From positions 30,521 through 94,520 of IMG/VR virus record IMGVR_UViG_3300032323_003820: 64,000 nucleotides of DNA; one strand, 5' to 3'. Position numbers and translations under genes: made by a program. This document shows positions 1 through 64,000 of the stretch, one piece after another; positions within the stretch are counted from its first letter, which is position 1, and every line of letters starts with the position of its first letter. This DNA is from a virus. The notes under the pieces were generated by a model, which worked only from the letters and a program-made list of their open reading frames with translations, did not search any database and had not been told where the DNA came from.

Positions 1-2
1 TC

Positions 3-980
3 CCTAATGTATTACCTGTTGCAAACAATAAAGGTGGTTTTTTACATTTAGAGAAATTCGATTTTACCAAAACAAAAGATAAAAAGAAGACCTACACTGA
101 ACTTATTGAAGACATCGTAGTTTGTAAGTATTTGATTGAATATTCTATAATAAATCCCGAGAATGAACAAAATAGCTACACTGGTTTTGTCTTTCTCTAT
201 AAATTAAAACCTGACCAAAAAGTTAACTCTCAGGAATTGAAAGTTGATTCAAATGTTGACAATTTAAAATCTTTGATAATTTCAGAACCTTTCAGAGCAT
301 TGACACTCGACCAAACTGCCGAATTTATAAACGGGTTTATAAATGAAATTAATTCAAAGAATAAGTTCAAGGGTAGAGAATTATTTACTGATGAATCAGT
401 TAATAAGTTCCCTATTTTCTATAGACCCACACCTGACTTTTACAAGTTAGTTTCATCCAATCCATCTCCAACAACTGCAAACATAAGTTATCTATTTGCG
501 AACAAACTTTATAATAGAATAAAATTAAATGTTGAAACTCCAAATAGTGGGTATGGTTTGATATATGCACAAAATAAAGTAGGATTACCATACAAACTGA
601 ATAGAACTAATATTCAGAGCTACAAATACCCTAACAATCCTCAAACATTCGGAAGTCTTGCCGCAGATAAAGTTTTTTTACTTTCACAGGTTTCTTCAAT
701 TCCAGGTAAAGGAGTAATCAACTTTGATGGCACGGTTTATGGTATTTCTGCAGATAAATACATCAAAGAAATTATACCGAAAACCTCAAGTTCAGTCAGG
801 GGTGAAGAACTCATGGAATTATTGAACTTAATAGTTAGTTTTTTACTTACACATACCCACAACTATCCTATGTTGCCTCCGAACCCAAAATCTTATGCTG
901 GTGTTACAGCTGAAGATGTACTGACAGAGATACAAAATGCAACAAATAAAATTCTTAATGCCAATATAAGATTGAATTGA
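3..980 (+). CDS. Partial (5'-truncated) baseplate hub/spike-like protein
   Basis: Frame is open from the window edge into the 132..980 ORF; C-terminal THTH (HxH) motif as in phage spike tips. Confidence 0.5.
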   Translation, partial: PNVLPVANNKGGFLHLEKFDFTKTKDKKKTYTELIEDIVVCKYLIEYSIINPENEQNSYTGFVFLYKLKPDQKVNSQELKVDSNVDNLKSLIISEPFRALTLDQTAEFINGFINEINSKNKFKGRELFTDESVNKFPIFYRPTPDFYKLVSSNPSPTTANISYLFANKLYNRIKLNVETPNSGYGLIYAQNKVGLPYKLNRTNIQSYKYPNNPQTFGSLAADKVFLLSQVSSIPGKGVINFDGTVYGISADKYIKEIIPKTSSSVRGEELMELLNLIVSFLLTHTHNYPMLPPNPKSYAGVTAEDVLTEIQNATNKILNANIRLN

Positions 981-987
981 TATTTAT
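981..987 (+). promoter_or_regulatory. Putative phage late promoter motif TATTTAT (representative copy)
   Basis: Same heptamer recurs a short distance upstream of about 20 structural or cargo-type genes on both strands. Confidence 0.6.
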
Positions 988-999
988 GTAAAAAGATAA

Positions 1000-2502
1000 A
1001 TGTCAATACTTAGGTCATACGTTAATAGAAATAACACAATAATTTCAAATTCATATGCAAATACGGCACGAAATCCCGTTATGCAGTTGAATTTTGGTTC
1101 TTCGGATTTAATTGCTCCAAGTTACGGTTATACCAGATTTATATTTGATTTGGATTTAGATTATTTGAGACAACAAATACAAACCGGATATATTTCAACA
1201 GGTTGTACTACAGGTATGACCCATATTTTCCAAATGACAAATACATCATCTTTTGATGAGGATTTGATTAACGAAGATATGAGTGATGGTAAAAGAAGAG
1301 CATCTTCATTCGATTTGATTTTGTTCAGAATACCTAAAACCTCGGGAACAACTGGTAACACTCAACCTTGGGACGAGGGTGTAGGCTACGATTATACAGA
1401 ATCAAATAAAAACCAAAATGGTTTGATGGGTGGATTATATCCAATTACATATGTAGACCCGAGGTCATATTCAGACAGACCTTCAAATTGGTATTTAACC
1501 ACAAATGTATCAGAGTGGTCACAAGAGGGAATATACAACAACAGAAATTCGGGTGTTGTAAATTATTCCGCACTTACCATTGTAGATAGACAACACTTTG
1601 AATTTGGTAATGAAGATATCAATTTCGATATGAGTGATGAAATCAACAATATCTTATTCGGGAACTTGACGGGTGTCACAGGATGGGGAATTGCATATCT
1701 ACCTGATGTTGAAAATATAAGTGGATTATCTATTTCTTATAGTGTTGGATTCTTTACGAGACACACTCAGACTTTCTATCAACCATTCTTACAAACAACG
1801 TATGATGACTTGATTAAAGACGACAGAAATACGTTTGTCAAAAATCAAACTAATAATTTATACTTATACATTTATCAAAATGGTGTACCTGTAAATTTAG
1901 ATAATTTACCAACAGTCAGAATTGAAGATAGATTGGGTGACCCTGTTTCAGGTATGACATCATTATCTACATGTTTAAGAACGAAAGGGGTTTATGAAGT
2001 TACAGTTCCAAATGGTTTTACGGGATATTCATCACCTTGTGAATTTTATGATATATGGTCAGGATTAACTTTGAATGGACAATCTTTATCAAACGTTCAA
2101 AATCAATTCGTACTTCAAGATTATTCTGCTAGAGTACAAATAGGTACAAACACTAAAGAACCTGAAAAATTTGGATTCGACTTTTACGGAATATTACAAA
2201 ATGAAAAAATATTGAACACTGATATCAGAAAAGTTGGTGTAACTATTAAAAAGTCTTACAGTACACAACAACTATTACAGAACTTAGAATCTTTTTATCG
2301 TATCTACGTTAGAGAAGGTAATACTGAAGTTCAAGTTCAAGATTGGACCCCAATTAATAGGACACCTAATGAATATTATTTCATGTTTGATACAAGAGAT
2401 AAGATTCCTAACCAATACTATGTTGATATCAAAGTTAACATAAGTGGTGATGTAGATACTTATAAGAAACAATTAACATTTCAAATTGTTAACAAAAAAT
2501 GA
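1000..2502 (+). CDS. Virion structural protein (tail/baseplate-associated, beta-rich)
   Basis: 500 aa, T/G/N/Y-rich, TATTTAT upstream, follows spike-like gene. Confidence 0.45.
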   Translation: MSILRSYVNRNNTIISNSYANTARNPVMQLNFGSSDLIAPSYGYTRFIFDLDLDYLRQQIQTGYISTGCTTGMTHIFQMTNTSSFDEDLINEDMSDGKRRASSFDLILFRIPKTSGTTGNTQPWDEGVGYDYTESNKNQNGLMGGLYPITYVDPRSYSDRPSNWYLTTNVSEWSQEGIYNNRNSGVVNYSALTIVDRQHFEFGNEDINFDMSDEINNILFGNLTGVTGWGIAYLPDVENISGLSISYSVGFFTRHTQTFYQPFLQTTYDDLIKDDRNTFVKNQTNNLYLYIYQNGVPVNLDNLPTVRIEDRLGDPVSGMTSLSTCLRTKGVYEVTVPNGFTGYSSPCEFYDIWSGLTLNGQSLSNVQNQFVLQDYSARVQIGTNTKEPEKFGFDFYGILQNEKILNTDIRKVGVTIKKSYSTQQLLQNLESFYRIYVREGNTEVQVQDWTPINRTPNEYYFMFDTRDKIPNQYYVDIKVNISGDVDTYKKQLTFQIVNKK

Positions 2503-3251
2503 AAAATAAATTAAATGAACAAGTAAAAGCTCAAGCTAGTCCAAACAAAAATGTTATTATAAACGGACAGGAGTATAAGTTAGAAGTAAAGAAAGGCTTT
2601 GGATGGATGGGTGTAAATGTCGATAAACTTGTCCCAACCAAAGACGGATGGCAGGTTACTGCAAGTAAATTAGGAATGAGTCAGACAGACGTAGTTCCTC
2701 AAGATACGATAAATATAGTTGCAAAAAACATAGGACAACCCATGATAGATTTAGGAGGGAAAACACCAAAAAGATTGGTGAAAGTCAACGAAAATAAGGT
2801 TGTAAAATTTACAGAAAAAGACCTAACTAATATTGTGAGTAAAGTTCTTAAAGAACAAAAAGAGAATTATATGTTCTTCTCTAATTTGATGCAAATTAGA
2901 AGACAATGTGATATGATGTTAAAAATGGACCATGAACAAATCGACCAAATCATACAAGATGGTCATGATTGGGCGGATGACCATGTAAGTGAGGCTAAAA
3001 CGAACTTAGACCAAGTTTTTGATTTCTTTATGAACGAGACAAGGAAAAGAGAAAGTTATGCAGAATTTGAAGAACTAAGTGAAGGAAAGAAAAAAACAGG
3101 AAGTAAGCTATGTTCTAGAGGTAAGGCCGCTGCTAAATCTAAATTCAAAGTATATCCTTCAGCTTATGCAAATGGATATGCGGTACAAGTCTGTAAAGGA
3201 AAAATCAAAGGGTTGGACGGAAAAAAACAATGTTCAGGAACCTATTGTTAA
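2499..3251 (+). CDS. Putative internal head protein with basic Cys-containing C-terminal module (YPSAYANG)
   Basis: Multiple L/VxE sites (KLNEQ, KVNEN, VLKEQ, ELSEG) and Lys-rich C-terminus. Confidence 0.45.
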   Translation: MKNKLNEQVKAQASPNKNVIINGQEYKLEVKKGFGWMGVNVDKLVPTKDGWQVTASKLGMSQTDVVPQDTINIVAKNIGQPMIDLGGKTPKRLVKVNENKVVKFTEKDLTNIVSKVLKEQKENYMFFSNLMQIRRQCDMMLKMDHEQIDQIIQDGHDWADDHVSEAKTNLDQVFDFFMNETRKRESYAEFEELSEGKKKTGSKLCSRGKAAAKSKFKVYPSAYANGYAVQVCKGKIKGLDGKKQCSGTYC

Positions 3252-3278
3252 TCTAATAGAAATTATTATATTTTTGAA

Positions 3279-3686
3279 ATGAAGGTCAATAAACCATTAG
3301 GATTACTTTTTAGGGTTTATCTTCATCTCAGAGATAAATTCAATCCTAAACCAATAATTTCAGAAGAAGAAAGATATGCAATTTCTATTGCAAAAAATCT
3401 TATTGTTACACCCACAACTAAACTTTTGTTTGCACCAATCTCGAACAAAAGATTTATACATAACGACGAAAAAAACATCTATATTGTAGGTGAAGCTAGA
3501 AATCTAACAATTATTAACCACACGTATAGCTATAACATTTATATAGAAAGTGATGAACTATACGAGTCTTTCGTAAATGAATTTAACGAAGAAATGGAAA
3601 CAAGGAGGTTAATTTTGGAAAACGAAATAAAAAATAATATAAAGTACTCACTCAAAAATATATTAGATACCGTCTCGTCTTCTTAA
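3279..3686 (+). CDS. Hypothetical protein
   Basis: 135 aa ORF; TATTTTTG host-type element at 3269-3276. Confidence 0.6.
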   Translation: MKVNKPLGLLFRVYLHLRDKFNPKPIISEEERYAISIAKNLIVTPTTKLLFAPISNKRFIHNDEKNIYIVGEARNLTIINHTYSYNIYIESDELYESFVNEFNEEMETRRLILENEIKNNIKYSLKNILDTVSSS

Positions 3687-4364
3687 ATTTTCTTTTAATA
3701 CTTTTTTTATCAATTCCCTCACTGATTCATTTTTCTTTTTTGGTTTGTAAGAAACCATTTTCGGTTTGTTACCCGTCCCTGATTTGGGATTTGTTTTCTC
3801 AGCCTTTCTTTTTTGGGCACATGCTGATTTTTTTTGTGAATCTGTCATCTTCGATGCAACACTTCTAGCCCTACATTTCGGGTATCCCTTACTTTCCGCC
3901 TCTGACCTTCCACATGGTGGATGACCGCCACCTTCTTTTTTTCTACAAATATTAACCCACGGTCCTTGAGGTTGTGAACTACCCTTTTTCTTTTTCTTAG
4001 TACCAAACCATACCGCTAAATCTTCTTTCAAAAAACTAACCTCTTTAGGTGGTAGACCTGAAGATGTAGGATTTAGTGCGCTTCCTTCTTCGTCATTTTG
4101 ACCTGTATAAAATTTTTTCAGATACATAGTTGTGTTTGATAACTTTTTAGTTCTTCTTTCGATAGACGCCCTTTTTTCTGGTGATTCTTTAAAATCTCCA
4201 TCAGCTTCTTCGTATGCCAACTCAGCATTAGTATAATTATACACAGGTTCTGTAAAAGGTCCCAGTTGGTCTTCCTCCCATTTTTGAGGGGCTAGTACTA
4301 TTGGTACTTTAAATTTACCTGAGCTTCCTGAGCTTGTGGCTTCACTGATTCTATTTTTTTTCAT
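3663..4364 (-). CDS. Putative internal head protein with basic Cys-containing module
   Basis: MKKNRISE leader, FLKE-DLAVWF, Lys-rich Cys module, TATTTAT at 4370-4376. Confidence 0.5.
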   Translation of the reverse strand: MKKNRISEATSSGSSGKFKVPIVLAPQKWEEDQLGPFTEPVYNYTNAELAYEEADGDFKESPEKRASIERRTKKLSNTTMYLKKFYTGQNDEEGSALNPTSSGLPPKEVSFLKEDLAVWFGTKKKKKGSSQPQGPWVNICRKKEGGGHPPCGRSEAESKGYPKCRARSVASKMTDSQKKSACAQKRKAEKTNPKSGTGNKPKMVSYKPKKKNESVRELIKKVLKENLRRRDGI

Positions 4365-4391
4365 ATATTATAAATATCTTAATTAGAAAGT

Positions 4392-4655
4392 ATGGAGAAA
4401 GAACAACCACAAGGTTTTTTATTTGATAGTATTGCATTTTATTCTGAAGAGTCTGTCGAAAATATGATTAATAATTTAGACAAAAAAACGGTATATTATG
4501 TCCTAACTCAAGCATTGGCATATGCTCACACAAAAAATGTTTTTTCACTCACTGAATCAGAAATAATTTCCAAGTCTTTGAGGATACTTAATAAAGAAAT
4601 ATATTCTTATGATGACACAACAGGACAAAACGCAAGTAATATCGAGAATAATTGA
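4392..4655 (+). CDS. Hypothetical protein
   Basis: 87 aa ORF with phage-like composition. Confidence 0.55.
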   Translation: MEKEQPQGFLFDSIAFYSEESVENMINNLDKKTVYYVLTQALAYAHTKNVFSLTESEIISKSLRILNKEIYSYDDTTGQNASNIENN

Positions 4656-4824
4656 GTTAGAATTAGAAATCACTCGTGCTGTGATAAGTGGACACAAACC
4701 AAGTGGTAATGATAAATTCGAAGATAAAAGACAGGAGTTAACTCTACTACGTTGTTTGTATTTTGGATATCGAACAAAATTTTGTAATATAAAAAAGGGG
4801 TTTCATGGAACCCCTTTTTCTTAG
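4609..4824 (+). CDS. Hypothetical protein
   Basis: 71 aa ORF ending at a terminator. Confidence 0.45.
   Translation: MMTQQDKTQVISRIIELELEITRAVISGHKPSGNDKFEDKRQELTLLRCLYFGYRTKFCNIKKGFHGTPFS
4791..4819. terminator. Intrinsic terminator (bidirectional form)
   Basis: A-tract GGGGTT..AACCCC T-tract. Confidence 0.7.
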
Positions 4825-4888
4825 AATTATTTTCAGAAAAAAATAGGTTAATTATTTTTTAATTTTTATTTTTGCTGAAATAACTTGT

Positions 4889-5266
4889 ATGATTAAATCA
4901 ATAATCCTTTTATTTTGGATTTTAAACCCCCTTTTTACCCGTTCTCAGTCAATTGAGTATATTGGACCAATCAACTCGGAATTAACTAAAATAATGACAC
5001 CTAATGAGCTCCTGTTGTATTCTGAATGTATTGTTGCAATTGGTAAAGAAAGAGAACATCTGAAATGGGTTGATTTGAAAACTCAAACATTATTTGTAAA
5101 CAATCCAAAAAATTTTACACACCTTTCAGTTTCAATAAATTCTATTGATAGGATTACTGAATTAAAATACAACAGAGGCAAACAAAGGTTGGGTGAAGAA
5201 AAAGTTCTTTTTTCTCTAAACAGAAGTACAAATAGAAGTTCAGTTGAAGTTTTTCTATTCTATTGA
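4889..5266 (+). CDS. Hypothetical secreted protein
   Basis: N-terminal hydrophobic signal-like segment. Confidence 0.5.
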   Translation: MIKSIILLFWILNPLFTRSQSIEYIGPINSELTKIMTPNELLLYSECIVAIGKEREHLKWVDLKTQTLFVNNPKNFTHLSVSINSIDRITELKYNRGKQRLGEEKVLFSLNRSTNRSSVEVFLFY

Positions 5267-6528
5267 GGAGTTGTATTCAACAAATTTTCGAGTTTTTTCA
5301 AATCTTTTCTTGTTACATTATAATCTTTCACAAAATCTTTCCATGTTGTCCCTTGAAGATTTTTATAACGTCTAAACTCTACCATTTTATCAGGAGGAAA
5401 ATTAAAAACACCATTTTCAACGAACTTGTATAGTTGAATCAAAGTTTTGGGGTCGACACCTTCTTCAGTATATTTCAAATCAAATGCTGGAATATTTTTG
5501 ACTATTGGTGCTTGCACTTTTTTTTCAGGGTCATAAATTGAAATTACTTGTCCACATTTGTTCAGTTTCAGGAGTTCAACAGGTTGCTCTGTATTTTTCA
5601 AACTTTTTCCTGCTGTTATAAAAGTGGGTTCTAATAACACGTCACCGTTTGTATTTATAATTGTAATGTGGGCAGGGTCACTATGACACTTGGTCAATGC
5701 ACACCCAAAAGTTAATGAAATTTCATCAGGATTCTTGGATAGTATATTTTTTTTCTGTTCTTCTGAAACAAACAATTTGACCTCTACTGAAGGACCGCTC
5801 GTTTCCTTACCTGTACCATTATTCAAATTTATACTCGAGTCTCCTTTTTCAGTGGTTAGTTGAATTCCATTTGCCCACATATAAAAAACAGCCTCGTTAC
5901 ATTTATGACATCTACTTTCATCCACATCAGGTTTACACCATTCCTTTTTGTAATCAACAATAATGTAAAAACCTAAATCACAGAATTCTTCTTCCTTTTC
6001 TGCCGATGTCAAAATATTGAATGACACATATTGCCAACGTGTATATCTATCTTGAGAAGCTAAAGCCTTAATTTGGTCTGTTGTTGAATTTTCAGGTGGG
6101 TTCCAATCAGGACCTTGAGCTCCTAAATCTTTCAAAACAATTTTAACATTCTGAGGTAATTTTCCTTTGAGGTATTTTTCCATTTGTTCACCTCTTTTTT
6201 TGGAAAGTTCACCTGTTTTCAAACTTACTCCTCTGTTAGGAACTTTAGATTCAGATGATTCAATTTCGACTTCAATTTTCTGATTCTTTGGAAATTCTTT
6301 GAGATATTCATTCATTTGACTAATAACCTCATTCACAGCTTCTTTATTGAAATTAACATAGTCTCCACTTACAAAAGTATTATTCGGTAAAGTAAATCTT
6401 TTTGGTTCTGACTTTACAGTTTTTAATGTTTGTTCATTTAGAAGATAATGTCTTTTAGTCGCAGACTTATGACTTTCAAGAATTCTATTATATTCTTGAG
6501 CATCTATATTGAATAATGAGTTGAACAT
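5260..6528 (-). CDS. Putative virion protein with degenerate OmpA C-like domain
   Basis: IEVEIESSES..LSKKRG..RWQYVSF pattern; LLNEQ site; likely start MFNSLF at 6528. Confidence 0.45.
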   Translation of the reverse strand: MFNSLFNIDAQEYNRILESHKSATKRHYLLNEQTLKTVKSEPKRFTLPNNTFVSGDYVNFNKEAVNEVISQMNEYLKEFPKNQKIEVEIESSESKVPNRGVSLKTGELSKKRGEQMEKYLKGKLPQNVKIVLKDLGAQGPDWNPPENSTTDQIKALASQDRYTRWQYVSFNILTSAEKEEEFCDLGFYIIVDYKKEWCKPDVDESRCHKCNEAVFYMWANGIQLTTEKGDSSINLNNGTGKETSGPSVEVKLFVSEEQKKNILSKNPDEISLTFGCALTKCHSDPAHITIINTNGDVLLEPTFITAGKSLKNTEQPVELLKLNKCGQVISIYDPEKKVQAPIVKNIPAFDLKYTEEGVDPKTLIQLYKFVENGVFNFPPDKMVEFRRYKNLQGTTWKDFVKDYNVTRKDLKKLENLLNTTPQ

Positions 6529-6575
6529 CGTGATAAAATATATTACAATAAGTATCATTATTTTATAATATAAAT

Positions 6576-6607
6576 AAAAAAAGGGGACAATAAACATTGT
6601 CCCCTTT
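6576..6607 (-). terminator. Terminator downstream of major capsid gene
   Basis: GGGGACAAT/ATTGTCCCC hairpin with tract. Confidence 0.75.
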
Positions 6608-6627
6608 GTATTTTGGTTCAGACCATA

Positions 6628-8427
6628 TTATCTCAACTCTTTCAAATCGAATGTTCTAACACCATCAACTGTAACTCTACCATAGAAACGGTTGTTAACC
6701 ATTTTCTTAGCGTATCTAGTCATGATACCCTTGATAGGTGTGAAGTTGAATGGATTATACATTGTTGGAGTAAGTTGTAAAGGTACATATGGTGCGTAGA
6801 TGTAACCAGTGTCTAATAGAGACGTTCCTTTGTGACCAAGAAGAACTTGGTTAGCTGGGAAGTAAGGGTCTCTATACACCTGATAACGACCTGCAAGTGT
6901 ACCGATTCTTTCGATACCCATATTGTATTGGTCTTGCTCAGGAGCCGCGTTAGAAACGTGGAAATACTCTAAATCATCAAAAATCGCAGAAATTTCAGAA
7001 GACACTACAATCCAGTTAGCACCACCTCTAAGAGTTGATTTGTGAATTTGTGCTGAAATTTGGTTGATTGCTGTGATAAGAGTTTGGTTCCAGTCTTTCT
7101 GAGTATAAGGAACAGCGTTAGTTCCCAATCTCTTCCAACCGTTGTAATCCCATCTTAAGTTCCATGCTGCACCTTTTCTAAGGTCTCTCAAGATTTCTCT
7201 ATCGATTTCAGCTGCAACTTGCTCAGACAATAAAGCTGTCAATTCAGCTTCAGCGTCGATGTTGTGGAAAGCCGCAACGTCTTGTGCCATTTCTGGAGAC
7301 CACTGTGCTCTTAATTTTCTTTCAGTTACAGAAACTGTCACTGATTGAAGGTCGAAAGATACCTCACCAATTCTATCTTCGAATTCAAGGTTCTTATAAA
7401 TTCTATATACAGGAACAAACGCATCGTTGTTAGTTACATCCGATTCAAAAGTAGAACCTGAATAACCATCAAGTGAGTTTTGTCCAACAGTACAAGGAAC
7501 TTGTAAGTCAACTTCCAAATAGATGTTACCGTCAACATCACAAAGGTTATCATATTGACCACCACCTGTTCTAGAGTTCGGGAAAATTGCTTCAGCGTTG
7601 TTGTTACCATACTGAACGATTCCTTTACCGTATCTTTGAGTTACAACTCTGAAAAGATAAGGATTAGAAGTGTTTGCTGAAGTATAAACGTTTCCAGTTG
7701 CACCATAGATAGTCAAATCAGATAAGAATGATTCGTTATCGATTGGGTTACCATCTGGACCGATTAACTTACCAGCAGCTACTGTTGCGAAACCAGACAT
7801 GATGATAAGAACTTTTCTGTACGCGTCTACTGTGTAAGCTGAAGGTACTAAATTCAATGTTGTAGAATTCCAAGCTGCAGTTACTGCAGTACCTGTTATT
7901 GCAGAAAACTGACCTTTTGAATAATCAAACAAACCTGGTGGGTCTAATGCTGGTTCATTACCTTCGTAAAATCTATCATAAAGGTCTCTACCTTCATTAT
8001 AGTTATAACCTTCATTTGGTGTTTGACCTGCCTCCGCGTTTGGAGAACCGTAAGGTGCGTAGTGTCTGTTAGGTACACCTGTGTCTACGTAATTTTGAAT
8101 TTGAGGTACAAAATAGAACAATTTACCGATAGGTAAGTTCATTGCTTGTACAGATACGATGTCGTTAGCCAATAACTTAGAGAATACTCTTCTGATAATT
8201 GGAAATACAACTGTTTCGAAAGAACCTGTGTCAGAAGTTGTTGAAGCTTCGTTTATCAAGTGTGAAGCTTGGTTTTCATACAACTGAGCTACGTTCTCTT
8301 TCATGTGACCCTTAAGTCCTTCTAGGAAACCTAAGTTGTCCCATTTGTTAATTGTGTCTTCTTTGATAACTTTAAGGTGCTTAAGACCAATATTACCAAC
8401 AAGACCTGATTCTAATAAAGCTCCCAT
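6628..8427 (-). CDS. Major capsid protein (T4 gp23-like) with central insertion
   Basis: VSVQAMNLPIGKLFY, RKLRAQWSPEMAQD, EIDREIL, GYIYAPYVPL, GIMTRYA motifs. Confidence 0.95.
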   Translation of the reverse strand: MGALLESGLVGNIGLKHLKVIKEDTINKWDNLGFLEGLKGHMKENVAQLYENQASHLINEASTTSDTGSFETVVFPIIRRVFSKLLANDIVSVQAMNLPIGKLFYFVPQIQNYVDTGVPNRHYAPYGSPNAEAGQTPNEGYNYNEGRDLYDRFYEGNEPALDPPGLFDYSKGQFSAITGTAVTAAWNSTTLNLVPSAYTVDAYRKVLIIMSGFATVAAGKLIGPDGNPIDNESFLSDLTIYGATGNVYTSANTSNPYLFRVVTQRYGKGIVQYGNNNAEAIFPNSRTGGGQYDNLCDVDGNIYLEVDLQVPCTVGQNSLDGYSGSTFESDVTNNDAFVPVYRIYKNLEFEDRIGEVSFDLQSVTVSVTERKLRAQWSPEMAQDVAAFHNIDAEAELTALLSEQVAAEIDREILRDLRKGAAWNLRWDYNGWKRLGTNAVPYTQKDWNQTLITAINQISAQIHKSTLRGGANWIVVSSEISAIFDDLEYFHVSNAAPEQDQYNMGIERIGTLAGRYQVYRDPYFPANQVLLGHKGTSLLDTGYIYAPYVPLQLTPTMYNPFNFTPIKGIMTRYAKKMVNNRFYGRVTVDGVRTFDLKELR

Positions 8428-8457
8428 TTTTGTGAATTTTATTTTTCTTGTTTATTT

Positions 8458-10035
8458 TTATTTTATTTTACTCATTAAGTCCTTAATTCTTAAGAATTGA
8501 GGTGCTTCGTAAGTCTTATTTTCAATAAGTGTTGTTGAAGAGCCTGTTTGTACATTTTGTACTAACTTATTCTCAACTGTCTCATTGATTGATTTTGTTT
8601 CAGTTTGAGTCAATTCATCTTTAACTGCTCTGTAAAGAGATTTAGATTCTTTCAAAGATTGAACATTATCAAACCTTCTCAAAATATTTATCTTTTCCTT
8701 TTTAGTTGTTGAATGTTCAGTAAAGATTCTAGTTGCATATGCTAAGTTAGAGTTGAATATTGCTACTTCGTTCAATTTTTCTCTGAAGACATTTAGAGCT
8801 TTTCTATATTCTTCATTCTTTTCTCTCAAAGCAACAACTTCAGTTTCTAAAGATTCGTTCTTTAAATTTCTATTGTTAGTAATTCCTTTTCTCAAACCTT
8901 TAGGTCCAAATGCATATCCTCTAGCAGCTTCTTTAGTTTCAACCTTTTTTACTACTTTGGATTTTGCTTCCATGTTTTCACCCTTCTTGTATTCGAATTT
9001 AGCCTTTCCAGTACCCATAGTTTTAGGACCTTCTTTTTTGTCTTCTTTAAATCCACCAGAAACTTTGTTCTTGTAAGTGAATTTAGGACCTGAGCCAATT
9101 CCAACACCTTTAGGTTTTATGGATTTTTTTCCTTCTTTTGTTTCTTTTTTCTTAGCCTTTTTATGACTATATGATTCCATCATTTCCTCTTCGTCATCAA
9201 ATTCCATCATTTCCTCTTCGTCATCAGATTCCATCATTTCCTCTTCGTCATCAAATTCCATCATTTCCTCTTCGTCATCAGATTCCATCATTTCCTCTTC
9301 GTCATCAGATTCCATCATTTCCTCTTCGTCATCAGATTCCATCATTTCATCTTCGTCATCAGATTCCATCATTTCGTCTTCGTCATCAGATTCCATCATT
9401 TCGTCTTCATCCTCTTCGTTGAATTCAATTTCATAGACAACTTCTTCTTCAGAATCATCAACATTCATTTCAACATCAGATTCTAAATCTGACATGTTTG
9501 GTTCGTCGGAAAAAATTGCGTCAATTACATCTTGAACTTTTTCGTCAGATACTTCTTCGTTATATTCCATAGTTTCGTAGTTTTCTTCATAGGATTCTCC
9601 TAATTTTATAAGATACTCTGCATCTTGTTTGTTGTCTTTGAGATGAACCATTTCATCATCTTTTTTTACGATGATTCCATCGTCTTCACCCATAGCTTTA
9701 AATACTCTAAGTATTTCTTCGTCGGATGCAGATGTCAAATCAATTGGTTCTTCCATTTCAGAATCTCCACTTGCGTCGAAATCAACTTCAACATCTTCCT
9801 CACCCTCTTCATCATCGGATGACATGTCTAAGTCAACATCAACTTCCTCTTCGGAATCAACATTGTCAGTGTCTAACTCTTCTTCGTCTTGTTCAGATAA
9901 AGACTCTTTTACTAATTGGCTGATTTCTTCCTTCATAGTAGAAGCAAGTATTCCTTTTGCATTTTCGGCAATAACATCTTCAACATTTTTCATTTGAATG
10001 AGTGCCTCTTCAACAAGATTTTTGTTTTCTTGCAT
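8458..10035 (-). CDS. Prohead scaffold/core protein (gp22-like)
   Basis: Highly acidic, coiled-coil C-terminus, between protease and capsid; likely start MQENK at 10035. Confidence 0.8.
   Translation of the reverse strand: MQENKNLVEEALIQMKNVEDVIAENAKGILASTMKEEISQLVKESLSEQDEEELDTDNVDSEEEVDVDLDMSSDDEEGEEDVEVDFDASGDSEMEEPIDLTSASDEEILRVFKAMGEDDGIIVKKDDEMVHLKDNKQDAEYLIKLGESYEENYETMEYNEEVSDEKVQDVIDAIFSDEPNMSDLESDVEMNVDDSEEEVVYEIEFNEEDEDEMMESDDEDEMMESDDEDEMMESDDEEEMMESDDEEEMMESDDEEEMMEFDDEEEMMESDDEEEMMEFDDEEEMMESYSHKKAKKKETKEGKKSIKPKGVGIGSGPKFTYKNKVSGGFKEDKKEGPKTMGTGKAKFEYKKGENMEAKSKVVKKVETKEAARGYAFGPKGLRKGITNNRNLKNESLETEVVALREKNEEYRKALNVFREKLNEVAIFNSNLAYATRIFTEHSTTKKEKINILRRFDNVQSLKESKSLYRAVKDELTQTETKSINETVENKLVQNVQTGSSTTLIENKTYEAPQFLRIKDLMSKIK
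9173..9411 (-). repeat. Nine tandem 27-bp coding repeats (DEEEMMESD)
   Basis: Unit GATTCCATCATTTCCTCTTCGTCATCA, contiguous, within scaffold gene. Confidence 0.95.
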
Positions 10036-10122
10036 AATTTTGATAATTTTATTCAATAAATAGTATCAAATACAAAAAAAGTTTTTATTATCTATCAGAA
10101 ATTCAAACTTTTATGTTTACGC

Positions 10123-10152
10123 AAAAAAAAAGTGGTCGAATTTGACCACTTT
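10123..10152 (-). terminator. Intrinsic terminator
   Basis: AGTGGTC/GACCACT hairpin with A-tract. Confidence 0.7.
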
Positions 10153-10161
10153 AAAATTTTA

Positions 10162-10374
10162 TTAATCTTCTACAACTTCATCTATTTTACTTTCGGAAAC
10201 TGAAGTTATTCTCCAATCGTATGAAAAATTTTTATAGAGTTTTGTAACCTTAGCTTCAATATCAGTGACAGTATAACCTTTCACTAATTTTTCTTCTCTG
10301 ATTTTTTTAATTTTACCACTATTCTCATCAGGTAAATCATAAGTGACTTTTGCCACAAAATATTTTTCGTTCAT
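10162..10374 (-). CDS. DUF4494-like small protein
   Basis: YFVAKVTY..KKIREEKLV..TDIEAKV pattern resembles the Bacteroidota family. Confidence 0.55.
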   Translation of the reverse strand: MNEKYFVAKVTYDLPDENSGKIKKIREEKLVKGYTVTDIEAKVTKLYKNFSYDWRITSVSESKIDEVVED

Positions 10375-10380
10375 GTTTAA

Positions 10381-11103
10381 TTATTTTGATAAATAATCGG
10401 ATAATTTTTTCATTAAATCAATAGACTGGTTTACACTTGGAGCTGAAGTAATTTTATTCTTTTTTTCCTCCTCCAAATTTTCTTCATATTTTTCTCTCTC
10501 TGTAACGTCGTCAAAAAGATACGCTCCTGGTGTTGATGGCGAGGAAACTAAATCGAAACAAATTAATTCAAAATCTTCTTGTACTTCATTTCTTTCACCC
10601 ACTTTCTTTAGTGACCCAACCCCTCTCGAAGATATCCCCAAAGTAACTCCTTGTCTCAAAAGGTTTGCTGCAATGTCCCCTTTGGTTGTTACTACACCTC
10701 TTTCATGAAACCCTGGTGAAGTAAGTAATTTTAATTTACCCATTAAGATATTTCTATCCCACCATATGTCTGTAATTAAATGAGATACTCTGTCTAAGTC
10801 TATCAAAGAAGATTCAGGATGATTAAGTTCAGAAGTTGAGAGTCCTTTCTTAATTATTTGTTTATACTTCTCAGCTTCTCTTTTAAGTATTGGTTCAGGA
10901 TAGGTTCTACCATTTCTATTCGGGGTATTATATTTCTGTAATACTGCATAAAATTCAAAAGGGTTTCTATAATCTACATTCTTAGACTCATTCATGAACT
11001 TGAGGTTTATATCATCCAACGGAGATATATAACCCGCGTCCATTTCAACCAAAATTCCGAACCCTTGTTCGTGTGCTTCTAATATTCTAAGTTTTTTTTC
11101 CAT
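10381..11103 (-). CDS. Prohead protease (T4 gp21-like)
   Basis: NRNGRTYP, ELNHP, GISSRGVGS, FDLVSSPSTPGA. Confidence 0.93.
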   Translation of the reverse strand: MEKKLRILEAHEQGFGILVEMDAGYISPLDDINLKFMNESKNVDYRNPFEFYAVLQKYNTPNRNGRTYPEPILKREAEKYKQIIKKGLSTSELNHPESSLIDLDRVSHLITDIWWDRNILMGKLKLLTSPGFHERGVVTTKGDIAANLLRQGVTLGISSRGVGSLKKVGERNEVQEDFELICFDLVSSPSTPGAYLFDDVTEREKYEENLEEEKKNKITSAPSVNQSIDLMKKLSDYLSK

Positions 11104-11139
11104 TAACTTTTTTAAATAAATATTTGTTTTAAGTAATAC

Positions 11140-11568
11140 TTACTTTTTCGTCAAAGAAAAATCGAAATACTGATTGTCTAAGATATTAGTTTTTTGAATG
11201 CTACGGACAATTCTTTTTACAGAATCCTTAATTTCATTCGACTTGAAATCAAGTTCTTTGTCGAGATAAAGATTAATCTCTAAGTTAAAAAATGACTTTT
11301 TACCTGAAAAGATACCACTTGTCCTTAAGTCTAAATCTACAATCGAATTTTTACTAAATAAATTTGTATTGATTGAATCAAATACTGTGTGTTTTAGTTC
11401 TCTACTTAAATTACCAACAACTCTATTCCAATTTTCTAAGTCTTGTTTGGGTGATACCCATGATTGTATGTTAATGTAAAGTGATTTCAAGTTTTTGGAG
11501 TCTACCGTACCATATGAAGATTTGAACGAGTTTGATAAATTCATCTTCACATTTTTTCCTTTTTTCAT
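11140..11568 (-). CDS. Hypothetical protein in head module
   Basis: 142 aa ORF. Confidence 0.6.
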   Translation of the reverse strand: MKKGKNVKMNLSNSFKSSYGTVDSKNLKSLYINIQSWVSPKQDLENWNRVVGNLSRELKHTVFDSINTNLFSKNSIVDLDLRTSGIFSGKKSFFNLEINLYLDKELDFKSNEIKDSVKRIVRSIQKTNILDNQYFDFSLTKK

Positions 11569-11662
11569 CTATGAACCATATTTCCAAAGTTTATTTTTAA
11601 AAAGATAACACATAACTTTATCTATGTCAAAATTTTAAGAATAAACTATATATTTGTAATAT

Positions 11663-11848
11663 ATGTTGATAATAGAAATTAAAAATAATGGAGGGATAGA
11701 AAAAGCCCTGAAAACTTTGAAGTCTAAAGTAATTAAGACGAAGCAACAAAAATTACTTACGGAGAGAAAGGAGTATACTAAAAAGTCAGTCAAAGAAAGA
11801 AGTGAAAGACTTAAAGCAATATATGTTCAGAAAAAAAGAAACAATTAA
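11663..11848 (+). CDS. rpsU: Ribosomal protein bS21
   Basis: MLIIEIK..IEKALKTLKSK..ERKEYTKKSVK..KAIY; basic 61 aa. Confidence 0.88.
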   Translation: MLIIEIKNNGGIEKALKTLKSKVIKTKQQKLLTERKEYTKKSVKERSERLKAIYVQKKRNN

Positions 11849-12549
11849 ATTGATTCTTCAAGTTTTTTCAATCTCAAAAAATTAATTTGATTGAACTTGT
11901 CATTCTGAATTTTGTCTATTGTTTCTTGAATCTTTTGTTTAGTCTCCAAGTCAGTCTCGTTTTCCAAAACGGGAGAAAGTTTTTGTAAAGTTTTTTCTTT
12001 TAATGAATTGAACCTACTTTCTAAAGATTCACTATCTTCTTTAATTAATTCAAAAAATTCCTTTTTTGTATTTTCATCTAAAGATTCAATGTAATTTTGA
12101 ACTGTTTGATTAGCAACTCTAACCATCGTACTCAAAGGAATGTTGATTGGTTTCTGATTTTTAATCTCGGATTCACTGAGTGTTTTGTAAAGTTTTTTCT
12201 TTAAATTAACTCTTTCAGTCAAATCAATTTTCTTATTCAAATAAACCAAGTCATCAATATCCTGATATCTATTTTGAATTTTGGTTTCAGTCATCAACTT
12301 AGGTAATTTAATATGTTGTAGGAGTGATTGTATCATTTGTATTCCTTCGTTCACAAATTCTTTAGCATCTTGTTCATTCAAACCTTTTGGATTCGACAAC
12401 TCGTCATATAAAGAATATACTTTGGACAAATCTTTATTATTAAGAATATTCTGTTTGAATTCCATCAAACTTTTCTTGAAAGATTTTTCATCTTTATAAG
12501 ATTCTATTAAACTATTTTCTATTACCGATTTGATGAGCCCAAAAGTCAT
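11845..12549 (-). CDS. Head-associated hypothetical protein
   Basis: Helical K/E-rich, next to portal, TATTTAT at 12567-12573. Confidence 0.55.
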   Translation of the reverse strand: MTFGLIKSVIENSLIESYKDEKSFKKSLMEFKQNILNNKDLSKVYSLYDELSNPKGLNEQDAKEFVNEGIQMIQSLLQHIKLPKLMTETKIQNRYQDIDDLVYLNKKIDLTERVNLKKKLYKTLSESEIKNQKPINIPLSTMVRVANQTVQNYIESLDENTKKEFFELIKEDSESLESRFNSLKEKTLQKLSPVLENETDLETKQKIQETIDKIQNDKFNQINFLRLKKLEESI

Positions 12550-12573
12550 ATATTTGTGATTTGAATATAAATA

Positions 12574-14403
12574 TTACGAATTTAATAACTTATCTAATTC
12601 TTTTTCGATTTCACCTAAAGAATCTTGTCCTTGGTTAAGTTCAAGGTAAGTATCACCTTTAAAAATGTTATTTTCTACTAAAATATTCATTCTTTCATCT
12701 TGTCCCTCAGGTGTCACTCCAGCAGGTGCAGTAATCTCGCCTTCAGGTTGTGGTTCAGGTGCTGGTGGTATAGTTGGTTCTTCCGTACCCGCAAATGCAC
12801 CACCTAATTCAGGGGCTGCACCTGCAGTTGCCGCTGTTGGAGTAGAACCACTCGATTGAGAATACAACTTATCGATAGTATCAAATAATCCAGTTTTACT
12901 TATAACTGTTGGTGTTTGTTTGAGTTCTTCACCGATTGCCCTTTCCAACCTTTGTTGCATCAAATCTACTTTGATTTCTTCATCAGACCAACCAAATATA
13001 TGTTTCTTCGCCCATGTACTTGAGGTTGGTTGAATTCCATTTCCTGGGTCTAATACCAAATCTTTATACAGAAGGACTTTTTCTTTCCAAACATCTATCT
13101 TTAATAAATCTGCCTGAGTAGAAGGATTAGTCAATCCAAGTGTGAAGTTAGAAATCTCATCTTCAAATCCCAAAAGAAACAAATGAACAATTGCAATCTT
13201 GTTCAATTCCTGAATCATACTTTTTTGAATTCTATTTATAGTTCTTGCAAAACGAATGTCTTGAAGTGATAGGTTTTTACCATCACCAACTACTTGCTCA
13301 AATCCCAAGAAAGCTTTCGGAACACGAAGTGCGGTCAGAAGTTTTTTCTGAATATATTCAATATCGGCAATTTCTGATAGGTTTTGTGCCCCTGCCAAAG
13401 TTTCAATTGGACTTGGAGCTGCAGGGTCTCTCACAGGAACAAAATAATCTTGGTCCACTGCCATTTGATTGAACCTTAAATCTACGTTACCCGTTTTAGA
13501 ATCAACAACTTGTTGCCTTTTAAATTTATCTGCAACACGATTTACATATGCTTCAACATCATTGTCATCCATGTTTCCAACAAAAATCTTGAAAATTCTT
13601 CTTTCAGGTGCTCTTGATGTTCTATAAATCATCATAGCATCCTCAGATAAAAGTAATTGTTTCCAAATTCTTCTAGCCTTTTCTAACATTGATGTTCCGT
13701 ATGGAAGTTTTCTATCATCACCAAGTAATCTGAAGTGACCAACTTCCCACGTTTGAAATGTCATGTTTTTAGATTTCCATTCAAAAGTTAAAGCTTTTTT
13801 TGCTTCAGCTTTCCCTAAATTGACCGCATTTTTATCGGTAACCCCGATTTCATGTCTTTCAATTTCTATGTTTGGTAATTGTTGACATCCTACAATACCC
13901 TTTTCGGGGTCTAATTTAAGATAAATAAAATTATCACCGAACTTACAAGTATTTCTTGTCCACATCGGTAAATTTGTGTTGATATCGAGTGTATTATTGA
14001 ACAAATCTGCCAAAACCGCTTTTATTCTTTTCGATTCAGAATAAATTTGTAACATAAACCCATCTTCATTTACCGTAGTAGATTCCTCGGCATATATGTC
14101 CAAAGCTGCAGATATTTCTGGCGTATACTCCATGGACTCATAATCATACGTAGCCGAAAGTCTTGAAGGTTCGTAAAATATTGCTTGAGTATATAGATTG
14201 TTTTCAACTTTAGCCCATTGATTTGCGATATAATAAGTTTGTTGAGCTTGTAGTTTTTCTCTTTCGTATTCTCCTCTATCTTGTGTTCTTAATAATTCTT
14301 TTTTGTCGAATTTAAAAGTTGGGTAATCCTGACCCAAAAGAGAATTTGGACCAAATGCTTTACCTAATCTTTGCCAAATCGTCAGATTGTTATTTTCCGC
14401 CAT
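12574..14403 (-). CDS. Portal protein (T4 gp20-like)
   Basis: PEISAALDIY, EDAMMIYRTSRAPERRIF, DIEYIQKKL, DIRFARTI. Confidence 0.95.
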   Translation of the reverse strand: MAENNNLTIWQRLGKAFGPNSLLGQDYPTFKFDKKELLRTQDRGEYEREKLQAQQTYYIANQWAKVENNLYTQAIFYEPSRLSATYDYESMEYTPEISAALDIYAEESTTVNEDGFMLQIYSESKRIKAVLADLFNNTLDINTNLPMWTRNTCKFGDNFIYLKLDPEKGIVGCQQLPNIEIERHEIGVTDKNAVNLGKAEAKKALTFEWKSKNMTFQTWEVGHFRLLGDDRKLPYGTSMLEKARRIWKQLLLSEDAMMIYRTSRAPERRIFKIFVGNMDDNDVEAYVNRVADKFKRQQVVDSKTGNVDLRFNQMAVDQDYFVPVRDPAAPSPIETLAGAQNLSEIADIEYIQKKLLTALRVPKAFLGFEQVVGDGKNLSLQDIRFARTINRIQKSMIQELNKIAIVHLFLLGFEDEISNFTLGLTNPSTQADLLKIDVWKEKVLLYKDLVLDPGNGIQPTSSTWAKKHIFGWSDEEIKVDLMQQRLERAIGEELKQTPTVISKTGLFDTIDKLYSQSSGSTPTAATAGAAPELGGAFAGTEEPTIPPAPEPQPEGEITAPAGVTPEGQDERMNILVENNIFKGDTYLELNQGQDSLGEIEKELDKLLNS

Positions 14404-14443
14404 TTTACAATTTTAGTTTTACCTATTGATAATATAAATAGTT

Positions 14444-16201
14444 CTAATTAGTAAACAACCATCTATATTTCTCATAGTCATCTCTGGACGGTCCTTGGTT
14501 TGGAAAATGTTGTCTTTTTTGGTCTGTTTGAGGCATCATTGGATTGAAAAATTGTGATGAGTTTTTGTTCTCATTTATCGAAGTTGCCCAAGAATCAATC
14601 ATTGCCTTTGTATGATTCAAATTTTTTGTAAGTTTTTGAAAAGATTTTTCTGCAACATATGTTGCCATAGATATGCCCATGATACAATCGTCATGATGTC
14701 CCTTTTGATGGTCAGGTCTTCCATTAATATAAACAAAGGTATTCATTTCGTTATATAATCTGTGAGACCTAACTTTAAATCCATGTCGAACATTTTCTTC
14801 AAACGACGCAATAATTTGGACTCTTTTACTATTGAAATTTATTCCAGGTATTTTTTCGTTAATTTTAGGGTCCCATTTCCATTTGTTCGCAGTATCTACC
14901 GTATCAACATACAGTCCTTTGTAGTTTAATTCTTGTAATTTTCTTGCCGTTGCCACTCCCATACCACCTGTAAGGTCAACAACACAAAATGCGTCATACA
15001 TGGTTCCCCACTTATACGCTATTTCAGCAACAACATCTGGTGGTACTTTAGCAACGTATTCTAAAACTTGTTCATTCTCATCGAAATCGATAATTTCTAT
15101 GCAAGAAAAATCTTCTGAGTCCCCTCTCGATACATCTACTCCCATAATGTACTTGTGTCCGACAACAGGTTCTTTCCAAATCCATAGAGCTCCACCCATC
15201 AGTTTAGCTCCGGGTTCTTGGAGTGTATTTTGTGCAATATTTTGAAGTATTTCAGATTCAAAGACGTTATCACCTGAACCCAAAAAGTTACACTCTAATT
15301 CCTGAGCAACTTTTCTTCTATCATACTTCAATTTTTTTACCATCCCCTCAAACCAAGAAGAACATGGTTTATATCCTTGTTTAATGTAATCTGTGACAAC
15401 AGAATGGTCACGTTCATAAGGGTTTGCAACTGAAAGACTTATGACCGCATCTGTTGAATATTCTTCTTTGTTTAATAAAAAATGAACCAAATCATTTGTT
15501 TTGACCATGTACAAATCTTTTGTATACCTTGGGTCTCGATACCAAAACATCTCAGATATTTTGAAATCGTTCATACTTCTCAAGGCTTGGTCGTATATCT
15601 CATAATAAATCGGGTCATACCCATTCGGTGTAGAAACAACAATAACTTTACCACCTGTAGAAAGTGATGCCATACATGCCGACCAAAAATCACCGTCAGC
15701 ATCTATGAACGCAGCTTCATCGAAAATAAGAATTGTTGGAGTATAACCTCTCAAAGCATCCTTTGATGTTGCCACCGCTTTTACTTCACAATCATTCGTT
15801 AGTTTGAAATGTCTTTGAGAATTTTTTTCTTGTGAAAAACCAACACCAACCCAAGCCGGCCATTGTTCTGTGAATGACCTAATCTTGTTTGCCATTTCCA
15901 TCGAAGTATCCAACTTGTTCGCAATTATCAGAACCTTTTCAGGTTTTTGTTTTTTTGCGAAGACTAGTTTTTTTGACGCCCAAGCGGCAGTAACTGTAGA
16001 AACACCTGCCTGTCTATATTTGAGGGCAATGTTTTCGTTAAAATTTTCGTAGTCTTCTATTAATGAAACTTGGTCAGGAAACAAATCTAAAGGGACATAC
16101 TTAGAAACCGTGTTATCATAGGTTTGTAAGTATGTCCTTAATGCGTATGGTGTATTTCTGATACATTTAGTAACCTCAATAATTAATTGTTCTTTGGTCA
16201 C
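14444..16201 (-). CDS. Terminase large subunit (T4 gp17-like)
   Basis: KYRQAGVST Walker A variant, LIFDEAAF, VSTPNG, MGVDVSRG, HDDCIM nuclease motifs. Confidence 0.95.
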   Translation of the reverse strand: MTKEQLIIEVTKCIRNTPYALRTYLQTYDNTVSKYVPLDLFPDQVSLIEDYENFNENIALKYRQAGVSTVTAAWASKKLVFAKKQKPEKVLIIANKLDTSMEMANKIRSFTEQWPAWVGVGFSQEKNSQRHFKLTNDCEVKAVATSKDALRGYTPTILIFDEAAFIDADGDFWSACMASLSTGGKVIVVSTPNGYDPIYYEIYDQALRSMNDFKISEMFWYRDPRYTKDLYMVKTNDLVHFLLNKEEYSTDAVISLSVANPYERDHSVVTDYIKQGYKPCSSWFEGMVKKLKYDRRKVAQELECNFLGSGDNVFESEILQNIAQNTLQEPGAKLMGGALWIWKEPVVGHKYIMGVDVSRGDSEDFSCIEIIDFDENEQVLEYVAKVPPDVVAEIAYKWGTMYDAFCVVDLTGGMGVATARKLQELNYKGLYVDTVDTANKWKWDPKINEKIPGINFNSKRVQIIASFEENVRHGFKVRSHRLYNEMNTFVYINGRPDHQKGHHDDCIMGISMATYVAEKSFQKLTKNLNHTKAMIDSWATSINENKNSSQFFNPMMPQTDQKRQHFPNQGPSRDDYEKYRWLFTN

Positions 16202-16210
16202 AAATTTTTT

Positions 16211-17521
16211 TTAAGTTAGGGATATTCCCAATCCACCCAAGAAATCTTTGAGGTCGTCATCATCATCGTTAACGTCATCAGAGTCAGGTTCTTCACCCTT
16301 ACTTTCTTTATAAGAATCGTACTCTTCTTTCATTTTCATAGCCTCTTTCATCAACTCTTCAAATCTTTTTGTGGCTTTTTTATTTTTTGATTCATCGGTA
16401 GAAATTACATCACCAATTACATTCAAAAATTCCTTGGCTTCTAACATGTATAATTGTACTTTGAACCAATTTATTAATCCTTTATTTGAATCATTAAACA
16501 TCTCATCAGGTAAGACCATTCTAAGTTTTTCAACTATTTCTGGACCTATTCTGAGTTGCATTGGTTCGTTCGATAATAAATCTGTCTGACCCATTACTTT
16601 TTGTGCCAACTCGGTATCTTGAGGTAAACCATGTCTTCCTGCAGACTCTTCAATACCTTTGATAACTTCATGACAAAGAATAGGGAAAATTAAACCATCT
16701 GCAACAATTTTTGTATCAGGTTTTTCCTCACCTTCTTCACCACCACCTTCTTCATCGTCTGAATCATTGTCTTGAAGTTCAACTTTACCAGCAACACCAT
16801 TTCCAGTTTGACTCATCATTTCAATCATTTGTTCCATAGTGAAATAAAGAAAATCATTGATTGCCATAATACCTAAATAAGCAGGATACAATCTTGTATC
16901 AATTCTATCTAATTCTGCTCTTATTTCAGGTTTTTGAAATATGTAATGACCTTTTTTAGCAGCACCTTGGATGATGGCGTTTATGATATTTCTTTTGTGT
17001 TTTTCTAATTCAAATATTTCCTCATCTGTCAAATCCTCAACCTCAAATGATGGAATTTCTAATTTATTTTCTTCATCATCATCTTCATCTTCCTTTTCTT
17101 CTTCAGGTTGGTATCTGAAGTTAGAAACATCTATTGGTTGTCTGTTCAACCTTGCAACTATCTCATACCAATCACTCGGTACTTCAGTTTCTTCTAAACA
17201 CGCCTCTATCGCCAAGTTTTCCAACTCTTCTCTATGTCTACCCTCGATTTGCATTATCGTTGGTACTTTAGACATCATCTCCCTATAAATCATTGCTTGG
17301 ACCTGTTGCGAACTAATATTTTGATTTCCTGTAACCTCTTTCAACTTATCGGCAACTTTACCAAATCTTGAACTTACTAATCTCTGCACATCATCAGAAC
17401 CCTTTTTGAATGAAGGATTGTCAGAATAAATGTTTTCACCTGACCTTAATTTTCTTTCTAAATTAGGGTCCATCCTTTCAGGTCTATTTCCGTAATCTAT
17501 TTGTTCTTTTATTTTAGCCAT
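16211..17521 (-). CDS. Hypothetical late protein
   Basis: 436 aa, acidic tracts, MAKIKEQ start. Confidence 0.6.
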   Translation of the reverse strand: MAKIKEQIDYGNRPERMDPNLERKLRSGENIYSDNPSFKKGSDDVQRLVSSRFGKVADKLKEVTGNQNISSQQVQAMIYREMMSKVPTIMQIEGRHREELENLAIEACLEETEVPSDWYEIVARLNRQPIDVSNFRYQPEEEKEDEDDDEENKLEIPSFEVEDLTDEEIFELEKHKRNIINAIIQGAAKKGHYIFQKPEIRAELDRIDTRLYPAYLGIMAINDFLYFTMEQMIEMMSQTGNGVAGKVELQDNDSDDEEGGGEEGEEKPDTKIVADGLIFPILCHEVIKGIEESAGRHGLPQDTELAQKVMGQTDLLSNEPMQLRIGPEIVEKLRMVLPDEMFNDSNKGLINWFKVQLYMLEAKEFLNVIGDVISTDESKNKKATKRFEELMKEAMKMKEEYDSYKESKGEEPDSDDVNDDDDDLKDFLGGLGISLT

Positions 17522-18341
17522 TTTTCAAAATTTTTACTATAGCATCTATCACTGCAGATTTAGCTTCCTCAGGATTTTTAGCCTTCGGAGCAGGATTAAC
17601 TTTTGGATTAGGATTTCTACCTGGATGACCAGGTTTTATTTTTGGTGGATTTTTGGTACCGGGCTTGGGTTCTTTGACACCTGGTTTTGGTGCGACTTTT
17701 GGTTCCGCCTCAACCAAATAGTTCATTAAATCCTTCTTTGTAATTTTAGGTGGTAAGTGTGATTCTACAAGTTTCATAATTTTTTCCTCCAAAAACAAAG
17801 ATACGGGATTTTTTCCTTCTCCTAATTGTTTTTTTACTTGTTTAACACATCTTTCCCATTTTCTCGATTTTTTTGGTCCTACTTGAGAATGACAAATAGC
17901 CCATGCATTATTTTCCTTTTTCGATTCTGTCATACCAACAGAACTCAAATTTTTGTTTTTTGGGTTAGTATCATCATCCATACCATCATCAGCTTCGTCG
18001 CTTTGGTCTTCGGGTGGCAATTGACCATTAACTTTTTGAGTTAAGTCTTGTTGCACCAAATAATCGTCGTCATCTTCATTTACCTCTTCGGTTGGAGTTG
18101 CCTTAATCCCTGTTGCTGTTTTTTGTATTGATAACTTTTTTCCTGCTTCCGTGGGTGGTAATGTTACACCTTTCTCGGCATCTGCCGTCGGAATATTATA
18201 AGAAGTTGTTGTTGTTTGTGTAATTGCTTCTCCTAATAATTTTGAATGTAAAATAGAAATTTGCCCTTCATTAAGTTTTGATACTGTTTTGGAGGACAAC
18301 CCTTTTTCAATTAGTTCTAAGGCTTTTTTATTAACTTTCAT
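17514..18341 (-). CDS. Putative internal head protein
   Basis: LxE sites, NAWAIC..WERCV module, Pro/Lys-rich tail; likely start 18341. Confidence 0.5.
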   Translation of the reverse strand: MKVNKKALELIEKGLSSKTVSKLNEGQISILHSKLLGEAITQTTTTSYNIPTADAEKGVTLPPTEAGKKLSIQKTATGIKATPTEEVNEDDDDYLVQQDLTQKVNGQLPPEDQSDEADDGMDDDTNPKNKNLSSVGMTESKKENNAWAICHSQVGPKKSRKWERCVKQVKKQLGEGKNPVSLFLEEKIMKLVESHLPPKITKKDLMNYLVEAEPKVAPKPGVKEPKPGTKNPPKIKPGHPGRNPNPKVNPAPKAKNPEEAKSAVIDAIVKILKNG

Positions 18342-18726
18342 ATACAACCTTTTTTTCAAATTCAAGAATTAAATCATTCTCGTATAATTTATCTTTGATA
18401 TCTTTTTCGGTTTCTCCGAAACGAAACACTAGTCTTTTTTTGTGAGTTTCATCTTCCTTTTCCCAAGCCATTGCAACAACATCGTCCATTGCATCGACCA
18501 TTGAAAAATAATCGGAGTTCTGAATCAACTCCAATTTTAACTCGGTGTTTTTCAGAACTCCTACTCTTTTAATATATTTCAACTCTGGTGGATGTGGGTA
18601 TGAATTTGATGGTTTACTTTCCCAAGATTCTCCCCAAACATCCGTAGTATCAGAAAAAATAAATTCGTATAAATTATCTCCTTTATAATCAGGACCAAGT
18701 CCATTTATAAAAATTAAATAACTCAT
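18331..18726 (-). CDS. Hypothetical protein
   Basis: 131 aa, translationally coupled in operon. Confidence 0.65.
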   Translation of the reverse strand: MSYLIFINGLGPDYKGDNLYEFIFSDTTDVWGESWESKPSNSYPHPPELKYIKRVGVLKNTELKLELIQNSDYFSMVDAMDDVVAMAWEKEDETHKKRLVFRFGETEKDIKDKLYENDLILEFEKKVVYES

Positions 18727-19952
18727 ATAACAAATCCCTCAGGAGAAATTTTCACTTGTCCTGATTTATTTTCAAATACTAAGTTTTTCTTGTTAGTTTT
18801 ACCTAAGAAAATATATGATTTATTTTCTTGTAAAAATTTTTTAGAAGAAAGTTCTTGTTCTATTGTTTCGCTTAAGTTCTCAATTGATTTAACTTTCTTG
18901 GCAAACTCAGATTTTCTTTTAATTTCTTCATTTACCATCTTTTCTTTTTTATCTTTCTTTTCAGAATCAGACATTTCAAAATACTTTGAAATAACCTTAT
19001 CAATTTTTGATTCACTAAAGATACTATCTAAGATTGTATCATGAATAGATGATTCACCCATTTCTTGGTCAACTGCAACATCCATATCTGCCTGTACATC
19101 TTCTACTTCAGAATCTCCAGTAATGTCTTCTGAACCCATATCTTCCATGTCCACATCCATTTCATCACTTTCCTCATCACTTTCAAACTTAGAAAGAACG
19201 TCTTCTTTATCTTCATCATTGAGTTGGTTCAAATCAACAGCAGAAATTACCATGTTTAAAACATATTTGATATTTTCAGAAGTCAAACCTTTTTCTTGTT
19301 CATACTCTCTGATTTTCTGAGTTAACTTTCCTGTCAGTTTTTGAATTGATTTGAAAGTAACAATATCCGCGTTTTCACCCCCTTGACCCATGTCATCCAC
19401 CGGCATTTCTTCTGCACCCATGTCATCCACCGGCATTTCTTCTGCAGGTAAATCAGCATCATCAGATGGTGGTAAAGCTTCAGGCGAATCTGGCAACTGT
19501 GGTTCAGGAACCGCAGGTGGCTCTGCTGGTGGGGCTGCAGGCTCATCCATCATTGGTTCGTCCATTGCGGGTTGTGGTGTTTTTAAGACAAACTTTTTTT
19601 GTTCACCGAACAAACTAATTTCTTCGTCCTGTCCGTTAATTCTATTAGATTCTTTGATAATTAAATTTAATCTTTTCAAAGCCTGAGAATATGAATTATA
19701 ATATTTCCTATTTCTCATAGGTTCGATATAATCAACCTCTGATTCTGAAATATTTTTTTTGATTACATATCCCATTTTTTCTCTAACAATTTGATACCCA
19801 CTTCCATCAGATACATTTATTGAATATTCTGTAGTACTGAGAGTATTTGTTTCTGATTTAGGAACTTCATTATATCTGGCAATCTCCATGATTCTGTTCA
19901 ACTTCTCTTGACCAGTTAATTTTTCACTTCCTAACGGTTTTAATTTTCCCAT
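18723..19952 (-). CDS. Acidic putative head core protein
   Basis: Low-complexity D/E/P tracts, AEEMPVDDMG duplication, multiple xSE/xxE sites. Confidence 0.55.
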   Translation of the reverse strand: MGKLKPLGSEKLTGQEKLNRIMEIARYNEVPKSETNTLSTTEYSINVSDGSGYQIVREKMGYVIKKNISESEVDYIEPMRNRKYYNSYSQALKRLNLIIKESNRINGQDEEISLFGEQKKFVLKTPQPAMDEPMMDEPAAPPAEPPAVPEPQLPDSPEALPPSDDADLPAEEMPVDDMGAEEMPVDDMGQGGENADIVTFKSIQKLTGKLTQKIREYEQEKGLTSENIKYVLNMVISAVDLNQLNDEDKEDVLSKFESDEESDEMDVDMEDMGSEDITGDSEVEDVQADMDVAVDQEMGESSIHDTILDSIFSESKIDKVISKYFEMSDSEKKDKKEKMVNEEIKRKSEFAKKVKSIENLSETIEQELSSKKFLQENKSYIFLGKTNKKNLVFENKSGQVKISPEGFVI

Positions 19953-19976
19953 TTTATAGTGTTATTTTTTTTATTT

Positions 19977-20825
19977 TTAGTTATTTAATCCGTTAAATCC
20001 ACCTAATTTTACCGCACTTAAATCAATAACCCAACCTCTCGTTCCTTCAACGTAAGCTTCAGGATGAGGAACATCCCCCAAACTTGCATCCCATGTACCA
20101 CCACTGAAACTACCTTCCATCTGATTTGTATATTCATACTGTACGTTAACGTAGGTTGTACCAATACTTGTCAAACTTGGTGTTATTGTAGGTGTTGGTG
20201 TTGGGGTTGAGGTCTTGGTTGGTGTTGGGGTTGAGGTCTTGGTTGGTGTTGGGGTATTTGATGATGTAACTGTTGGAGTTACTGTTCTTGTTGGAGTCAC
20301 ACTTGGTGTTATACTTGGTGTTGGAGTATTAGTTGAGGTAACTGTTGGAGTTACGGTTCTTGTTGGTGTTGGAGTTGCGGTTTTTGTTGGTGTTGGAGTA
20401 TTTGTTGATGTTACTGTAGGAGTTACCGTTCTTGTTGGCGTAATACTTGGTGTTGGAGTTGCAGTTTTTGTTGGTGTGGGTGTGCGAGTTGTAGTTACAG
20501 ATGGTGTCGGAGTTCTTGTTGTAGTTGGTGTAATTGACGGGGTTACTGTAGGAGTTACTGTTGGAGTTGGTGTTGGTGTTGGGGTGGGATTTGCATTCAA
20601 ACATGTTTGACAATCTCCATAATTGGTACCTAAAGGACCTGAAACTTCGTCCACTCCTGTTGCAGGTTCTGCTGTATCCACAATTTCATAACAACCTCTA
20701 GCAGTTGCTCCTGTAAAAATAAGATAATAATTACCACCAACCACAGGTAACGTGGTTGAACTGAATTCAACATTTAATGCTGACCCTCCAGAACATGGGG
20801 CTACGAGATATGTGACTAAAGCCAT
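19977..20825 (-). CDS. Thr/Pro-rich (mucin-like) virion surface protein
   Basis: Cys-containing N-domain followed by about 140 aa of TP repeats; TATTTAT at 20840-20846. Confidence 0.6.
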   Translation of the reverse strand: MALVTYLVAPCSGGSALNVEFSSTTLPVVGGNYYLIFTGATARGCYEIVDTAEPATGVDEVSGPLGTNYGDCQTCLNANPTPTPTPTPTVTPTVTPSITPTTTRTPTPSVTTTRTPTPTKTATPTPSITPTRTVTPTVTSTNTPTPTKTATPTPTRTVTPTVTSTNTPTPSITPSVTPTRTVTPTVTSSNTPTPTKTSTPTPTKTSTPTPTPTITPSLTSIGTTYVNVQYEYTNQMEGSFSGGTWDASLGDVPHPEAYVEGTRGWVIDLSAVKLGGFNGLNN

Positions 20826-20874
20826 TTAATTTTTTCTTTATAAATATACGAAACCACGAAATAAGTAGAAAATA

Positions 20875-22500
20875 TTATGCAAGATTGGACGAACCTAACT
20901 TAGATTTCGATAAGACCATGTCACTTATGTTGGATACAGATGAAACAATACTTCTCAATTTGGGTTCATATTCACCCGAAGCATATCTATTTCCATTAAC
21001 ATTTACGAAGTTTCTGAGTAAGTCACCCGCTCTTTTTCCACCAGTCAAATATCTTCTAACCATCAAATCATAATAAGCACAAACACCTTCCTGAACTGTC
21101 GAAAAATATTTGTTTTTTCCTGAGTCGGTGTTTCCAACATTGAATGGATTTTTAGTTCTTCTTGGTCTAACAGTTTGATTTTTCGACAATCCTCCCTCTA
21201 ACGCTAATTGAGCCAATGCTAATTCAGGCGGTACGTATCCTTGTGAAAAGTATCTTTTAGAACATTCGGCCATCATTTGTCCGTCAACACCAGCATTAGG
21301 ATTTCGTTTATCAATAAAGTTTTGACAAATCTCAGCATAAAGTTTGAAAGCCTCAGGGTCGTTCATGTCCAAATAAGTGAAATTACCATCCTTACCGAAT
21401 TCACCAGTAAATTTATTTAATTTAGAATCTGAAAATTTGTTCAAGACTAATAAAGCTAAAAGATGTTTCAAATCGTTAGTTTTCATTACTCCATCTTTCA
21501 GAAGTTTCGAAGACTCTTGAAATTTTTCAATTGCCGACTTTGTTTCGGAACCAAGTTTTCCATCGATACCCCATTTTGGTAATTTAAAATTTAAAAATTC
21601 TAGCCCATCTTGAATTATTCTAACGTCATCATCAAATGGGATTTTCATTCCTGGAGTGTATTCAAAGGTTTTCTTATTATCTACCAACTCCTTTAATTTC
21701 TTTAAAAAAACTGAGTTTTCAATAATGTCAATAACCTCTTTATTTTCCTTTTTCATGTCTTGTTCATTCAAATGTTGTTCAACAGATAATTCTTTATCTT
21801 TAAGTTGATTAACCTTATCAAAAAGTTTTTCAATATGTTTTGACCTTCTCAAAAACTTGAAAACTAAATTTTCATATGACAATTCGCCACCTTTTTCTAA
21901 TCCACACTTTCTATATTCCTTGAGTTTTTCTTTGATAGTTTCCAATTTTTCAACACCATCAGTTTCAGAATCTTCAATTGCAGTTTCTATTTTTTCTACC
22001 CAGTTATCTATTTTATTTACCAAAACATTCTTGTCAATTTTTTTAAAATCTTTCTTTGGAACATTAATCCACTCATCATTCGCAACAGAATAAACTGCAC
22101 TACTCACATGGGATTCTTCTTTATCTTGAGCATATAGTTCAACATCATATCCTAATATTTTAATATCGTGAGAATCGTTGAATATTCTCTTTTTCAAATC
22201 ATATAATTCTTTATATGTTTCCGATTCTTTCTCGTATTGTTGTAAATCTATTAAGATGTGTAAATCAAAGTCCGAAAAATTAGACCAGTTATAGTTTGCC
22301 AATGAACCAGTCAATATAATATCTTCAACCATTACATCCTCGCCCAAATAATCAATAAATTCTTCGGCAATTCTTTCCAAAGCCTTTCTGACTTTAGGTT
22401 TCATTTTTGCATCCTTTGGGTCATTGTAGTTATCCCATATCTTTGGATTCAAAGTCTCTTGGAGAGAGAAACTTTTCAATATTTCTGTAAATTTTCCCAT
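20875..22500 (-). CDS. Pol-beta-type nucleotidyltransferase domain fused to peptidoglycan-binding and glucosaminidase/lysozyme-like domains
   Basis: LTGSLANYNW..SDFDLH; GIDGKLGSETKSAIEKFQ; LALAQLALEGG..NPFNVG..YAS. Confidence 0.65.
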   Translation of the reverse strand: MGKFTEILKSFSLQETLNPKIWDNYNDPKDAKMKPKVRKALERIAEEFIDYLGEDVMVEDIILTGSLANYNWSNFSDFDLHILIDLQQYEKESETYKELYDLKKRIFNDSHDIKILGYDVELYAQDKEESHVSSAVYSVANDEWINVPKKDFKKIDKNVLVNKIDNWVEKIETAIEDSETDGVEKLETIKEKLKEYRKCGLEKGGELSYENLVFKFLRRSKHIEKLFDKVNQLKDKELSVEQHLNEQDMKKENKEVIDIIENSVFLKKLKELVDNKKTFEYTPGMKIPFDDDVRIIQDGLEFLNFKLPKWGIDGKLGSETKSAIEKFQESSKLLKDGVMKTNDLKHLLALLVLNKFSDSKLNKFTGEFGKDGNFTYLDMNDPEAFKLYAEICQNFIDKRNPNAGVDGQMMAECSKRYFSQGYVPPELALAQLALEGGLSKNQTVRPRRTKNPFNVGNTDSGKNKYFSTVQEGVCAYYDLMVRRYLTGGKRAGDLLRNFVNVNGNRYASGEYEPKLRSIVSSVSNISDMVLSKSKLGSSNLA

Positions 22501-22521
22501 ACCAAATAAATAGGCGAATTA

Positions 22522-22764
22522 TTATAGTTTTTTATATTTGTGGTTCTTTGCAATTTCTGAAACGAAAAATTTACCCTGTGATTCTGCCATTCTAAATTGT
22601 GTGTATAACTTATGTGGTACTTCATCATACTCATACTTAAGACCATTATTAAACTCCACAATCAGTTTTTTTGTTTCAGTATCGTATTCTGTTTTTTTGA
22701 TGTTGGATGATTTAATTTCATTTATAATTTTTGTCCCAACAATTTCTTCTTTAATAACTCCCAT
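22522..22764 (-). CDS. KTSC domain protein
   Basis: SSNIKKTEYD..LIVEFNNG..YEY..VP..AESQGKFF. Confidence 0.88.
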   Translation of the reverse strand: MGVIKEEIVGTKIINEIKSSNIKKTEYDTETKKLIVEFNNGLKYEYDEVPHKLYTQFRMAESQGKFFVSEIAKNHKYKKL

Positions 22765-22821
22765 AATATTTTTTTTAAATCTATTAATTAATCATATTAA
22801 GTATATCTAATAATTATTATC

Positions 22822-23370
22822 ATGGAACTAGAAGAAATTGGTAGGGAGAAACAACCATTTGGTCAAGGTATCGAGCACCAAATATTCTCATCACCTAACA
22901 AACCTGATGTCATTTTTAAGGTTGGGGAGTGGGATGTTATTAATGAATGGTATGATGTATTCAAATCTGACCCTAATATTTTTCCAACAGTTTATAAACT
23001 CGGTAGATTACCAAATAAACAATATTATTACGTAGAGTTAGAAAAGTTGGATACTGAAAAGTTCGAAGATAATTGGGACGATTTGGAACTTGATTTGGAA
23101 GAATTGGGTATATTAGATGTCGATAGAGGAGAAAGTTTCACTGATTTATACACTCATGAAGGTTCTTCTGCGTCAGTTTTCGCTGAGATTGGTAAGAAAC
23201 TATCAAAACACAACCCTGAATTATACAAATTTTATATTGAGTTATTAACTGTAATAAAAAAAGCGGAAAAGGCTCAGAATAAAATTCTCAAAAAGGATAC
23301 TTTAGTAGATGCTCACAAATATAATTTCGGTTATTCCAAAGACGGAAAACTTAAATGTTTAGACATATAA
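22822..23370 (+). CDS. Minimal protein-kinase-like enzyme
   Basis: FGQG loop, VIFK lysine, MEKL-like LEKL hinge, DAHKYN catalytic loop, terminal CLDI. Confidence 0.6.
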   Translation: MELEEIGREKQPFGQGIEHQIFSSPNKPDVIFKVGEWDVINEWYDVFKSDPNIFPTVYKLGRLPNKQYYYVELEKLDTEKFEDNWDDLELDLEELGILDVDRGESFTDLYTHEGSSASVFAEIGKKLSKHNPELYKFYIELLTVIKKAEKAQNKILKKDTLVDAHKYNFGYSKDGKLKCLDI

Positions 23371-23394
23371 AAACCCTCCACATTGGAGGGTTTT
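23369..23394. terminator. Bidirectional terminator between convergent genes
   Basis: AAAACCCTCCA/TGGAGGGTTTT. Confidence 0.75.
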
Positions 23395-23397
23395 AAT

Positions 23398-23817
23398 TTA
23401 GATGATGTTAATCTTATTTTTTCTTTTTTCAGTGTCCTTGTTATATTTCGGAATATAAACCGTAAGGATACCGTCAGAGATTGTTGCTTCAATTGTTGAA
23501 GAGTTGTATGTGTTATTCAGTTTAACTCTTTTACTTATTGTTTTTTGTTTTTCAACCCCGTTAACTTTATATTTTCTTAGACCTTCCAACACTAATTCAG
23601 AACCCTCTACAGTAATTTCTAAATTTTCTTTGTTGAAACCTGGTACTTCAAAATGAAGATACGCTCCGTCTTTTACGTGATTTATTTCATAATCCTCATC
23701 TTTTACATACTCTGTCTGCTCGTCAACTGGAACTAAACGATAGGTACTTGAGTAATAAGTTGATGGAGAATTGAAGAACTTGTCAAACAATTTGTTAAAA
23801 TCATTTCCGTAAATCAT
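23398..23817 (-). CDS. Small heat shock protein (Hsp20)
   Basis: EVPGFNKENLEI..IEATISDGILTVYIPK..KINI. Confidence 0.92.
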   Translation of the reverse strand: MIYGNDFNKLFDKFFNSPSTYYSSTYRLVPVDEQTEYVKDEDYEINHVKDGAYLHFEVPGFNKENLEITVEGSELVLEGLRKYKVNGVEKQKTISKRVKLNNTYNSSTIEATISDGILTVYIPKYNKDTEKRKNKINII

Positions 23818-23858
23818 AGTTTTTAATTTTTTTAAATTTATTTATTTTTCCTGATATA

Positions 23859-23930
23859 TTCAAACAGCATACCAACTCATTCTATATGACATAGTGTCTT
23901 ATTTATTTTTTATTTAATGACAAGTTGTCT
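23859..23930 (-). promoter_or_regulatory. Sigma54-like promoter plus two TGACAnnnTGTCT boxes upstream of Hsp20
   Basis: Minus strand TTGGTATGCTGTTTGAA (23875-23859); boxes at 23887-23899 and 23918-23930. Confidence 0.5.
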
Positions 23931-24026
23931 GTTTAATATTTTTCATCCTGTTTATTTGTCAATAAATTTGTTTGTGTCCGATAATTGATGGATATTTGTA
24001 AAAATTAAACATAAAATCTAAAAATT

Positions 24027-26033
24027 ATGAATGAATTAATGGATGATGACGATAAGCAAACGAGTAAGAAAAAGAATACAGATAGTTCTACTCCCGTTTT
24101 AGATAATTTCAGTCGAGACTTAATCAAACTTGCTGAAATGGGTAAACTCGACCCTGTTATTGGTCGAGAAAAAGAAATTTTGAGAATTGCCCAAATTCTT
24201 TCGAGAAGAAAGAAAAATAATCCTGTAATAATTGGAGAACCTGGTTGTGGTAAAACCGCTATCGTAGAAGGATTGGCCATTAAGATTTATAATGGTGAGT
24301 GTCCGAGAAATTTAGTCGATAAAAGGATAGTCGCTTTAGACCTAACTTCAGTTGTTGCTGGTACAAAGTATCGTGGACAATTCGAAGAAAGGATGAAAGT
24401 CATCATGGAAGAACTACAGCAAAACCCTAACATTATTGTATTCATCGATGAAATACATACGTTGGTTGGTTCAGGAAATGCTGCAGGGTCGATGGATGGT
24501 TCAAATATATTCAAACCCGCATTAGCTCGTGGTGAACTCCAATGCATTGGAGCAACAACTTCTGATGAGTTCCGTAAATCATTCGAAAAAGATGGAGCAT
24601 TGGAAAGAAGATTTCAGAAAGTTGTGGTTGACTCTGCAACAGTTGCTGAAACTATAGAAATATTGAAAAACGTTCGTGATAAGTATGAAACTTTCCATAA
24701 AGTGACCTACACCGATGAAATAATTGAAACTTGTGTGAAACTTGCAGACAAGTATATTACAGACAGAGAGTTTCCTGATAAAGCTTTCGACATCTTGGAT
24801 GAAGTTGGAGCTAGGATGCAAACTGAACTCAAGGTTCCTGAAGTTATTGATGATTTGAAGAAAAAAGCTGCGGAACTCAGACAAATGAAGATGGACGTGG
24901 TTAAAAAACAAAACTACGAACAAGCCGCGGAACTGAGGGATAAAGAAAAGAAACTTATCACAAAACTCGAAAGTGAAAAGAAGAAGTTCGAGGAACAACT
25001 TCAAAAAGAAAAACAACCAATCACTTTAGAAGATGTTTATGATGTTGTTTCCACAATAACCAAAATCCCTGTTTCTAAAATGTCCGTGGACGATGTCAAA
25101 ACTCTTGTCAACTTGGATAAAGAACTTGTGGGTAAAGTTATTGGTCAAGACGATGCTGTTCTCAAAATTGTTAAATCAATCAAGAGAAACAGACTCGGAA
25201 TCAAAGACCCGAATAGACCTATTGGAACATTTGTATTTTTGGGCTCTACTGGTGTCGGTAAGACCTATTTGGCAAAACAACTCGCTAAAGAAATGTTTGG
25301 TAGTGAGGAATCTCTGATTAGGGTTGATATGAGTGAATACCAAGAGAAACACACTATTTCAAAATTGGTAGGTGCTCCTCCCGGATATGTTGGATATGAT
25401 GAAGGTGGTCAACTCACTGAGAAGGTGAAAAATAAACCTTACGCAGTAATACTTTTCGATGAGGTAGAAAAAGCTCATAAAGACATTTTCTCAATCCTCC
25501 TTCAAATCATGGATGATGGTTATGTTACCGATAGTTTGGGACGTAAGATTAATTTTAAAAATACCCTCATCATCCTCACATCAAATTTGGGTGTAAAGAA
25601 ATTTCAAGAATTTGGTGCAGGTATCGGGTTTGGAACTAACTCATATTCAAATGAGGAAGCGAAGAAACAAATCTTGATGAAAGAAATGAAAAATTTCTTC
25701 TCACCGGAATTTCTCAACAGAATAGATGATACCATTATGTTTAATACTCTATCTGAGGAAGATATCAAGAAAATAACCCGCATAGAGTTAGACAAATTGG
25801 TCAATAGATTGTCGGAAATGAAATACAAAATCAAATACAACGAGTCCGTGGTTGAGTATATAGCAAAAATTGGTTACGATAGTACCTATGGTGCTCGTCC
25901 AATGAAAAGAGCAATTCAGGATAAAGTTGAAGACTTTTTATCTGAAGAAGTTCTTCTTGGTAAACTTAAAGAGAACACACAGTATGTTCTCAAAGTAGAA
26001 GAAGAAACGGTTAAGATTACAAAGGGTAAGTAG
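24027..26033 (+). CDS. clpC: ClpC-type AAA+ chaperone lacking the N-terminal repeat domain
   Basis: Two Walker A motifs (GEPGCGKT, GSTGVGKT), UVR-like coiled coil (YEQAAELRD), GIGF ClpP-docking loop. Confidence 0.88.
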   Translation: MNELMDDDDKQTSKKKNTDSSTPVLDNFSRDLIKLAEMGKLDPVIGREKEILRIAQILSRRKKNNPVIIGEPGCGKTAIVEGLAIKIYNGECPRNLVDKRIVALDLTSVVAGTKYRGQFEERMKVIMEELQQNPNIIVFIDEIHTLVGSGNAAGSMDGSNIFKPALARGELQCIGATTSDEFRKSFEKDGALERRFQKVVVDSATVAETIEILKNVRDKYETFHKVTYTDEIIETCVKLADKYITDREFPDKAFDILDEVGARMQTELKVPEVIDDLKKKAAELRQMKMDVVKKQNYEQAAELRDKEKKLITKLESEKKKFEEQLQKEKQPITLEDVYDVVSTITKIPVSKMSVDDVKTLVNLDKELVGKVIGQDDAVLKIVKSIKRNRLGIKDPNRPIGTFVFLGSTGVGKTYLAKQLAKEMFGSEESLIRVDMSEYQEKHTISKLVGAPPGYVGYDEGGQLTEKVKNKPYAVILFDEVEKAHKDIFSILLQIMDDGYVTDSLGRKINFKNTLIILTSNLGVKKFQEFGAGIGFGTNSYSNEEAKKQILMKEMKNFFSPEFLNRIDDTIMFNTLSEEDIKKITRIELDKLVNRLSEMKYKIKYNESVVEYIAKIGYDSTYGARPMKRAIQDKVEDFLSEEVLLGKLKENTQYVLKVEEETVKITKGK

Positions 26034-26063
26034 AAAAAGGAGGATTAAATCCTCCTTTTTTTT
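26034..26063 (+). terminator. Intrinsic terminator
   Basis: GGAGGATT/AATCCTCC plus T-tract. Confidence 0.75.
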
Positions 26064-26077
26064 ATATTTATCATAGA

Positions 26078-26728
26078 ATGAAAACAAACCTCAGAAAAAT
26101 TATAAGGGAAGAACTTACGGTTTTGTCAAACTTTGATAAACTCATCAACTCTTTTAGAAGTGATTTCCCTCAAGACCTTCAAAATAAAGTTGACGGCATA
26201 TCCTTATATGTAAAAAACTATGTCAGAGAGAATGGGTTCAATATAAAATTTCTTAATAGTTGCAGGACGGGATTCAAAGGAGTTAGAACTAATAATTTCA
26301 TAATAATTTGTTCACCAATGCAAATTGAAAACATTGGTGATTTTCTTTATACCATTTTTCATGAAATAAGACACGAAGAACAAATGGGTAAACTAAAAAT
26401 TGATAACCCTTTAACAGGACAATTGGAAGATTTTGAAAAATTATTCGAAGATTATTGGAAATTAGAGTTGGATGCAGATGAATTTGCTAAGAAAAAAATA
26501 TCAGAACTTGTTTTAAAATTTGGTATACCAATCGGCACAGCTAAACAAAATTTCAGACTATCTCCTTATGTCGAAAATTACCCAAGTACTTCCAAAATGG
26601 TGAAAAACTATATGAAAACGATAGTTGACGATATTAAGAATATGAGAAAATCAGGGATGGAATACAATGATATTGCTGACCATCCTGTTGTCAAAAATCA
26701 CTTGGAAAAATTAGAAGATTTCTTTTAA
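26078..26728 (+). CDS. HExxH zincin-like protein with leader peptide
   Basis: TIFHEIRHEEQ plus downstream ELDADEFA; MKTNLRKIIREE leader; TATTTAT at 26065-26071. Confidence 0.6.
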   Translation: MKTNLRKIIREELTVLSNFDKLINSFRSDFPQDLQNKVDGISLYVKNYVRENGFNIKFLNSCRTGFKGVRTNNFIIICSPMQIENIGDFLYTIFHEIRHEEQMGKLKIDNPLTGQLEDFEKLFEDYWKLELDADEFAKKKISELVLKFGIPIGTAKQNFRLSPYVENYPSTSKMVKNYMKTIVDDIKNMRKSGMEYNDIADHPVVKNHLEKLEDFF

Positions 26729-27567
26729 TCCCAAAGAGAGTAATTTTTCGAAGTATCTTTTTTCTCTTTGTAATGTAAATTGTAACCCAACAATTCTATC
26801 ATTTTCTTACCAATCTCAATTCCATTATATACGTCTTCTATTACAACATATTCATTTCTGGTGTGATAGTTGTAATATCCTATTGAAAAATTGATACAAG
26901 AAAAATCAAAAGACTTTCTCAAAGCATAAACATCTGTATATGGGTGAACCATGTATTCCATAAAGTTTCGATTCATAGATTCTGTAAGAACCTTATCACA
27001 AACTTTGAAAAAATCAGAATCTCTGTCAAATAGAACTTGTCCAAAACATTTTTCTGTGACCATCCAATTTTCAGGAGCATCGAACTGAATTGCATAGCCT
27101 ACGTTAGCAAAAAATCCTGTGTTTGCTTTCAATGAACCATGACACCCTGTTTCTTCGGAAACGAAAAATGCCGCTTTCAAATTCGGTAATTCTTTCAATA
27201 GAGTGAGACATGCAAAAACACCACACTTATCGTCTCCACCAATTCCTGTTGGTTTACCATTACCATCTAATGCAAATAGAGAACTTTTTAATTCATCCTG
27301 AGCATTTGGAAGTTCAGATTCTTGAATGAAAATTTCATTTATCTCGTGTACGGTATCAGTGTGGGAGACCACGCAAGGATAGAAAAAATTTTCATCCTTC
27401 ACGATGTTATCTGTCTTTGTTGCATAAACGTTTTTGTATGCGTCAACAAAAAATTCTATATTGTTTTCGGTCAACCAAGTCGTCAAGTATTCAACCATTC
27501 TATCTTCTTTATAAGTTTTGGTGGGAACACTCAAAACTTCTTTAAGAAGTTGTAAATTATAGCTCAT
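26725..27567 (-). CDS. M20/M28 family metallopeptidase
   Basis: SHTDTV, GGDDKCG, SEETG, QFD, YYNYH; TATCTTTG at 27582-27589 implies start at 27567. Confidence 0.8.
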   Translation of the reverse strand: MSYNLQLLKEVLSVPTKTYKEDRMVEYLTTWLTENNIEFFVDAYKNVYATKTDNIVKDENFFYPCVVSHTDTVHEINEIFIQESELPNAQDELKSSLFALDGNGKPTGIGGDDKCGVFACLTLLKELPNLKAAFFVSEETGCHGSLKANTGFFANVGYAIQFDAPENWMVTEKCFGQVLFDRDSDFFKVCDKVLTESMNRNFMEYMVHPYTDVYALRKSFDFSCINFSIGYYNYHTRNEYVVIEDVYNGIEIGKKMIELLGYNLHYKEKKDTSKNYSLWD

Positions 27568-27601
27568 ATCTAATATTTTCACAAAGATATGAAAAAAATT
27601 T

Positions 27602-28963
27602 TTATTTTTCGTCTAAAATGTTGAAAAGTTCTGGTTGATTTAAAAATAAATTGAAATGTTGTTCGTCGAACTCATGTATTTTGTTACGGTCGTATCTACC
27701 GTCTTTGTCCTTTGTAAGAATCTGAACTTGTATTTTACCTGTAGAAGTATCAATTCCAAGAACCTGAAAAAATAAATTGGGGTCTTTAGGTGTTTTATGG
27801 ACTTTACGAAAATCGTACTTGTTTTTGATTTTCCAATATAACTCATAAATTCTTTTATAGTCTTCTCCTTCTTGCTCCATTTTTTCGATAATTGTATCCA
27901 AAGTATCTCCCCATTTTCTATTCAATTGTTCCATATCTAACAACCTACTGTTTTCGTAATCATATTGGTTATCATACCAACCACCCAAATTACCTTTTTT
28001 ATTTTCAAAATAATCTTCAAGTAATTGTTTTAAAGTTGCTCGACTATCACCCACTTCAGAATACATTTTCAAAATTTCTGAAATTGGTAATTTCACTATT
28101 TCGCGTACTAAATCTACATCCAATCCAACACTTTTGAAATACTCAATAAGTTCCTCATTTACCTGTTCGTAAGCCGTATCATTCATTTGCTCATTTACCG
28201 CATCTGTCCACACAGATATAATGTCATCCATGTATCTAGCAAACTCATCATATAATATTCTGAAAATTTGTCGAAAATACCCTTCTGACTTTTCATATTT
28301 AATATTGGGCATCAAGAAAGAAGAAATGTATTCTAATTTTTTTTCATTTTCTTCATCAAAATGCCAGAATGGGCCATAACCTTCTTTCATATCCTCGTAG
28401 TCTGAATCATAAGTTCTAAATTCCCACCTACGACTGGATACCCAATTGTAAAAAGAAACGTCATCCTCACCCAACCCGATTTTTTCTAAAAATTCATCGA
28501 AGTCATTAAAGTCCAAAGAGATTTTTGGTTCTTCATCATCGTTGTTTACCACACGAAGTATTAAAGAGTCAGCATTTTCTAACGTCCTTGCAGTAATTTC
28601 ACCTCTCATGAAACTTCTAAGTTGATTGAAAAAGTTCGACCCTAAAAGTTTTTTGGTCATTTGTTCGTCTACTCCAAAATAGTCTTTCAAATTTTTCTGA
28701 ACATCATCTAATGAAACTTCATTCTCGTTAGAATCTAAAATATCGTTATTGATTAGTCTTCTAAATGACTCTACTCTACCATTGATTTTATCTATGAAAA
28801 TGTATGTTACTGTACCTTTATCATTGAACCTTTCGGACATATAACGGTTTCCACAAAAATAATGGTTTTTATCATAATGACAGAGTGCGTCCATGGTTAA
28901 AGGTCTAACAATTGTTAAATCATCCTCGTCCAATATCACTTTAATTTGGTCTTCCATACTCAT
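27602..28963 (-). CDS. Hypothetical late protein; N-domain resembles that in 38615..40120
   Basis: ILDEDDLTIVRPLTMDALCHY; TATTTAT at 28970-28976. Confidence 0.55.
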   Translation of the reverse strand: MSMEDQIKVILDEDDLTIVRPLTMDALCHYDKNHYFCGNRYMSERFNDKGTVTYIFIDKINGRVESFRRLINNDILDSNENEVSLDDVQKNLKDYFGVDEQMTKKLLGSNFFNQLRSFMRGEITARTLENADSLILRVVNNDDEEPKISLDFNDFDEFLEKIGLGEDDVSFYNWVSSRRWEFRTYDSDYEDMKEGYGPFWHFDEENEKKLEYISSFLMPNIKYEKSEGYFRQIFRILYDEFARYMDDIISVWTDAVNEQMNDTAYEQVNEELIEYFKSVGLDVDLVREIVKLPISEILKMYSEVGDSRATLKQLLEDYFENKKGNLGGWYDNQYDYENSRLLDMEQLNRKWGDTLDTIIEKMEQEGEDYKRIYELYWKIKNKYDFRKVHKTPKDPNLFFQVLGIDTSTGKIQVQILTKDKDGRYDRNKIHEFDEQHFNLFLNQPELFNILDEK

Positions 28964-28982
28964 AATGATATAAATATTTTTG

Positions 28983-29014
28983 TTTGGTGAATAATATATT
29001 TATTCTTACCTTTG
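28983..29014 (+). promoter_or_regulatory. Bacteroidota housekeeping-type promoter for tmRNA
   Basis: TTTG (28983-28986), 20-nt spacer, TACCTTTG (29007-29014). Confidence 0.75.
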
Positions 29015-29033
29015 TAAGGTTCTTTGAAAATAT

Positions 29034-29456
29034 GGGGAAGACATGGAATCGACTGCAATATGTAGGTACAAGTGGCATGTCGGAGCTGAATTAACTCCGT
29101 AAAAACTGATTTAAAAAACAAATGGCAATACTTTTGCTAAGATGTCTGCTCTCGGTTTGATGAGAGAAGCGTCTGTTGTTGCTGCGTAATCGTAGAGAAC
29201 AACACTCGGGTCGGTAAGGACATACACCTAGGAACAGAAGTCCATGAGGTCTAACAAATACCGCGTGATTCAGTTCAGGAAATTTGTTTGGTGGTGTTTT
29301 CGGTTCAAGCCAACTTAATAGGAACCGACCACAGTTGTTAGTTCTAATGGAAAAATAAGAACTATCTATTTGTTGATTGAGAACTAATCAAATAAACATG
29401 TAGTCATTTGTGGTTGCTATTGCAAGACGAGGGTTCGAGTCCCTCCTTCTCCACCA
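29034..29456 (+). ncRNA. ssrA: tmRNA; predicted tag (A)GNTFAKMSALGLMREASVVAA at 29124-29189
   Basis: GGGGAAG/CTTCTCC acceptor with G3-U, 5' GGAATCGAC, T-arm GAGGGTTCGAGTCCCTC, ACCA end, internal frame ending Ala-Ala-stop. Confidence 0.93.
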
Positions 29457-29486
29457 ACAGTTTTAAAAAATGAGTTTGGAAAACTT

Positions 29487-29520
29487 AAAACCCCGTTGAC
29501 AAATAGTCTCGGGGTTTTTT
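29487..29520 (+). terminator. Terminator after tmRNA
   Basis: AAAACCCCG..CGGGGTTTTTT. Confidence 0.75.
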
Positions 29521-29594
29521 GTTAGCCCAAACTTAACACAAAAAATGAGGTCATTTAACTTTAATTTTCTAATTATTGGTTTCAACAAAAAATT

Positions 29595-31847
29595 ATGTTA
29601 AGAAATTTATTTTTATTATTGGTTTTACCAATATTCAGTTTTTCCCAAGACACATTGTTCAATCAAAAGTTAGATGAAGTTAAAATTAAAAGTACAACTA
29701 AGAAAGAAACCAACATTGCAGTAATCAATATTGTAAGAAACAGTTCAGTCGTTTCTGATGGACTTTCAGTAGAGTTTATCAAAAAAACTCCTGATAGAAC
29801 TGTCGGAGATGCCCTCAAAAGAGTAAATGGAGTAACAATTCAAAACGACAAGTTTGTTTTGGTTAGAGGATTATCAGATAGGTATAATTCAGCAATACTT
29901 AATAAAACTCTTCTTCCTTCAACTGAACCTGACAGAAGAGCATTTTCATTTGATATTATCCCATCTAACTTAATAGATAATATTATTGTTTCAAAATCAG
30001 CAATCGCATCATTACCTGGCGATTTTGGTGGTGGTATAATTCAGGTGAACACTAAAGATGTATCGAAAAATTTTTTTACGATAGGAATGGGTTCGGGTTA
30101 CGGGACCGTTTCCACATTCCAAAAATTCAGCTCGGTGGAATATATTCCGTTTCCCATGAACTTTCCGTCCACATACGATTTTAGAGTTTCTTCAAATGGT
30201 GATAGAAGAGCGTTTACTAAACTAATAGGGTCTCCTAACTCTAAAACAACAAATTCATTTCCTAACCTAAATGGTAATTTGTCTTTTGGTTATAAAAAAG
30301 ATAAATGGAATTTGTTAATGTCGGCAAATGCAAGAAATTCATTTTCTCTAAATTTTATTGACAGACAAGATTATCAATCATCTACTGAATTGGCTTACAA
30401 ATATAAAGACACGTCATTTACAAAAGTATTTTTGGTTAATGGGTTAATGAACCTAACTTATTTAGGTCAAAACAAATATTCTTGGAAAACATTATTTAAT
30501 CACCAAATTGAAAATTCTTATCTGACAAGAAATGGTGAGAATTATGATAACGTACAAGATGTTAGAAGTAATTCTTCTAATAATATTGTTAAGACAATTG
30601 TAAATTCACAATTTGATGGTAAGATAAAAACTTTAGATTTTAATGTTGGTTGGAACTTGATGATTAGAGACCAGCCTGACTATAGAGTCAACCCTATTGC
30701 AAAGTCATTAGGGACGAATACAGAGTATACAACCGCTTGGAGAGACACATACAGGTTTTGGTCTGTAATGGACGAGAATTCATTCAATGGTTCGTTAAAT
30801 AAGGAGATAAACGATTTCAAGGTTGGTGTATCTTATTTGAAAAAATTAAGAAATTTTAAAGCAAGAATTTTCAGATATGATGCTGAAGATATGTTAAATG
30901 AAATAACAAATAACACTGACAAATATGGTGCCGATTTTGATTTGGGTGCTGGATATGTTCAATACGATAAAACACTTGGAAAACTCAAGGTAAATGGTGG
31001 ACTTAGAACTGAATATAATTTATTCAATGTCGAAACATCAGATTTCAGCGGACAACAGGTTCAGGTGAATAGAGAGTATTTGGACTTCTTACCTTCTATC
31101 AACCTTTCATATAATTTAGAGAAAACAAAATTCAGAACTTCATTTTCCAAAACACTTTCAAGACCTGAGTTTAGAGAAGTTGCTAATTTTGCATATTACG
31201 ATTTCGTAAGAAATGCACAACTCTTAGGTAATACAAATTTAGAAAAGACTGACATCTATAATTTAGACCTTAAGTGGGAATACTATCCAAAATCAGGTGA
31301 GAATGTATCAGTCGCTCTATTCGGTAAGAACTTTGTAAGACCAATAGAACAAATAGTGGCAGATGGTTCAGTACCATCCAATCTTCTTTTAACTTTCACA
31401 AATCCTGACAGAGCAAATGTTTATGGTATTGAATTTGAACTTAGAAAACAAATTAACAAATGGTTAGATGTTTATACAAATTCTACAATATCAAACTCAC
31501 ATGTTGAAGTTAATGGGGTGGGAAGACAATTACAAGGACAATCAAACTACGTGGTTAATGGTGGTTTGAATTTCCATAAAGGAAATAATACATTTAACAT
31601 TTCATATAACAGAGTGGGTGATAGAATTTCTGCAGTAGGATTTCAGGGTTATGCAGATATATTCGAAAACTCAAGAGACGTAATAGACATTGTTTACCTA
31701 TTAAAAATTAAAAACGGTGAACTTAAAATCGCGGTTGGTGACATATTAGCTCAACCAACGGTATACTATCAAAAAATAAACAACAGAGAGTTAATTAAAA
31801 CAAATAACGAACAAACTCTCTCGGTTTCGCTAAACTTAAATTTATGA
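29595..31847 (+). CDS. TonB-dependent outer membrane receptor
   Basis: Signal peptide, plug motif (DALKRVNGVT..VRGLSDRYN..FDIIPSNLID), beta-barrel repeats, C-terminal alternating strand. Confidence 0.9.
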   Translation: MLRNLFLLLVLPIFSFSQDTLFNQKLDEVKIKSTTKKETNIAVINIVRNSSVVSDGLSVEFIKKTPDRTVGDALKRVNGVTIQNDKFVLVRGLSDRYNSAILNKTLLPSTEPDRRAFSFDIIPSNLIDNIIVSKSAIASLPGDFGGGIIQVNTKDVSKNFFTIGMGSGYGTVSTFQKFSSVEYIPFPMNFPSTYDFRVSSNGDRRAFTKLIGSPNSKTTNSFPNLNGNLSFGYKKDKWNLLMSANARNSFSLNFIDRQDYQSSTELAYKYKDTSFTKVFLVNGLMNLTYLGQNKYSWKTLFNHQIENSYLTRNGENYDNVQDVRSNSSNNIVKTIVNSQFDGKIKTLDFNVGWNLMIRDQPDYRVNPIAKSLGTNTEYTTAWRDTYRFWSVMDENSFNGSLNKEINDFKVGVSYLKKLRNFKARIFRYDAEDMLNEITNNTDKYGADFDLGAGYVQYDKTLGKLKVNGGLRTEYNLFNVETSDFSGQQVQVNREYLDFLPSINLSYNLEKTKFRTSFSKTLSRPEFREVANFAYYDFVRNAQLLGNTNLEKTDIYNLDLKWEYYPKSGENVSVALFGKNFVRPIEQIVADGSVPSNLLLTFTNPDRANVYGIEFELRKQINKWLDVYTNSTISNSHVEVNGVGRQLQGQSNYVVNGGLNFHKGNNTFNISYNRVGDRISAVGFQGYADIFENSRDVIDIVYLLKIKNGELKIAVGDILAQPTVYYQKINNRELIKTNNEQTLSVSLNLNL

Positions 31848-33043
31848 AAAAACTTCTAACAGCTGTCCTGTTCTCAACAATCTTATTAAGTTGTAAAAAA
31901 GAATTAGGAGGTGGAACACCACCAATTAACGTACCCTCTCAGACTACCTTGACGGGTAACATCAATCAAACAACAACTTTAACATCTGACAAAGTATGGA
32001 CCTTAAAAGGGTACGTATATGTTACAGACGGAGCAAAGTTAATTATCCAACCAGGAACAACAATTATATCTGATGTTGCTGAAAAAGGTGCACTTTGTAT
32101 AGAAAGAGGTGCTCAAATTATTGCAGAGGGAACTCCTGAAAAACCAATCATTTTTACTTCAGGTAAAAACGCTGGTGAAAAAGCACCTGGTGATTGGGGT
32201 GGAATTGTAATTTTGGGAAGAGCTAAAACTAACAGAAGTTCTGAACCAACAATCGAAGGTGGCATTGGTAGACCTTTCGGTGGAACTAATGATGCTGACA
32301 ACAGTGGTATTCTGAAGTATGTAAGAATTGAGTACGCAGGTATTGCCGCACTTCCTAACTCAGAAATCAACGCATTAACATTGGGTGGAGTTGGTAGTGG
32401 AACTGTAATAGAATATGTTCAAACAGTTTACGCTAACGATGATGCGTTTGAGTTCTTCGGTGGAACAGTATCTCCAAAATACCTTTATGCATTTGCAACT
32501 GCGGATGATGATTTTGATTTTGACTTTGGATACACAGGAACAATCACAAATGGTGTGGCAAAAAGAGACCCACAATTTGTAGATAATGGTGACACAGGTA
32601 ATGGAGTAGAGTGTGATAATGATGGTGTAGGTTCATTGGCTCAACCATTCACTCATCCAAAACTTCTTAACATGATTTTGGTTGGTCCAAACGACGCAAC
32701 ATCACTTCCGAATCACAACTTGGGTTTAAGATTCAGAAGAGCAACACAATTCACAATGAAAAATAGTGTGATTTGGGGTTGGATGAAAGGTGGTTTAAGT
32801 TTAGAGAGTAATGAAACTGCACAATTCGTTAAGGATGGAGTTTCAGTATTCGAAAATAACTCAGTGGGGACTTTCAATCCAACACTTAACTTTATTAGTA
32901 AAGCAACAACAATACTTACAAACGACCAATTAAAAACATTATCATTATCAAAAGGCAATTCAGAAATTACTTCAGTAATACCTGAACTTGCAACTCCACT
33001 TTGGATATCCAAATGGACAAGGTTTCCAACAAAAGGAAAATAA
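31844..33043 (+). CDS. Beta-helix lipoprotein partner of the TonB receptor
   Basis: LLSC lipobox; GDWGGIVILG, DNSGILKYVRIEYAG, DDAFEFFGG, DDDFD motifs. Confidence 0.8.
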   Translation: MKKLLTAVLFSTILLSCKKELGGGTPPINVPSQTTLTGNINQTTTLTSDKVWTLKGYVYVTDGAKLIIQPGTTIISDVAEKGALCIERGAQIIAEGTPEKPIIFTSGKNAGEKAPGDWGGIVILGRAKTNRSSEPTIEGGIGRPFGGTNDADNSGILKYVRIEYAGIAALPNSEINALTLGGVGSGTVIEYVQTVYANDDAFEFFGGTVSPKYLYAFATADDDFDFDFGYTGTITNGVAKRDPQFVDNGDTGNGVECDNDGVGSLAQPFTHPKLLNMILVGPNDATSLPNHNLGLRFRRATQFTMKNSVIWGWMKGGLSLESNETAQFVKDGVSVFENNSVGTFNPTLNFISKATTILTNDQLKTLSLSKGNSEITSVIPELATPLWISKWTRFPTKGK

Positions 33044-33051
33044 ATGAAACA

Positions 33052-33081
33052 AACCCTCACTTCGGTGGGGGTTTTTTATTT
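33052..33081 (+). terminator. Terminator, exact 30-bp copy 1
   Basis: AACCCTCACTTCGGTGGGGGTTTTTTATTT with UUCG loop. Confidence 0.85.
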
Positions 33082-33127
33082 AATAATTTCTTAAAGTGGG
33101 GGTCTATAAAATATTCTATTTATTGTT

Positions 33128-33829
33128 ATGAAAATCAAAGAATTATTAACAATAGTAATCCCGTGCAAAAATGAGGAGGAACTTATTTTATTAACTCTTG
33201 GATTATTGAATAAACAAAAGAATATTCGTGGGACCAGAATTATTATTTCAGATAGTTCGGACGACAATACAAGAAACTTAATTTCAAATAAAAAATTTGA
33301 CAACTTAAAGGTTGAAATTATTGAAGGGGGATTTCCGTCAAAAGCAAGAAATAATGGGGCTCTAATTTCTGAAACACCATATATTTTGTTTTTAGATGCG
33401 GATATGTTCCTAACAGACATTAACACTATAGAAAAATCTTTATCTTTTATAGTTGAAAACTCCTTATCTTTAGTTACTACTAAATTTAGAACTCAAGGAA
33501 AATATTTTTACGTATTCCCTATCTTCGAGTTTTTTAGAAATTGGTTTTTACATCATTCAGTTTGTGCGGTTGGGGGGTTTATGCTTTTTGATAGAGGAAT
33601 CTTTTTGGAGTTAGGGGGATTCGACCCAAATTATTTATTTGCCGAAGACTATGCATTGAGTAATAAAATAAACTATAAAGATTTTGGCATTGTAGATACA
33701 AAAATATATACAACAGACAGGAGGTTCAAAAAGAAAGGACTTTTCTATATGACAAAAATGATGATATTGTCCGTTTTGAACTCCAACAATCCAAAGTTTT
33801 TTCAACATCATCACAACTATTGGAAATGA
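33128..33829 (+). CDS. Family 2 glycosyltransferase
   Basis: IVIPCKNEE, SDDNT, ARNNGA, FLDAD, GGFD..AED, RRF. Confidence 0.9.
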   Translation: MKIKELLTIVIPCKNEEELILLTLGLLNKQKNIRGTRIIISDSSDDNTRNLISNKKFDNLKVEIIEGGFPSKARNNGALISETPYILFLDADMFLTDINTIEKSLSFIVENSLSLVTTKFRTQGKYFYVFPIFEFFRNWFLHHSVCAVGGFMLFDRGIFLELGGFDPNYLFAEDYALSNKINYKDFGIVDTKIYTTDRRFKKKGLFYMTKMMILSVLNSNNPKFFQHHHNYWK

Positions 33830-34617
33830 AAAAATATCAATATGTAATAGTTTCAGATTTACATTTGGGAACCAAAAATAGTAAATGCAATGAGTTTTTA
33901 GATTTTTTGGAAAATCATCCTTGTCATACTTTGATATTGAACGGAGACATTGTTGATGGGTGGGCTTTGAATCGAGGTTCAAAATGGAAAAAGAAACATA
34001 CCAAAGTAATATCCAAGTTATTGACTATGTCTAATGATACTAACATAATTTGGATAAGGGGTAATCACGATGAATTTCTGACTGAGTTTATAGGAGGTTC
34101 TTTTGGTAATATTCAATTCAAAGAAAATTATATTCTGAAAACTCAGGAATGGAAAACAAATGATTTATTTATCGATAGATATTTTTATGTCTTTCACGGA
34201 GATGTTATTGATATTTTTATTACAAAATATAAGTGGTTATCCAAAATAGGTGCAATAGGTTATGATTTTGCTCTCTGGTTAAATAGAGTGTACAACAAAT
34301 ACAGAACATGGAGAGGTCTGTCTTACCAATCTATTTCACAAAAGATAAAGGAGGGTGTGAAAACGGCAACCCTTTATGTAAATGATTTCGAAACCACCGC
34401 CATCCTGATGGCAGAGAAAGCTGGTTGCGAGGGTGTTATTTGCGGTCACATTCATCAGCCCTCCGATAGAGTAATTAATAATAAAAGATATTTAAATTCA
34501 GGAGATTGGGTTGAAAACATGACCGCTCTTGTTGTTGACAATAATGGACAAATAGAACTTAAAAAATATGAAAATAATAGAACTACTATTAAATTGGAAC
34601 ACGGGGAAGAAATTTAA
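33826..34617 (+). CDS. LpxH/PlcP-like metallophosphoesterase (phospholipase C-like)
   Basis: SDLHLG, GDIVDGW, GNHDE, HGD, CGHIH, NSGDWVE; ATGA overlap with GT2 stop. Confidence 0.8.
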   Translation: MKKYQYVIVSDLHLGTKNSKCNEFLDFLENHPCHTLILNGDIVDGWALNRGSKWKKKHTKVISKLLTMSNDTNIIWIRGNHDEFLTEFIGGSFGNIQFKENYILKTQEWKTNDLFIDRYFYVFHGDVIDIFITKYKWLSKIGAIGYDFALWLNRVYNKYRTWRGLSYQSISQKIKEGVKTATLYVNDFETTAILMAEKAGCEGVICGHIHQPSDRVINNKRYLNSGDWVENMTALVVDNNGQIELKKYENNRTTIKLEHGEEI

Positions 34618-34709
34618 TTTTGAAAGAGATATAATTTGGTCAGTAGTAATTTCATCGTTATTATTACTAATTTGTAATATAAGATTGTAAGTTTGTAATA
34701 ATTATTGTT

Positions 34710-35132
34710 ATGAAAATTATTATATCAGAATCACAAAGAAAAAAAATTGTTGATTCATTGATAGGTGAAAAAGTTATGGTTTATTATAACCTACACAAAC
34801 ATACCTTTTCAATTACAATACGTGGAATTGTTATGGCTCACGTAGATTATGTTAAATTAAAAAATGTTGAATTTAGGGTTAGGACTGGAGGAAAGGAAAT
34901 GGTTAGAACAAAAAAACAAAAGAATGTTCACGCTTTTGTGATTGGGACCTTGTTGGATTATTGTGAATACCCTTGTGAAAATTTACCTGAAGAACCTTTT
35001 GGTGAAGTGGTTACATATAATCCTTACAAACATGATAGTTTCGTCATCAAATCAACAGAACAACCTGTCTTCTATGCAAAATTGGTTGAAATGATAAACT
35101 CGAAAAATAAAATTTTTATCATAGAAAATTAA
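34710..35132 (+). CDS. Phage protein with YYNLH..KNVHAF..YNPY motifs and MKIIISESQ leader
   Basis: Motif-rich 140 aa ORF. Confidence 0.65.
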   Translation: MKIIISESQRKKIVDSLIGEKVMVYYNLHKHTFSITIRGIVMAHVDYVKLKNVEFRVRTGGKEMVRTKKQKNVHAFVIGTLLDYCEYPCENLPEEPFGEVVTYNPYKHDSFVIKSTEQPVFYAKLVEMINSKNKIFIIEN

Positions 35133-35153
35133 TAAAAAAACTATTTATATAAC

Positions 35154-35474
35154 ATGAAAATTATCATAACTGAAGCTCAACTTAAAAGATTAAATTTAGA
35201 AGAATTCGCAAAAAAAAGATTCACAGGTGCAGAAAAGATTGCCAATACGGCAAAAGAAAAGGGTGGACCTTCTATTCTTACCTACCAACATTTTGTGGTG
35301 AAACTACCATATTACAAGAAAGCTGGCGAAGGTAAGTTCAATGAAAAGGAATCGATTGAAGAATTCAAGAAGACATTAAAATCAATCTCTCTCGAAATGA
35401 CACAAAAAGAGTTCCAAACTGAAGTAGGTAGATTGGAGGTTCTAGGTGAATTAATTATAAAGAACAAAAAGTAA
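35154..35474 (+). CDS. Hypothetical protein with MKIIITEAQ leader
   Basis: TATTTAT at 35142-35148. Confidence 0.65.
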   Translation: MKIIITEAQLKRLNLEEFAKKRFTGAEKIANTAKEKGGPSILTYQHFVVKLPYYKKAGEGKFNEKESIEEFKKTLKSISLEMTQKEFQTEVGRLEVLGELIIKNKK

Positions 35475-35493
35475 AAAAAGTTATATATTATTG

Positions 35494-35523
35494 AACCCTC
35501 ACTTCGGTGGGGGTTTTTTATTT
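35494..35523 (+). terminator. Terminator, exact 30-bp copy 2
   Basis: Identical to 33052-33081. Confidence 0.85.
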
Positions 35524-35567
35524 GACATTATAAGATGTTATGACTAAATTATATAAAATTTTTTAAT

Positions 35568-35909
35568 ATGACAGTTTTATGTATTATCGGTTGGGTTGTC
35601 TCAGTTGCAACCTCTTTATTCTTAGCAAAAAATGCTTTTGATAAAATTAGAGGTACTGAAGAATCCAAAGGGAATTTCAAATTCATGAATTTAGAAAACT
35701 ATAGAATGGAGACAGGTGTTGGAGAAATGTTGGGAGCGGCTTTGCTTTTGGTTCCTGGTTTTTCAGTAATTGGTCTTGTTTTAATTTCTACTTTTATGGG
35801 TGGGGCAGTCGTTGCTCACTTATCTCTTATGGGAGGTAATAAAAAAGAGTTTCCGATTATGGTATGGGTTGGAGCACTTGTCGGATATTTGCTCAGAGCT
35901 TATTGCTAA
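35568..35909 (+). CDS. DoxX-like membrane protein
   Basis: Four hydrophobic segments; GVGEMLGAALLLVP..MGGAVVAH. Confidence 0.75.
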   Translation: MTVLCIIGWVVSVATSLFLAKNAFDKIRGTEESKGNFKFMNLENYRMETGVGEMLGAALLLVPGFSVIGLVLISTFMGGAVVAHLSLMGGNKKEFPIMVWVGALVGYLLRAYC

Positions 35910-35979
35910 GAAAAAAATTTCCACTCAGACCCCTTCACTTGTGAGGGGGTTTTTTATTTCCAAAATTATATTTATCTTT

Positions 35980-36213
35980 ATGAAAATAATAGTAACTGAG
36001 GCACAGTATAAACGCCTGAACGAATTATCTTCAAAGTCCAACGGAGTTGAAGAATTTATAGAGATGGTAAAATCAACAAAAGGATTATTAAAACACTTGG
36101 GGTTCAAAAATATGAAAGCTTTAGAAGACTTCATTACCGATAACGGTATTAAAGATTTTTATGAACTCAAAAAAGATGCTACAGATTTCAAAAAGAAATC
36201 TGAAGATAAATAA
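35980..36213 (+). CDS. Hypothetical protein with MKIIVTEAQ leader
   Basis: TATTTAT at 35969-35975 and upstream terminator place the start at 35980. Confidence 0.65.
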   Translation: MKIIVTEAQYKRLNELSSKSNGVEEFIEMVKSTKGLLKHLGFKNMKALEDFITDNGIKDFYELKKDATDFKKKSEDK

Positions 36214-36230
36214 ACAATTAATACACATTT

Positions 36231-37154
36231 ATGAAAATTAATGAAAAAGTACTAATCGGTATTCTTTCAGGTTTACTGATTATTTCGGTCGCGTTTATTA
36301 CTTGGCAAAGTAATACGAATAGAACCATAATCAAAGAGAAAGAAATTCAGTATGTTGAAATCAAAGAATCAAAAGACACTTTGGAAAAAGAACATTCTGA
36401 AACATTATCTAAGTTGGAAGAAGCGGAAATCAAAATCGACGGGTTGACAAACACAAACATCCAATCTGATAAAGAAATCAAATCTTTAAAAAGTAAGATA
36501 AAGAACATCTTATATAAGGAAAAGGTGACAGGTAAGGAATTACAAACTGCCAAAGTTTTAATCTCAGAACTCAACGTAAAAATCACCGATTACTTGAAAG
36601 AAAACGATGTATTGAAACAAAACAACATCAAACTGACTGAAGAAAAAACTTCATTACAAATGGATAAAAATCAGTTGGTTCAAGTTTTAGATTCAACAAG
36701 AGTTGAAAAATCTAAAGCAGACGATGTCATCGATTTGGGAAGTACCTTAGTCATATCTAATATAAGTGTTCAAGGTTTCAATGTTAAAGGTAAAAAAACT
36801 GATATTGCTGAGAAAATTCATAAGTTAAAGTTCTCATTTGTTATTAACGAGAATAGAATTTCTTCAAGTGGAAAGAAAACAATATATTTTGTTTTGATAA
36901 ATCCATTTGGTAAAGAAATCTCAATTGATGGTGTTTCGGAAGTGTTGAGTACAAAACAAAATGGTCAAAAGTTATTCACAGGAAAAAAACAACTCGACTA
37001 TTCTCAAGGACTAATTCAGAAAGCAGAATTTGACGTAGAAATGTCAAAAGTTTTTGTTGATGGAGTATATAAGGTTCAAATATACGAAAATGGTTTGTTG
37101 GTCGGAGAAAGTCGACTCGCACTCAAAAAGAAAAAGGTCTTAGGATTTTTATAG
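36231..37154 (+). CDS. Membrane-anchored coiled-coil protein with C-terminal beta domain
   Basis: N-terminal TM helix, long heptad region. Confidence 0.6.
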   Translation: MKINEKVLIGILSGLLIISVAFITWQSNTNRTIIKEKEIQYVEIKESKDTLEKEHSETLSKLEEAEIKIDGLTNTNIQSDKEIKSLKSKIKNILYKEKVTGKELQTAKVLISELNVKITDYLKENDVLKQNNIKLTEEKTSLQMDKNQLVQVLDSTRVEKSKADDVIDLGSTLVISNISVQGFNVKGKKTDIAEKIHKLKFSFVINENRISSSGKKTIYFVLINPFGKEISIDGVSEVLSTKQNGQKLFTGKKQLDYSQGLIQKAEFDVEMSKVFVDGVYKVQIYENGLLVGESRLALKKKKVLGFL

Positions 37155-37158
37155 TGAG

Positions 37159-37189
37159 AATCCCCCGAGAAATCGGGGGATTTTTTTTT
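37159..37189 (+). terminator. Intrinsic terminator
   Basis: ATCCCCCGA/TCGGGGGAT plus T-tract. Confidence 0.8.
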
Positions 37190-37216
37190 ATGTGATTCAA
37201 AATATTTATCTTTACA

Positions 37217-38089
37217 ATGAAATTACTCACATTAAAGGAATCTGAATTTTTTTCTATGTTAAAAACAATAGTTGAACAAGTTGAGACAGACTTGAACCAA
37301 TACGATGATAACGATTTTTTTGATGCTTTCGTTTATGTATTTAGAAAATGGGCAGCAAATAGGTTAGGGGAAGAATATGAAAAATATCCCTTTTCATATT
37401 TGTTGAAAACCTACGGACAGGAATTCTTGAACCAAATTTTTGGTGATAAGTATGATAAATATTTTGGTAGTGATGAAGTTTCCCTTTACCGACAAATGAT
37501 ACCAAGAATTGGGAAATACTTAGTCCAATCAGGAATTCATTCATTACCATCACTAAGAAACCAATCTAAGTTTACCAAAAAATATGCAAAACATATTTCT
37601 GCTTTGCTCGAAATATATTTAAGTGAATTTAATTTCGTTAGAACTGAAATCAAAGAAGACAAACCTTACGATGTTGATGTTTATTTTTATGTTGATTATC
37701 CTTCCTATTTGAAGTCCAAGTCTCGTACTTTAAATTCGTATAATATTGAAAGAGAATTACGAGACCTATTCGAACAACATTTAGGGGTTGAGTTTGGTAA
37801 CCCAGTTCACGGAAAAGTGAATCTCAAAATACACATCATAAAAGAAAACGAAGAATCGTGGATTAAAAATGTTTTGAATAAGGAAATAAAGAAACATATA
37901 AGAGAAATGGAAGGAGGTAGGTATGTACATTCAATCCGATTTGAACCCAAAGATAATGGAGCTACTATGAAGATAATCTACAAAGATTACGGATATAATA
38001 GCCTTTTCAAAGTATTCGAATTCAGAAATAGAGTTAGGCAGTATATTCAAGATTTAGGATATGACAAAATTTCCGTCGAAAACATTTAA
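37217..38089 (+). CDS. Hypothetical late protein with leader
   Basis: MKLLTLKESEF..IVEQ; TATTTAT at 37203-37209. Confidence 0.6.
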   Translation: MKLLTLKESEFFSMLKTIVEQVETDLNQYDDNDFFDAFVYVFRKWAANRLGEEYEKYPFSYLLKTYGQEFLNQIFGDKYDKYFGSDEVSLYRQMIPRIGKYLVQSGIHSLPSLRNQSKFTKKYAKHISALLEIYLSEFNFVRTEIKEDKPYDVDVYFYVDYPSYLKSKSRTLNSYNIERELRDLFEQHLGVEFGNPVHGKVNLKIHIIKENEESWIKNVLNKEIKKHIREMEGGRYVHSIRFEPKDNGATMKIIYKDYGYNSLFKVFEFRNRVRQYIQDLGYDKISVENI

Positions 38090-38131
38090 TAATTTATAAA
38101 ATTCAAATTTTTTTTATTATCTTTGTGAACG

Positions 38132-38479
38132 ATGGATTTCACAAAATTATTCATAGGAATTTTATTAGGGTTTTTAGGTCAAATTGGTTCCTTCATGCAA
38201 TTACAAGGAGCAATAAAGTATAATTGGTATGAAAAATATCTTTGGTTGATTTTAATTTTAAGTATACCTATAAGTTGGCTTTACATAAAATCTGTAACTT
38301 ATTTAGTCGAGGGTTTTGGGGGTGAAATTTGGCCGAGTAGGCTGATAGGATTTGCTGTCGGAATTATGGTTTTTAGTATGTTATCAATCATCCTATTCAA
38401 AGAAACCCTAACACTGAAAACAATTATTTGTCTACTTTTAAGTTTTTGTATAGTTTTCGTTCAGTTAGTTATGAAATGA
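38132..38479 (+). CDS. Small 4-TM membrane protein (DMT/EamA-like)
   Basis: Hydropathy, LFKETL motif; TATCTTTG at 38118-38125. Confidence 0.6.
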   Translation: MDFTKLFIGILLGFLGQIGSFMQLQGAIKYNWYEKYLWLILILSIPISWLYIKSVTYLVEGFGGEIWPSRLIGFAVGIMVFSMLSIILFKETLTLKTIICLLLSFCIVFVQLVMK

Positions 38480-38480
38480 T

Positions 38481-38552
38481 GGTCTCGTAGTTAAATGGAT
38501 ATAACAGTCGCCTTCTAAGCAACTATTCGTGGTTCGATTCCACGCGGGACTA
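38481..38552 (+). tRNA. tRNA-Arg(TCT)
   Basis: Cloverleaf, loop CTTCTAA, GGATA D-loop (A20). Confidence 0.9.
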
Positions 38553-38614
38553 CAGGAGCTTCGGAAACTCAAAAGGGGAGGATTTATATTCTCCCCTTTG
38601 TATATTTATAAAGT

Positions 38615-40120
38615 ATGAAATTCATGTCAATTTTATTGAGGGAAGGCAGGAAGGAAGATTTGAAGAAAAAATATTCTGACAAATACGACGAAGAAGTATT
38701 AGATTGGATTTTGAATATTTCTGACCTTGTTGATTTCAATCACAAATACACTGATTTTGTTTTGAGAGTTATTAACCCTAAAAATATGGACGTTGCATGG
38801 TGGGTAGAAACAATAATTGACGAACTTAAGTTATTCGACAAATATCAAAATCAACTCGAAAAAAAAGATATTAATCAGTATCAAACTTTTACCGAATTAC
38901 AAAATGCAGTTACCCCACTTCAACAAAAAGAAAAAGAAAAAGAATTAGAGGGTCAGGTAGATAAAATTTACGAAGATGACACTTTTGTAGTAGTTGTTCC
39001 AAAAACACGAGAGGCATCATGTAAATATGGTTCTAATACAAAATGGTGTACCGCAGCAAAACAAGATAATAGATTTGATACCTATAGCACAGGAAAACAA
39101 AAATTATATTACATAATCAACAAGAAAAAAAGTTCAGGTTCTAACTATTCCAAAATTGCAATTCATTTCAATAATTCAGGTAATAAAACTTATTGGGATT
39201 CCGCAGACTATAATATGAATCCGAGAGAGGTTGATGTTTTAAATTACGCATTTCCTGAAATGATGCAAACCATCGATAAAGACTACTCAACTGATATGAG
39301 TAAGTTTGATAGGGAATCAATCTTACGAGAAGCATTTAAGATAAACCAACCAATTGTTTATTCATTACGTAACTACTTAGAGTCAGGTAAAGACATTTTT
39401 ATAGTTGTTGAAGGATTTGATTCGATACCTGATATGAAAGGTCATTATGAGGGAACTGTTCAGATAGAATTATCAGATGGTTATGATAATTTTTTAGTTG
39501 ATAAATACAATCTACTTATAACGGTACAATATAAACCAAGTGATGGTAATGTCTATCGTGCAGTTGTGGAATTTAACGGGGTAGATTTAGACCCGACCGA
39601 ATACTTTAGAGATTTAGGTTTAGAAACTGAGCAAATTAGTGATTTATATTGGATAAAAGAAGACGCTAGTGAGACACATTCTTTCTTCGCCAGAAGTATT
39701 GCAAACAAAATAAGAACACTTGTCGGAGAAAATCCTGTTTTACAAAGATTAGTTGTTGGTGACAAGAAATTTTGGAGACCTGATAGAATTCATTACGGAT
39801 ACACATTTGCAAGGGCAGATAAAGGATTTATTAAAAAATTGACCGATTGGTTAGATGCAGGTAAAGTCGGAACCAAACTGGACTTTTTAACTGACATAGG
39901 GAAACTCGACAAAAAAATTGAAAACGGGAAAAAGTATTATGCTTTCAAGGGTAAAGCCATTTTTTTACCATCCAAAGATTGGAGAGGACAGTTTTCATCA
40001 TTCTTTGCTTCTGCTAGACTTGCCGGTATTTTGGGTTACAGAAAAGTTGGTAATCAATTCTTACTTGTAAAAGGACCAAACTTCGAAGCATTTAAGGAAG
40101 GAAACCTTAAAGCACTTTAG
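38615..40120 (+). CDS. Late protein with VVPKT..SCKYG..TKWC domain
   Basis: MKFMSILLREG leader; TATTTAT at 38603-38609. Confidence 0.6.
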   Translation: MKFMSILLREGRKEDLKKKYSDKYDEEVLDWILNISDLVDFNHKYTDFVLRVINPKNMDVAWWVETIIDELKLFDKYQNQLEKKDINQYQTFTELQNAVTPLQQKEKEKELEGQVDKIYEDDTFVVVVPKTREASCKYGSNTKWCTAAKQDNRFDTYSTGKQKLYYIINKKKSSGSNYSKIAIHFNNSGNKTYWDSADYNMNPREVDVLNYAFPEMMQTIDKDYSTDMSKFDRESILREAFKINQPIVYSLRNYLESGKDIFIVVEGFDSIPDMKGHYEGTVQIELSDGYDNFLVDKYNLLITVQYKPSDGNVYRAVVEFNGVDLDPTEYFRDLGLETEQISDLYWIKEDASETHSFFARSIANKIRTLVGENPVLQRLVVGDKKFWRPDRIHYGYTFARADKGFIKKLTDWLDAGKVGTKLDFLTDIGKLDKKIENGKKYYAFKGKAIFLPSKDWRGQFSSFFASARLAGILGYRKVGNQFLLVKGPNFEAFKEGNLKAL

Positions 40121-40328
40121 ATTTTTTTCGAAAGTAGAAGTAAAACCCAAAAAATAACGCCGCAATACAATACAAAACGAAGTTCGCTTTCCATAAACTT
40201 CCTGTCCACAATATTAGTGAATACTGAACGGCATCGAACCCAAACGGATTGAAGAAAAGTGCCAACATTAGACATACCTGAGATATGTTTTCGAGAAATA
40301 TGCTTCTCCAAGTTCTGTTTCTCTCCAT
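40107..40328 (-). CDS. Small 2-TM membrane protein
   Basis: Two hydrophobic helices, basic tail. Confidence 0.55.
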   Translation of the reverse strand: MERNRTWRSIFLENISQVCLMLALFFNPFGFDAVQYSLILWTGSLWKANFVLYCIAALFFGFYFYFRKKSKVL

Positions 40329-40421
40329 CTTCCATAGATTGATATTAAAAGTTTATTCAAAGAAAACTTTGATTAATTGAATATAAATATGTATTTTTAT
40401 GTTCCAAACAAACAATTGATT

Positions 40422-40883
40422 ATGAAACTTTTGAAATCACCAACGTTTAAAGATAATAGGGGTTCGTATACACCCATCCGACTTGATGTAATGGACATCA
40501 AATGGGTACAATCATCCATTAGTTATAATCAGAATAAATTCACCTTCAGAGGAATGCATTATCAGGAAAACAATCCTCAAACTAAATATGTAAAAGTTAT
40601 TAAGGGTTCAATTATAGACTTCATATATGACTTAAAGACTAAGGAAGTAGATTTCATAAAAGTAGACGAAAATTCTGCAGTTTTGATTGACAATAATAAA
40701 GCCCATGGATTTATTACATTAGAACCCGAAACTATAGTCAATTACTTTGTAGATGATGAGTATAATCCTGACTCTGAACGTAGTATAGTTTGGGAAACTA
40801 TACCTGAAATCAAATCCGAGATTTATAGTATAATTGGTGATAGTGAACTTATAATTTCTGAAAAAGATTCCAAAGGTAAGTAA
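40422..40883 (+). CDS. rmlC: dTDP-4-dehydrorhamnose 3,5-epimerase (RmlC-like)
   Basis: FKDNRG, TFRGMHYQ, AHGFITL, YNP, ISEKD. Confidence 0.85.
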   Translation: MKLLKSPTFKDNRGSYTPIRLDVMDIKWVQSSISYNQNKFTFRGMHYQENNPQTKYVKVIKGSIIDFIYDLKTKEVDFIKVDENSAVLIDNNKAHGFITLEPETIVNYFVDDEYNPDSERSIVWETIPEIKSEIYSIIGDSELIISEKDSKGK

Positions 40884-40884
40884 T

Positions 40885-41493
40885 ATGTCTCATCACGTAA
40901 TTTCTGAGAAGAATAACACTTTTGTTTGGTTACCAATTAAAACGGCATCTTCATTAGTAAGTTGGGTATTGTCACACTTCGAATTTGATTTATTTTTCTT
41001 TTCACAAACTACAAATGAATATAAAAAAATAATCTCAGATTTATCTCACTTTGGGCATTCAACAAATCTACCCCATAATCATCAAGACATGTTATTCATC
41101 TGCACAATGAGACACCCTTATGAAAGGGTTCTTTCATATTACAAATCTACATTACCACAGATTTATAATGATTATAAAATTGAAGGATTCAATCATTTCT
41201 TGAATCAGAATGTTTTTTGTAACAAAACACTTTTTGATGATATACATAAATTTAACAATCGAAAACCTGATTTTTTAATTAGGACTGAAACAATTTACGA
41301 TGATTTACTAAAAATACCTTTCATTAAAAACTCTAAATTAAATGAATGTGGAATTCTCGAGGAAATGTGTAAAAAAAAGGTAAACTCAAGTTTTGAGTCT
41401 CAAGACGATGAATATTTATTATCTTCTGACATAAAAGAAAAAATATATAATTTCTTTAAACCACAATTTGATATCTTTGGATATTCTAAATAA
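40885..41493 (+). CDS. Sulfotransferase family 2-like protein
   Basis: PIKTASS, RHPYERVLSYY, IRTE, FDIFGY. Confidence 0.7.
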   Translation: MSHHVISEKNNTFVWLPIKTASSLVSWVLSHFEFDLFFFSQTTNEYKKIISDLSHFGHSTNLPHNHQDMLFICTMRHPYERVLSYYKSTLPQIYNDYKIEGFNHFLNQNVFCNKTLFDDIHKFNNRKPDFLIRTETIYDDLLKIPFIKNSKLNECGILEEMCKKKVNSSFESQDDEYLLSSDIKEKIYNFFKPQFDIFGYSK

Positions 41494-41591
41494 AATATTC
41501 TATCTGTTAATTGGGCTTGGTTCCACAGTTTTAATTGCGGGAACTATCGTTTTTTTAGCATTAAAGACAGCAGATTTTATAAATAAAAAAG

Positions 41592-41789
41592 ATGGAAAAA
41601 ATTAATATCAAAGAAATTTTGGAAAGAGAAGGAGAAGTTCGTAAATTTGTAGGAGTAGCTCCTGAAGGGTTTGTGTTGATTCACGAAAAAACTCTCGAGG
41701 ATTTAAAAGATTTTGATGTTTGGAAAGACTGGAAAAATGGTCTTACCACCATCGAAAAGATAAATAAATCGAATTTTCGAAATACTTAA
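41592..41789 (+). CDS. Hypothetical protein
   Basis: 65 aa ORF. Confidence 0.55.
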   Translation: MEKINIKEILEREGEVRKFVGVAPEGFVLIHEKTLEDLKDFDVWKDWKNGLTTIEKINKSNFRNT

Positions 41790-41796
41790 TAAAAAC

Positions 41797-41869
41797 GCCC
41801 CCTTAGCTCAGTAGGTAGAGCTGTAGTTTTGTAAACTACCGGTCGCTGGTTCGAGTCCGGCAGGTGGCT
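41797..41869 (+). tRNA. tRNA-Thr(TGT)
   Basis: Cloverleaf, loop TTTGTAA; one acceptor mismatch at 4:69. Confidence 0.85.
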
Positions 41870-41986
41870 CAGCAAACCGTTAGATAATATGTTTTATGTT
41901 TTTGAATACAAGGTAGAACTTGACCCAAATACAGAGGAAACTCATGAAGAGTGGGAATCTGGTGACATAATCTATTTTTAACGTGT

Positions 41987-42065
41987 AGTGGTCATACAAG
42001 TGTAACTGTCTGCAGCAGTGAAAGGAAGTCGACTCCGAGGTTTTTACCACTTGTCCCTGACCACT
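41987..42065 (+). ncRNA. Unassigned structured RNA candidate
   Basis: AGTGGTCA/TGACCACT and ACAAGTG/CACTTGT nested stems enclosing two small hairpins; T-tract follows. Confidence 0.45.
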
Positions 42066-42093
42066 TTTTTATTTACCTTTATAAAAAAATAAC

Positions 42094-42621
42094 ATGCCAA
42101 AATTCACCATCGACATTCATGGAAGAGGTTCAGAAATTAATGCACACAACATTTCTTCAGAACAAAAGGAAAAATTGAATCACCTCAACCTCGATGAGTG
42201 TATTTTAGAAGATGTTGCAGATATTTTAGAATTCGATGACACATTTAGTCTCATAGAAAGTGATGAAATCTATATTGGTGCACATCCTGAAAATTCAAGA
42301 TTGACAGTCACACAACAAGATAATGAGACAGAGGTTTTTTCTGATGAAATAAATTCATTAATTTTTTCTGAAACTATTTCCAATCAAACTTCTACTACCG
42401 AAATTTACCAAAAGAATAAACTTTACGTCAACGATAATATCAAGGGAACTTTTTTCACTTTGGAGTTTGAAGGTGAAAAGTTCGAACCTGAGTTTTTGGA
42501 AATACACTTTACTGAAGTAGAAGGGATAGAATTAGTTTCATCATTCAAATACAAAGGAGAAGAATGTACATTTGGAGATTATTGGAGTAAAGGAATTGTT
42601 TATTTTTTATCGAATGAGTAG
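42094..42621 (+). CDS. Hypothetical acidic protein
   Basis: 175 aa ORF. Confidence 0.6.
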   Translation: MPKFTIDIHGRGSEINAHNISSEQKEKLNHLNLDECILEDVADILEFDDTFSLIESDEIYIGAHPENSRLTVTQQDNETEVFSDEINSLIFSETISNQTSTTEIYQKNKLYVNDNIKGTFFTLEFEGEKFEPEFLEIHFTEVEGIELVSSFKYKGEECTFGDYWSKGIVYFLSNE

Positions 42622-42841
42622 AAAAAATATCAACATACAAATCTATAAAACTATCAGTTATAGAATCGTGGGTTCTCTAACCACAGTTGTCCTTTCATTA
42701 ATATTAGGACTTGAAATCAATTGGGCGGTCATTTTGGGAATAGGTGAATTGTTACTTAAACCAATTTTATATTTTCTCCATGAAAGTCTTTGGGATAAAT
42801 ACAAAAAGAAAATCGAGTATTCCTCTGATAAGATTTTCTAA
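42614..42841 (+). CDS. DUF2061-like membrane protein
   Basis: KTISYRIVGS..KPILYFLHESLW. Confidence 0.75.
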   Translation: MSRKNINIQIYKTISYRIVGSLTTVVLSLILGLEINWAVILGIGELLLKPILYFLHESLWDKYKKKIEYSSDKIF

Positions 42842-42862
42842 AATTTTTGGTATTTATTGTCA

Positions 42863-44749
42863 ATGGACAATATATTATTAAACATCAGTGAAATTTATTC
42901 TGAGATTTTGAAAACAAAATCTCTTATCAAAGAACAAGAAGAAAAAAAAGTTCATATTTTCGGAGGTGCCAGTTGCAAATGGGGTGGAGGTCCTGACGGA
43001 CACGCATCATTTAATCCAAAAACATGGCAGGTAAATAGAGCTTGGGACATTATGGGTTCTGAAGGAACTAGTGTCTACGCGGTAGACAACGGGGTCATCA
43101 CAAGAGTAGAACAAAAAAAACACAATCCTGAAACCAAAGAATACGGTTATTCTATCGAGATGAATACCGAAGGGGATAAAATATATTACACACATTTATC
43201 TTCTATAGGCCCAAAAGTAAAACAAGGACAAAAAATATCCCAAGGAGATTTATTAGGTAAAATTGGAAAACCCACCGATGACCCTAACTGGCCAGCTCAT
43301 GTTCACCTTGCATTAGAAAATGGAGATATCAAGAAATTAGTGGATGCTTATTGTAATGTAATATTAAAAAAGGGTTCAGGAACAACGACTGGTGGAACAG
43401 GAAGTAGTTCTGCATCTACTGATAGTGACATATACTACGGAAATAAATCATTTGCCAATTTAGTTTTGGGTGACAAATATAAATTAGAATCAACTGAAGA
43501 AATGAAATCAATAAATGAAGTTACAATGATGGCACCTGTACCAATCAAACCAGGATTTAAAGGTAATTTTTCACAAGTAAGAAAAGGTGGATACATTCAT
43601 CCAGGTACAGATATACCTATACCATCAGGAACTCCCGTAAAATCACCGTTGTCAGGTAAGGTAGTCGGTGTTCATTCAAATCGACATCCTTGTGGCGGTA
43701 CAATAGATATTGAGTACAGTGATGGATTTTGGTCAAGATTCTGTCATATGAAACAAATAAAGGTGAAAGTAGGGGATTTAGTCAATAGAGGTGATGTTGT
43801 TGGATTAAGTGGAGGGGGTGCGAATGATTTTGGTAAAGGGAGGTCATCAGGACCACATTTACATTTTACATTGAAAAAAAATGGTCAAAAAGTTGACCCT
43901 GCTCATTATATGGAAAAGTTTAATGCTGCAGACATCACATACGATAGTTCAATAAATTCGGATTCATCTACAACTTCAGACGAAGATTCAATTGAGGGTG
44001 AAGTTGATTATTCTTCGGGTATAAATGCCTTAAACTCTACCGGTACTCAAAAATCAAGTTCAAAAATATTCTTTGGAAACAAAGAATTGGCAGATTTACT
44101 ATCTAGCTCCGTAAATATGAAATTCGAAAATGAAATAAAAGAAGAAAAAGTTTATGGTGACTTCGGTAAATCACAGCAATCGAGATATGGCTCTATTACT
44201 TTACCAAAAGAAAAAAATGAAAAAATCAAAAGTCCAGTTGATGGTTCGATTACAAGGGGAAAATTTAACCCTTCATGTATAAATCAAATATCAATATCTC
44301 ATGAAATGGATGGAGATATCTTTATCCTTGAATATTGTGGAATCAGTAAACCGAGTGTCAGAAACGGTAATAAAGTATCAAAAGGAGATATATTAGGAAA
44401 AACAGATACTGATGTTAGAATTTCTCTGTTTGATGAATCTGGTTCGAGAGTTTATATTGACAATTACATAAAAAAGGAAATTACTAAAAGTGAGAAACTG
44501 GCTTCTAAGGGAATTAAATCAGAACCTAAACTTTATTATAATACTTCTTGGGGTAGGATATTAGGTAATATACTTACAACTCCTGTAAAATGGTTTGAAG
44601 ACCAATACGATGAAACTGGTAACTTGAAACAAAAAAGATGGTCATCTCCTACTGAAAAAACACAACCAGACGATTGGATGGCTCAAGGGTCTCCTACATA
44701 TTCGAAAAAATTGAGAGAACAAATAGAAAGAATAAAAAGAATATTATAA
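42863..44749 (+). CDS. Protein with three M23 peptidase-like domains
   Basis: Domain 2 intact (HPGTD..HLH), domain 1 YTHL..HVH, domain 3 degenerate; TATTTAT at 42851-42857. Confidence 0.85.
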   Translation: MDNILLNISEIYSEILKTKSLIKEQEEKKVHIFGGASCKWGGGPDGHASFNPKTWQVNRAWDIMGSEGTSVYAVDNGVITRVEQKKHNPETKEYGYSIEMNTEGDKIYYTHLSSIGPKVKQGQKISQGDLLGKIGKPTDDPNWPAHVHLALENGDIKKLVDAYCNVILKKGSGTTTGGTGSSSASTDSDIYYGNKSFANLVLGDKYKLESTEEMKSINEVTMMAPVPIKPGFKGNFSQVRKGGYIHPGTDIPIPSGTPVKSPLSGKVVGVHSNRHPCGGTIDIEYSDGFWSRFCHMKQIKVKVGDLVNRGDVVGLSGGGANDFGKGRSSGPHLHFTLKKNGQKVDPAHYMEKFNAADITYDSSINSDSSTTSDEDSIEGEVDYSSGINALNSTGTQKSSSKIFFGNKELADLLSSSVNMKFENEIKEEKVYGDFGKSQQSRYGSITLPKEKNEKIKSPVDGSITRGKFNPSCINQISISHEMDGDIFILEYCGISKPSVRNGNKVSKGDILGKTDTDVRISLFDESGSRVYIDNYIKKEITKSEKLASKGIKSEPKLYYNTSWGRILGNILTTPVKWFEDQYDETGNLKQKRWSSPTEKTQPDDWMAQGSPTYSKKLREQIERIKRIL

Positions 44750-44778
44750 AAAAAACCCATCGGAAAGATGGGTTTTTT
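44748..44778. terminator. Bidirectional terminator
   Basis: A-tract CCCATC/GATGGG T-tract between convergent genes. Confidence 0.75.
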
Positions 44779-44787
44779 GTTGTATCA

Positions 44788-44988
44788 TTATTTGATGATA
44801 CTACCGTCTTGGCTACCGCCACCAGATGAAACAGGGTCAACCACAGTCGTTGTAGTATCAACAACAGAGGTTGTATCTACAACAACAGAATCAACTACAG
44901 TAGAGTCAACAACAGCTTCAGAAGATGTAGATGAGCCACCGCAAGATGCAAGAGCGAAAACAGAAAGAATTAAGACTAGCTTTTTCAT
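44788..44988 (-). CDS. Small Ser/Thr/Val-rich lipoprotein
   Basis: LASC lipobox; repeated DS/DT-T/V motifs. Confidence 0.7.
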   Translation of the reverse strand: MKKLVLILSVFALASCGGSSTSSEAVVDSTVVDSVVVDTTSVVDTTTTVVDPVSSGGGSQDGSIIK

Positions 44989-45068
44989 AAATTGTTTTTT
45001 TTGTTTATTTTCTAATATTAAATGTAACTAATATTTTTTTTATCGTCAAGTTGGGTTTATAAAATATT

Positions 45069-45449
45069 TTATATTTTCATTAATAAAGACATTGCTTTGA
45101 ACTCGCCAGCAGCAGTTTTAAGGTTGGGTATTGTGCTTGGCTCATGCCTCATGGCAAATTCTTTCTCCACTTGTGTAGATTCTATTAGAATTCGTCTCAA
45201 TTCATCTACTTCTTCTTGAGGGACATGTTCTATCAAATGAAAATGTAAATGGTTAGTCATTTTTTCCAAAAGTGCACAATTGAAATGAGGATATTCGTCT
45301 TTTTCTAATTTGATTGCGGTATCTTCTAACAATTTGGAAATTTCTTCTAAAAGAATTGAAATTCTCAATTTAAGTTCGTTTTTTGTTTTCTTGTTTGTGT
45401 TGACAAACTCAAGTGCATTCTTGCATAACTCAATAGCAATACTTAACAT
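45069..45449 (-). CDS. Hypothetical protein
   Basis: 126 aa helical ORF. Confidence 0.55.
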   Translation of the reverse strand: MLSIAIELCKNALEFVNTNKKTKNELKLRISILLEEISKLLEDTAIKLEKDEYPHFNCALLEKMTNHLHFHLIEHVPQEEVDELRRILIESTQVEKEFAMRHEPSTIPNLKTAAGEFKAMSLLMKI

Positions 45450-45503
45450 CTTTGACTAATTTAGATATTTATAATTAGGCATAAACTTTTAAATAAAACA
45501 AAA

Positions 45504-45668
45504 ATGACTAAAGAACAAGTATTAGGTATTGTTAGACACGTAATCACTTTTGCGGGTGGTATTCTAGTTGTAAAAGGATTGATTGATGATGCCATGGTTC
45601 AAGAAGTACTCGGTGGAGTTTTAGGACTTGTAGGTACTGTATGGTCAATTGTTGAAAAAAAGAAGTAA
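45504..45668 (+). CDS. Putative holin-like 2-TM protein (not in ORF track)
   Basis: MTKEQVLGIVRHVITFAGGILV..VWSIVEKKK; TATTTAT at 45466-45472. Confidence 0.6.
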   Translation: MTKEQVLGIVRHVITFAGGILVVKGLIDDAMVQEVLGGVLGLVGTVWSIVEKKK

Positions 45669-45714
45669 TCTTTTTGGAACAAATTGAAAAAACTCAGACA
45701 TTGTCTGAGTTTTT

Positions 45715-46014
45715 TTATTCGTTGGTGACTTTACCCTGTTTTTTTAAACTTACAACAGCTTTGTCTACTCTAGAGTCAATTTTTTTTGATAATTCTGTAA
45801 ACTTGTGACTCATTTCTGATTTGTAGTCGGAATAATCTTTTTTCAAACTTTCCATATCTGACAAAAGTTTATCCTTTCTTTTAGTACCTCGATTTACCTC
45901 AATCCACATGAAGATGATGGTAATAGCAAAGATACCTAAAAAGAACATTGAGATTGGGTGTGGAAGCGAACTAACTGTCACTTCATCTGACATTTTAACA
46001 ATTTGTAATAACAT
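45715..46014 (-). CDS. Single-TM coiled-coil protein
   Basis: Hydrophobic segment then helical tail. Confidence 0.55.
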   Translation of the reverse strand: MLLQIVKMSDEVTVSSLPHPISMFFLGIFAITIIFMWIEVNRGTKRKDKLLSDMESLKKDYSDYKSEMSHKFTELSKKIDSRVDKAVVSLKKQGKVTNE

Positions 46015-46053
46015 AATATTTGATTTTAATTATAAAATTATTTCTAATACGGT

Positions 46054-46131
46054 TACTCCGACTCGTGATTCTGAGCTGTCACCATCAAGACAACAACTCT
46101 AGCGAGAGTCTACCCCCCAATGGGAGGAGTA
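46054..46131 (-). ncRNA. Unassigned structured RNA candidate
   Basis: GC-rich island with TACTCC/GGAGTA closing stem and internal stems; TATATTTG promoter element at 46144-46151 on minus strand. Confidence 0.5.
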
Positions 46132-46210
46132 TACGTCATGTTACAAATATAATTACATTTATAACACGAAGTATCAGAAACGTTTTTATTTCAATGAACA
46201 ATAAGTTCTG

Positions 46211-46281
46211 TGGATGGTGTAGGAGTCGAACCTACCTTAACTGAGTCGGAGTCAATTGTCTTACCGCTAAACGAACCACCC
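46211..46281 (-). tRNA. tRNA with CCG anticodon (nominal Arg) and alanine-type acceptor stem
   Basis: GGGTGGT TC GTTT AGCGGTA AGAC A ATTGA CTCCGAC TCAGT TAAG GTAGG TTCGACT CCTAC ACCATCC A. Confidence 0.85.
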
Positions 46282-46329
46282 TGCTAACATTTATAATTAT
46301 AATTTGAAAAAAAATGTGAATCAAATATT

Positions 46330-47019
46330 TTATCGATTATCTATATAAATTAAAACCTGTTTGTAATAGTTTGTGAATTTATCTGACCATAAATCCCATT
46401 TAATATCAACACCATCTACGGAAAGAACCTGAAAGTTATCGAATACTCTTAAATAAACATCTCTAAAAACCTTGAATCGACTTGTGAGGTCAACCCCGTT
46501 GAATTGTCCCAAATGAAATTCACCTGCAACTTTTCTAACGTTTTCTTTAATCCATATAAGATTTTCAACGTTAAAAATATCGTATTCACCTCCTTCACAG
46601 TCTGTTTTTATAAAATCTATTTTTTGAACATTATAGTTTTCTAAAAACTTTTTGAATGTAATTGTGTAGTGTTGTAATTCTTTATCATTATAGGCCTCAA
46701 TTTTATCACTTACCCCAACGTTACTTGAAATTGCTTTATTAATACATGTAACATTTCCTGTTATAGTGTTTTTGTTCAGGGTAGGGAATTGGTCAAAACT
46801 AGGTTCGACACAAAAGACATGTTTGGGTTTATTGTTCAAAATAGAATATGTAAAAATTCCTGTGCTGGCACCAACGTCCATAACAATATCCCCTTCATCT
46901 ACAGTGAAAAATTTTTCGTAAATCCTTTGATTAAAAATTTCATCCCCGATAAATGACTTGTACCATTCCGAAGAATTTCCCCAATCAAAATTTTCTAAGT
47001 TAAGATTATCCATTTCCAT
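46330..47019 (-). CDS. FkbM family methyltransferase
   Basis: MDVGASTG, VEP, IDFIKTDCEGGE, GEFH. Confidence 0.88.
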   Translation of the reverse strand: MEMDNLNLENFDWGNSSEWYKSFIGDEIFNQRIYEKFFTVDEGDIVMDVGASTGIFTYSILNNKPKHVFCVEPSFDQFPTLNKNTITGNVTCINKAISSNVGVSDKIEAYNDKELQHYTITFKKFLENYNVQKIDFIKTDCEGGEYDIFNVENLIWIKENVRKVAGEFHLGQFNGVDLTSRFKVFRDVYLRVFDNFQVLSVDGVDIKWDLWSDKFTNYYKQVLIYIDNR

Positions 47020-47029
47020 TTTTTTAGAG

Positions 47030-47101
47030 TGACCCCATTAGGATTCGAACCTAAACCGGCTCATTCGAAGTGAGACATACTATCCGTTATACTATAAGGT
47101 C
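47030..47101 (-). tRNA. tRNA-Arg(TCG)
   Basis: Cloverleaf, loop CTTCGAA, GGATA D-loop (A20). Confidence 0.85.
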
Positions 47102-47135
47102 ATATTTTGAACTTATTTGTATTGCCGGATTTTTA

Positions 47136-47354
47136 TCATTTATGATGATTTTTACAACTATCTTTATGTATTAATCTGTAAACACTCCCTTCACCGATAC
47201 CATATTCGATTTGATAGTATTCACATCCACTGAAATTAACTTCCCTGAATAGATTACTTGAACCTATAACTTTGGGATTAGATACATTACAAGATAACAA
47301 ATTATAAACCGAACAAAATAGTAATAATTTGAATAATAATCGTTTTTTTCTCAT
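47136..47354 (-). CDS. Small putative lipoprotein
   Basis: LLSC lipobox; GCEY..HKDSC. Confidence 0.55.
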   Translation of the reverse strand: MRKKRLLFKLLLFCSVYNLLSCNVSNPKVIGSSNLFREVNFSGCEYYQIEYGIGEGSVYRLIHKDSCKNHHK

Positions 47355-47360
47355 AAAAAT

Positions 47361-47477
47361 TTAGAATTTTCCCCATGTTGCTCTTTCCATGAGTTCGAGT
47401 CTTTTCTTTTCAACAAACTTGAGAAAATTGTAAAAGTCCACAAATTTCTTTTTGATTTTTGTAAATAAGATTTTCAT
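47361..47477 (-). CDS. 38-aa hypothetical protein (not in ORF track)
   Basis: MKILFTKIKKKFVDFYNFLKFVEKKRLELMERATWGKF fills the gap between tRNA-Asn and next gene. Confidence 0.45.
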   Translation of the reverse strand: MKILFTKIKKKFVDFYNFLKFVEKKRLELMERATWGKF

Positions 47478-47493
47478 AATATTTTAGTTTTTG

Positions 47494-47565
47494 CGTCCCC
47501 TCAAGGTTTCGAACCTTGGACCCTCTCGTTAACAGCGAGATGCTCTACCACTGAGCTAAGGAGAC
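47494..47565 (-). tRNA. tRNA-Asn(GTT)
   Basis: Cloverleaf, loop CTGTTAA, G73. Confidence 0.92.
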
Positions 47566-47569
47566 GTTA

Positions 47570-47694
47570 AGGAAAGGAGAAGATGGTCGAGTGGACAACT
47601 CCTTTTACGATTGGCGTTACTATGATGATTTCAACTCCGAAATACAACTTCCACCCATCATCAGGTTATTATGTATTCATTCCCCAATCAACCT
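47570..47694 (-). ncRNA. Unassigned structured RNA candidate between tRNA-Trp and tRNA-Asn
   Basis: GATTGG/CCAATC, TGATGAT/ATCATCA, AAAGGAG/CTCCTTT stems, AGG..CCT ends. Confidence 0.5.
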
Positions 47695-47697
47695 ATG

Positions 47698-47770
47698 CAC
47701 GCACGTCAGGACTCGAACCTGAAACTCCTAGTTTTGGAGACTAGTACTCTACCAATTGAGCTACGCACGT
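47698..47770 (-). tRNA. tRNA-Trp(CCA)
   Basis: Cloverleaf, loop CTCCAAA, G73. Confidence 0.9.
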
Positions 47771-47777
47771 ATTACTG

Positions 47778-47848
47778 AGGTCGGACCCAGGTTCGAACTG
47801 GGGTAGGAAGTTTTGCAGACTTCAGCCTAACCACTCGGCCACCCGACC
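47778..47848 (-). tRNA. tRNA-Cys(GCA)
   Basis: Cloverleaf, loop CTGCAAA, U73. Confidence 0.92.
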
Positions 47849-47860
47849 ATTTATATAAAC

Positions 47861-48094
47861 CTATGAGACCATATCTAAACTAATATTTTCATTTCTCATA
47901 AGTTCGTGTAACATTTCCCTAACTTCCTCATATACATCATACTTGTCTTGTGGTAAACTGTCAGGCGCATACTTAGTTTTTGCTCTGAGGTCTTGGTCCA
48001 ACTCATACAACACAGACCAAAATTTCATTGCGTTTGAGGCAAGTTGGAAGTCTTGGTTGTCTTCAGGTAAATTAAATTCTAATATTGCTTTCAT
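47861..48094 (-). CDS. Small phage protein (MKAILEFNLPED)
   Basis: 77 aa ORF directly after a host-type promoter. Confidence 0.7.
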   Translation of the reverse strand: MKAILEFNLPEDNQDFQLASNAMKFWSVLYELDQDLRAKTKYAPDSLPQDKYDVYEEVREMLHELMRNENISLDMVS

Positions 48095-48098
48095 GTCA

Positions 48099-48130
48099 CA
48101 AATTTACGAACTATATCTCGAAGAACCAAA
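48099..48130 (-). promoter_or_regulatory. Bacteroidota housekeeping-type promoter for the tRNA cluster
   Basis: TTTG (48130-48127), 20-nt spacer, TAAATTTG (48106-48099). Confidence 0.65.
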
Positions 48131-48133
48131 AAT

Positions 48134-48167
48134 AAAAAACCCCGAATACATTTCTGTAGTTCGGGGT
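48134..48167 (-). terminator. Terminator of putative attenuator
   Basis: ACCCCGAA-C-TACA GAAA TGTA-TTCGGGGT TTTTT. Confidence 0.8.
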
Positions 48168-48190
48168 CGTGTATATAAGTCTTCAGGAAC

Positions 48191-48286
48191 TTAACTAACT
48201 TGATTTGAACTACACTTGAGCATATGATGACACCAACAAGTATTTTGTTGTTCTACGTTAGTATTATGTCTAAAATTGTTGTTCAT
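48191..48286 (-). CDS. Putative attenuator leader peptide MNNNFRHNTNVEQQNTCWCHHMLKCSSNQVS
   Basis: TATTTAT at 48293-48299; contains TGTAGTTC complementary to terminator 5' arm. Confidence 0.6.
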   Translation of the reverse strand: MNNNFRHNTNVEQQNTCWCHHMLKCSSNQVS

Positions 48287-48324
48287 ATTATAATAAATAG
48301 TAAAAAAATATAAAAAATCAATTG

Positions 48325-48411
48325 TACCTCAGGCGGGAATCGAACCCGCACGAACTTTTTCGGTTCACAGGATTTTAAGTCCTGCGTGTCTACCTATTCC
48401 ACCACCAAGGT
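48325..48411 (-). tRNA. tRNA-Leu(TAA)
   Basis: Long variable arm, loop CTTAAAA, A73; TATCTTTG at 48425-48432. Confidence 0.92.
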
Positions 48412-48443
48412 ATTTAATTGATTACAAAGATAAGAAAAGTATT

Positions 48444-49154
48444 TTATTTTGCAAAACTTTCTTCAAAAATAGTGTCACTAACATTAAATTCTTCGTTCAT
48501 TGTATGGTACAAATAAATTAAACCATTTTTTAGGTCAAACTCAAAATATCCTGAAGAGCCTTCATTTATTTCCCAACCACCATGATTGTTTTCTAATTGT
48601 TGGTAACACCAATCTTCAACTGATGCCGGAACATCTAATTGATTTTCAAAATTGTCCTCAATATATCCACTATCGCCACCACCATTATATCTTAACACTA
48701 ATAAACTCGAATCTTCACTTTCTTCTGAAAGCATTTCAAGTAATTTTTTAACCTCTTCATCTTCTTGTGAATCCCATGTGGTTCCATCTTCACTGCCAGA
48801 ATCAGTATATCCACAGTATTTGGTTGCAGATACCATCTTCATATCAACATCAATATCTATCGATAACGTGACATAATTCAAATAGTCGACATAAACATTT
48901 TTGAACGTCATTTTATCGTTACAATAGATTAAAATTTTATCAATAATAGGGTAGAGAGGTTCAGGAACTTCTATGTTATGATGATTACTAAAATTCTTTT
49001 CATGTTGTCCGAAAGGAATTTCTTTATCTAAGTCAACATCGTCTGACCCATCATAGAAATTAAATTCTACTAACCCCGATGAAATTCCGAGTGATTGTAA
49101 ATATCGTGATGCAATTCTTAGGGTTTTTTTATCTTCTGATGTGAATAATTCCAT
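48444..49154 (-). CDS. Acidic protein with DUF6878-like C-terminal domain
   Basis: YNGGGDSG..GWEINEGSSG; TATTTAT at 49166-49172. Confidence 0.55.
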   Translation of the reverse strand: MELFTSEDKKTLRIASRYLQSLGISSGLVEFNFYDGSDDVDLDKEIPFGQHEKNFSNHHNIEVPEPLYPIIDKILIYCNDKMTFKNVYVDYLNYVTLSIDIDVDMKMVSATKYCGYTDSGSEDGTTWDSQEDEEVKKLLEMLSEESEDSSLLVLRYNGGGDSGYIEDNFENQLDVPASVEDWCYQQLENNHGGWEINEGSSGYFEFDLKNGLIYLYHTMNEEFNVSDTIFEESFAK

Positions 49155-49172
49155 AACTTTTAATTATAAATA

Positions 49173-49526
49173 TCAATCTTCGAATTCTAATTTTTTCGTT
49201 CGTATCATCCACTGTGGTCTATTACCTTCTTTCATATTCAATACCCACTCCTTTGCACTTGGGATATATCCATAACAATCTTCTGAAACATGTTGTTCAC
49301 CTACGTATCTTGTGTAAACTGTTTTTCCATCTGAATTTTTAAACTCAGTTCCAAACTTCTGTTCCATTTCGAAAATACCTTCACTATGATGTCTAAACAT
49401 TCTATGTAGAGAGTCACCATACCAAGATTTTGTCTCGTCTAACCATTCGTGTAAATGAATATAATCTTCAGGTTTTCCTCCAAATTTTTTTGCCGAAGAC
49501 TTTGCATGTAAATTAGGGTGTGCCAT
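49173..49526 (-). CDS. DUF6915-like His-rich protein
   Basis: MAHPNLHAKSSAKKFGG..HEWLDETK..HRMFRHHSEG..EQHVSED; likely start 49526. Confidence 0.65.
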   Translation of the reverse strand: MAHPNLHAKSSAKKFGGKPEDYIHLHEWLDETKSWYGDSLHRMFRHHSEGIFEMEQKFGTEFKNSDGKTVYTRYVGEQHVSEDCYGYIPSAKEWVLNMKEGNRPQWMIRTKKLEFED

Positions 49527-50106
49527 CTTTCCAAAAGTTTTTATTATAACCAAACATTTCGAATTGTGGTTTACAGATTTCGTAAACAAAATCTGCCGTT
49601 TTTTGATTATATTCAGTATACCAAGGCAATCTTACCTTATCAGTTTTATCTTTGAACTCATTTATATATTGATTTTCGATAACTTGTTCATGATAACCAT
49701 TACCCAAAGAAATAAAAAATTCTTTCAACGGTTTTATATTCATTAGGTCTTCATTATAAAATTCAGTCCTAACAAAGTAATCTGGTTTTTTGGGTAATAC
49801 TTCCAAATATAATGGAAGATGGAGTTGATAATCCTCTTCCCAATACTCATGTTCATATAACCATTCTTCAAAGTTTCTGTAGAAATCTCGATTGTGTAAA
49901 CACGATAACCAATAAATTGAAACTATTCTTGGTAAAGGATTTCTGATGTTGAAGACCAAAGTATAGTCTAACTTATCTTCAGGAATTGATAGCTCATGCC
50001 CTCTATTTACAAAACTATCACAATGTTTTAAAAGAGACACACTAGACCTTGTACAAGCCCTTTGTGGCATGAGCCAAACAACCTTGTATTTTTCTATATA
50101 CGACAT
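49513..50106 (-). CDS. Sulfotransferase family 2-like protein
   Basis: IRNPLPRIVSIY, VRTE, FEMFGY; similar to 40885..41493. Confidence 0.6.
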   Translation of the reverse strand: MSYIEKYKVVWLMPQRACTRSSVSLLKHCDSFVNRGHELSIPEDKLDYTLVFNIRNPLPRIVSIYWLSCLHNRDFYRNFEEWLYEHEYWEEDYQLHLPLYLEVLPKKPDYFVRTEFYNEDLMNIKPLKEFFISLGNGYHEQVIENQYINEFKDKTDKVRLPWYTEYNQKTADFVYEICKPQFEMFGYNKNFWKDGTP

Positions 50107-50120
50107 ATTTTTATTTTTTG

Positions 50121-50194
50121 TGGACCTGGTCGGAATCGAACCAACGACCTTGAAATTATGAGTTTCCTGCTCTAACCGTCTGAGCTACAGGTCC
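50121..50194 (-). tRNA. tRNA with CAT anticodon, probably Ile2 (otherwise elongator Met)
   Basis: Cloverleaf, loop CTCATAA, G1-C72, C4-G69, A73; TATATTTG at 50202-50209. Confidence 0.8.
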
Positions 50195-50304
50195 GATATT
50201 ACAAATATATAATTTAAATCATTTCCGTCAAAAAACTCGAGTATTTATTTTATAAGTCTTTTTTCCAACGTATTATTTTAATATGTTTAAAACAAAAGAT
50301 TCTA

Positions 50305-50793
50305 ATGGAGGAAGTATTGGTACTAAATTATGATTACAGCCCTTTAAATGTTACCTCCATAAAAAGAGGTTTCAATCTTGTATATAAAGGTAAGGCAGAA
50401 ATTATAAAATCTGATGTAAAAGATATTATCTGTGGAGTAAAAAACTTTGCAAGACCTTTAATAATCAGACTTCTAAGCTTCATAGCATTTCACAAAAGAA
50501 CATACAGAGCAAATAGAAGTAGAATATATAAAAGGGACAATTATGAATGTGTTTATTGTGGTTCAAAAAAAACATTAACTATTGACCATGTAATACCTAA
50601 GTCTAAAGGGGGTTCGAACTCTTGGGAAAATTTGGTAACATCTTGTTTTAAATGTAATTTAAAAAAAGCAAACAGAACTCCCGAAGAAGCTAAAATGAAA
50701 ATGAAGCATACTCCTTATGTCCCAACAATCATGAATGACAATTATGTACTATTAAATGTTTGGAATGATTTTCAAAAAACTTTATTTTCTTAA
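50305..50793 (+). CDS. HNH endonuclease (McrA-like)
   Basis: [29 protein letters not shown]. Confidence 0.9.
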
Positions 50794-50827
50794 CGATTAA
50801 AACTATTTTTGTAACAAAAAATAATCC

Positions 50828-51061
50828 ATGAGTTTAGATTTAAATTTAGAAAACGCACAAAAGGTATTTGATATTTCCATAGTATTATCAAAAACTCTTG
50901 AATTAATCTTCGAAGACAATAACGGAATTGTTTTAGAAATACCCGCCAACACCACAACATTTAAGGATTGGAATAAACTTGTTGTTTATAAAAAAGATGG
51001 TACAATACAAATTACCGGAACTCAAGATGATATAAACGAAGGAACTTTAGTTAAAATTTAA
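50828..51061 (+). CDS. Hypothetical protein
   Basis: 77 aa ORF. Confidence 0.55.
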   Translation: MSLDLNLENAQKVFDISIVLSKTLELIFEDNNGIVLEIPANTTTFKDWNKLVVYKKDGTIQITGTQDDINEGTLVKI

Positions 51062-51063
51062 TT

Positions 51064-52737
51064 ATGAAAATAATTGGGTTCAGCGTAGGTCACGACAGAG
51101 GGGCTGTTCTGATTGTTGACGGAGAAGTTATAATAGGTATAACTCAAGAAAGACTTAGTCGAGTTAAACACGATGGTGGATACATGGGAGGACAAATACC
51201 TATTGAATCTATTCAATATTGTTTGAATCATTTTGGACTTAAATTCTCAGACATAAATTTATGGGCATATAGTACAACAGAAGAGGTTGACGATGTTGAT
51301 GAAAAAATGACCTCAATTTTAGGTTATAGTTTGGGTGATAAACTACTTTTTGTTCCTCACCATCTCGCACATGCGTATTCTAGCTTCTTCAGTTCGAACT
51401 TTGACGAGGCAGCGGTAATTGTTGCAGACGCCTCTGGAAGTATTTATAACTCCAGAACAAAACTGTCTCAGTTTTATGATTTAGATACATCCGATTTACC
51501 AGAAGGAAGACAAATAGCCGAAGGTATTTCAATTTACCATTTCAAAAGAGATTCTTACTCAGAGGTTTTTAAAAAATGGATAAAAATACCACATCTTTGG
51601 GATACTGAAGAAGAGGAATGTACATCTTTGGGTGCTAGATATTCTGAGGGTTCCTTACAATTAGTTTACGAACAAACAACTCATAGTTGGAGTGCGGGAA
51701 AACTTATGGGTATGGCTTCATACGCTAATCAAAAAAAATTAGAGGAAATTCCAAATCTTGTACAAGAATTAGAAAATGACATTAATATACCAAATATAAG
51801 AATTCTTCCGAACGTGATATGGAATTCAGATTTCCAATCTAAATCCGATGTCGCAGGACTTTATCAAAGAGAACAGGAGCAAGCATCTGTCATATTATCA
51901 AGAATTGCGAAGAATTTAACATCATCGAAAAATGTATGCACTGCTGGTGGGTCTTTTCTCAATTGTAATTCTAACAGACTTATCTTAGATTCAGGGTTAT
52001 TTGATGAATGTTATTTTGTACCACCTTCCGATGACAGCGGTATCCCGTTGGGTTGTGCTTGGTTCGCATATCAAAAAATAGCTTTTGTAAGACAGTATAC
52101 ATTCCTTAGTCCCTACTTAGGTAAAAAGTATGATAGAAACGAAATCATTTCAGCTTTGAACGAAGTTCCTAATTTAAATGTTCAAGAGTTTGAAAGTTTT
52201 CCAACTTTATGTTTTGAAGTTTCAGAATTATTATCAGAAAATAAGGTGATAGGTTGGTTTCAAGATGGTTCTGAAATAGGTCCAAGAGCATTAGGAAATC
52301 GTTCTATAATAGCAAATCCAACTTCAAAATGGATAAGTAATTACATTAACTCTGAAGTAAAATTTAGAGAGTGGTATCGACCATTTGCTCCTGCGGTAAT
52401 TTATGAACATCAAAAGAAGATTTTTGATACAAACTTTTTCTCACCCTACATGCTAGTAACTGCTAAGGTTTTAGATGATTGGAAAGAAAAAATCCCTTCC
52501 GTCGTTCATATTGATGGAACATCTAGATTTCAAAGTGTTACTGAAAATAGTAACTTCAAATTTTATAGTTTACTTACATCTTTTTATATGACAACCGGAA
52601 TTCCTGTTTTATTGAATACGAGTTTCAATGGTCCTGACGAACCAATAGTTGAAACACCATCCAACGCAATCAATACTTTCTTGAAAAGGAATTTGGACTA
52701 TTTGGTTTTGAATAACTTTTTGGTTTCGAAACAATAA
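51064..52737 (+). CDS. NodU/CmcH-type carbamoyltransferase
   Basis: GHD, ERLSRVKH, HHLAHA, GKLMGMA, EIGPRALGNRS, RPFAP, LLNTSFN. Confidence 0.92.
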   Translation: MKIIGFSVGHDRGAVLIVDGEVIIGITQERLSRVKHDGGYMGGQIPIESIQYCLNHFGLKFSDINLWAYSTTEEVDDVDEKMTSILGYSLGDKLLFVPHHLAHAYSSFFSSNFDEAAVIVADASGSIYNSRTKLSQFYDLDTSDLPEGRQIAEGISIYHFKRDSYSEVFKKWIKIPHLWDTEEEECTSLGARYSEGSLQLVYEQTTHSWSAGKLMGMASYANQKKLEEIPNLVQELENDINIPNIRILPNVIWNSDFQSKSDVAGLYQREQEQASVILSRIAKNLTSSKNVCTAGGSFLNCNSNRLILDSGLFDECYFVPPSDDSGIPLGCAWFAYQKIAFVRQYTFLSPYLGKKYDRNEIISALNEVPNLNVQEFESFPTLCFEVSELLSENKVIGWFQDGSEIGPRALGNRSIIANPTSKWISNYINSEVKFREWYRPFAPAVIYEHQKKIFDTNFFSPYMLVTAKVLDDWKEKIPSVVHIDGTSRFQSVTENSNFKFYSLLTSFYMTTGIPVLLNTSFNGPDEPIVETPSNAINTFLKRNLDYLVLNNFLVSKQ

Positions 52738-52802
52738 AAGATTGTTGACGATATTTTGGGTTTGTAACAAATATTTTATATTTTTGTGTCAAATAAATTA
52801 CT

Positions 52803-53480
52803 ATGGATATTGGAAAAGAATTTTCATCTTACTACACAAAACATTTAGGAAAAGGTTCTTTGGACCTACATTATTTTGGACAACAAATTCAATCATCTAT
52901 GACCCCCTATATCTTGGAAGAAAGAGAAATGAGGGCAACTCAAATTGATATCTTCTCAAGATTGATGAGAGATAGAATTATATGGGTTGCGGGTGGTGTT
53001 GATGACAGAATGTCAACAATTGTACAAGCTCAGTTAATGTTCTTAGACAACACAGAAAAGACTGACATAACTATGCACATTGATTCACCTGGTGGTTCAG
53101 TTAAATCTGGATTATCTATGGTTGACGTTATGAATTATGTCTCTTGTGATATTATTACAGTTAATACAGGTATGGCTGCGTCGATGGGCTCAATTTTATT
53201 AGGAGCGGGTACGAAAGGGAAAAGAAGTTCACTCAGATTTTCAAGGACGATGTTGCATCAATCTTCAGGTGGTTTTGGTGGCAACATTCAAGATGCTGAA
53301 ATCAGTATGAAAGAATGGCACAAACTAAACGATATTCTTTTCACACTTTTGGGTGAGTATTGTGGTAAAGATGCCGAACAAGTAAAACAGGATGCAACTA
53401 GAGACTTGTGGTTGGATTCGCAACAAGCTTTAGAATATGGAATCATCGATGAGATTGTTAAAACAAAAAAGAAGGGTTAA
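52803..53480 (+). CDS. clpP: ATP-dependent Clp protease proteolytic subunit
   Basis: DIFSRL, SPGGSV, GMAASMG (Ser), MLHQ (His), TRD (Asp). Confidence 0.95.
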   Translation: MDIGKEFSSYYTKHLGKGSLDLHYFGQQIQSSMTPYILEEREMRATQIDIFSRLMRDRIIWVAGGVDDRMSTIVQAQLMFLDNTEKTDITMHIDSPGGSVKSGLSMVDVMNYVSCDIITVNTGMAASMGSILLGAGTKGKRSSLRFSRTMLHQSSGGFGGNIQDAEISMKEWHKLNDILFTLLGEYCGKDAEQVKQDATRDLWLDSQQALEYGIIDEIVKTKKKG

Positions 53481-53523
53481 CCCCTTCTTTTTAGATTTTA
53501 GAACACCCCCTTTTTTTTGTTTT

Positions 53524-54189
53524 CTATTTAGTTGCCGTAGAAAGTGCCGGTTTCAATTTATCCAACACCTCTTTAGCATTTCCACTATATTTTTCAAAAA
53601 CTTCACAAACAGAAACTGATAAAGTTTTTTCTAAATTTTGTATAAATTTTAAGTTTTGAAGTTCATTTTGAAGTGCATTTCTAACTATATCCATACCAGT
53701 TCCACCCACACCTGCACTTTGTTTGAGATTCATTATTAAAGTCTCCCCAATTGCTCTAACAATATGTTTTGTTAAAATTTTACAATCTTTAAATGAATTT
53801 AATAGTTCTGACGGATTGGTCGCAAAAAATGAAACTAAGAATTTCCTTATTGAATTGTCAGGAAATCCTAAAGAACCTAACAAAGAATTCAATGCTTTTT
53901 CGGTGAATGCTTCAGGTACAGCCCAAAACGCCGAACCAAAAATATTTTTCAAAGTATCAATGAAATTTTCAGTCAGTAAACCTTCTTCATTTAATGAAGA
54001 CATTTCCATCAAAAATAAAACACAAATTTTACCTTGTTCTTTTTCAGATAAATTTTTGAACCTACCTTCACCAAAATTTTCGACAATCATTTTTAATCTT
54101 GAATGAACAATTTTTTGTTCAATCAAGATAGTTTCTTTCTGAACCTTAGTTTCTTTCAAACTTTTTTTTATCACTTTTTTTAAAGCCAT
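53524..54189 (-). CDS. Hypothetical late protein
   Basis: LKKVIKKSLKE leader, LIEQ/LNEE/LTEN sites; likely start 54189. Confidence 0.55.
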   Translation of the reverse strand: MALKKVIKKSLKETKVQKETILIEQKIVHSRLKMIVENFGEGRFKNLSEKEQGKICVLFLMEMSSLNEEGLLTENFIDTLKNIFGSAFWAVPEAFTEKALNSLLGSLGFPDNSIRKFLVSFFATNPSELLNSFKDCKILTKHIVRAIGETLIMNLKQSAGVGGTGMDIVRNALQNELQNLKFIQNLEKTLSVSVCEVFEKYSGNAKEVLDKLKPALSTATK

Positions 54190-54191
54190 TT

Positions 54192-55241
54192 TTATATATT
54201 TTTCAATAACCATTGATGCCTAGTAGACCCTTCTACAGGGAAAGACGGTGGTAGACTCACACCTTGGAATTCACTAATCTCTCTCGACATTAAATCGAGA
54301 ATTTTATTCAATTTTCTAGCATTTGGTCTAAGTCCCCATCTATTGTGGTAAACATTTTTACAGTATTGAACTTTAGGTTTGAAATTTTGAAAATAGCTTG
54401 GTCTCATAGGTTTATCAGCTCTGTAATCTTCAAAATATTGTAAAATATTTTCTACACATTCTTTCTCATCTACAGTGTAGTTATCACTTGCTATTTTGTA
54501 ATCTTTAGTGTCCAATTTCATATCTTCAAGTGGGTCACGATATAATTTTACTTTAGCACCGAATAGTCTTTCTGCAGGGATTGGAATTTCTTTCCAATTT
54601 TGTTGCTCAGCACCTGTCATTTCGTGCCATTCTTTAGCAGAGTATTGTTGTTTTAAATCTTTAATAGCATCTTTTTGTTGTTGTGAAACTCCTGTAACAA
54701 CATCCGCATTTGACATCGGTATATATAAATCAATGCCTTGGATGGTTACTTTTTTCAAGTTAGTCAAATCCCATCCTGACTTAATAGCCTCTTCTTTAGT
54801 CTTAGCCCCGTACTTAGTTTTATATGATTCAACTTCAGCATTTTTGAAATCTCTATCGATAATTTGGGTTTTTGGCTCATCTGGAGTCCAAATACCAGGA
54901 CCGAAGGCAAATTTTCCATCAGCACCAAAGGAACCGTATTTACCATCTAAAAAGAAATAAATCATTTTACCTTTTGTCTTAGAACTTTCTTTTTTTATTG
55001 CAAATCTTCTGTTAGGATTTGATGTTTCTAATTCTGCAATTCCAATTGCACCAGGAGTCTGTCCATTATCAATCATTGCTTGAAGTTTTGACCTTAAATC
55101 TCCAGCCTGCTCTCTGAGTTTCATTTTTTCAGTTTTTTGATTCCTATGTAAATTAAGAACCAACTCTTTTTCAATATCAAGTTTTATCTTCACTTTAAAT
55201 AATTTAAAAATCGCTCCATTTAGTTTGAGAAACCTCTCCAC
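54192..55241 (-). CDS. Hypothetical late protein
   Basis: EKELVLNLH..KLREQ leader region. Confidence 0.55.
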   Translation of the reverse strand: MERFLKLNGAIFKLFKVKIKLDIEKELVLNLHRNQKTEKMKLREQAGDLRSKLQAMIDNGQTPGAIGIAELETSNPNRRFAIKKESSKTKGKMIYFFLDGKYGSFGADGKFAFGPGIWTPDEPKTQIIDRDFKNAEVESYKTKYGAKTKEEAIKSGWDLTNLKKVTIQGIDLYIPMSNADVVTGVSQQQKDAIKDLKQQYSAKEWHEMTGAEQQNWKEIPIPAERLFGAKVKLYRDPLEDMKLDTKDYKIASDNYTVDEKECVENILQYFEDYRADKPMRPSYFQNFKPKVQYCKNVYHNRWGLRPNARKLNKILDLMSREISEFQGVSLPPSFPVEGSTRHQWLLKNI

Positions 55242-56190
55242 TAATTTCAGGTTTATCTTCTACGGGTTTTTTCTGACAAATTTTAGCAACATCCGCATCT
55301 GTAAATGACTCACCAAATCCTTTTTCCTTGAGTTTCGCTGCCGTCAAAGGACCAAAAGCATTATCAACTTTGAGACCACCCAAACAAGCTTGGACTTCTC
55401 CGATTTTAGGGGACTTACAATATAGTTTATATGTACCACTACAAGGTGCAAATTTACTTCCTTGCTTTTCTTTTCTCGGTGTAACCGCTTTACATTTTTC
55501 TTGGTTGGGGTTTTTCTTACAATCTTCTTCAACCTTTTTTTGGTCTTCATCAGAAAGTTTAAAATCAGTGTCTTCTATAATTCCTACCAAAGGTCTTGTA
55601 AACATTTTCCATTCATCGGGACTATCTGTCAAATCATCTAAAAATTGATATAATCCTCCAGGTATTTTCTTATCAACTTCACACAAATCACCGACTGTTG
55701 GAATTCTCTCTAACGCAGCTTTAATTGCTTTCTCATCATCATTCCAAGTTCCTCTAGCATCCTCAATTGCATATGCAATATTACGGATATCTGCCTTAGA
55801 AAGTTGTGGTATTAACTTGTTCGCTCCCTTGGAGCTACATGCAGACATTACTTGCTTGAATCCTTCACTTCCATAATCTTTACTAGCCCACCAATCTATT
55901 AACATTCCTAATCCTGCACCTGCCACCAAACCAATTGCCGTTCCTACAACAGGAAAAACACTACCAATAGTTGCACCTGCGGTCATTGCTGCTGCTCCTC
56001 CTCCTGCTATGGTTGCCCCTGCTAGAGTCCCAACAGTTCCATAAGCTAATGTTCTTGGTGTGATTGGACTACCTGCGGTTTGTTCTGTAATTATATTTTT
56101 ATTTTCAGTTAAAGTTTTTGAAGTATCGTACTTCATCATGAGTTTCACCCTATCTAAAGCTTGCTGGGGTGAGTATTTTGGTTGTGACAT
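55204..56190 (-). CDS. Putative ejection protein: glycine-zipper segment plus peptidoglycan-binding-like C-terminus
   Basis: IITEQ site, GxxxG-rich hydrophobic region, VQACLG..VDNAFGPLT; TATTTAT at 56203-56209. Confidence 0.5.
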   Translation of the reverse strand: MSQPKYSPQQALDRVKLMMKYDTSKTLTENKNIITEQTAGSPITPRTLAYGTVGTLAGATIAGGGAAAMTAGATIGSVFPVVGTAIGLVAGAGLGMLIDWWASKDYGSEGFKQVMSACSSKGANKLIPQLSKADIRNIAYAIEDARGTWNDDEKAIKAALERIPTVGDLCEVDKKIPGGLYQFLDDLTDSPDEWKMFTRPLVGIIEDTDFKLSDEDQKKVEEDCKKNPNQEKCKAVTPRKEKQGSKFAPCSGTYKLYCKSPKIGEVQACLGGLKVDNAFGPLTAAKLKEKGFGESFTDADVAKICQKKPVEDKPEISGEVSQTKWSDF

Positions 56191-56217
56191 AACTTTTTTT
56201 TTATAAATATATTATTT

Positions 56218-56463
56218 TTACCAAATTTGATTTGAAACGCCTCTTTTAGCGCCAGTATTCCATACTGTAACATCCAATTGATTTGCTTTTCCTCTTTGTG
56301 GTCCTCCCACAATATCTTTCCACATAGGAACTGTTGTTGCTCCTGCAGATGCCGAATCTCCACCTGATGTTTTTTCACCACCGGCATCTTGTTCACCAAA
56401 TTCTTTTTTAGAAGTGGTGTTTTTTTTAAAAATTGATATTAAGTTTTCTAAGTCGAAGTTCAT
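56218..56463 (-). CDS. Small late protein with duplicated W..RGxxNQ motif
   Basis: RGKANQL and RGVSNQI; TATTTAT at 56468-56474. Confidence 0.55.
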   Translation of the reverse strand: MNFDLENLISIFKKNTTSKKEFGEQDAGGEKTSGGDSASAGATTVPMWKDIVGGPQRGKANQLDVTVWNTGAKRGVSNQIW

Positions 56464-56485
56464 AGAAATAAATATCTTCTTAAAA

Positions 56486-56794
56486 TTAATAGGGCTGAGA
56501 TGAAGGTAAACTGTTTGGGTTGACCGTATAGTATTCGTTCAGAAAGTTCAATAACTCAGTTTCATCAAGTTCTAAATCTAAGTCTTCTTCATTTATAAAC
56601 TCATCATCTTCATCTTGAGCACCAAAAAAATCAAATGATTCACTTTCTAATTCGTATCCATATTCCTCAACAAAAGAATAATCTATGTTATCTACCCTAA
56701 CTAATTCTTCGCTATCTTCAATAGTTCTAAAACTTACTTCCAAAAGATTATTATCTTTATTAAGATAATAATTGAGCACCTCCTTGATTTCCAT
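56486..56794 (-). CDS. Highly acidic small protein
   Basis: 102 aa, D/E-rich. Confidence 0.6.
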   Translation of the reverse strand: MEIKEVLNYYLNKDNNLLEVSFRTIEDSEELVRVDNIDYSFVEEYGYELESESFDFFGAQDEDDEFINEEDLDLELDETELLNFLNEYYTVNPNSLPSSQPY

Positions 56795-56884
56795 ATCTTT
56801 ATATTTTATAAAACAAATATCACAAAACTCAGTAAAATCTATTTTTTTCTTAAGATATTTTTTCTATTTTTGTAAAAAAATGAA

Positions 56885-57463
56885 ATGAGATTTAATTCAC
56901 TTGTAATAGATGACTTTTACTCCAACCCGATGGAAGTCAGAGAATTTGCACTTAGACAAGAATTTAAAGTAAGAGGCAATTACCCTGGAATGAGAACGGA
57001 ATCATTCTTAAATGAACCTTTGAAAAAAACACTTCAAAATATTGTTTATCCTTTCGCGGGTAACGTAACTCACTGGGGTGGAGAATATACAGGTTCGTTT
57101 CAATATACATTGTCCTCTGATAGGTCTTGGATACATGCCGATTCAACAACCGATTGGGCGGCAGTTTTATATCTAACACCTAACGCACCTATTTCTGCCG
57201 GAACAGGAATTTTCAAACATAAGGAAACAGGTTGGATGACCTTTGATTATAAAAACCAAGACCCACAATATCTTAACCAAGCACCTCCGGGTCACGACTC
57301 CCAAGATTACACTAAATGGGATATGGTTGATAGATTTGGAAACCTATTTAACAGACTTATTATGTATAAAGCAGACAATTATCATGTCTCTTTGGATTAC
57401 TTTGGAAATACACCAGAGAATGGAAGACTCTTCCAAGTATTTTTCTTCAATACTGAAAGGTAA
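56885..57463 (+). CDS. 2OG-Fe(II) oxygenase-like protein (DUF6445-like)
   Basis: VIDDFY, YPGMR, IHAD, VLYL, FNRLIMY, YH, RLFQVFF. Confidence 0.75.
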   Translation: MRFNSLVIDDFYSNPMEVREFALRQEFKVRGNYPGMRTESFLNEPLKKTLQNIVYPFAGNVTHWGGEYTGSFQYTLSSDRSWIHADSTTDWAAVLYLTPNAPISAGTGIFKHKETGWMTFDYKNQDPQYLNQAPPGHDSQDYTKWDMVDRFGNLFNRLIMYKADNYHVSLDYFGNTPENGRLFQVFFFNTER

Positions 57464-57467
57464 CAAC

Positions 57468-58058
57468 TTATTTAAAGTTGTTACCTCCTAACCATGTAAC
57501 TAATGAAATTCTTGTCCCCGATGTTGTTGGGGTTACTCTATGCAATAAAAATGAAGGGAAAAAGCAAATCAGACCCTTTTCCTTTGGGACTGTCAAAATA
57601 CTTCCTCCAACATTAATTTCTAAATCTCCTCCTGTATATTCATCAGGACCTGCGAGTTGCATTACCATTGAAAGTTTTCTATTCGAAATGTTTGGACCCA
57701 AGTCTAAATGCCAGTCATAATGGCCACCGTTTCCATGATAGATGGTGTATTGTAAATTATCGGGAAATCCCCAAATATCAAAATTCCACATTTCTCTGTT
57801 TGCCTCGTGAGCCAATTTCGCAATTTTATCATAAATCCAAGCAGAATCTTCGTTTTCATCAATCCAAGATACTTCACTTTTTCTATAATTTGAAACAGTA
57901 TTTTCACCTGTAACAGCATCTTGTCTTACAAGTGTAGAAGCCAAATATTTGATTTCGTTTATTTCATTATTCGAAAATTGGTTAACAAAATAATAGTAAT
58001 TACAGTGGTTTGTTTGGTTCCTATGAAGCGAGTTCATAAAAAATTGAGAAGAGTTCAT
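57468..58058 (-). CDS. 2OG-Fe(II) oxygenase (PKHD/prolyl hydroxylase-like)
   Basis: HYDWHLD, RKLS, YTGGDL, FPSFLLHRVTP, GTRISLVTW. Confidence 0.9.
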   Translation of the reverse strand: MNSSQFFMNSLHRNQTNHCNYYYFVNQFSNNEINEIKYLASTLVRQDAVTGENTVSNYRKSEVSWIDENEDSAWIYDKIAKLAHEANREMWNFDIWGFPDNLQYTIYHGNGGHYDWHLDLGPNISNRKLSMVMQLAGPDEYTGGDLEINVGGSILTVPKEKGLICFFPSFLLHRVTPTTSGTRISLVTWLGGNNFK

Positions 58059-58114
58059 AATTAAAATTTGTTAAAATTATAAACACTTCTTTTTTCAGTA
58101 TCAATAATATGAAA

Positions 58115-58145
58115 TAAAAATCCCCTCATTAAGAGGGGATTATTT
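58115..58145 (-). terminator. Intrinsic terminator
   Basis: AATCCCCTC/GAGGGGATT with tract. Confidence 0.7.
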
Positions 58146-59095
58146 TAAAACTTTTTCATTCTATTCATCATTTCAACAATTCTATTTTTTTGTTTGACGA
58201 CAGATTCTTTTAAATCTTCATCCAAATAAGAAAATTCATCGTCACCAGTCATTGTAGTTATATCTTCCCACGAGGAGGTATTTGGTTCAAATTCTTCGTA
58301 GTCTGACATGTCAAGTTCATTATCATCGAACTCTTCACCTTCGGCATCCGCCTTATTTTTTCTTCTCATTTTATTCCAAACATGTCTACGTGGATATTGT
58401 TCGTCAGTTTCTTGATAATCTTCTTCGATTTCTTCATCTTTCACTTCGTAGTCTGAAAATGCCGACTCCATTGTTTCATATACTGGCTCTGCACCATCAG
58501 ATTCAAAATCAAATGCAGATTTAACTTCCTCATCATCCAAGTCCATGTCGTAGGCCTTTTCAGAGTATGCATCACCACCATCTTTGGGTCCTTTACTTTT
58601 GAAAGTGTATGCACTCTCTAATTCATCATAAGGGTCTCCTTGTTCTGTCTCTTCAACTTCTCCTTCAACGTAATCAAACTTATCAGAAAGATTCAAATCT
58701 TCAACATTTTTTAAATCTTTTACCTGTTGCATTTCTTCTTCCATTTCGTAGTTTGAACCACATTCCATGCATTCACCTTCTTCCATGTTTCCACCATAAC
58801 CACACTCCATACATTCACCTTCTTGCATCATCCCACCACATTCTGAACATAATTCTTTTTCTTCTTCCATCGGTTGAACTTGTTCGTTAATACCAACATT
58901 TTTATATGCAGTAACAACATTCTTGTTACTCAACGTCACACCACCTTTGTCATTTGCAAAATCTTGAACATATAATGGTTGTTCACTTTTTATTTTAGGT
59001 TGCATTGTTCTATAACCGTCGTATAGAGACCTGTGCTTATCTAAAATGCTACTTTTTTCTTCATTAGACATAAGTCCTATTGCCCATTGTTTCAT
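58145..59095 (-). CDS. Acidic putative head core protein with CxECG repeats
   Basis: Three CxECG motifs, many xxE sites; TATTTAT at 59110-59116 places start at 59095. Confidence 0.55.
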   Translation of the reverse strand: MKQWAIGLMSNEEKSSILDKHRSLYDGYRTMQPKIKSEQPLYVQDFANDKGGVTLSNKNVVTAYKNVGINEQVQPMEEEKELCSECGGMMQEGECMECGYGGNMEEGECMECGSNYEMEEEMQQVKDLKNVEDLNLSDKFDYVEGEVEETEQGDPYDELESAYTFKSKGPKDGGDAYSEKAYDMDLDDEEVKSAFDFESDGAEPVYETMESAFSDYEVKDEEIEEDYQETDEQYPRRHVWNKMRRKNKADAEGEEFDDNELDMSDYEEFEPNTSSWEDITTMTGDDEFSYLDEDLKESVVKQKNRIVEMMNRMKKF

Positions 59096-59229
59096 AATAA
59101 TCTTTTTTAATAAATATTGACGTAAAGAAATAAAACATCTAATATTGATATAACAAGTGAAACTCAAAACTTTTAGATAGTATCTTGGTAATTTACTTCT
59201 TTTATTTTGTTTTCACTTGTTTTTTTTTT

Positions 59230-59487
59230 ATGATAATTAATGACTACAATATATTTGAATACTGCGAAGGTGCAGTCGTTTTGGACGGACTTGATGATGC
59301 CATAGTTGGTATTTGTGAAGAGTTTGGTTCGGGTCCAAGAATAATGTATTCCAAAACAAAAATTTTAGAAATTCTCCAAAAAAGGGACCTAATGACTGAA
59401 GAAGAATCAGAAGAATTCTATGATTATAATATTTTAGGTCTTTATGTTGGAGAACAAAATCCAGTTTTTGTTATTACCTCCAAATAA
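59230..59487 (+). CDS. Small phage protein
   Basis: DGLDDAIVG..EFYDYNILGLYVGE; likely start 59230. Confidence 0.65.
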   Translation: MIINDYNIFEYCEGAVVLDGLDDAIVGICEEFGSGPRIMYSKTKILEILQKRDLMTEEESEEFYDYNILGLYVGEQNPVFVITSK

Positions 59488-59501
59488 CCTATCTTTGCTT
59501 C

Positions 59502-60152
59502 ATGATAAAAATACCTTACGATACCAAAGTCTGGGTAACCTCAGATACACACTACGGACACAAAAACATATGTCGTGGGGTCACCGATTGGAGAACTGAA
59601 TTAGGTGAAGTACCCATATCACAAACTCGTGATTTTCCCACAATAGAAAAAATGAATTCAACCATAGTTGACAACATAAATGAAAATGTTGGTCAAGAAG
59701 ATGTTTTGATACACCTTGGTGATTGGTCATTTGGTGGGTTTGATAGAATACGTGAATTTTGGGACAGGATAGTTTGTAAAAACATATATCTTGTTATCGG
59801 AAACCACGACCACCACATAGAAAATAATAGGGATGGTAGCCAAGGGTTATTTAAAAGGGTTTCTCATTACGATACACTTGATTACGGACAGTTTAAGTTC
59901 AAATTGATGCACTATCCCATATCTTCTTGGGATGGTCTAAATAAGGGTGTAATGCACTTACACGGACACTGTCATTTACCAACTCACATGAGGTTCGGGA
60001 GGGGTCAGAGAATGGATGTTGGTATGGATGGTCATCCTGAGTTCAGACCTTATGATTTACAAAGAGAAGTAATACCTTTGTTGAGACATAGAGAAAAACT
60101 TTCCGAAATGCCTAACGACCATCATGTTGAGAGATTATTAAATTCAAAATAG
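59502..60152 (+). CDS. Calcineurin-like metallophosphoesterase
   Basis: SDTHYGH, HLGD, GNHD, MHYP, HGHCH, DVGMD; TATCTTTG at 59490-59497. Confidence 0.9.
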   Translation: MIKIPYDTKVWVTSDTHYGHKNICRGVTDWRTELGEVPISQTRDFPTIEKMNSTIVDNINENVGQEDVLIHLGDWSFGGFDRIREFWDRIVCKNIYLVIGNHDHHIENNRDGSQGLFKRVSHYDTLDYGQFKFKLMHYPISSWDGLNKGVMHLHGHCHLPTHMRFGRGQRMDVGMDGHPEFRPYDLQREVIPLLRHREKLSEMPNDHHVERLLNSK

Positions 60153-60157
60153 CAACT

Positions 60158-60352
60158 ATGAAATTTGAACTTTCTGAAACACAATTACAAAAACTGAATG
60201 AATGGAAATTTTCCATCAATAAAATTTACGGACATCCCGGTACGTTCATTTACAAATTTATTCCTAATGGTATTGGTGAAACTGTTAAGGTTGAATCTAC
60301 CCTTGTTGGTCCTGAATATGAATTAGATTTAACAGAAATTGAAAATTGGTAA
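60158..60352 (+). CDS. Small phage protein
   Basis: YKFIPNGIG..LDLTEIENW. Confidence 0.6.
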   Translation: MKFELSETQLQKLNEWKFSINKIYGHPGTFIYKFIPNGIGETVKVESTLVGPEYELDLTEIENW

Positions 60353-60353
60353 T

Positions 60354-60767
60354 ATGGACGGAATATTATTTTTAGTGAGAGGACTTCCTGGTTCAGGTAA
60401 GAGTACATTTGCAACCCATATTTGGAATGAATATTCTGTTTGTGAGGCTGATAAATTCTTTTATGATAAACAAGGAAACTATAACTTCGACTCTACCAAA
60501 ATAAGAGATGCACATGCTTGGTGTAAAAACGAAGTTGAGACGAGGATGAAAGACCATCAAATAAATCAACAATATTATCCTGAGATTGCAGTTTCCAACA
60601 CCTTTACTCAAGAGTGGGAAATGGAAGATTATTACAAACTAGCAGAAAAGTATGGTTATAAAGTAGTATCTTTAATTGTTGAAAATAGACACGGAGGAAA
60701 GAATGTTCATGGGGTTCCCGATGACAAGTTGGAAATAATGAAAAATAGATTTGAAATAAAACTTTAA
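60354..60767 (+). CDS. P-loop polynucleotide-kinase-like protein (AAA_33-like)
   Basis: RGLPGSGKST, EAD, VSNTF, NVHGVP. Confidence 0.8.
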   Translation: MDGILFLVRGLPGSGKSTFATHIWNEYSVCEADKFFYDKQGNYNFDSTKIRDAHAWCKNEVETRMKDHQINQQYYPEIAVSNTFTQEWEMEDYYKLAEKYGYKVVSLIVENRHGGKNVHGVPDDKLEIMKNRFEIKL

Positions 60768-60768
60768 T

Positions 60769-61005
60769 ATGAAATTAAGGAAAATATTTTGTATCTTTGG
60801 AATGCACTCTTGGAGATACAAAAGAGAAAAACATAAAGTAACTGGTCATCCTGAAGGACGCGAGTTTGTTAGGGTTGTTGTCAGAGAATGTGAAGTTTGT
60901 TCTCACAGAGAACATCACTTATTACCGAAACATTCAGGATTCACAAGATGGAGAAGTTTTGACCATGTATCAGGAGATGCAACAATAAAATATGAAGAAA
61001 TTTAA
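60769..61005 (+). CDS. Small Cys/His zinc-ribbon-like protein
   Basis: CIFGMHSW..RECEVC. Confidence 0.55.
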   Translation: MKLRKIFCIFGMHSWRYKREKHKVTGHPEGREFVRVVVRECEVCSHREHHLLPKHSGFTRWRSFDHVSGDATIKYEEI

Positions 61006-61016
61006 AACAAACAAAT

Positions 61017-61220
61017 ATGCAAACATTGATTTTTAACACGACAACAAAAACCGCAGAGGTGATTTATGAAAATGGTGTAAGTAAAACTTACGATGATGTA
61101 CCGACCGTAGCAATTATGGAAGGTTTCTATGAAATCCGTCAAACTGATATGATGGAAGATAAAAGGTATCCAGTTCTCAGGCTCCCAATCGCAAACACCA
61201 TTATGGAAATCAAACGATGA
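61017..61220 (+). CDS. Hypothetical protein
   Basis: 67 aa ORF. Confidence 0.55.
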   Translation: MQTLIFNTTTKTAEVIYENGVSKTYDDVPTVAIMEGFYEIRQTDMMEDKRYPVLRLPIANTIMEIKR

Positions 61221-62374
61221 ACTTAAGTCTTGAAATATTAAACCAATATGTCGAAGAGGGTTGGGTGGTCAAAAATGACCATCCTTCACTTCCATTATCT
61301 ATCTACAATTACTCTCGTAAAACACAATATGATGGTAAGTGGGATAATGTTACTTTGCAATGTAGGGGAGTAATCACCGATAATGCAACAGGTAAAGTAT
61401 TGGTTAGACCTTTCAAGAAATTTTTCAACTATGAGGAATTAGTAGGAAACAAATGGAAAGAATCTCAGCTTCCACCCATGAGTGATTATGTTTACATCCA
61501 AGAAAAACTTGATGGTTCTCTCGGCATACTCTTTAATTATGAAGGTGAGTGGATAATGGCAACCCGTGGTTCGTTTGTTTCTGAACAAGCAATCAAAGGT
61601 CTTGAAATCCTGAAGTCAAAATATAATTTGGACTCTTGGTTGAAACATTATGGTTACCTTGTCGAAATAATCTATCCTGAGAATAGAATTGTTGTAGACT
61701 ATGGTAAAAAAGAGAGGGTGGTATTTCTTTCAGTTGTGATGAACGAAAGTTATGAATGGGGACCGTTCGATGATAGTGAACAACACTGGACTATATCTAG
61801 GTCTATATTCAAAATGAATGGCATAAAAAAAGAAGATGTGGTTCGAACCGAACAACATTTTAATTTTTCTGATGACCTATATAAGTCTCTGAAGGAAAAA
61901 AATGAGAATAATCAAGAAGGTTTTGTTATAAGGTTCCATCCTGGTAATTTCAGAGTAAAAATAAAGTTTGAGGAATACGTTAGACTCCATAAAATAATAA
62001 CTCAAGTATCAACTTATGATATATGGGAACATTTGAAAAATGGTAAAGATATTTCCGAACTACTCGAAAAAGTACCTGATGAATTCGATAAGTGGGTAAA
62101 ACATACTGTGAAAACTTTGGAGTATCACAAATTTGCTTTGGAAGAAAGATGTGGTAAATCTCATGATTATTTTAGGTATGGTAAATTTAATGACGTTGAA
62201 CCTGAACCCACAAAGAAAGAGTTTGCAGAACACATAAAAAAATATACCAATCCTAAATTACATGGACTTATGTTTGCAATTTGGGATGGTAATAGAAAAA
62301 GAATCGATGAAATTCTTTGGAAACTAATTAAACCTGAATATTCTAAACCCTTTTGGCAAAAAGAAACAGAATGA
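61217..62374 (+). CDS. RNA ligase (T4 Rnl1-like)
   Basis: CRG, RPFKKFFN, EKLDGSL, ATRGSF, EGFV, KIKFEEY. Confidence 0.9.
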   Translation: MNLSLEILNQYVEEGWVVKNDHPSLPLSIYNYSRKTQYDGKWDNVTLQCRGVITDNATGKVLVRPFKKFFNYEELVGNKWKESQLPPMSDYVYIQEKLDGSLGILFNYEGEWIMATRGSFVSEQAIKGLEILKSKYNLDSWLKHYGYLVEIIYPENRIVVDYGKKERVVFLSVVMNESYEWGPFDDSEQHWTISRSIFKMNGIKKEDVVRTEQHFNFSDDLYKSLKEKNENNQEGFVIRFHPGNFRVKIKFEEYVRLHKIITQVSTYDIWEHLKNGKDISELLEKVPDEFDKWVKHTVKTLEYHKFALEERCGKSHDYFRYGKFNDVEPEPTKKEFAEHIKKYTNPKLHGLMFAIWDGNRKRIDEILWKLIKPEYSKPFWQKETE

Positions 62375-62577
62375 ACAATTTAGATATAAATAGAATTATA
62401 AAAGAACGGAACGTACATTCCACTTTTCTTAATGAGGAAGGGCTTGTTATTGCGTTGAAAGAATCTTATAATTTGGGCGTTGAGGATGTTCTGTCTTGGT
62501 TATCCGAGATGGAACACCTTTGTCCAAATGTTCATTATCTAATAGAAGAATGGAATAATCAAAATAATAAAAAATAA
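62371..62577 (+). CDS. Hypothetical protein
   Basis: ATGA overlap with ligase stop. Confidence 0.55.
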   Translation: MNNLDINRIIKERNVHSTFLNEEGLVIALKESYNLGVEDVLSWLSEMEHLCPNVHYLIEEWNNQNNKK

Positions 62578-62580
62578 GAA

Positions 62581-62754
62581 ATGACAAACGAAGAAATAGT
62601 TGAAGAAATATTGCATGAAGCTAGTGTTTTTGGGATTATGAAAGAAGTCATCAATCAAGCGGGTCAAATTATGTTGAATAACCCAAAAATTGATAGGGTT
62701 ATCGCATACGAAACCGCATTAAATGATTTAAAACAAATAAAAGATGGGAAATAA
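62581..62754 (+). CDS. 57-aa hypothetical protein (not in ORF track)
   Basis: MTNEEIVEEILHEA.. fills operon gap. Confidence 0.55.
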   Translation: MTNEEIVEEILHEASVFGIMKEVINQAGQIMLNNPKIDRVIAYETALNDLKQIKDGK

Positions 62755-63037
62755 AACTTTAAGATTTTTGGTGGTCATATTGGCCATATTTTCTATTTGG
62801 GTTGTTTTTCAAAACACCTCTGACAGATATAAAATAAACAAACAACACGAATCAGAAGTGAAGTTACTTCGAGACAGTATACTTTTATTTAAATCTCAAA
62901 AGGATTCATTGTATGCTGAATTGTATCCTTGCGAAATAGAACTAAATAGGTTCCAAATCGCATTCAGGATTTTAGAAGATAGAAATCCGAAAGCCGCAGA
63001 ACAGTACGGTGACATTATTTCAGACGAGACAGAATGA
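62744..63037 (+). CDS. Membrane-anchored coiled-coil protein
   Basis: N-terminal TM helix. Confidence 0.55.
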   Translation: MGNKTLRFLVVILAIFSIWVVFQNTSDRYKINKQHESEVKLLRDSILLFKSQKDSLYAELYPCEIELNRFQIAFRILEDRNPKAAEQYGDIISDETE

Positions 63038-63246
63038 AAGAATTAGATTTACACGGATATTTTCATCATCAAGTTCAATTAGAAGTCGAAAACTTTGTAT
63101 TTTTGAACTCTAAGGAACTCCCCCTCAGAATTATTATAGGTAGGTCTGAAATGATGAGAAATCTTGTCGAATTCACACTTAAATCGAATAACTTTAGTTA
63201 TAATATTCCTGTACATAACCCAGGTGAAATAATTGTTTTATCATGA
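63034..63246 (+). CDS. Stand-alone Smr-like domain protein
   Basis: LDLHG, IIIGRS, NPG. Confidence 0.7.
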   Translation: MKELDLHGYFHHQVQLEVENFVFLNSKELPLRIIIGRSEMMRNLVEFTLKSNNFSYNIPVHNPGEIIVLS

Positions 63247-64000
63247 ATAATTTAGATGCAAGATACCAAGCATTACTTGAAGACATTCTACATTTAGGTG
63301 TTGAAAAAACTGATAGGACAGGAACTGGAACTATTTCAGTTTTTGGAAGACAAATTCGTCACAGGATGAGGGAGGGATTTCCATTACTTACAACAAAGAA
63401 GATGGCATGGAAAACTATGGTGACTGAGTTATTATGGTTTCTGAGAGGAGATACTAATATCAAATTCCTCTTGGATTATGATTGCCACATTTGGGATGGT
63501 GATGCTTATAAAAACTATTGTAAATGGTATGATTCTTCGATAAACGCTGAACTCCCTCAAAAATATACAAAAGAAGAATTCATCAATAAAATCAAAACCG
63601 ATGATGAGTTTGCACACAAGTGGGGTGAATTAGGTCCAATTTATGGAAAACAATGGAGGGATTGGTGTGGAAAAGATGAAGTAAATTTGACGGATGAAAG
63701 AGACGAAAATGGTTATTTGAAATTCGAAAAAAACCATATTGCAGGAGTAGACCAAATTCAAAACCTAATTAACGAACTCAAAACAAATCCTGATAGTAGA
63801 AGGTTGATGGTTAATGCTTGGAATGTGGGTGAGTTTGACCAAATGGTACTACCACCTTGTCATTATGGGTTTCAAGTTTATACGAGAAAGTTGAGTTTAA
63901 AAGAAAGGTATAGCATTGCCAAATATGACTGGCCGCCAGATGGTTTACATAATGTAGCTATAAATCGTTTAGAACAACGAAACATTCCAAGAAGAGCAAT
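63243..64000 (+). CDS. thyA: Thymidylate synthase (3'-truncated by window; not in ORF track)
   Basis: DRTGTGT, FPLLTTKK, ELLWFLRG, LGPIYGKQWR, PDSRR, LPPCH. Confidence 0.95.
   Translation, partial: MNNLDARYQALLEDILHLGVEKTDRTGTGTISVFGRQIRHRMREGFPLLTTKKMAWKTMVTELLWFLRGDTNIKFLLDYDCHIWDGDAYKNYCKWYDSSINAELPQKYTKEEFINKIKTDDEFAHKWGELGPIYGKQWRDWCGKDEVNLTDERDENGYLKFEKNHIAGVDQIQNLINELKTNPDSRRLMVNAWNVGEFDQMVLPPCHYGFQVYTRKLSLKERYSIAKYDWPPDGLHNVAINRLEQRNIPRRA

What the first reader, a model, noticed from the sequence alone, without database searches (positions are those of the whole stretch)
46211..46281. CCG-anticodon tRNA without Arg identity but with alanine identity: a candidate mistranslating tRNA
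Seen: a well-formed cloverleaf with anticodon CCG and D-loop AGCGGTA (U20, not A20). The acceptor has G1-C72, G2-C71, a G3-U70 wobble and A73. The two other Arg tRNAs in the window (TCT, TCG) both keep GGATA/A20. Established: A20 is a major ArgRS determinant in bacteria, and G3-U70 with A73 is the AlaRS determinant, which does not depend on the anticodon. Inference: it may be alanylated and insert Ala at CGG codons, which look rare in this AT-rich phage (AGA dominates by eye), so host proteins would be affected more. It could instead be a nuclease decoy or a CGG reassignment tRNA. tRNA-Arg(TCG) could already read CGG, leaving this one free to diverge.
Basis: partly seen in the sequence, partly recalled or inferred. 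Interest (0 to 1): 0.8.

Follow-up and report, generated by a model that had tools for sequence, protein, structure and literature searches.

The report
Alanine-marked phage tRNA reading CGG
A lake phage carries a strongly conserved tRNA that reads the arginine codon CGG but bears the complete mark for loading with alanine; the phage itself uses no CGG codons, and a folded RNA next to the gene displays an exact match to the tRNA's anticodon loop, so this looks like a deliberate 'wrong amino acid' or signalling tRNA, though nothing has been tested at the bench.

Summary
Window 46211-46281 (-) is a clean cloverleaf with anticodon CCG, G1-C72, G2-C71, G3-U70, A73 and U20. It is neither drift nor a pseudogene. 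Scans that did not condition on the acceptor stem found 39 distinct homologues in aquatic phage contigs. All keep G1-C72/G2-C71/G3-U70, and all but one keep A73, while pairs 4:69, 5:68 and 6:67 covary. None has A20, the main ArgRS determinant. By contrast, 22/22 Bacteroidota tRNA-Arg(CCG) and 71/80 other phage Arg tRNAs have A20. Charging by host AlaRS is therefore the best reading, but it is untested.

CGG is the rarest codon in these phages, and credible ORFs of this 94.5-kb record contain none. Where CGG does occur in relatives, it sits at Arg/Lys-type positions. So there is no sign of a CGG-to-Ala code in phage genes, and no evidence that host genes are hit harder.

New here: in the window's subfamily the tRNA is always followed by a covarying four-way-junction RNA. 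That RNA carries an invariant 9-nt complement of the anticodon loop, and a small membrane-protein gene follows it. This suggests a tRNA-leader pairing role.

The scan noted the same kind of tRNA in another lake phage (e1-6032670). I found no paper describing it.

The parts
46211..46281 (-). tRNA with anticodon CCG, alanine-type acceptor stem (G1-C72, G2-C71, G3-U70, A73), U20; CCA not fully encoded (A73 is followed by C-A-G)
46296..46324 (-). sigma-70-like promoter match (TTGATT, 17 nt, TATAAT; 10 of 12) ending 14 nt upstream of the tRNA 5' end. This is a weak call: the number of such sites in the region is no higher than in shuffles
46244..46252 (-). anticodon loop plus one flanking base on each side (A31-U39, ACUCCGACU). 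Its reverse complement is the leader motif
46028..46186 (-). structured leader RNA: a four-way junction (closing helix P1 plus three hairpins) between the tRNA and the downstream ORF
   Evidence: z = -5.7; P1 has 14 pairs, 11 with compensatory changes
46171..46182 (-). 5' strand of the leader's closing helix P1
46040..46050 (-). 3' strand of the leader's closing helix P1
46055..46063 (-). invariant motif AGUCGGAGU, the exact complement of tRNA positions 31-39, displaying CGG. It lies between hairpin P4 and the P1 3' strand
45715..46014 (-). 99-aa ORF (P0001): N-terminal DEVTVSSLPHPISMF motif, one hydrophobic segment, a coiled-coil-like middle, C-terminal SKKxDSRVDKA motif. No Pfam or PHROG family; the architecture resembles a spanin
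45687..45715 (-). terminator-like hairpin (13 pairs) at the stop codon of the ORF

Best explanation
This is a functional phage tRNA. It belongs to a conserved family from freshwater and estuarine phages that joins an arginine-codon anticodon (CCG, reads CGG) to a complete alanine acceptor identity.

Shown:
- a canonical cloverleaf under strong purifying selection;
- invariant G1-C72, G2-C71 and G3-U70, and A73 in all but one, in 39 distinct variants whose neighbouring stem pairs covary;
- never A20;
- no synthetase gene in the phages examined;
- CGG is the phages' rarest codon and is absent from credible ORFs of this record;
- in the window's subfamily (a1) the order is tRNA, then a covarying four-way-junction leader carrying an invariant 9-nt complement of the anticodon loop, then a small membrane-protein ORF, then a terminator-like hairpin.

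Inferred:
- the host CCA-adding enzyme completes the 3' end;
- host AlaRS, which reads the acceptor stem and ignores the anticodon, loads the tRNA with alanine, while ArgRS uses it poorly for lack of A20;
- the alanyl-tRNA can put Ala at any CGG codon being translated in the infected cell (host, rival elements), which the phage itself escapes by not using CGG;
- in subfamily a1 the anticodon loop also pairs with the leader, in the precursor or in trans, coupling the tRNA to expression of the downstream gene.
For: The cloverleaf is confirmed.

Family and acceptor stem: scans keyed only on the D arm plus the anticodon loop, blind to the acceptor stem, gave 21 viral and 97 metagenome contigs. Parsing them gave 42 class-a sequences, 39 distinct, with G1-C72, G2-C71 and G3-U70 in all. 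Pair 4:69 is UA/GC/CG, 5:68 is GC/UA/AU/UG, and 6:67 is GC/AU. Other G-U pairs of the same tRNA flip freely to Watson-Crick pairs (12:23, 13:22, 28:42).

Specificity of G3-U70: among 768 distinct phage tRNAs it occurs in 43/43 Ala tRNAs, 42/55 CCG tRNAs and only 5/670 others.

A20: present in 71/80 ordinary phage Arg tRNAs and in 22/22 distinct Bacteroidota tRNA-Arg(CCG), but in 0/42 class-a tRNAs.

Identity rules from the literature: bacterial Ala = A73, G2-C71, G3-U70, G4-C69, G20; bacterial Arg = A20 (the main determinant), C35, U/G36, A/G73 (PMC9976931). G3-U70 suffices for AlaRS (PMC11415595).

No AlaRS, ArgRS or Glu/GlnRS gene was found in five records, one of them a complete 181-kb genome.

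CGG usage: 83 of 263,223 codons in 1.06 Mb of class-a contigs, the rarest sense codon, and none in credible ORFs of this record.

Leader: the invariant AGUCGGAGU stands in 18 lineages that are only 49% identical overall. 41/45 a1 contigs carry the exact 7-nt loop complement within 400 nt downstream, against 2/31 class-b contigs with the same loop. P1 covaries, and the same junction fold is predicted in all 35 distinct leaders. The motif occurs only twice in the 64-kb window: in the leader, and as the complement of the anticodon loop.
Against: No aminoacylation or expression data exist; alanylation is read from identity rules established mainly in E. coli.

The tRNA keeps C35, G36 and A73, which are ArgRS determinants, so some arginylation or dual charging is possible.

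Two minor AlaRS determinants are missing in the window copy: G4-C69 (here U4-A69) and G20 (here U20).

In relatives, CGG codons sit at Arg/Lys-type positions. This is what an Arg-inserting tRNA would also predict.

If the host is as AT-rich as the phage, it also has few CGG codons, so a mistranslation 'weapon' would have few targets.

Subfamily a2 keeps the same acceptor stem and anticodon without any leader, so the leader cannot be the whole function.

The leader-tRNA pairing cannot show covariation, because both sides are invariant.
Confidence: 0.6

Rival explanations
1. It is an ordinary arginine tRNA. ArgRS charges it through C35, G36 and A73 despite the missing A20, and it simply supplies a decoder for the rare CGG codon. 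On this reading G3-U70 is a lineage quirk.
For: C35, G36 and A73 are present. CGG sites in related phages align with Arg/Lys. Many low-GC bacteria may have little or no tRNA-Arg(CCG): the pattern was found in only 128 of 301 Bacteroidota genomes.
Against: A20 is absent in all 42 family members but present in 22/22 bacterial tRNA-Arg(CCG) and 71/80 phage Arg tRNAs. G3-U70, G2-C71, G1-C72 and A73 are fixed while neighbouring pairs turn over. The phage has no CGG codon to decode. These phages often already carry a normal A20-bearing tRNA-Arg(UCG) that a single base change would turn into a CCG decoder.
Confidence: 0.15
2. It is mainly a non-decoding regulatory RNA. The tRNA is a dedicated ligand, or a cis partner, of the adjacent leader, and its amino-acid identity matters only for stability, or as the signal that is sensed. 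CGG was chosen because it keeps the tRNA out of translation.
For: The 9-nt complement of the anticodon loop is invariant in a covarying structured leader in 41/45 a1 contigs. The record has no CGG codons. The tRNA-leader-ORF order is fixed in 37/37 contigs with enough downstream sequence.
Against: Subfamily a2 (32 contigs) has the same tRNA design without the leader. The tRNA has every feature of a translating tRNA: U33, a 7-nt anticodon loop, G18G19 and a standard T loop. No T-box or other Rfam family matches the leader. No conserved site that could pair with the NCCA end was seen.
Confidence: 0.15
3. It is charged by GluRS or GlnRS, because the D arm, the missing residue 47 and the anticodon loop resemble Glu/Gln tRNAs. 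CGG would then be read as Glu or Gln, as proposed for Peptacetobacter.
For: The best blastn hits of the tRNA body in isolate phages are annotated tRNA-Gln. The tRNA has U8-C9, U11-A24 and a 4-nt variable loop. The sister class b has U1-A72 and sits next to a look-alike tRNA-Gln(CUG) in L028. CGG-to-Gln has been predicted in a bacterium (PMC8629427).
Against: The same compact D arm occurs in phage tRNAs of many isotypes, including genuine tRNA-Ala, so it is not diagnostic. Class a has G1-C72, A73 and C35 where Gln identity needs a weak 1:72 pair, G73 and U35. Gln and Glu are not enriched at CGG sites.
Confidence: 0.05
4. The phage uses a private code in which CGG means alanine in its own genes.
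For: A tRNA with alanine marks and a CCG anticodon is what such a code would need.
Against: A Codetta-style count over 1.06 Mb gave Arg 0.35 and Lys 0.26 at 32 CGG sites, with Ala not in the top six. Control Ala codons gave Ala 0.40-0.53. This record has no CGG in credible ORFs.
Confidence: 0.03
5. It is a decaying tRNA gene (a pseudogene drifting after duplication).
For: None beyond the unusual identity mix.
Against: 99.4% of cells pair, and 12 of 21 pairs show compensatory changes across 39 distinct sequences from many samples.
Confidence: 0.01

Closest known systems
Bacterial and phage tRNA-Ala (AlaRS substrates defined by G3-U70, A73, G2-C71)
   Same: Identical first three acceptor pairs and discriminator. 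Some genuine phage tRNA-Ala(UGC) genes even share the compact D arm (L296 against the L240 variant). The phage's own tmRNA uses the same mark.
   Different: The anticodon is CCG (an Arg codon) instead of NGC. G20 is absent, and G4-C69 is absent in the window copy.
tRNA-Ala(CAG) of the yeast Pachysolen tannophilus, which reads CUG as alanine (PMC4937558)
   Same: A natural tRNA with alanine identity and the anticodon of another amino acid, made possible because AlaRS ignores the anticodon.
   Different: There the genome's own CUG codons sit at Ala positions, a true reassignment. Here the phage avoids CGG, and the residual CGG sites are Arg/Lys-like. That case is a eukaryotic nucleus; this one is a phage.
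tRNA-ProX family of Streptomyces/Kitasatospora, and G3-U70 mutants of tRNA-Pro, Cys, Thr and Gly (PMC11415595, PMC5389508)
   Same: Genomically encoded tRNAs whose acceptor identity and anticodon disagree, predicted or shown to mistranslate.
   Different: The ProX tRNAs carry Pro identity and come with a dedicated ProRS paralogue. The G3-U70 cases are single mutations or rare variants. Here a whole conserved phage family relies on the host AlaRS.
tRNA(CCG) of Peptacetobacter and other low-GC bacteria with predicted CGG reassignment (PMC8629427)
   Same: A non-Arg-looking tRNA(CCG) in a low-GC setting where CGG is very rare.
   Different: Those are cellular genomes with CGG at Gln or Trp positions. 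No alanine mark was reported for them, and no phage case was described.
T-box riboswitch Stem I specifier loop (Rfam RF00230)
   Same: A structured leader upstream of a gene presents a codon to the anticodon of one particular tRNA. The codon sits on the 3' side near the base of the structure.
   Different: No Rfam match even at E up to 10. The complementarity covers 9 nt (the whole loop) instead of 3-4 nt. No K-turn, antiterminator or NCCA-binding sequence was seen. The tRNA is encoded just upstream, apparently in the same transcription unit.
   Same: The same design (CCG anticodon on an alanine acceptor) in another lake phage.
   Different: There the tRNA lies in the spacer of a permuted tmRNA gene. 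Here the tmRNA is one-piece and 17 kb away, and the tRNA heads a leader-ORF unit.

Membership tests
tRNA (Rfam RF00005) | Cloverleaf scoring above the gathering threshold, with conserved U8, G18G19, U33 and the T-loop | tested here: met
   53.9 bits against 29. ARAGORN agrees. Covariation is seen in all four stems.
Bacterial tRNA-Arg (ArgRS substrate) | A20 in the D loop (the main determinant) | tested here: not met
   U20 in the window and Y20 in all 42 family members. A20 is present in 22/22 Bacteroidota tRNA-Arg(CCG).
Bacterial tRNA-Arg (ArgRS substrate) | C35 and G/U36 in the anticodon, A/G73 | tested here: met
   Anticodon CCG and A73.
Bacterial tRNA-Arg (ArgRS substrate) | Arginylation by ArgRS | not testable with these tools
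   Needs an aminoacylation assay.
Alanine identity (AlaRS substrate) | G3-U70 wobble pair | tested here: met
   Present in the window and in 39/39 distinct homologues found without conditioning on it.
Alanine identity (AlaRS substrate) | A73 and G2-C71 (plus G1-C72) | tested here: met
   G1-C72 and G2-C71 are invariant. A73 is present in 41/42; the exception comes from a contig of 1.6-fold coverage.
Alanine identity (AlaRS substrate) | Minor determinants G4-C69 and G20 | tested here: not met
   The window has U4-A69 and U20. G4-C69 occurs in 7 of 39 variants.
Alanine identity (AlaRS substrate) | Alanylation by AlaRS | not testable with these tools
   Needs an aminoacylation assay.
tRNA-Gln / tRNA-Glu | Weak 1:72 pair, G73 and U35 (Gln); U34/U35 and U2-A71 (Glu) | tested here: not met
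   G1-C72, A73, C35 and G2-C71.
T-box leader (RF00230), for the adjacent RNA | Match to the covariance model; K-turn, specifier loop, and an antiterminator with the T-box sequence that pairs with NCCA | tested here: not met
   No match at E up to 10. Only the codon-display feature is present.

The most novel reading that the evidence does not exclude
The tRNA and the leader form a self-contained RNA switch. The phage makes its own orthogonal tRNA, with an anticodon for a codon it never uses and charged by the anticodon-blind AlaRS. The free (for example uncharged, not EF-Tu-bound) form docks by its whole anticodon loop on the CGG-displaying junction of the leader. This displaces the internal CUCC-GGAG pairing and sets expression of the downstream spanin-like membrane protein. 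That would be a T-box-like sensor that brings its own ligand and reports the host's charging state to time a late function. In subfamily a2 and in the tmRNA-embedded relatives, the same tRNA would act through other partners or as a plain Ala-at-CGG mistranslator.
Probability: 0.25. Interest if true: 0.9.

Novelty: new variant of a known kind. Interest (0 to 1): 0.78.

Why it matters
Genomically encoded tRNAs whose anticodon and amino-acid identity disagree are very rare. In bacteria they are so far known from one actinomycete family. Here a whole conserved family of such tRNAs sits in widespread lake and estuary phages and depends only on the host's anticodon-blind AlaRS.

If the tRNA is alanylated, it is a natural tool that rewrites one codon during infection while the phage stays immune by not using that codon. 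This bears on host takeover, on competition between mobile elements, on how sense-codon reassignment begins, and on the safety margins of recoded 'virus-proof' hosts.

The adjacent leader with a perfect anticodon-loop complement adds a directly testable candidate for a new kind of tRNA-sensing RNA outside the T-box family.

Tried and rejected
- A megablast of the tRNA region and of a relative's 20 kb against isolate phages found nothing.
It gave 120 random hits in mostly GC-rich genomes and no tRNA, so no bacterial carrier of the family could be sought that way.
The host remains unknown. The nearest isolates by portal protein are a Microcystis phage and a Flavobacterium phage, at 36-37% identity.
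- Classing the tRNA body by overall identity to 864 phage tRNAs did not discriminate between isotypes. The 'Gln-like body' idea was dropped as diagnostic after the same D arm turned up in many isotypes.
- No RNA holder was listed among public runs. Laying four lake runs gave contigs only. They show the phage in four freshwater studies but say nothing about expression or RNA ends.
- No AlaRS, ArgRS, Glu/GlnRS, FemAB, FemAB-like GNAT or aminoacyl-phosphatidylglycerol synthase domain was found in five records. So there is no support for a phage synthetase or for a phage aminoacyl-tRNA transferase that would use the tRNA outside translation.
- An Rfam scan of the leader at E up to 10 found no family.
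- Reading by eye, CGG is not in frame in any small upstream ORF of the window's leader, so I rejected attenuation by a leader peptide.
- GANTC methylation sites were rejected as the reason for the motif, because the flanking G is not conserved.
- tmRNA linkage: only 5 of 85 class-a sequences show a tmRNA on the same piece, and none shows the tRNA inside it.
- The apparent complement downstream of two class-b tRNAs lies in a tRNA cluster and is a chance match.

Full report
**What is there.** The window is the last 64 kb of a 94.5-kb IMG/VR virus record of 33% G+C, estimated about 31% complete. It encodes a T4-like portal protein, a major head protein and a terminase. Its nearest isolates are a Microcystis phage and Flavobacterium phages, at 36-37% portal identity. 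Near-identical DNA lies in contigs of four freshwater or lake runs from four studies.

The record holds nine tRNA genes and a tmRNA. The gene at 46211-46281 (-) is a textbook cloverleaf, scoring 53.9 bits on RF00005. Its features are:
- anticodon CCG;
- acceptor pairs G1-C72, G2-C71, G3-U70, U4-A69, G5-C68, G6-C67 and U7-A66, with A73;
- a 7-nt D loop AGCGGUA, which puts U at position 20;
- a 4-nt variable loop and a standard T loop.

The other two Arg tRNAs of the window carry GGAUA, that is A20.

**It is a family, and the alanine mark is what is conserved.** I scanned IMG/VR and the JGI/ENA metagenome contigs with a pattern made only of the D arm and the anticodon loop, so that nothing was assumed about the acceptor stem. 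ARAGORN parsing gave two discrete classes.

Class a has 42 sequences, 39 of them distinct, and always carries G1-C72, G2-C71 and G3-U70. It has A73 in 41 of 42; the exception comes from a contig of 1.6-fold coverage. The pairs below the mark turn over: 4:69 is U-A, G-C or C-G; 5:68 is G-C, U-A, A-U or U-G; 6:67 is G-C or A-U.

On the 71-column alignment A2, 99.4% of cells pair and 12 of 21 pairs show compensatory changes. No shuffle out of 500 reaches the observed covariation score. Other G-U pairs of the same molecule switch freely to Watson-Crick pairs. G3-U70 never does.

Position 20 is U or C in all members and never A.

Class b has about a dozen distinct sequences. It has U1-A72 and no G3-U70. 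In L028 it sits next to a look-alike tRNA-Gln(CUG).

**How specific are these marks?** Among 768 distinct tRNAs taken from all fetched phage and metagenome loci, G3-U70 occurs in 43/43 tRNA-Ala, 42/55 tRNA(CCG) and 5/670 others. A20 occurs in 71/80 ordinary Arg tRNAs. In a sample of 301 Bacteroidota genomes, the 22 distinct genuine tRNA-Arg(CCG) genes that I read all have GGAUA, U8-A9 and a Watson-Crick 3:70 pair.

The published identity sets are:
- bacterial Ala: A73, G2-C71, G3-U70, G4-C69 and G20;
- bacterial Arg: A20 (called the main determinant), C35, U/G36 and A/G73 (PMC9976931).

G3-U70 alone is described as sufficient for AlaRS (PMC11415595). So the family has the major Ala determinants and lacks the major Arg determinant, while it keeps the anticodon part of Arg identity. 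Charging by host AlaRS is therefore the best-supported inference. Some arginylation cannot be excluded. None of the five records searched, including a complete 181-kb genome, encodes an AlaRS, ArgRS or Glu/GlnRS domain.

**Origin of the body.** The best blastn hits among isolate phages are tRNA-Gln genes, and the D arm and missing residue 47 recall Glu/Gln tRNAs. However, a scan keyed on G1-G3 plus this D arm with any anticodon returned genuine tRNA-Ala, Trp, His, Lys, Asp, Gln and Val genes with the same compact arm. Overall identity does not single out an isotype either. I therefore do not call the body Gln-derived.

**Codon usage.** In a crude ORF call, CGG is 4 of 27,354 codons in this record. 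All four lie in a frame nested within a 657-codon open frame that runs off the contig end. Credible ORFs therefore have none, although CGA occurs 42 times.

Over 1.06 Mb of class-a contigs, CGG is the rarest sense codon: 83 of 263,223, or 0.32 per 1000. The CGG/CGA ratio is 0.11, against 0.15-0.22 for the other NNG/NNA ratios.

I made a Codetta-style count using homologues within the set. At 32 CGG sites the aligned residues are Arg 0.35, Lys 0.26, Ser 0.10, Asn 0.08 and Glu 0.07. This resembles AGA (Arg 0.36, Lys 0.25). It is unlike GCG (Ala 0.53) or CAG (Gln 0.42).

So the phages' own genes do not use CGG as alanine. They avoid the codon, and the few copies look like recent Arg-codon variants.

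The claim that host genes would suffer more could not be supported. The host is unknown, and Bacteroidota of 32% G+C use CGG at 0.3-0.4 per 1000, much like the phage. Those of 35-40% G+C use it at 1.5-7 per 1000.

**The neighbourhood changes the picture.** Class a splits by anticodon loop. In subfamily a1 (loop CUCCGAC, which includes the window), all 37 contigs with at least 600 nt downstream carry two things on the same strand: a spacer of 160-250 nt, and an ORF of 85-100 aa. The ORF has a conserved LPHPIS motif, one hydrophobic segment, a coiled-coil-like middle and an SKKxDSRVDKA end. It has no Pfam or PHROG family. None of the 32 a2 contigs (loop CUCCGAA) has this arrangement.

The spacer is a structured RNA:
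- RNAalifold finds a closing helix of 14 pairs, 11 of them with compensatory changes.
- Single-sequence folds of all 35 distinct spacers give the same four-way junction of a closing helix plus three hairpins. The z-scores are -5.7 for the window copy and -3.5 for the one other copy tested.
- In an alignment that is only 49% identical overall, one block is invariant: AGUCGGAGU. It lies between the last hairpin and the 3' strand of the closing helix.

That 9-mer is the exact reverse complement of tRNA positions 31-39, the whole anticodon loop plus one base on each side. It occurs only twice in the 64-kb window: in the leader (46055-46063) and as the complement of the anticodon loop (46244-46252).

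41 of 45 a1 contigs have the exact 7-nt loop complement within 400 nt downstream. Only 2 of 31 class-b contigs, whose tRNAs have the same loop, do so, and those two are chance sites in a tRNA cluster.

In many lineages the GGAG of the motif is predicted to pair with an upstream CUCC or GACUC. A tRNA docking on the motif would have to displace an internal helix, which is the logic of a switch.

No Rfam family, T-box included, matches the leader. I saw no conserved site that could pair with the NCCA end. A promoter-like site lies just upstream of the tRNA, and a strong terminator-like hairpin lies at the end of the ORF. These suggest one transcription unit, but they are consensus matches only.

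**Reading.** Shown:
- a functional tRNA family with a fixed alanine acceptor mark, no A20 and a CCG anticodon;
- phages that avoid CGG;
- in a1, a covarying leader that displays the anticodon-loop complement upstream of a small membrane protein.

Inferred:
- alanylation by host AlaRS;
- insertion of Ala at CGG codons of whatever is translated in the infected cell;
- pairing of the tRNA with the leader.

I put about 0.6 on the core statement: an alanine-identity tRNA, not a working arginine tRNA, with decoding and/or leader pairing as its output. The plain arginine-tRNA rival gets 0.15 and a purely regulatory non-decoding role 0.15. Glu/Gln charging gets 0.05, a private CGG=Ala code 0.03, and a pseudogene 0.01 or less.

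**Known relatives and novelty.** The closest known cases are:
- tRNA-Ala itself;
- the CUG-to-Ala tRNA of Pachysolen (PMC4937558);
- the dual-identity tRNA-ProX family of Streptomyces, and G3-U70 mutant tRNAs (PMC11415595, PMC5389508);
- the odd tRNA(CCG) of CGG-reassigned low-GC bacteria (PMC8629427);
- for the leader, T-box Stem I.

Six full-text searches found no description of a phage tRNA with alanine marks and an arginine anticodon.

This scan had already noted the same design in another lake phage, inside a two-piece tmRNA gene (e1-6032670). In my loci the tmRNA, where present, is separate from the tRNA. It had also noted an alanine-type phage tRNA with a glycine-codon anticodon inside a folded precursor (e1-5686459).

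I class the finding as a new variant of a known kind (dual-identity tRNAs). The tRNA-leader unit is the part that could prove new in kind.

Noticed in passing
window 29034-29456 (+): The phage encodes a one-piece tmRNA (Rfam 106.9 bits) with a G3-U70 acceptor and a predicted 21-residue tag, GNTFAKMSALGLMREASVVAA. Close relatives (G002, G004) and L240/L250 carry similar tmRNAs; the complete 181-kb relative G007 has none detectable.
   Followed up: partly
L024-L031, L185, L195, L199, L204, L214, L220 and others (class b): A second family of phage tRNA(CCG) has the same D arm and loop but U1-A72, mostly A73 and no G3-U70 (Gln-like). In L028 it lies next to a look-alike tRNA-Gln(CUG). CGG is also the rarest sense codon in these contigs. 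These may be CGG-to-Gln/Glu tRNAs.
   Followed up: partly
L269 (metagenome contig), tRNA-Lys(CUU): A tRNA with anticodon CUU carries the full G1-C72, G2-C71, G3-U70, A73 set. It is another possible alanine-marked tRNA with a foreign anticodon. The same contig also holds two odd tRNA(CCG) genes.
   Followed up: no
window 45715-46014 (-) and its 26 distinct homologues: The small membrane-protein gene downstream of the tRNA holds 7 CGG codons in about 2,600 codons across the family, against 0.32 per 1000 in the background. These are 4-5 independent events, all in the variable middle part at Arg/Lys-type columns. The window copy has none.
   Followed up: partly
window 46330-47019 (-): A 229-aa FkbM/FtsJ-like methyltransferase gene sits between tRNA-Arg(UCG) and the tRNA(CCG). 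It is conserved at this place only in the closest relatives.
   Followed up: partly
window 50305-50793 (+): An HNH endonuclease gene lies inside the tRNA cluster, next to tRNA-Met. It is probably a homing element.
   Followed up: no
G000:1-1971 (-), upstream of the window; G007:173724-176927: Large proteins with long Gly/Ser-rich or Pro/Thr-rich repeats. An antisense frame of the first produced the only apparent CGG codons of the record.
   Followed up: partly
window 51064-52737 (+), 49513-50106 (-), 42857-44749 (+): A Nol-like carbamoyltransferase, a weak sulfotransferase-like ORF and a 630-aa M23 peptidase surround the tRNA cluster. These are surface or cell-wall-modifying auxiliary genes.
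   Followed up: no
G008 (L063:1854-2231, -) near the a2 tRNA: In subfamily a2, a 125-aa ORF near the tRNA weakly matches Rz-like spanin families. So both subfamilies sit beside possible lysis genes.
   Followed up: no

Follow-up and report, generated by a model that had tools for sequence, protein, structure and literature searches.

A candidate leader-peptide attenuator ahead of tRNA genes in freshwater phages with Bacteroidota-type promoters

Ribosome-mediated attenuators of the trpL, hisL, leuL, pheL, thrL and ilvGMEDA type are composed of a short ORF running into a Rho-independent terminator. The protector, antiterminator and terminator pairings of such a leader exclude one another, its codons match the regulated product, and in the ilv and thr leaders several amino acids are sampled by one leader. 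Phage tRNA genes are usually viewed as constitutively expressed aids to codon usage or as replacements for tRNAs lost to host anticodon nucleases, and to our knowledge almost nothing is known about their regulation. We found no published account of such control in the literature on leader peptides in connection with tRNA operons and with the tRNAs of phages. Leader-peptide attenuation has been reported for amino-acid operons of Flavobacterium (Flavobacterium psychrophilum transcriptome, PMC9723704), and the candidate attenuators of Bacteroidota, Bacteroid-trp among them, precede cellular amino-acid biosynthesis operons. In T-box riboswitches tRNA supply is tied to the choice between terminator and antiterminator; they are ORF-free, bind uncharged tRNA directly and carry a specifier loop and the T-box sequence. 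The long tRNA operon of Anabaena, in which extra tRNA genes are turned on upon impaired translation, is induced under translational stress (PMC8421152) and controlled by a protein repressor, TrcR (PMC10272220); its description mentions no leader, attenuator or terminator.

The locus described here lies in the window, which is the whole stretch of 64,000 nucleotides that was analysed and to which all positions refer. The contig (94.5 kb) contains a portal gene and is therefore a phage; its length and its content of 9 tRNAs and one tmRNA do not establish the huge phage named in a preliminary description of the locus. The locus belongs to a conserved family that heads tRNA arrays of freshwater phages with Bacteroidota-type promoters. 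We give about an even chance to the reading that it is a ribosome-mediated leader-peptide attenuator sensing tRNA supply. Its arrangement resembles the amino-acid operon leaders in the short ORF running into a terminator, in the mutually exclusive antiterminator and terminator pairings with a putative protector, in the match of codons to the regulated product and in the sampling of several amino acids. Unlike those leaders, it would regulate phage tRNA genes and a small ORF instead of biosynthetic enzymes, up to 13 amino acids are sampled in place of a run of one, a promoter overlaps the terminator, and there is no sequence or Rfam relationship. With the Bacteroidota candidates it shares the host phylum (as judged by promoter type), the proposed mechanism and the absence of a Shine-Dalgarno sequence, though none of them matched the phage module in Rfam. 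A cmscan search of 45500-51000 at E up to 1 returned tRNAs and chance matches, with no Trp, His, Leu, Thr or Bacteroid-trp leader and no T-box. In contrast to the T-boxes, a translated ORF is the proposed sensor here. Induction upon impaired translation, as in Anabaena, is likewise proposed for the phage module.

The anatomy of the region is given in Table 1. The ORF, the terminator, the exact 8-nt complement and the repeats of GAACAACA were all found where the preliminary description had placed them. The segment TGTAGTTC, hereafter X, is the exact reverse complement of GAACTACA, hereafter Y, in the 5′ arm of the terminator, and GAACAACA occurs at 48284-48277 and again at 48253-48246. In 20,000 dinucleotide shuffles of the 133 nt upstream, a perfect 8-nt complement to the 13-nt 5′ arm arose in 0.7%, and a 7-nt complement in 5.6%. 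The leader ATG lies 37 nt behind the end of tRNA-Leu, and the ORF contains seven Asn codons and a Cys-Trp-Cys-His-His run at codons 17-21. The genes for tRNA-Cys, tRNA-Trp and tRNA-Asn are indeed the next tRNAs downstream, as had been described. The 77-aa ORF, which had been overlooked, and the promoter P2 are both situated between the terminator and tRNA-Cys. Beyond tRNA-Asn there are two small ORFs, tRNA-Arg(tcg), a methyltransferase-like gene and tRNA-Arg(ccg).

Table 1. Features of the region from tRNA-Leu to tRNA-Asn in the window
Feature	Position	Strand	Basis
tRNA-Leu promoter, TTG-N19-TATCTTTG, full Bacteroidota-type	48425-48454	-	motif scan
tRNA-Leu(taa)	48324-48411	-	ARAGORN; Rfam tRNA, 56.7 bits
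Leader ORF, 31 codons and TAA stop (48190-48188), A at -3	48188-48286	-	ORF calling
Segment 1 (putative protector), GAACAACA, overlapping Asn codons 2-4	48277-48284	-	7/8 complement of antiterminator strand; MFE fold
Central hairpin CAACAA/TTGTTG over Gln-Gln and Cys-Trp codons	48234-48250	-	RNAalifold consensus
Segment 2 (X), putative antiterminator 5′ strand, TGTAGTTC, codons 25-27	48207-48214	-	family pairing with Y
Segment 3 (Y), GAACTACA, within terminator 5′ arm	48155-48162	-	family pairing with X
Intrinsic terminator, stem with bulged C, GAAA loop, T-tract; -14.6 kcal/mol	48134-48167	-	folding, family covariation
Promoter P2, TTG-N20-TAAATTTG, full Bacteroidota-type	48099-48129	-	motif scan; kept in relatives
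77-aa ORF, no assigned family	47861-48094	-	relatives inside phage tRNA arrays
tRNA-Cys(gca), tRNA-Trp(cca), 125-nt spacer element, tRNA-Asn(gtt)	47493-47848	-	ARAGORN, Rfam

Copies of the module were gathered by blastn of the leader-terminator stretch against the IMG/VR loci of relatives of the 77-aa ORF, and by two added pattern scans, one using the post-terminator motif and the other the ORF. For the 77-aa ORF, IMG/VR contains at least 561 relatives, and almost all of these lie within tRNA arrays. We obtained 36 distinct copies of the type-1 module on freshwater phage contigs (alignment A2) with their parts in identical order: a promoter or an upstream tRNA-Leu/tRNA-Arg, an ORF of 26-36 codons, the terminator, GGTTCTTTGAAATATTGGTTG, the TAnnTTTG box and a tRNA that begins a few bases past the presumed transcription start. 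Glu(ttc) leads the array in about three quarters of these copies, with Val, Phe and Lys behind it; the 77-aa ORF comes next, and after it Cys, Trp, Tyr, Met, Gln, Arg, His, Ser and Ile. Most relatives thus have the module before tRNA-Glu and not before Cys/Trp; in the window and in L006 the module adjoins the 77-aa ORF and Cys/Trp because the Glu-to-Lys block is absent. Modules of type 2 and type 3 were found at other array heads of the same phages. A search of 50,697 phage records as DNA with 47400-48500 gave tRNA matches only and no relative of the leader, neither the leader peptide nor the 77-aa ORF belongs to a Pfam or PHROG family, and no similar leader precedes any other tRNA of the contig or its tmRNA.

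The leader frame is open in every type-1 copy. Among the 36 copies no in-frame stop was found, versus 79 and 107 stops in the two other frames, and the frame runs from an invariant ATG past the antiterminator segment, also in copies that were retrieved without an ORF criterion. In Flavobacterium an A at -3 favours initiation (PMC6847099), and 33 of 37 copies carry one. Counted over all pairs, the three codon positions differ 2377, 3230 and 3549 times, and the synonymous share of single-base codon changes was 28%. Relatives of 97% identity differ from the window leader ORF by five substitutions, four of them non-synonymous and including His20 to Gln; the 77-aa ORF of the same relatives shows nine base differences, two of which change the amino acid. 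The leader peptide thus evolves almost neutrally, and an open frame together with a nearly free peptide and a constrained RNA is the signature of a leader and not of a protein gene. The nucleotide constraint is evident in X, whose letters GT[AG]GTTCGG are kept although they encode Cys-Ser-Ser, Val-Val-Arg or Ala-Val-Val-Ser according to clade. It is also evident in codons 2-4 (AACTACA), which are conserved and complementary to X, and in CAACAA (Gln-Gln), which pairs with TTGTTG inside Cys-Trp and whose changes from CAA to CAG retain G-U pairs.

The alternative pairing proposed in the preliminary description was tested in relatives and was found conserved and covarying. For X:Y (A2 columns 78-87 with 145-154), 91% of cells are paired versus 29-39% when the segments are slid, and the covariation score of 0.210 (shuffle mean 0.167) was reached in one of 500 shuffles. 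Three X:Y pairs change on both sides; pair 86/146 is GC in 17 copies, AU in 7 and GU in 3, and the terminator 3′ arm meets the same C-to-T change mostly by wobble. The terminator stem (A2 columns 143-154 with 159-170) is 94.2% paired versus 20-54% when slid, with a covariation score of 0.221 that none of 500 shuffles reached. X:Y therefore covaries as well as the terminator's own stem. In type 2, X:Y is paired at 97%, with GATTCAG/CTGAATC in some copies and GGTTCAG/CTGAACC in others.

The protector role suggested for GAACAACA fared less evenly. Its counterpart in the family is a conserved 5′ segment that complements the antiterminator strand and is paired with it in MFE folds, and the protector:X pairing (A2 columns 5-12 with 78-85) reaches 75.6% versus 23-42% when slid, but it shows no covariation. 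The segment is a plausible third element of the switch. The stop codon lies 3-29 nt past X across copies and 8-29 nt past it in most type-1 relatives, so that a terminating ribosome would not always mask X. Such masking would apply in some clades only, and a protector would be needed elsewhere.

The leader codons were found to track the downstream tRNA set, with enrichment in four module types; these tests are statistical, partly post hoc and made on related sequences with phylogeny uncontrolled. In the window leader 11 of 30 codons (7 Asn, 3 Cys, 1 Trp) are cognate to downstream tRNAs versus an expectation of 0.10 (P = 8e-5), and by amino acid the count is 12 of 30 versus 13% (P = 1.5e-4). 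The type-1 leaders are each at or above expectation by amino acid, for example 27 of 32 versus 56% in the L005 group, and those before arrays of 13 tRNAs contain all 13 amino acids. Permuting the arrays among 19 representatives gave P about 1e-4 with kinship ignored. The stronger evidence comes from the two further module types. Type 3 is followed by the array Leu(taa)-Arg(tct)-Leu(tag), and its leader of 22 codons contains eight Leu (TTA five times, CTA once, CTT twice) and four Arg, all AGA, and 10 of 21 codons are cognate versus 0.09 (P = 4e-6). The type-2 module stands before Pro-Asn-Asp-Gly(-Gly)-Thr with the leader core Thr-Pro-Thr-Thr-Pro-Asn-Gly-Asp-Gly-Gly, and 18 of 30 codons are cognate versus 0.25 (P = 6e-5). 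Cognate codons are likewise enriched in the L090 type of leader. Single lineages change in the same direction: L164, a type-2 copy, has neither tRNA-Asp nor an Asp codon, and its close relative L185 carries both. Codons 8, 10 and 15 are Asn in the window and Ile, Ile and Phe in L003 and L051, the closest of its divergent relatives, where tRNA-Ile and tRNA-Phe lie directly downstream.

Other codons of the window leader do not fit. Its three His codons, its Gln and its Ser have no cognate tRNA downstream, and of the two Arg tRNAs behind it neither Arg(tcg) nor Arg(ccg) reads its AGA codon. The His-His pair had been put forward as stall codons, but 97%-identical relatives carry H20Q and no His tRNA exists on the contig. 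Cys and Trp had also been named as sensor codons; Cys-Trp is present in 36 of 36 type-1 copies whatever tRNA follows, with the reservation that detection partly required Gln-Gln-x-x-Cys-Trp. Because of this tRNA-independent presence and of the CAACAA/UUGUUG hairpin formed with Gln-Gln, Cys-Trp cannot be read simply as a Cys/Trp sensor. We also considered Gln-Gln-x-x-Cys-Trp as an arrest peptide and rejected it, like the Cys/Trp sensor, on the grounds of the CAACAA/TTGTTG pair and of the detection requirement. The preliminary interpretation is thus supported in part: comparison with relatives supports the switch and the mirroring of the tRNA set by the codons, and does not support the His and Cys/Trp details.

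Folding with and without the leader masked had been suggested as a check. When a ribosome footprint was moved stepwise over the ORF in equilibrium folding, the window terminator stayed formed (P about 0.98) at all positions, and the terminator was likewise not lost in L024, L005, L093 and L123. Clear switching was predicted in L095 and L145 only, and in L090 the terminator fell to about 0.5. The thermodynamic version alone thus gives no support for a switch in the window copy. For the nascent transcript without the 3′ arm, folding predicts X:Y in the window and most relatives; in some relatives without a ribosome, protector:X is preferred. The X:Y duplex of the window has -10.9 kcal/mol versus the -14.6 kcal/mol of its terminator, and in relatives X:Y reaches -18.9 versus a terminator of -16.8 kcal/mol. 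Over the family, X:Y ranges from -9.5 to -18.9 and the terminators from -12 to -17 kcal/mol. Considering the nascent folds and the duplex energies, a switch is kinetically plausible, and by these predictions the window copy is among the weaker ones.

Two promoters bear on the route of transcription. The TATTTAT ahead of the leader ORF, pointed out in the preliminary description, is not a full TAnnTTTG box in the motif scan; that the leader lacks a full promoter of its own had been overlooked. The nearest full promoter is that ahead of tRNA-Leu, so that the leader is probably co-transcribed with tRNA-Leu and that promoter probably also drives the leader; some module copies in relatives have a full promoter of their own. 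The promoter that had been predicted after the terminator is conserved. In Flavobacterium the TAnnTTTG box sits at -12 to -5 (PMC9723704); relatives retain that of P2 with variation confined to the nn positions, and a promoter behind the terminator is present across all module types at a fixed short distance to the tRNA. In the window the -33 TTG of P2 directly abuts the terminator T-tract, and the predicted start is the A of the ATG of the 77-aa ORF. The regulated genes, which in an attenuator should be reached solely via read-through, therefore have another route, since TTG-N19/20-TAnnTTTG overlaps the T-tract. With the conserved P2 between terminator and tRNAs, tRNA expression without read-through is possible, and read-through would only add to it or interfere with it. 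A boxA-like motif, GGTTCTTTGAAA, occurs after the terminator in relatives and also at the head of the phage tmRNA precursor. In the tRNA modules it lies upstream of the -7 box of P2, and in the window copy it is degenerate. By its sequence the motif recalls the boxA/Nus-factor antitermination of rRNA operons.

The mechanism that we propose is as follows. Transcription from the tRNA-Leu promoter would run across the 31-codon ORF. During smooth translation X would be covered by the ribosome or re-paired with GAACAACA, the terminator would form and transcription would end. If the ribosome stalled early, at codons whose tRNAs are scarce, X would be left free and could pair with the emerging 5′ arm of the terminator, and RNA polymerase would continue past the terminator to transcribe the 77-aa ORF and the Cys, Trp, Asn and two Arg tRNA genes. 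P2 would provide expression that is independent of the switch. We infer leader translation, stalling, read-through and tRNA supply as the signal from the arrangement and its conservation. We might further speculate, tentatively and at less than an even chance, that each tRNA block is gated by a "checklist" leader which measures the charged tRNAs encoded behind it. The read-through transcripts, and not those of P2, would then carry the boxA-like element, possibly conferring termination resistance along the untranslated array, and the whole, built on the principle of the trp attenuator, would serve as a feedback sensor of translation damage, for example by host tRNA-cleaving defences. If a conserved attenuator does have its leader composed of the codons of the tRNAs behind it, the phage would survey its decoding capacity one codon at a time and produce tRNAs as they are needed. 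Leader-peptide attenuation would then reach beyond amino-acid biosynthesis to tRNA genes and into viruses, and a compact and portable tRNA-supply sensor for Bacteroidota would be at hand.

Among other explanations, the module could be a translation-coupled attenuator that responds to translation capacity as a whole, be it through ribosome availability, through coupling to RNA polymerase or through inhibition by host defences, with the codon match as a by-product. The architecture and the covariation of X:Y are independent of which codons stall the ribosome, the invariant positions are explicable by RNA pairing, Cys-Trp and Gln-Gln are retained in type 1 whatever tRNA follows, and the Anabaena tRNA operon is itself induced by general translational stress via a repressor (PMC8421152, PMC10272220). 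What such a sensor would leave unexplained is the codon-level enrichment in four module types and the lineage-specific matches, namely the Leu/Arg leader before Leu-Arg-Leu and the Asp codons lost together with tRNA-Asp, and we consider it unlikely. The tracking of the tRNA arrays by leader composition argues against a stand-alone micro-gene, in which a peptide of 26-36 residues would have its own terminator and the tRNAs would be driven by P2 alone. The conserved ORF, its good start context, the conserved P2 and the module copies with a full promoter of their own would suit such a gene. However, the peptide evolves nearly neutrally and has no Pfam or PHROG family, its C-terminal reading frame shifts between clades while the nucleotides are kept, and X:Y covaries, which makes this explanation improbable.

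The module might also be a small non-coding RNA, a long imperfect hairpin with a terminator that is released from the tRNA-Leu precursor, the ORF being incidental. The MFE folds of the family do show a typical sRNA shape, with a long hairpin from the 5′ segment to X, a central CAACAA/UUGUUG stem and then the terminator, and the window fold has a z-score of -2.4. Against this, the frame is open in all copies and in three other module types, versus two to three stops per copy in the other frames, the ATG is invariant and has an A at -3 in 33 of 37 copies, the codon composition fits the tRNA arrays, and no Rfam family matched; we regard an sRNA as a poor candidate. That the terminator merely ends the tRNA-Leu transcript, with the ORF and the 8-nt complement arising by chance, is hardly credible. 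Many tRNA genes are followed by a terminator, and AT-rich DNA is rich in short ORFs, but the chance of the 8-mer is about 0.007, and ORF and pairing are conserved and covarying in 36 relatives, by which family data this explanation is already contradicted.

Public sequencing runs were also inspected. In the RNA-type runs only about 5% of the sampled words occurred, and only in contigs. On 47450-48450 their contigs cover tRNAs, the Trp-Asn spacer and the first bases of the 77-aa ORF, and one contig from one marine RNA-type run spans 48134-48200; such contigs carry no information on transcript ends or leader expression. Freshwater DNA runs contain relatives. A fourth module type, found on three near-identical contigs, repeats the logic of the design with different parts. 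Both the ORF and the terminator (CCCATCTCC...GAGATGGG) that stand before a tRNA array there are unrelated, and yet the last codons of this ORF contain GGAGATGG, which is perfectly complementary over 8 nt to the 5′ arm of the terminator.

The array of tRNA-Leu, tRNA-Arg and tRNA-Leu was found in two arrangements among the fetched IMG/VR loci of related phages (L-numbers). A Leu/Arg-rich leader precedes it in L086 (1250-1434), L096, L100, L103 and L117; in L093, L134 and L160 it is located behind a DUF6878-like gene, with only a plain terminator and promoter in between. Since the array occurs with the leader or with terminator and promoter only, the Leu/Arg-rich leader looks, from sequence comparison, like an add-on that would convert a fixed terminator to a conditional one.

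The fourth leader/terminator module (Table) was unrelated to the other types. Its leader is a 24-codon ORF in which cognate codons account for 13 of 23, against 0.30 expected, and the alternative pairing between leader segment X and terminator 5' arm Y is complementary at 8 of 8 positions and adjoins the stop codon. The array behind it is composed of Glu-Ala-Met-Met-Gly-Asp-Asp-Arg-Thr-Met.

Coordinates of the features (A1, alignment including the window)
Feature	Position	Strand	Remark
Fourth leader/terminator module	L090:6607-7000; also L102, L129	- (L090)	
boxA-like motif GGTTCTTTGAAA	window 29019-29029	+	directly 5' of tmRNA
Phage-encoded tmRNA	window 29034-29456	+	tag of 21 residues
Element of 125 nt between tRNA-Trp and tRNA-Asn	window 47566-47696	-	
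77-aa ORF	window 47861-48094	-	
boxA-like motif, degenerate copy	window 48127-48107	-	
26-nt insertion in tRNA-Leu(taa)	L080:4770-4800 and L081; A1 columns 89-114		counterpart gene, window 48411-48324

In related modules, the interval from the terminator to the -7 box is occupied by a boxA-like motif, GGTTCTTTGAAA. The 94.5-kb contig has this sequence at a single place, where the tmRNA precursor is predicted to begin with it. Through the fetched loci, a set biased by the fetching criterion, a tRNA lay no more than 80 nt downstream for 53 of the 79 matches to the motif.

The 77-aa ORF of the window is predicted to be leaderless when transcribed from P2, the putative promoter directly behind the leader terminator. 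No family was found for it in Pfam or PHROGs, and at least 561 relatives were detected in IMG/VR, almost always positioned within tRNA arrays and usually with tRNA-Cys as the next gene.

The spacer element between tRNA-Trp and tRNA-Asn showed no match in Rfam. Contigs of four RNA-type libraries from different studies covered 47569-47695 with about 88-95% identity, which indicates that, at sequence level, its conservation reaches well past the window's phage.

In the 97%-identical relatives L080 and L081, the anticodon loop of tRNA-Leu(taa) contains an insertion of 26 nt, absent from the window; the gene was no longer called by ARAGORN in these two loci, and the extra stretch is possibly a small intron, or else an insertion.
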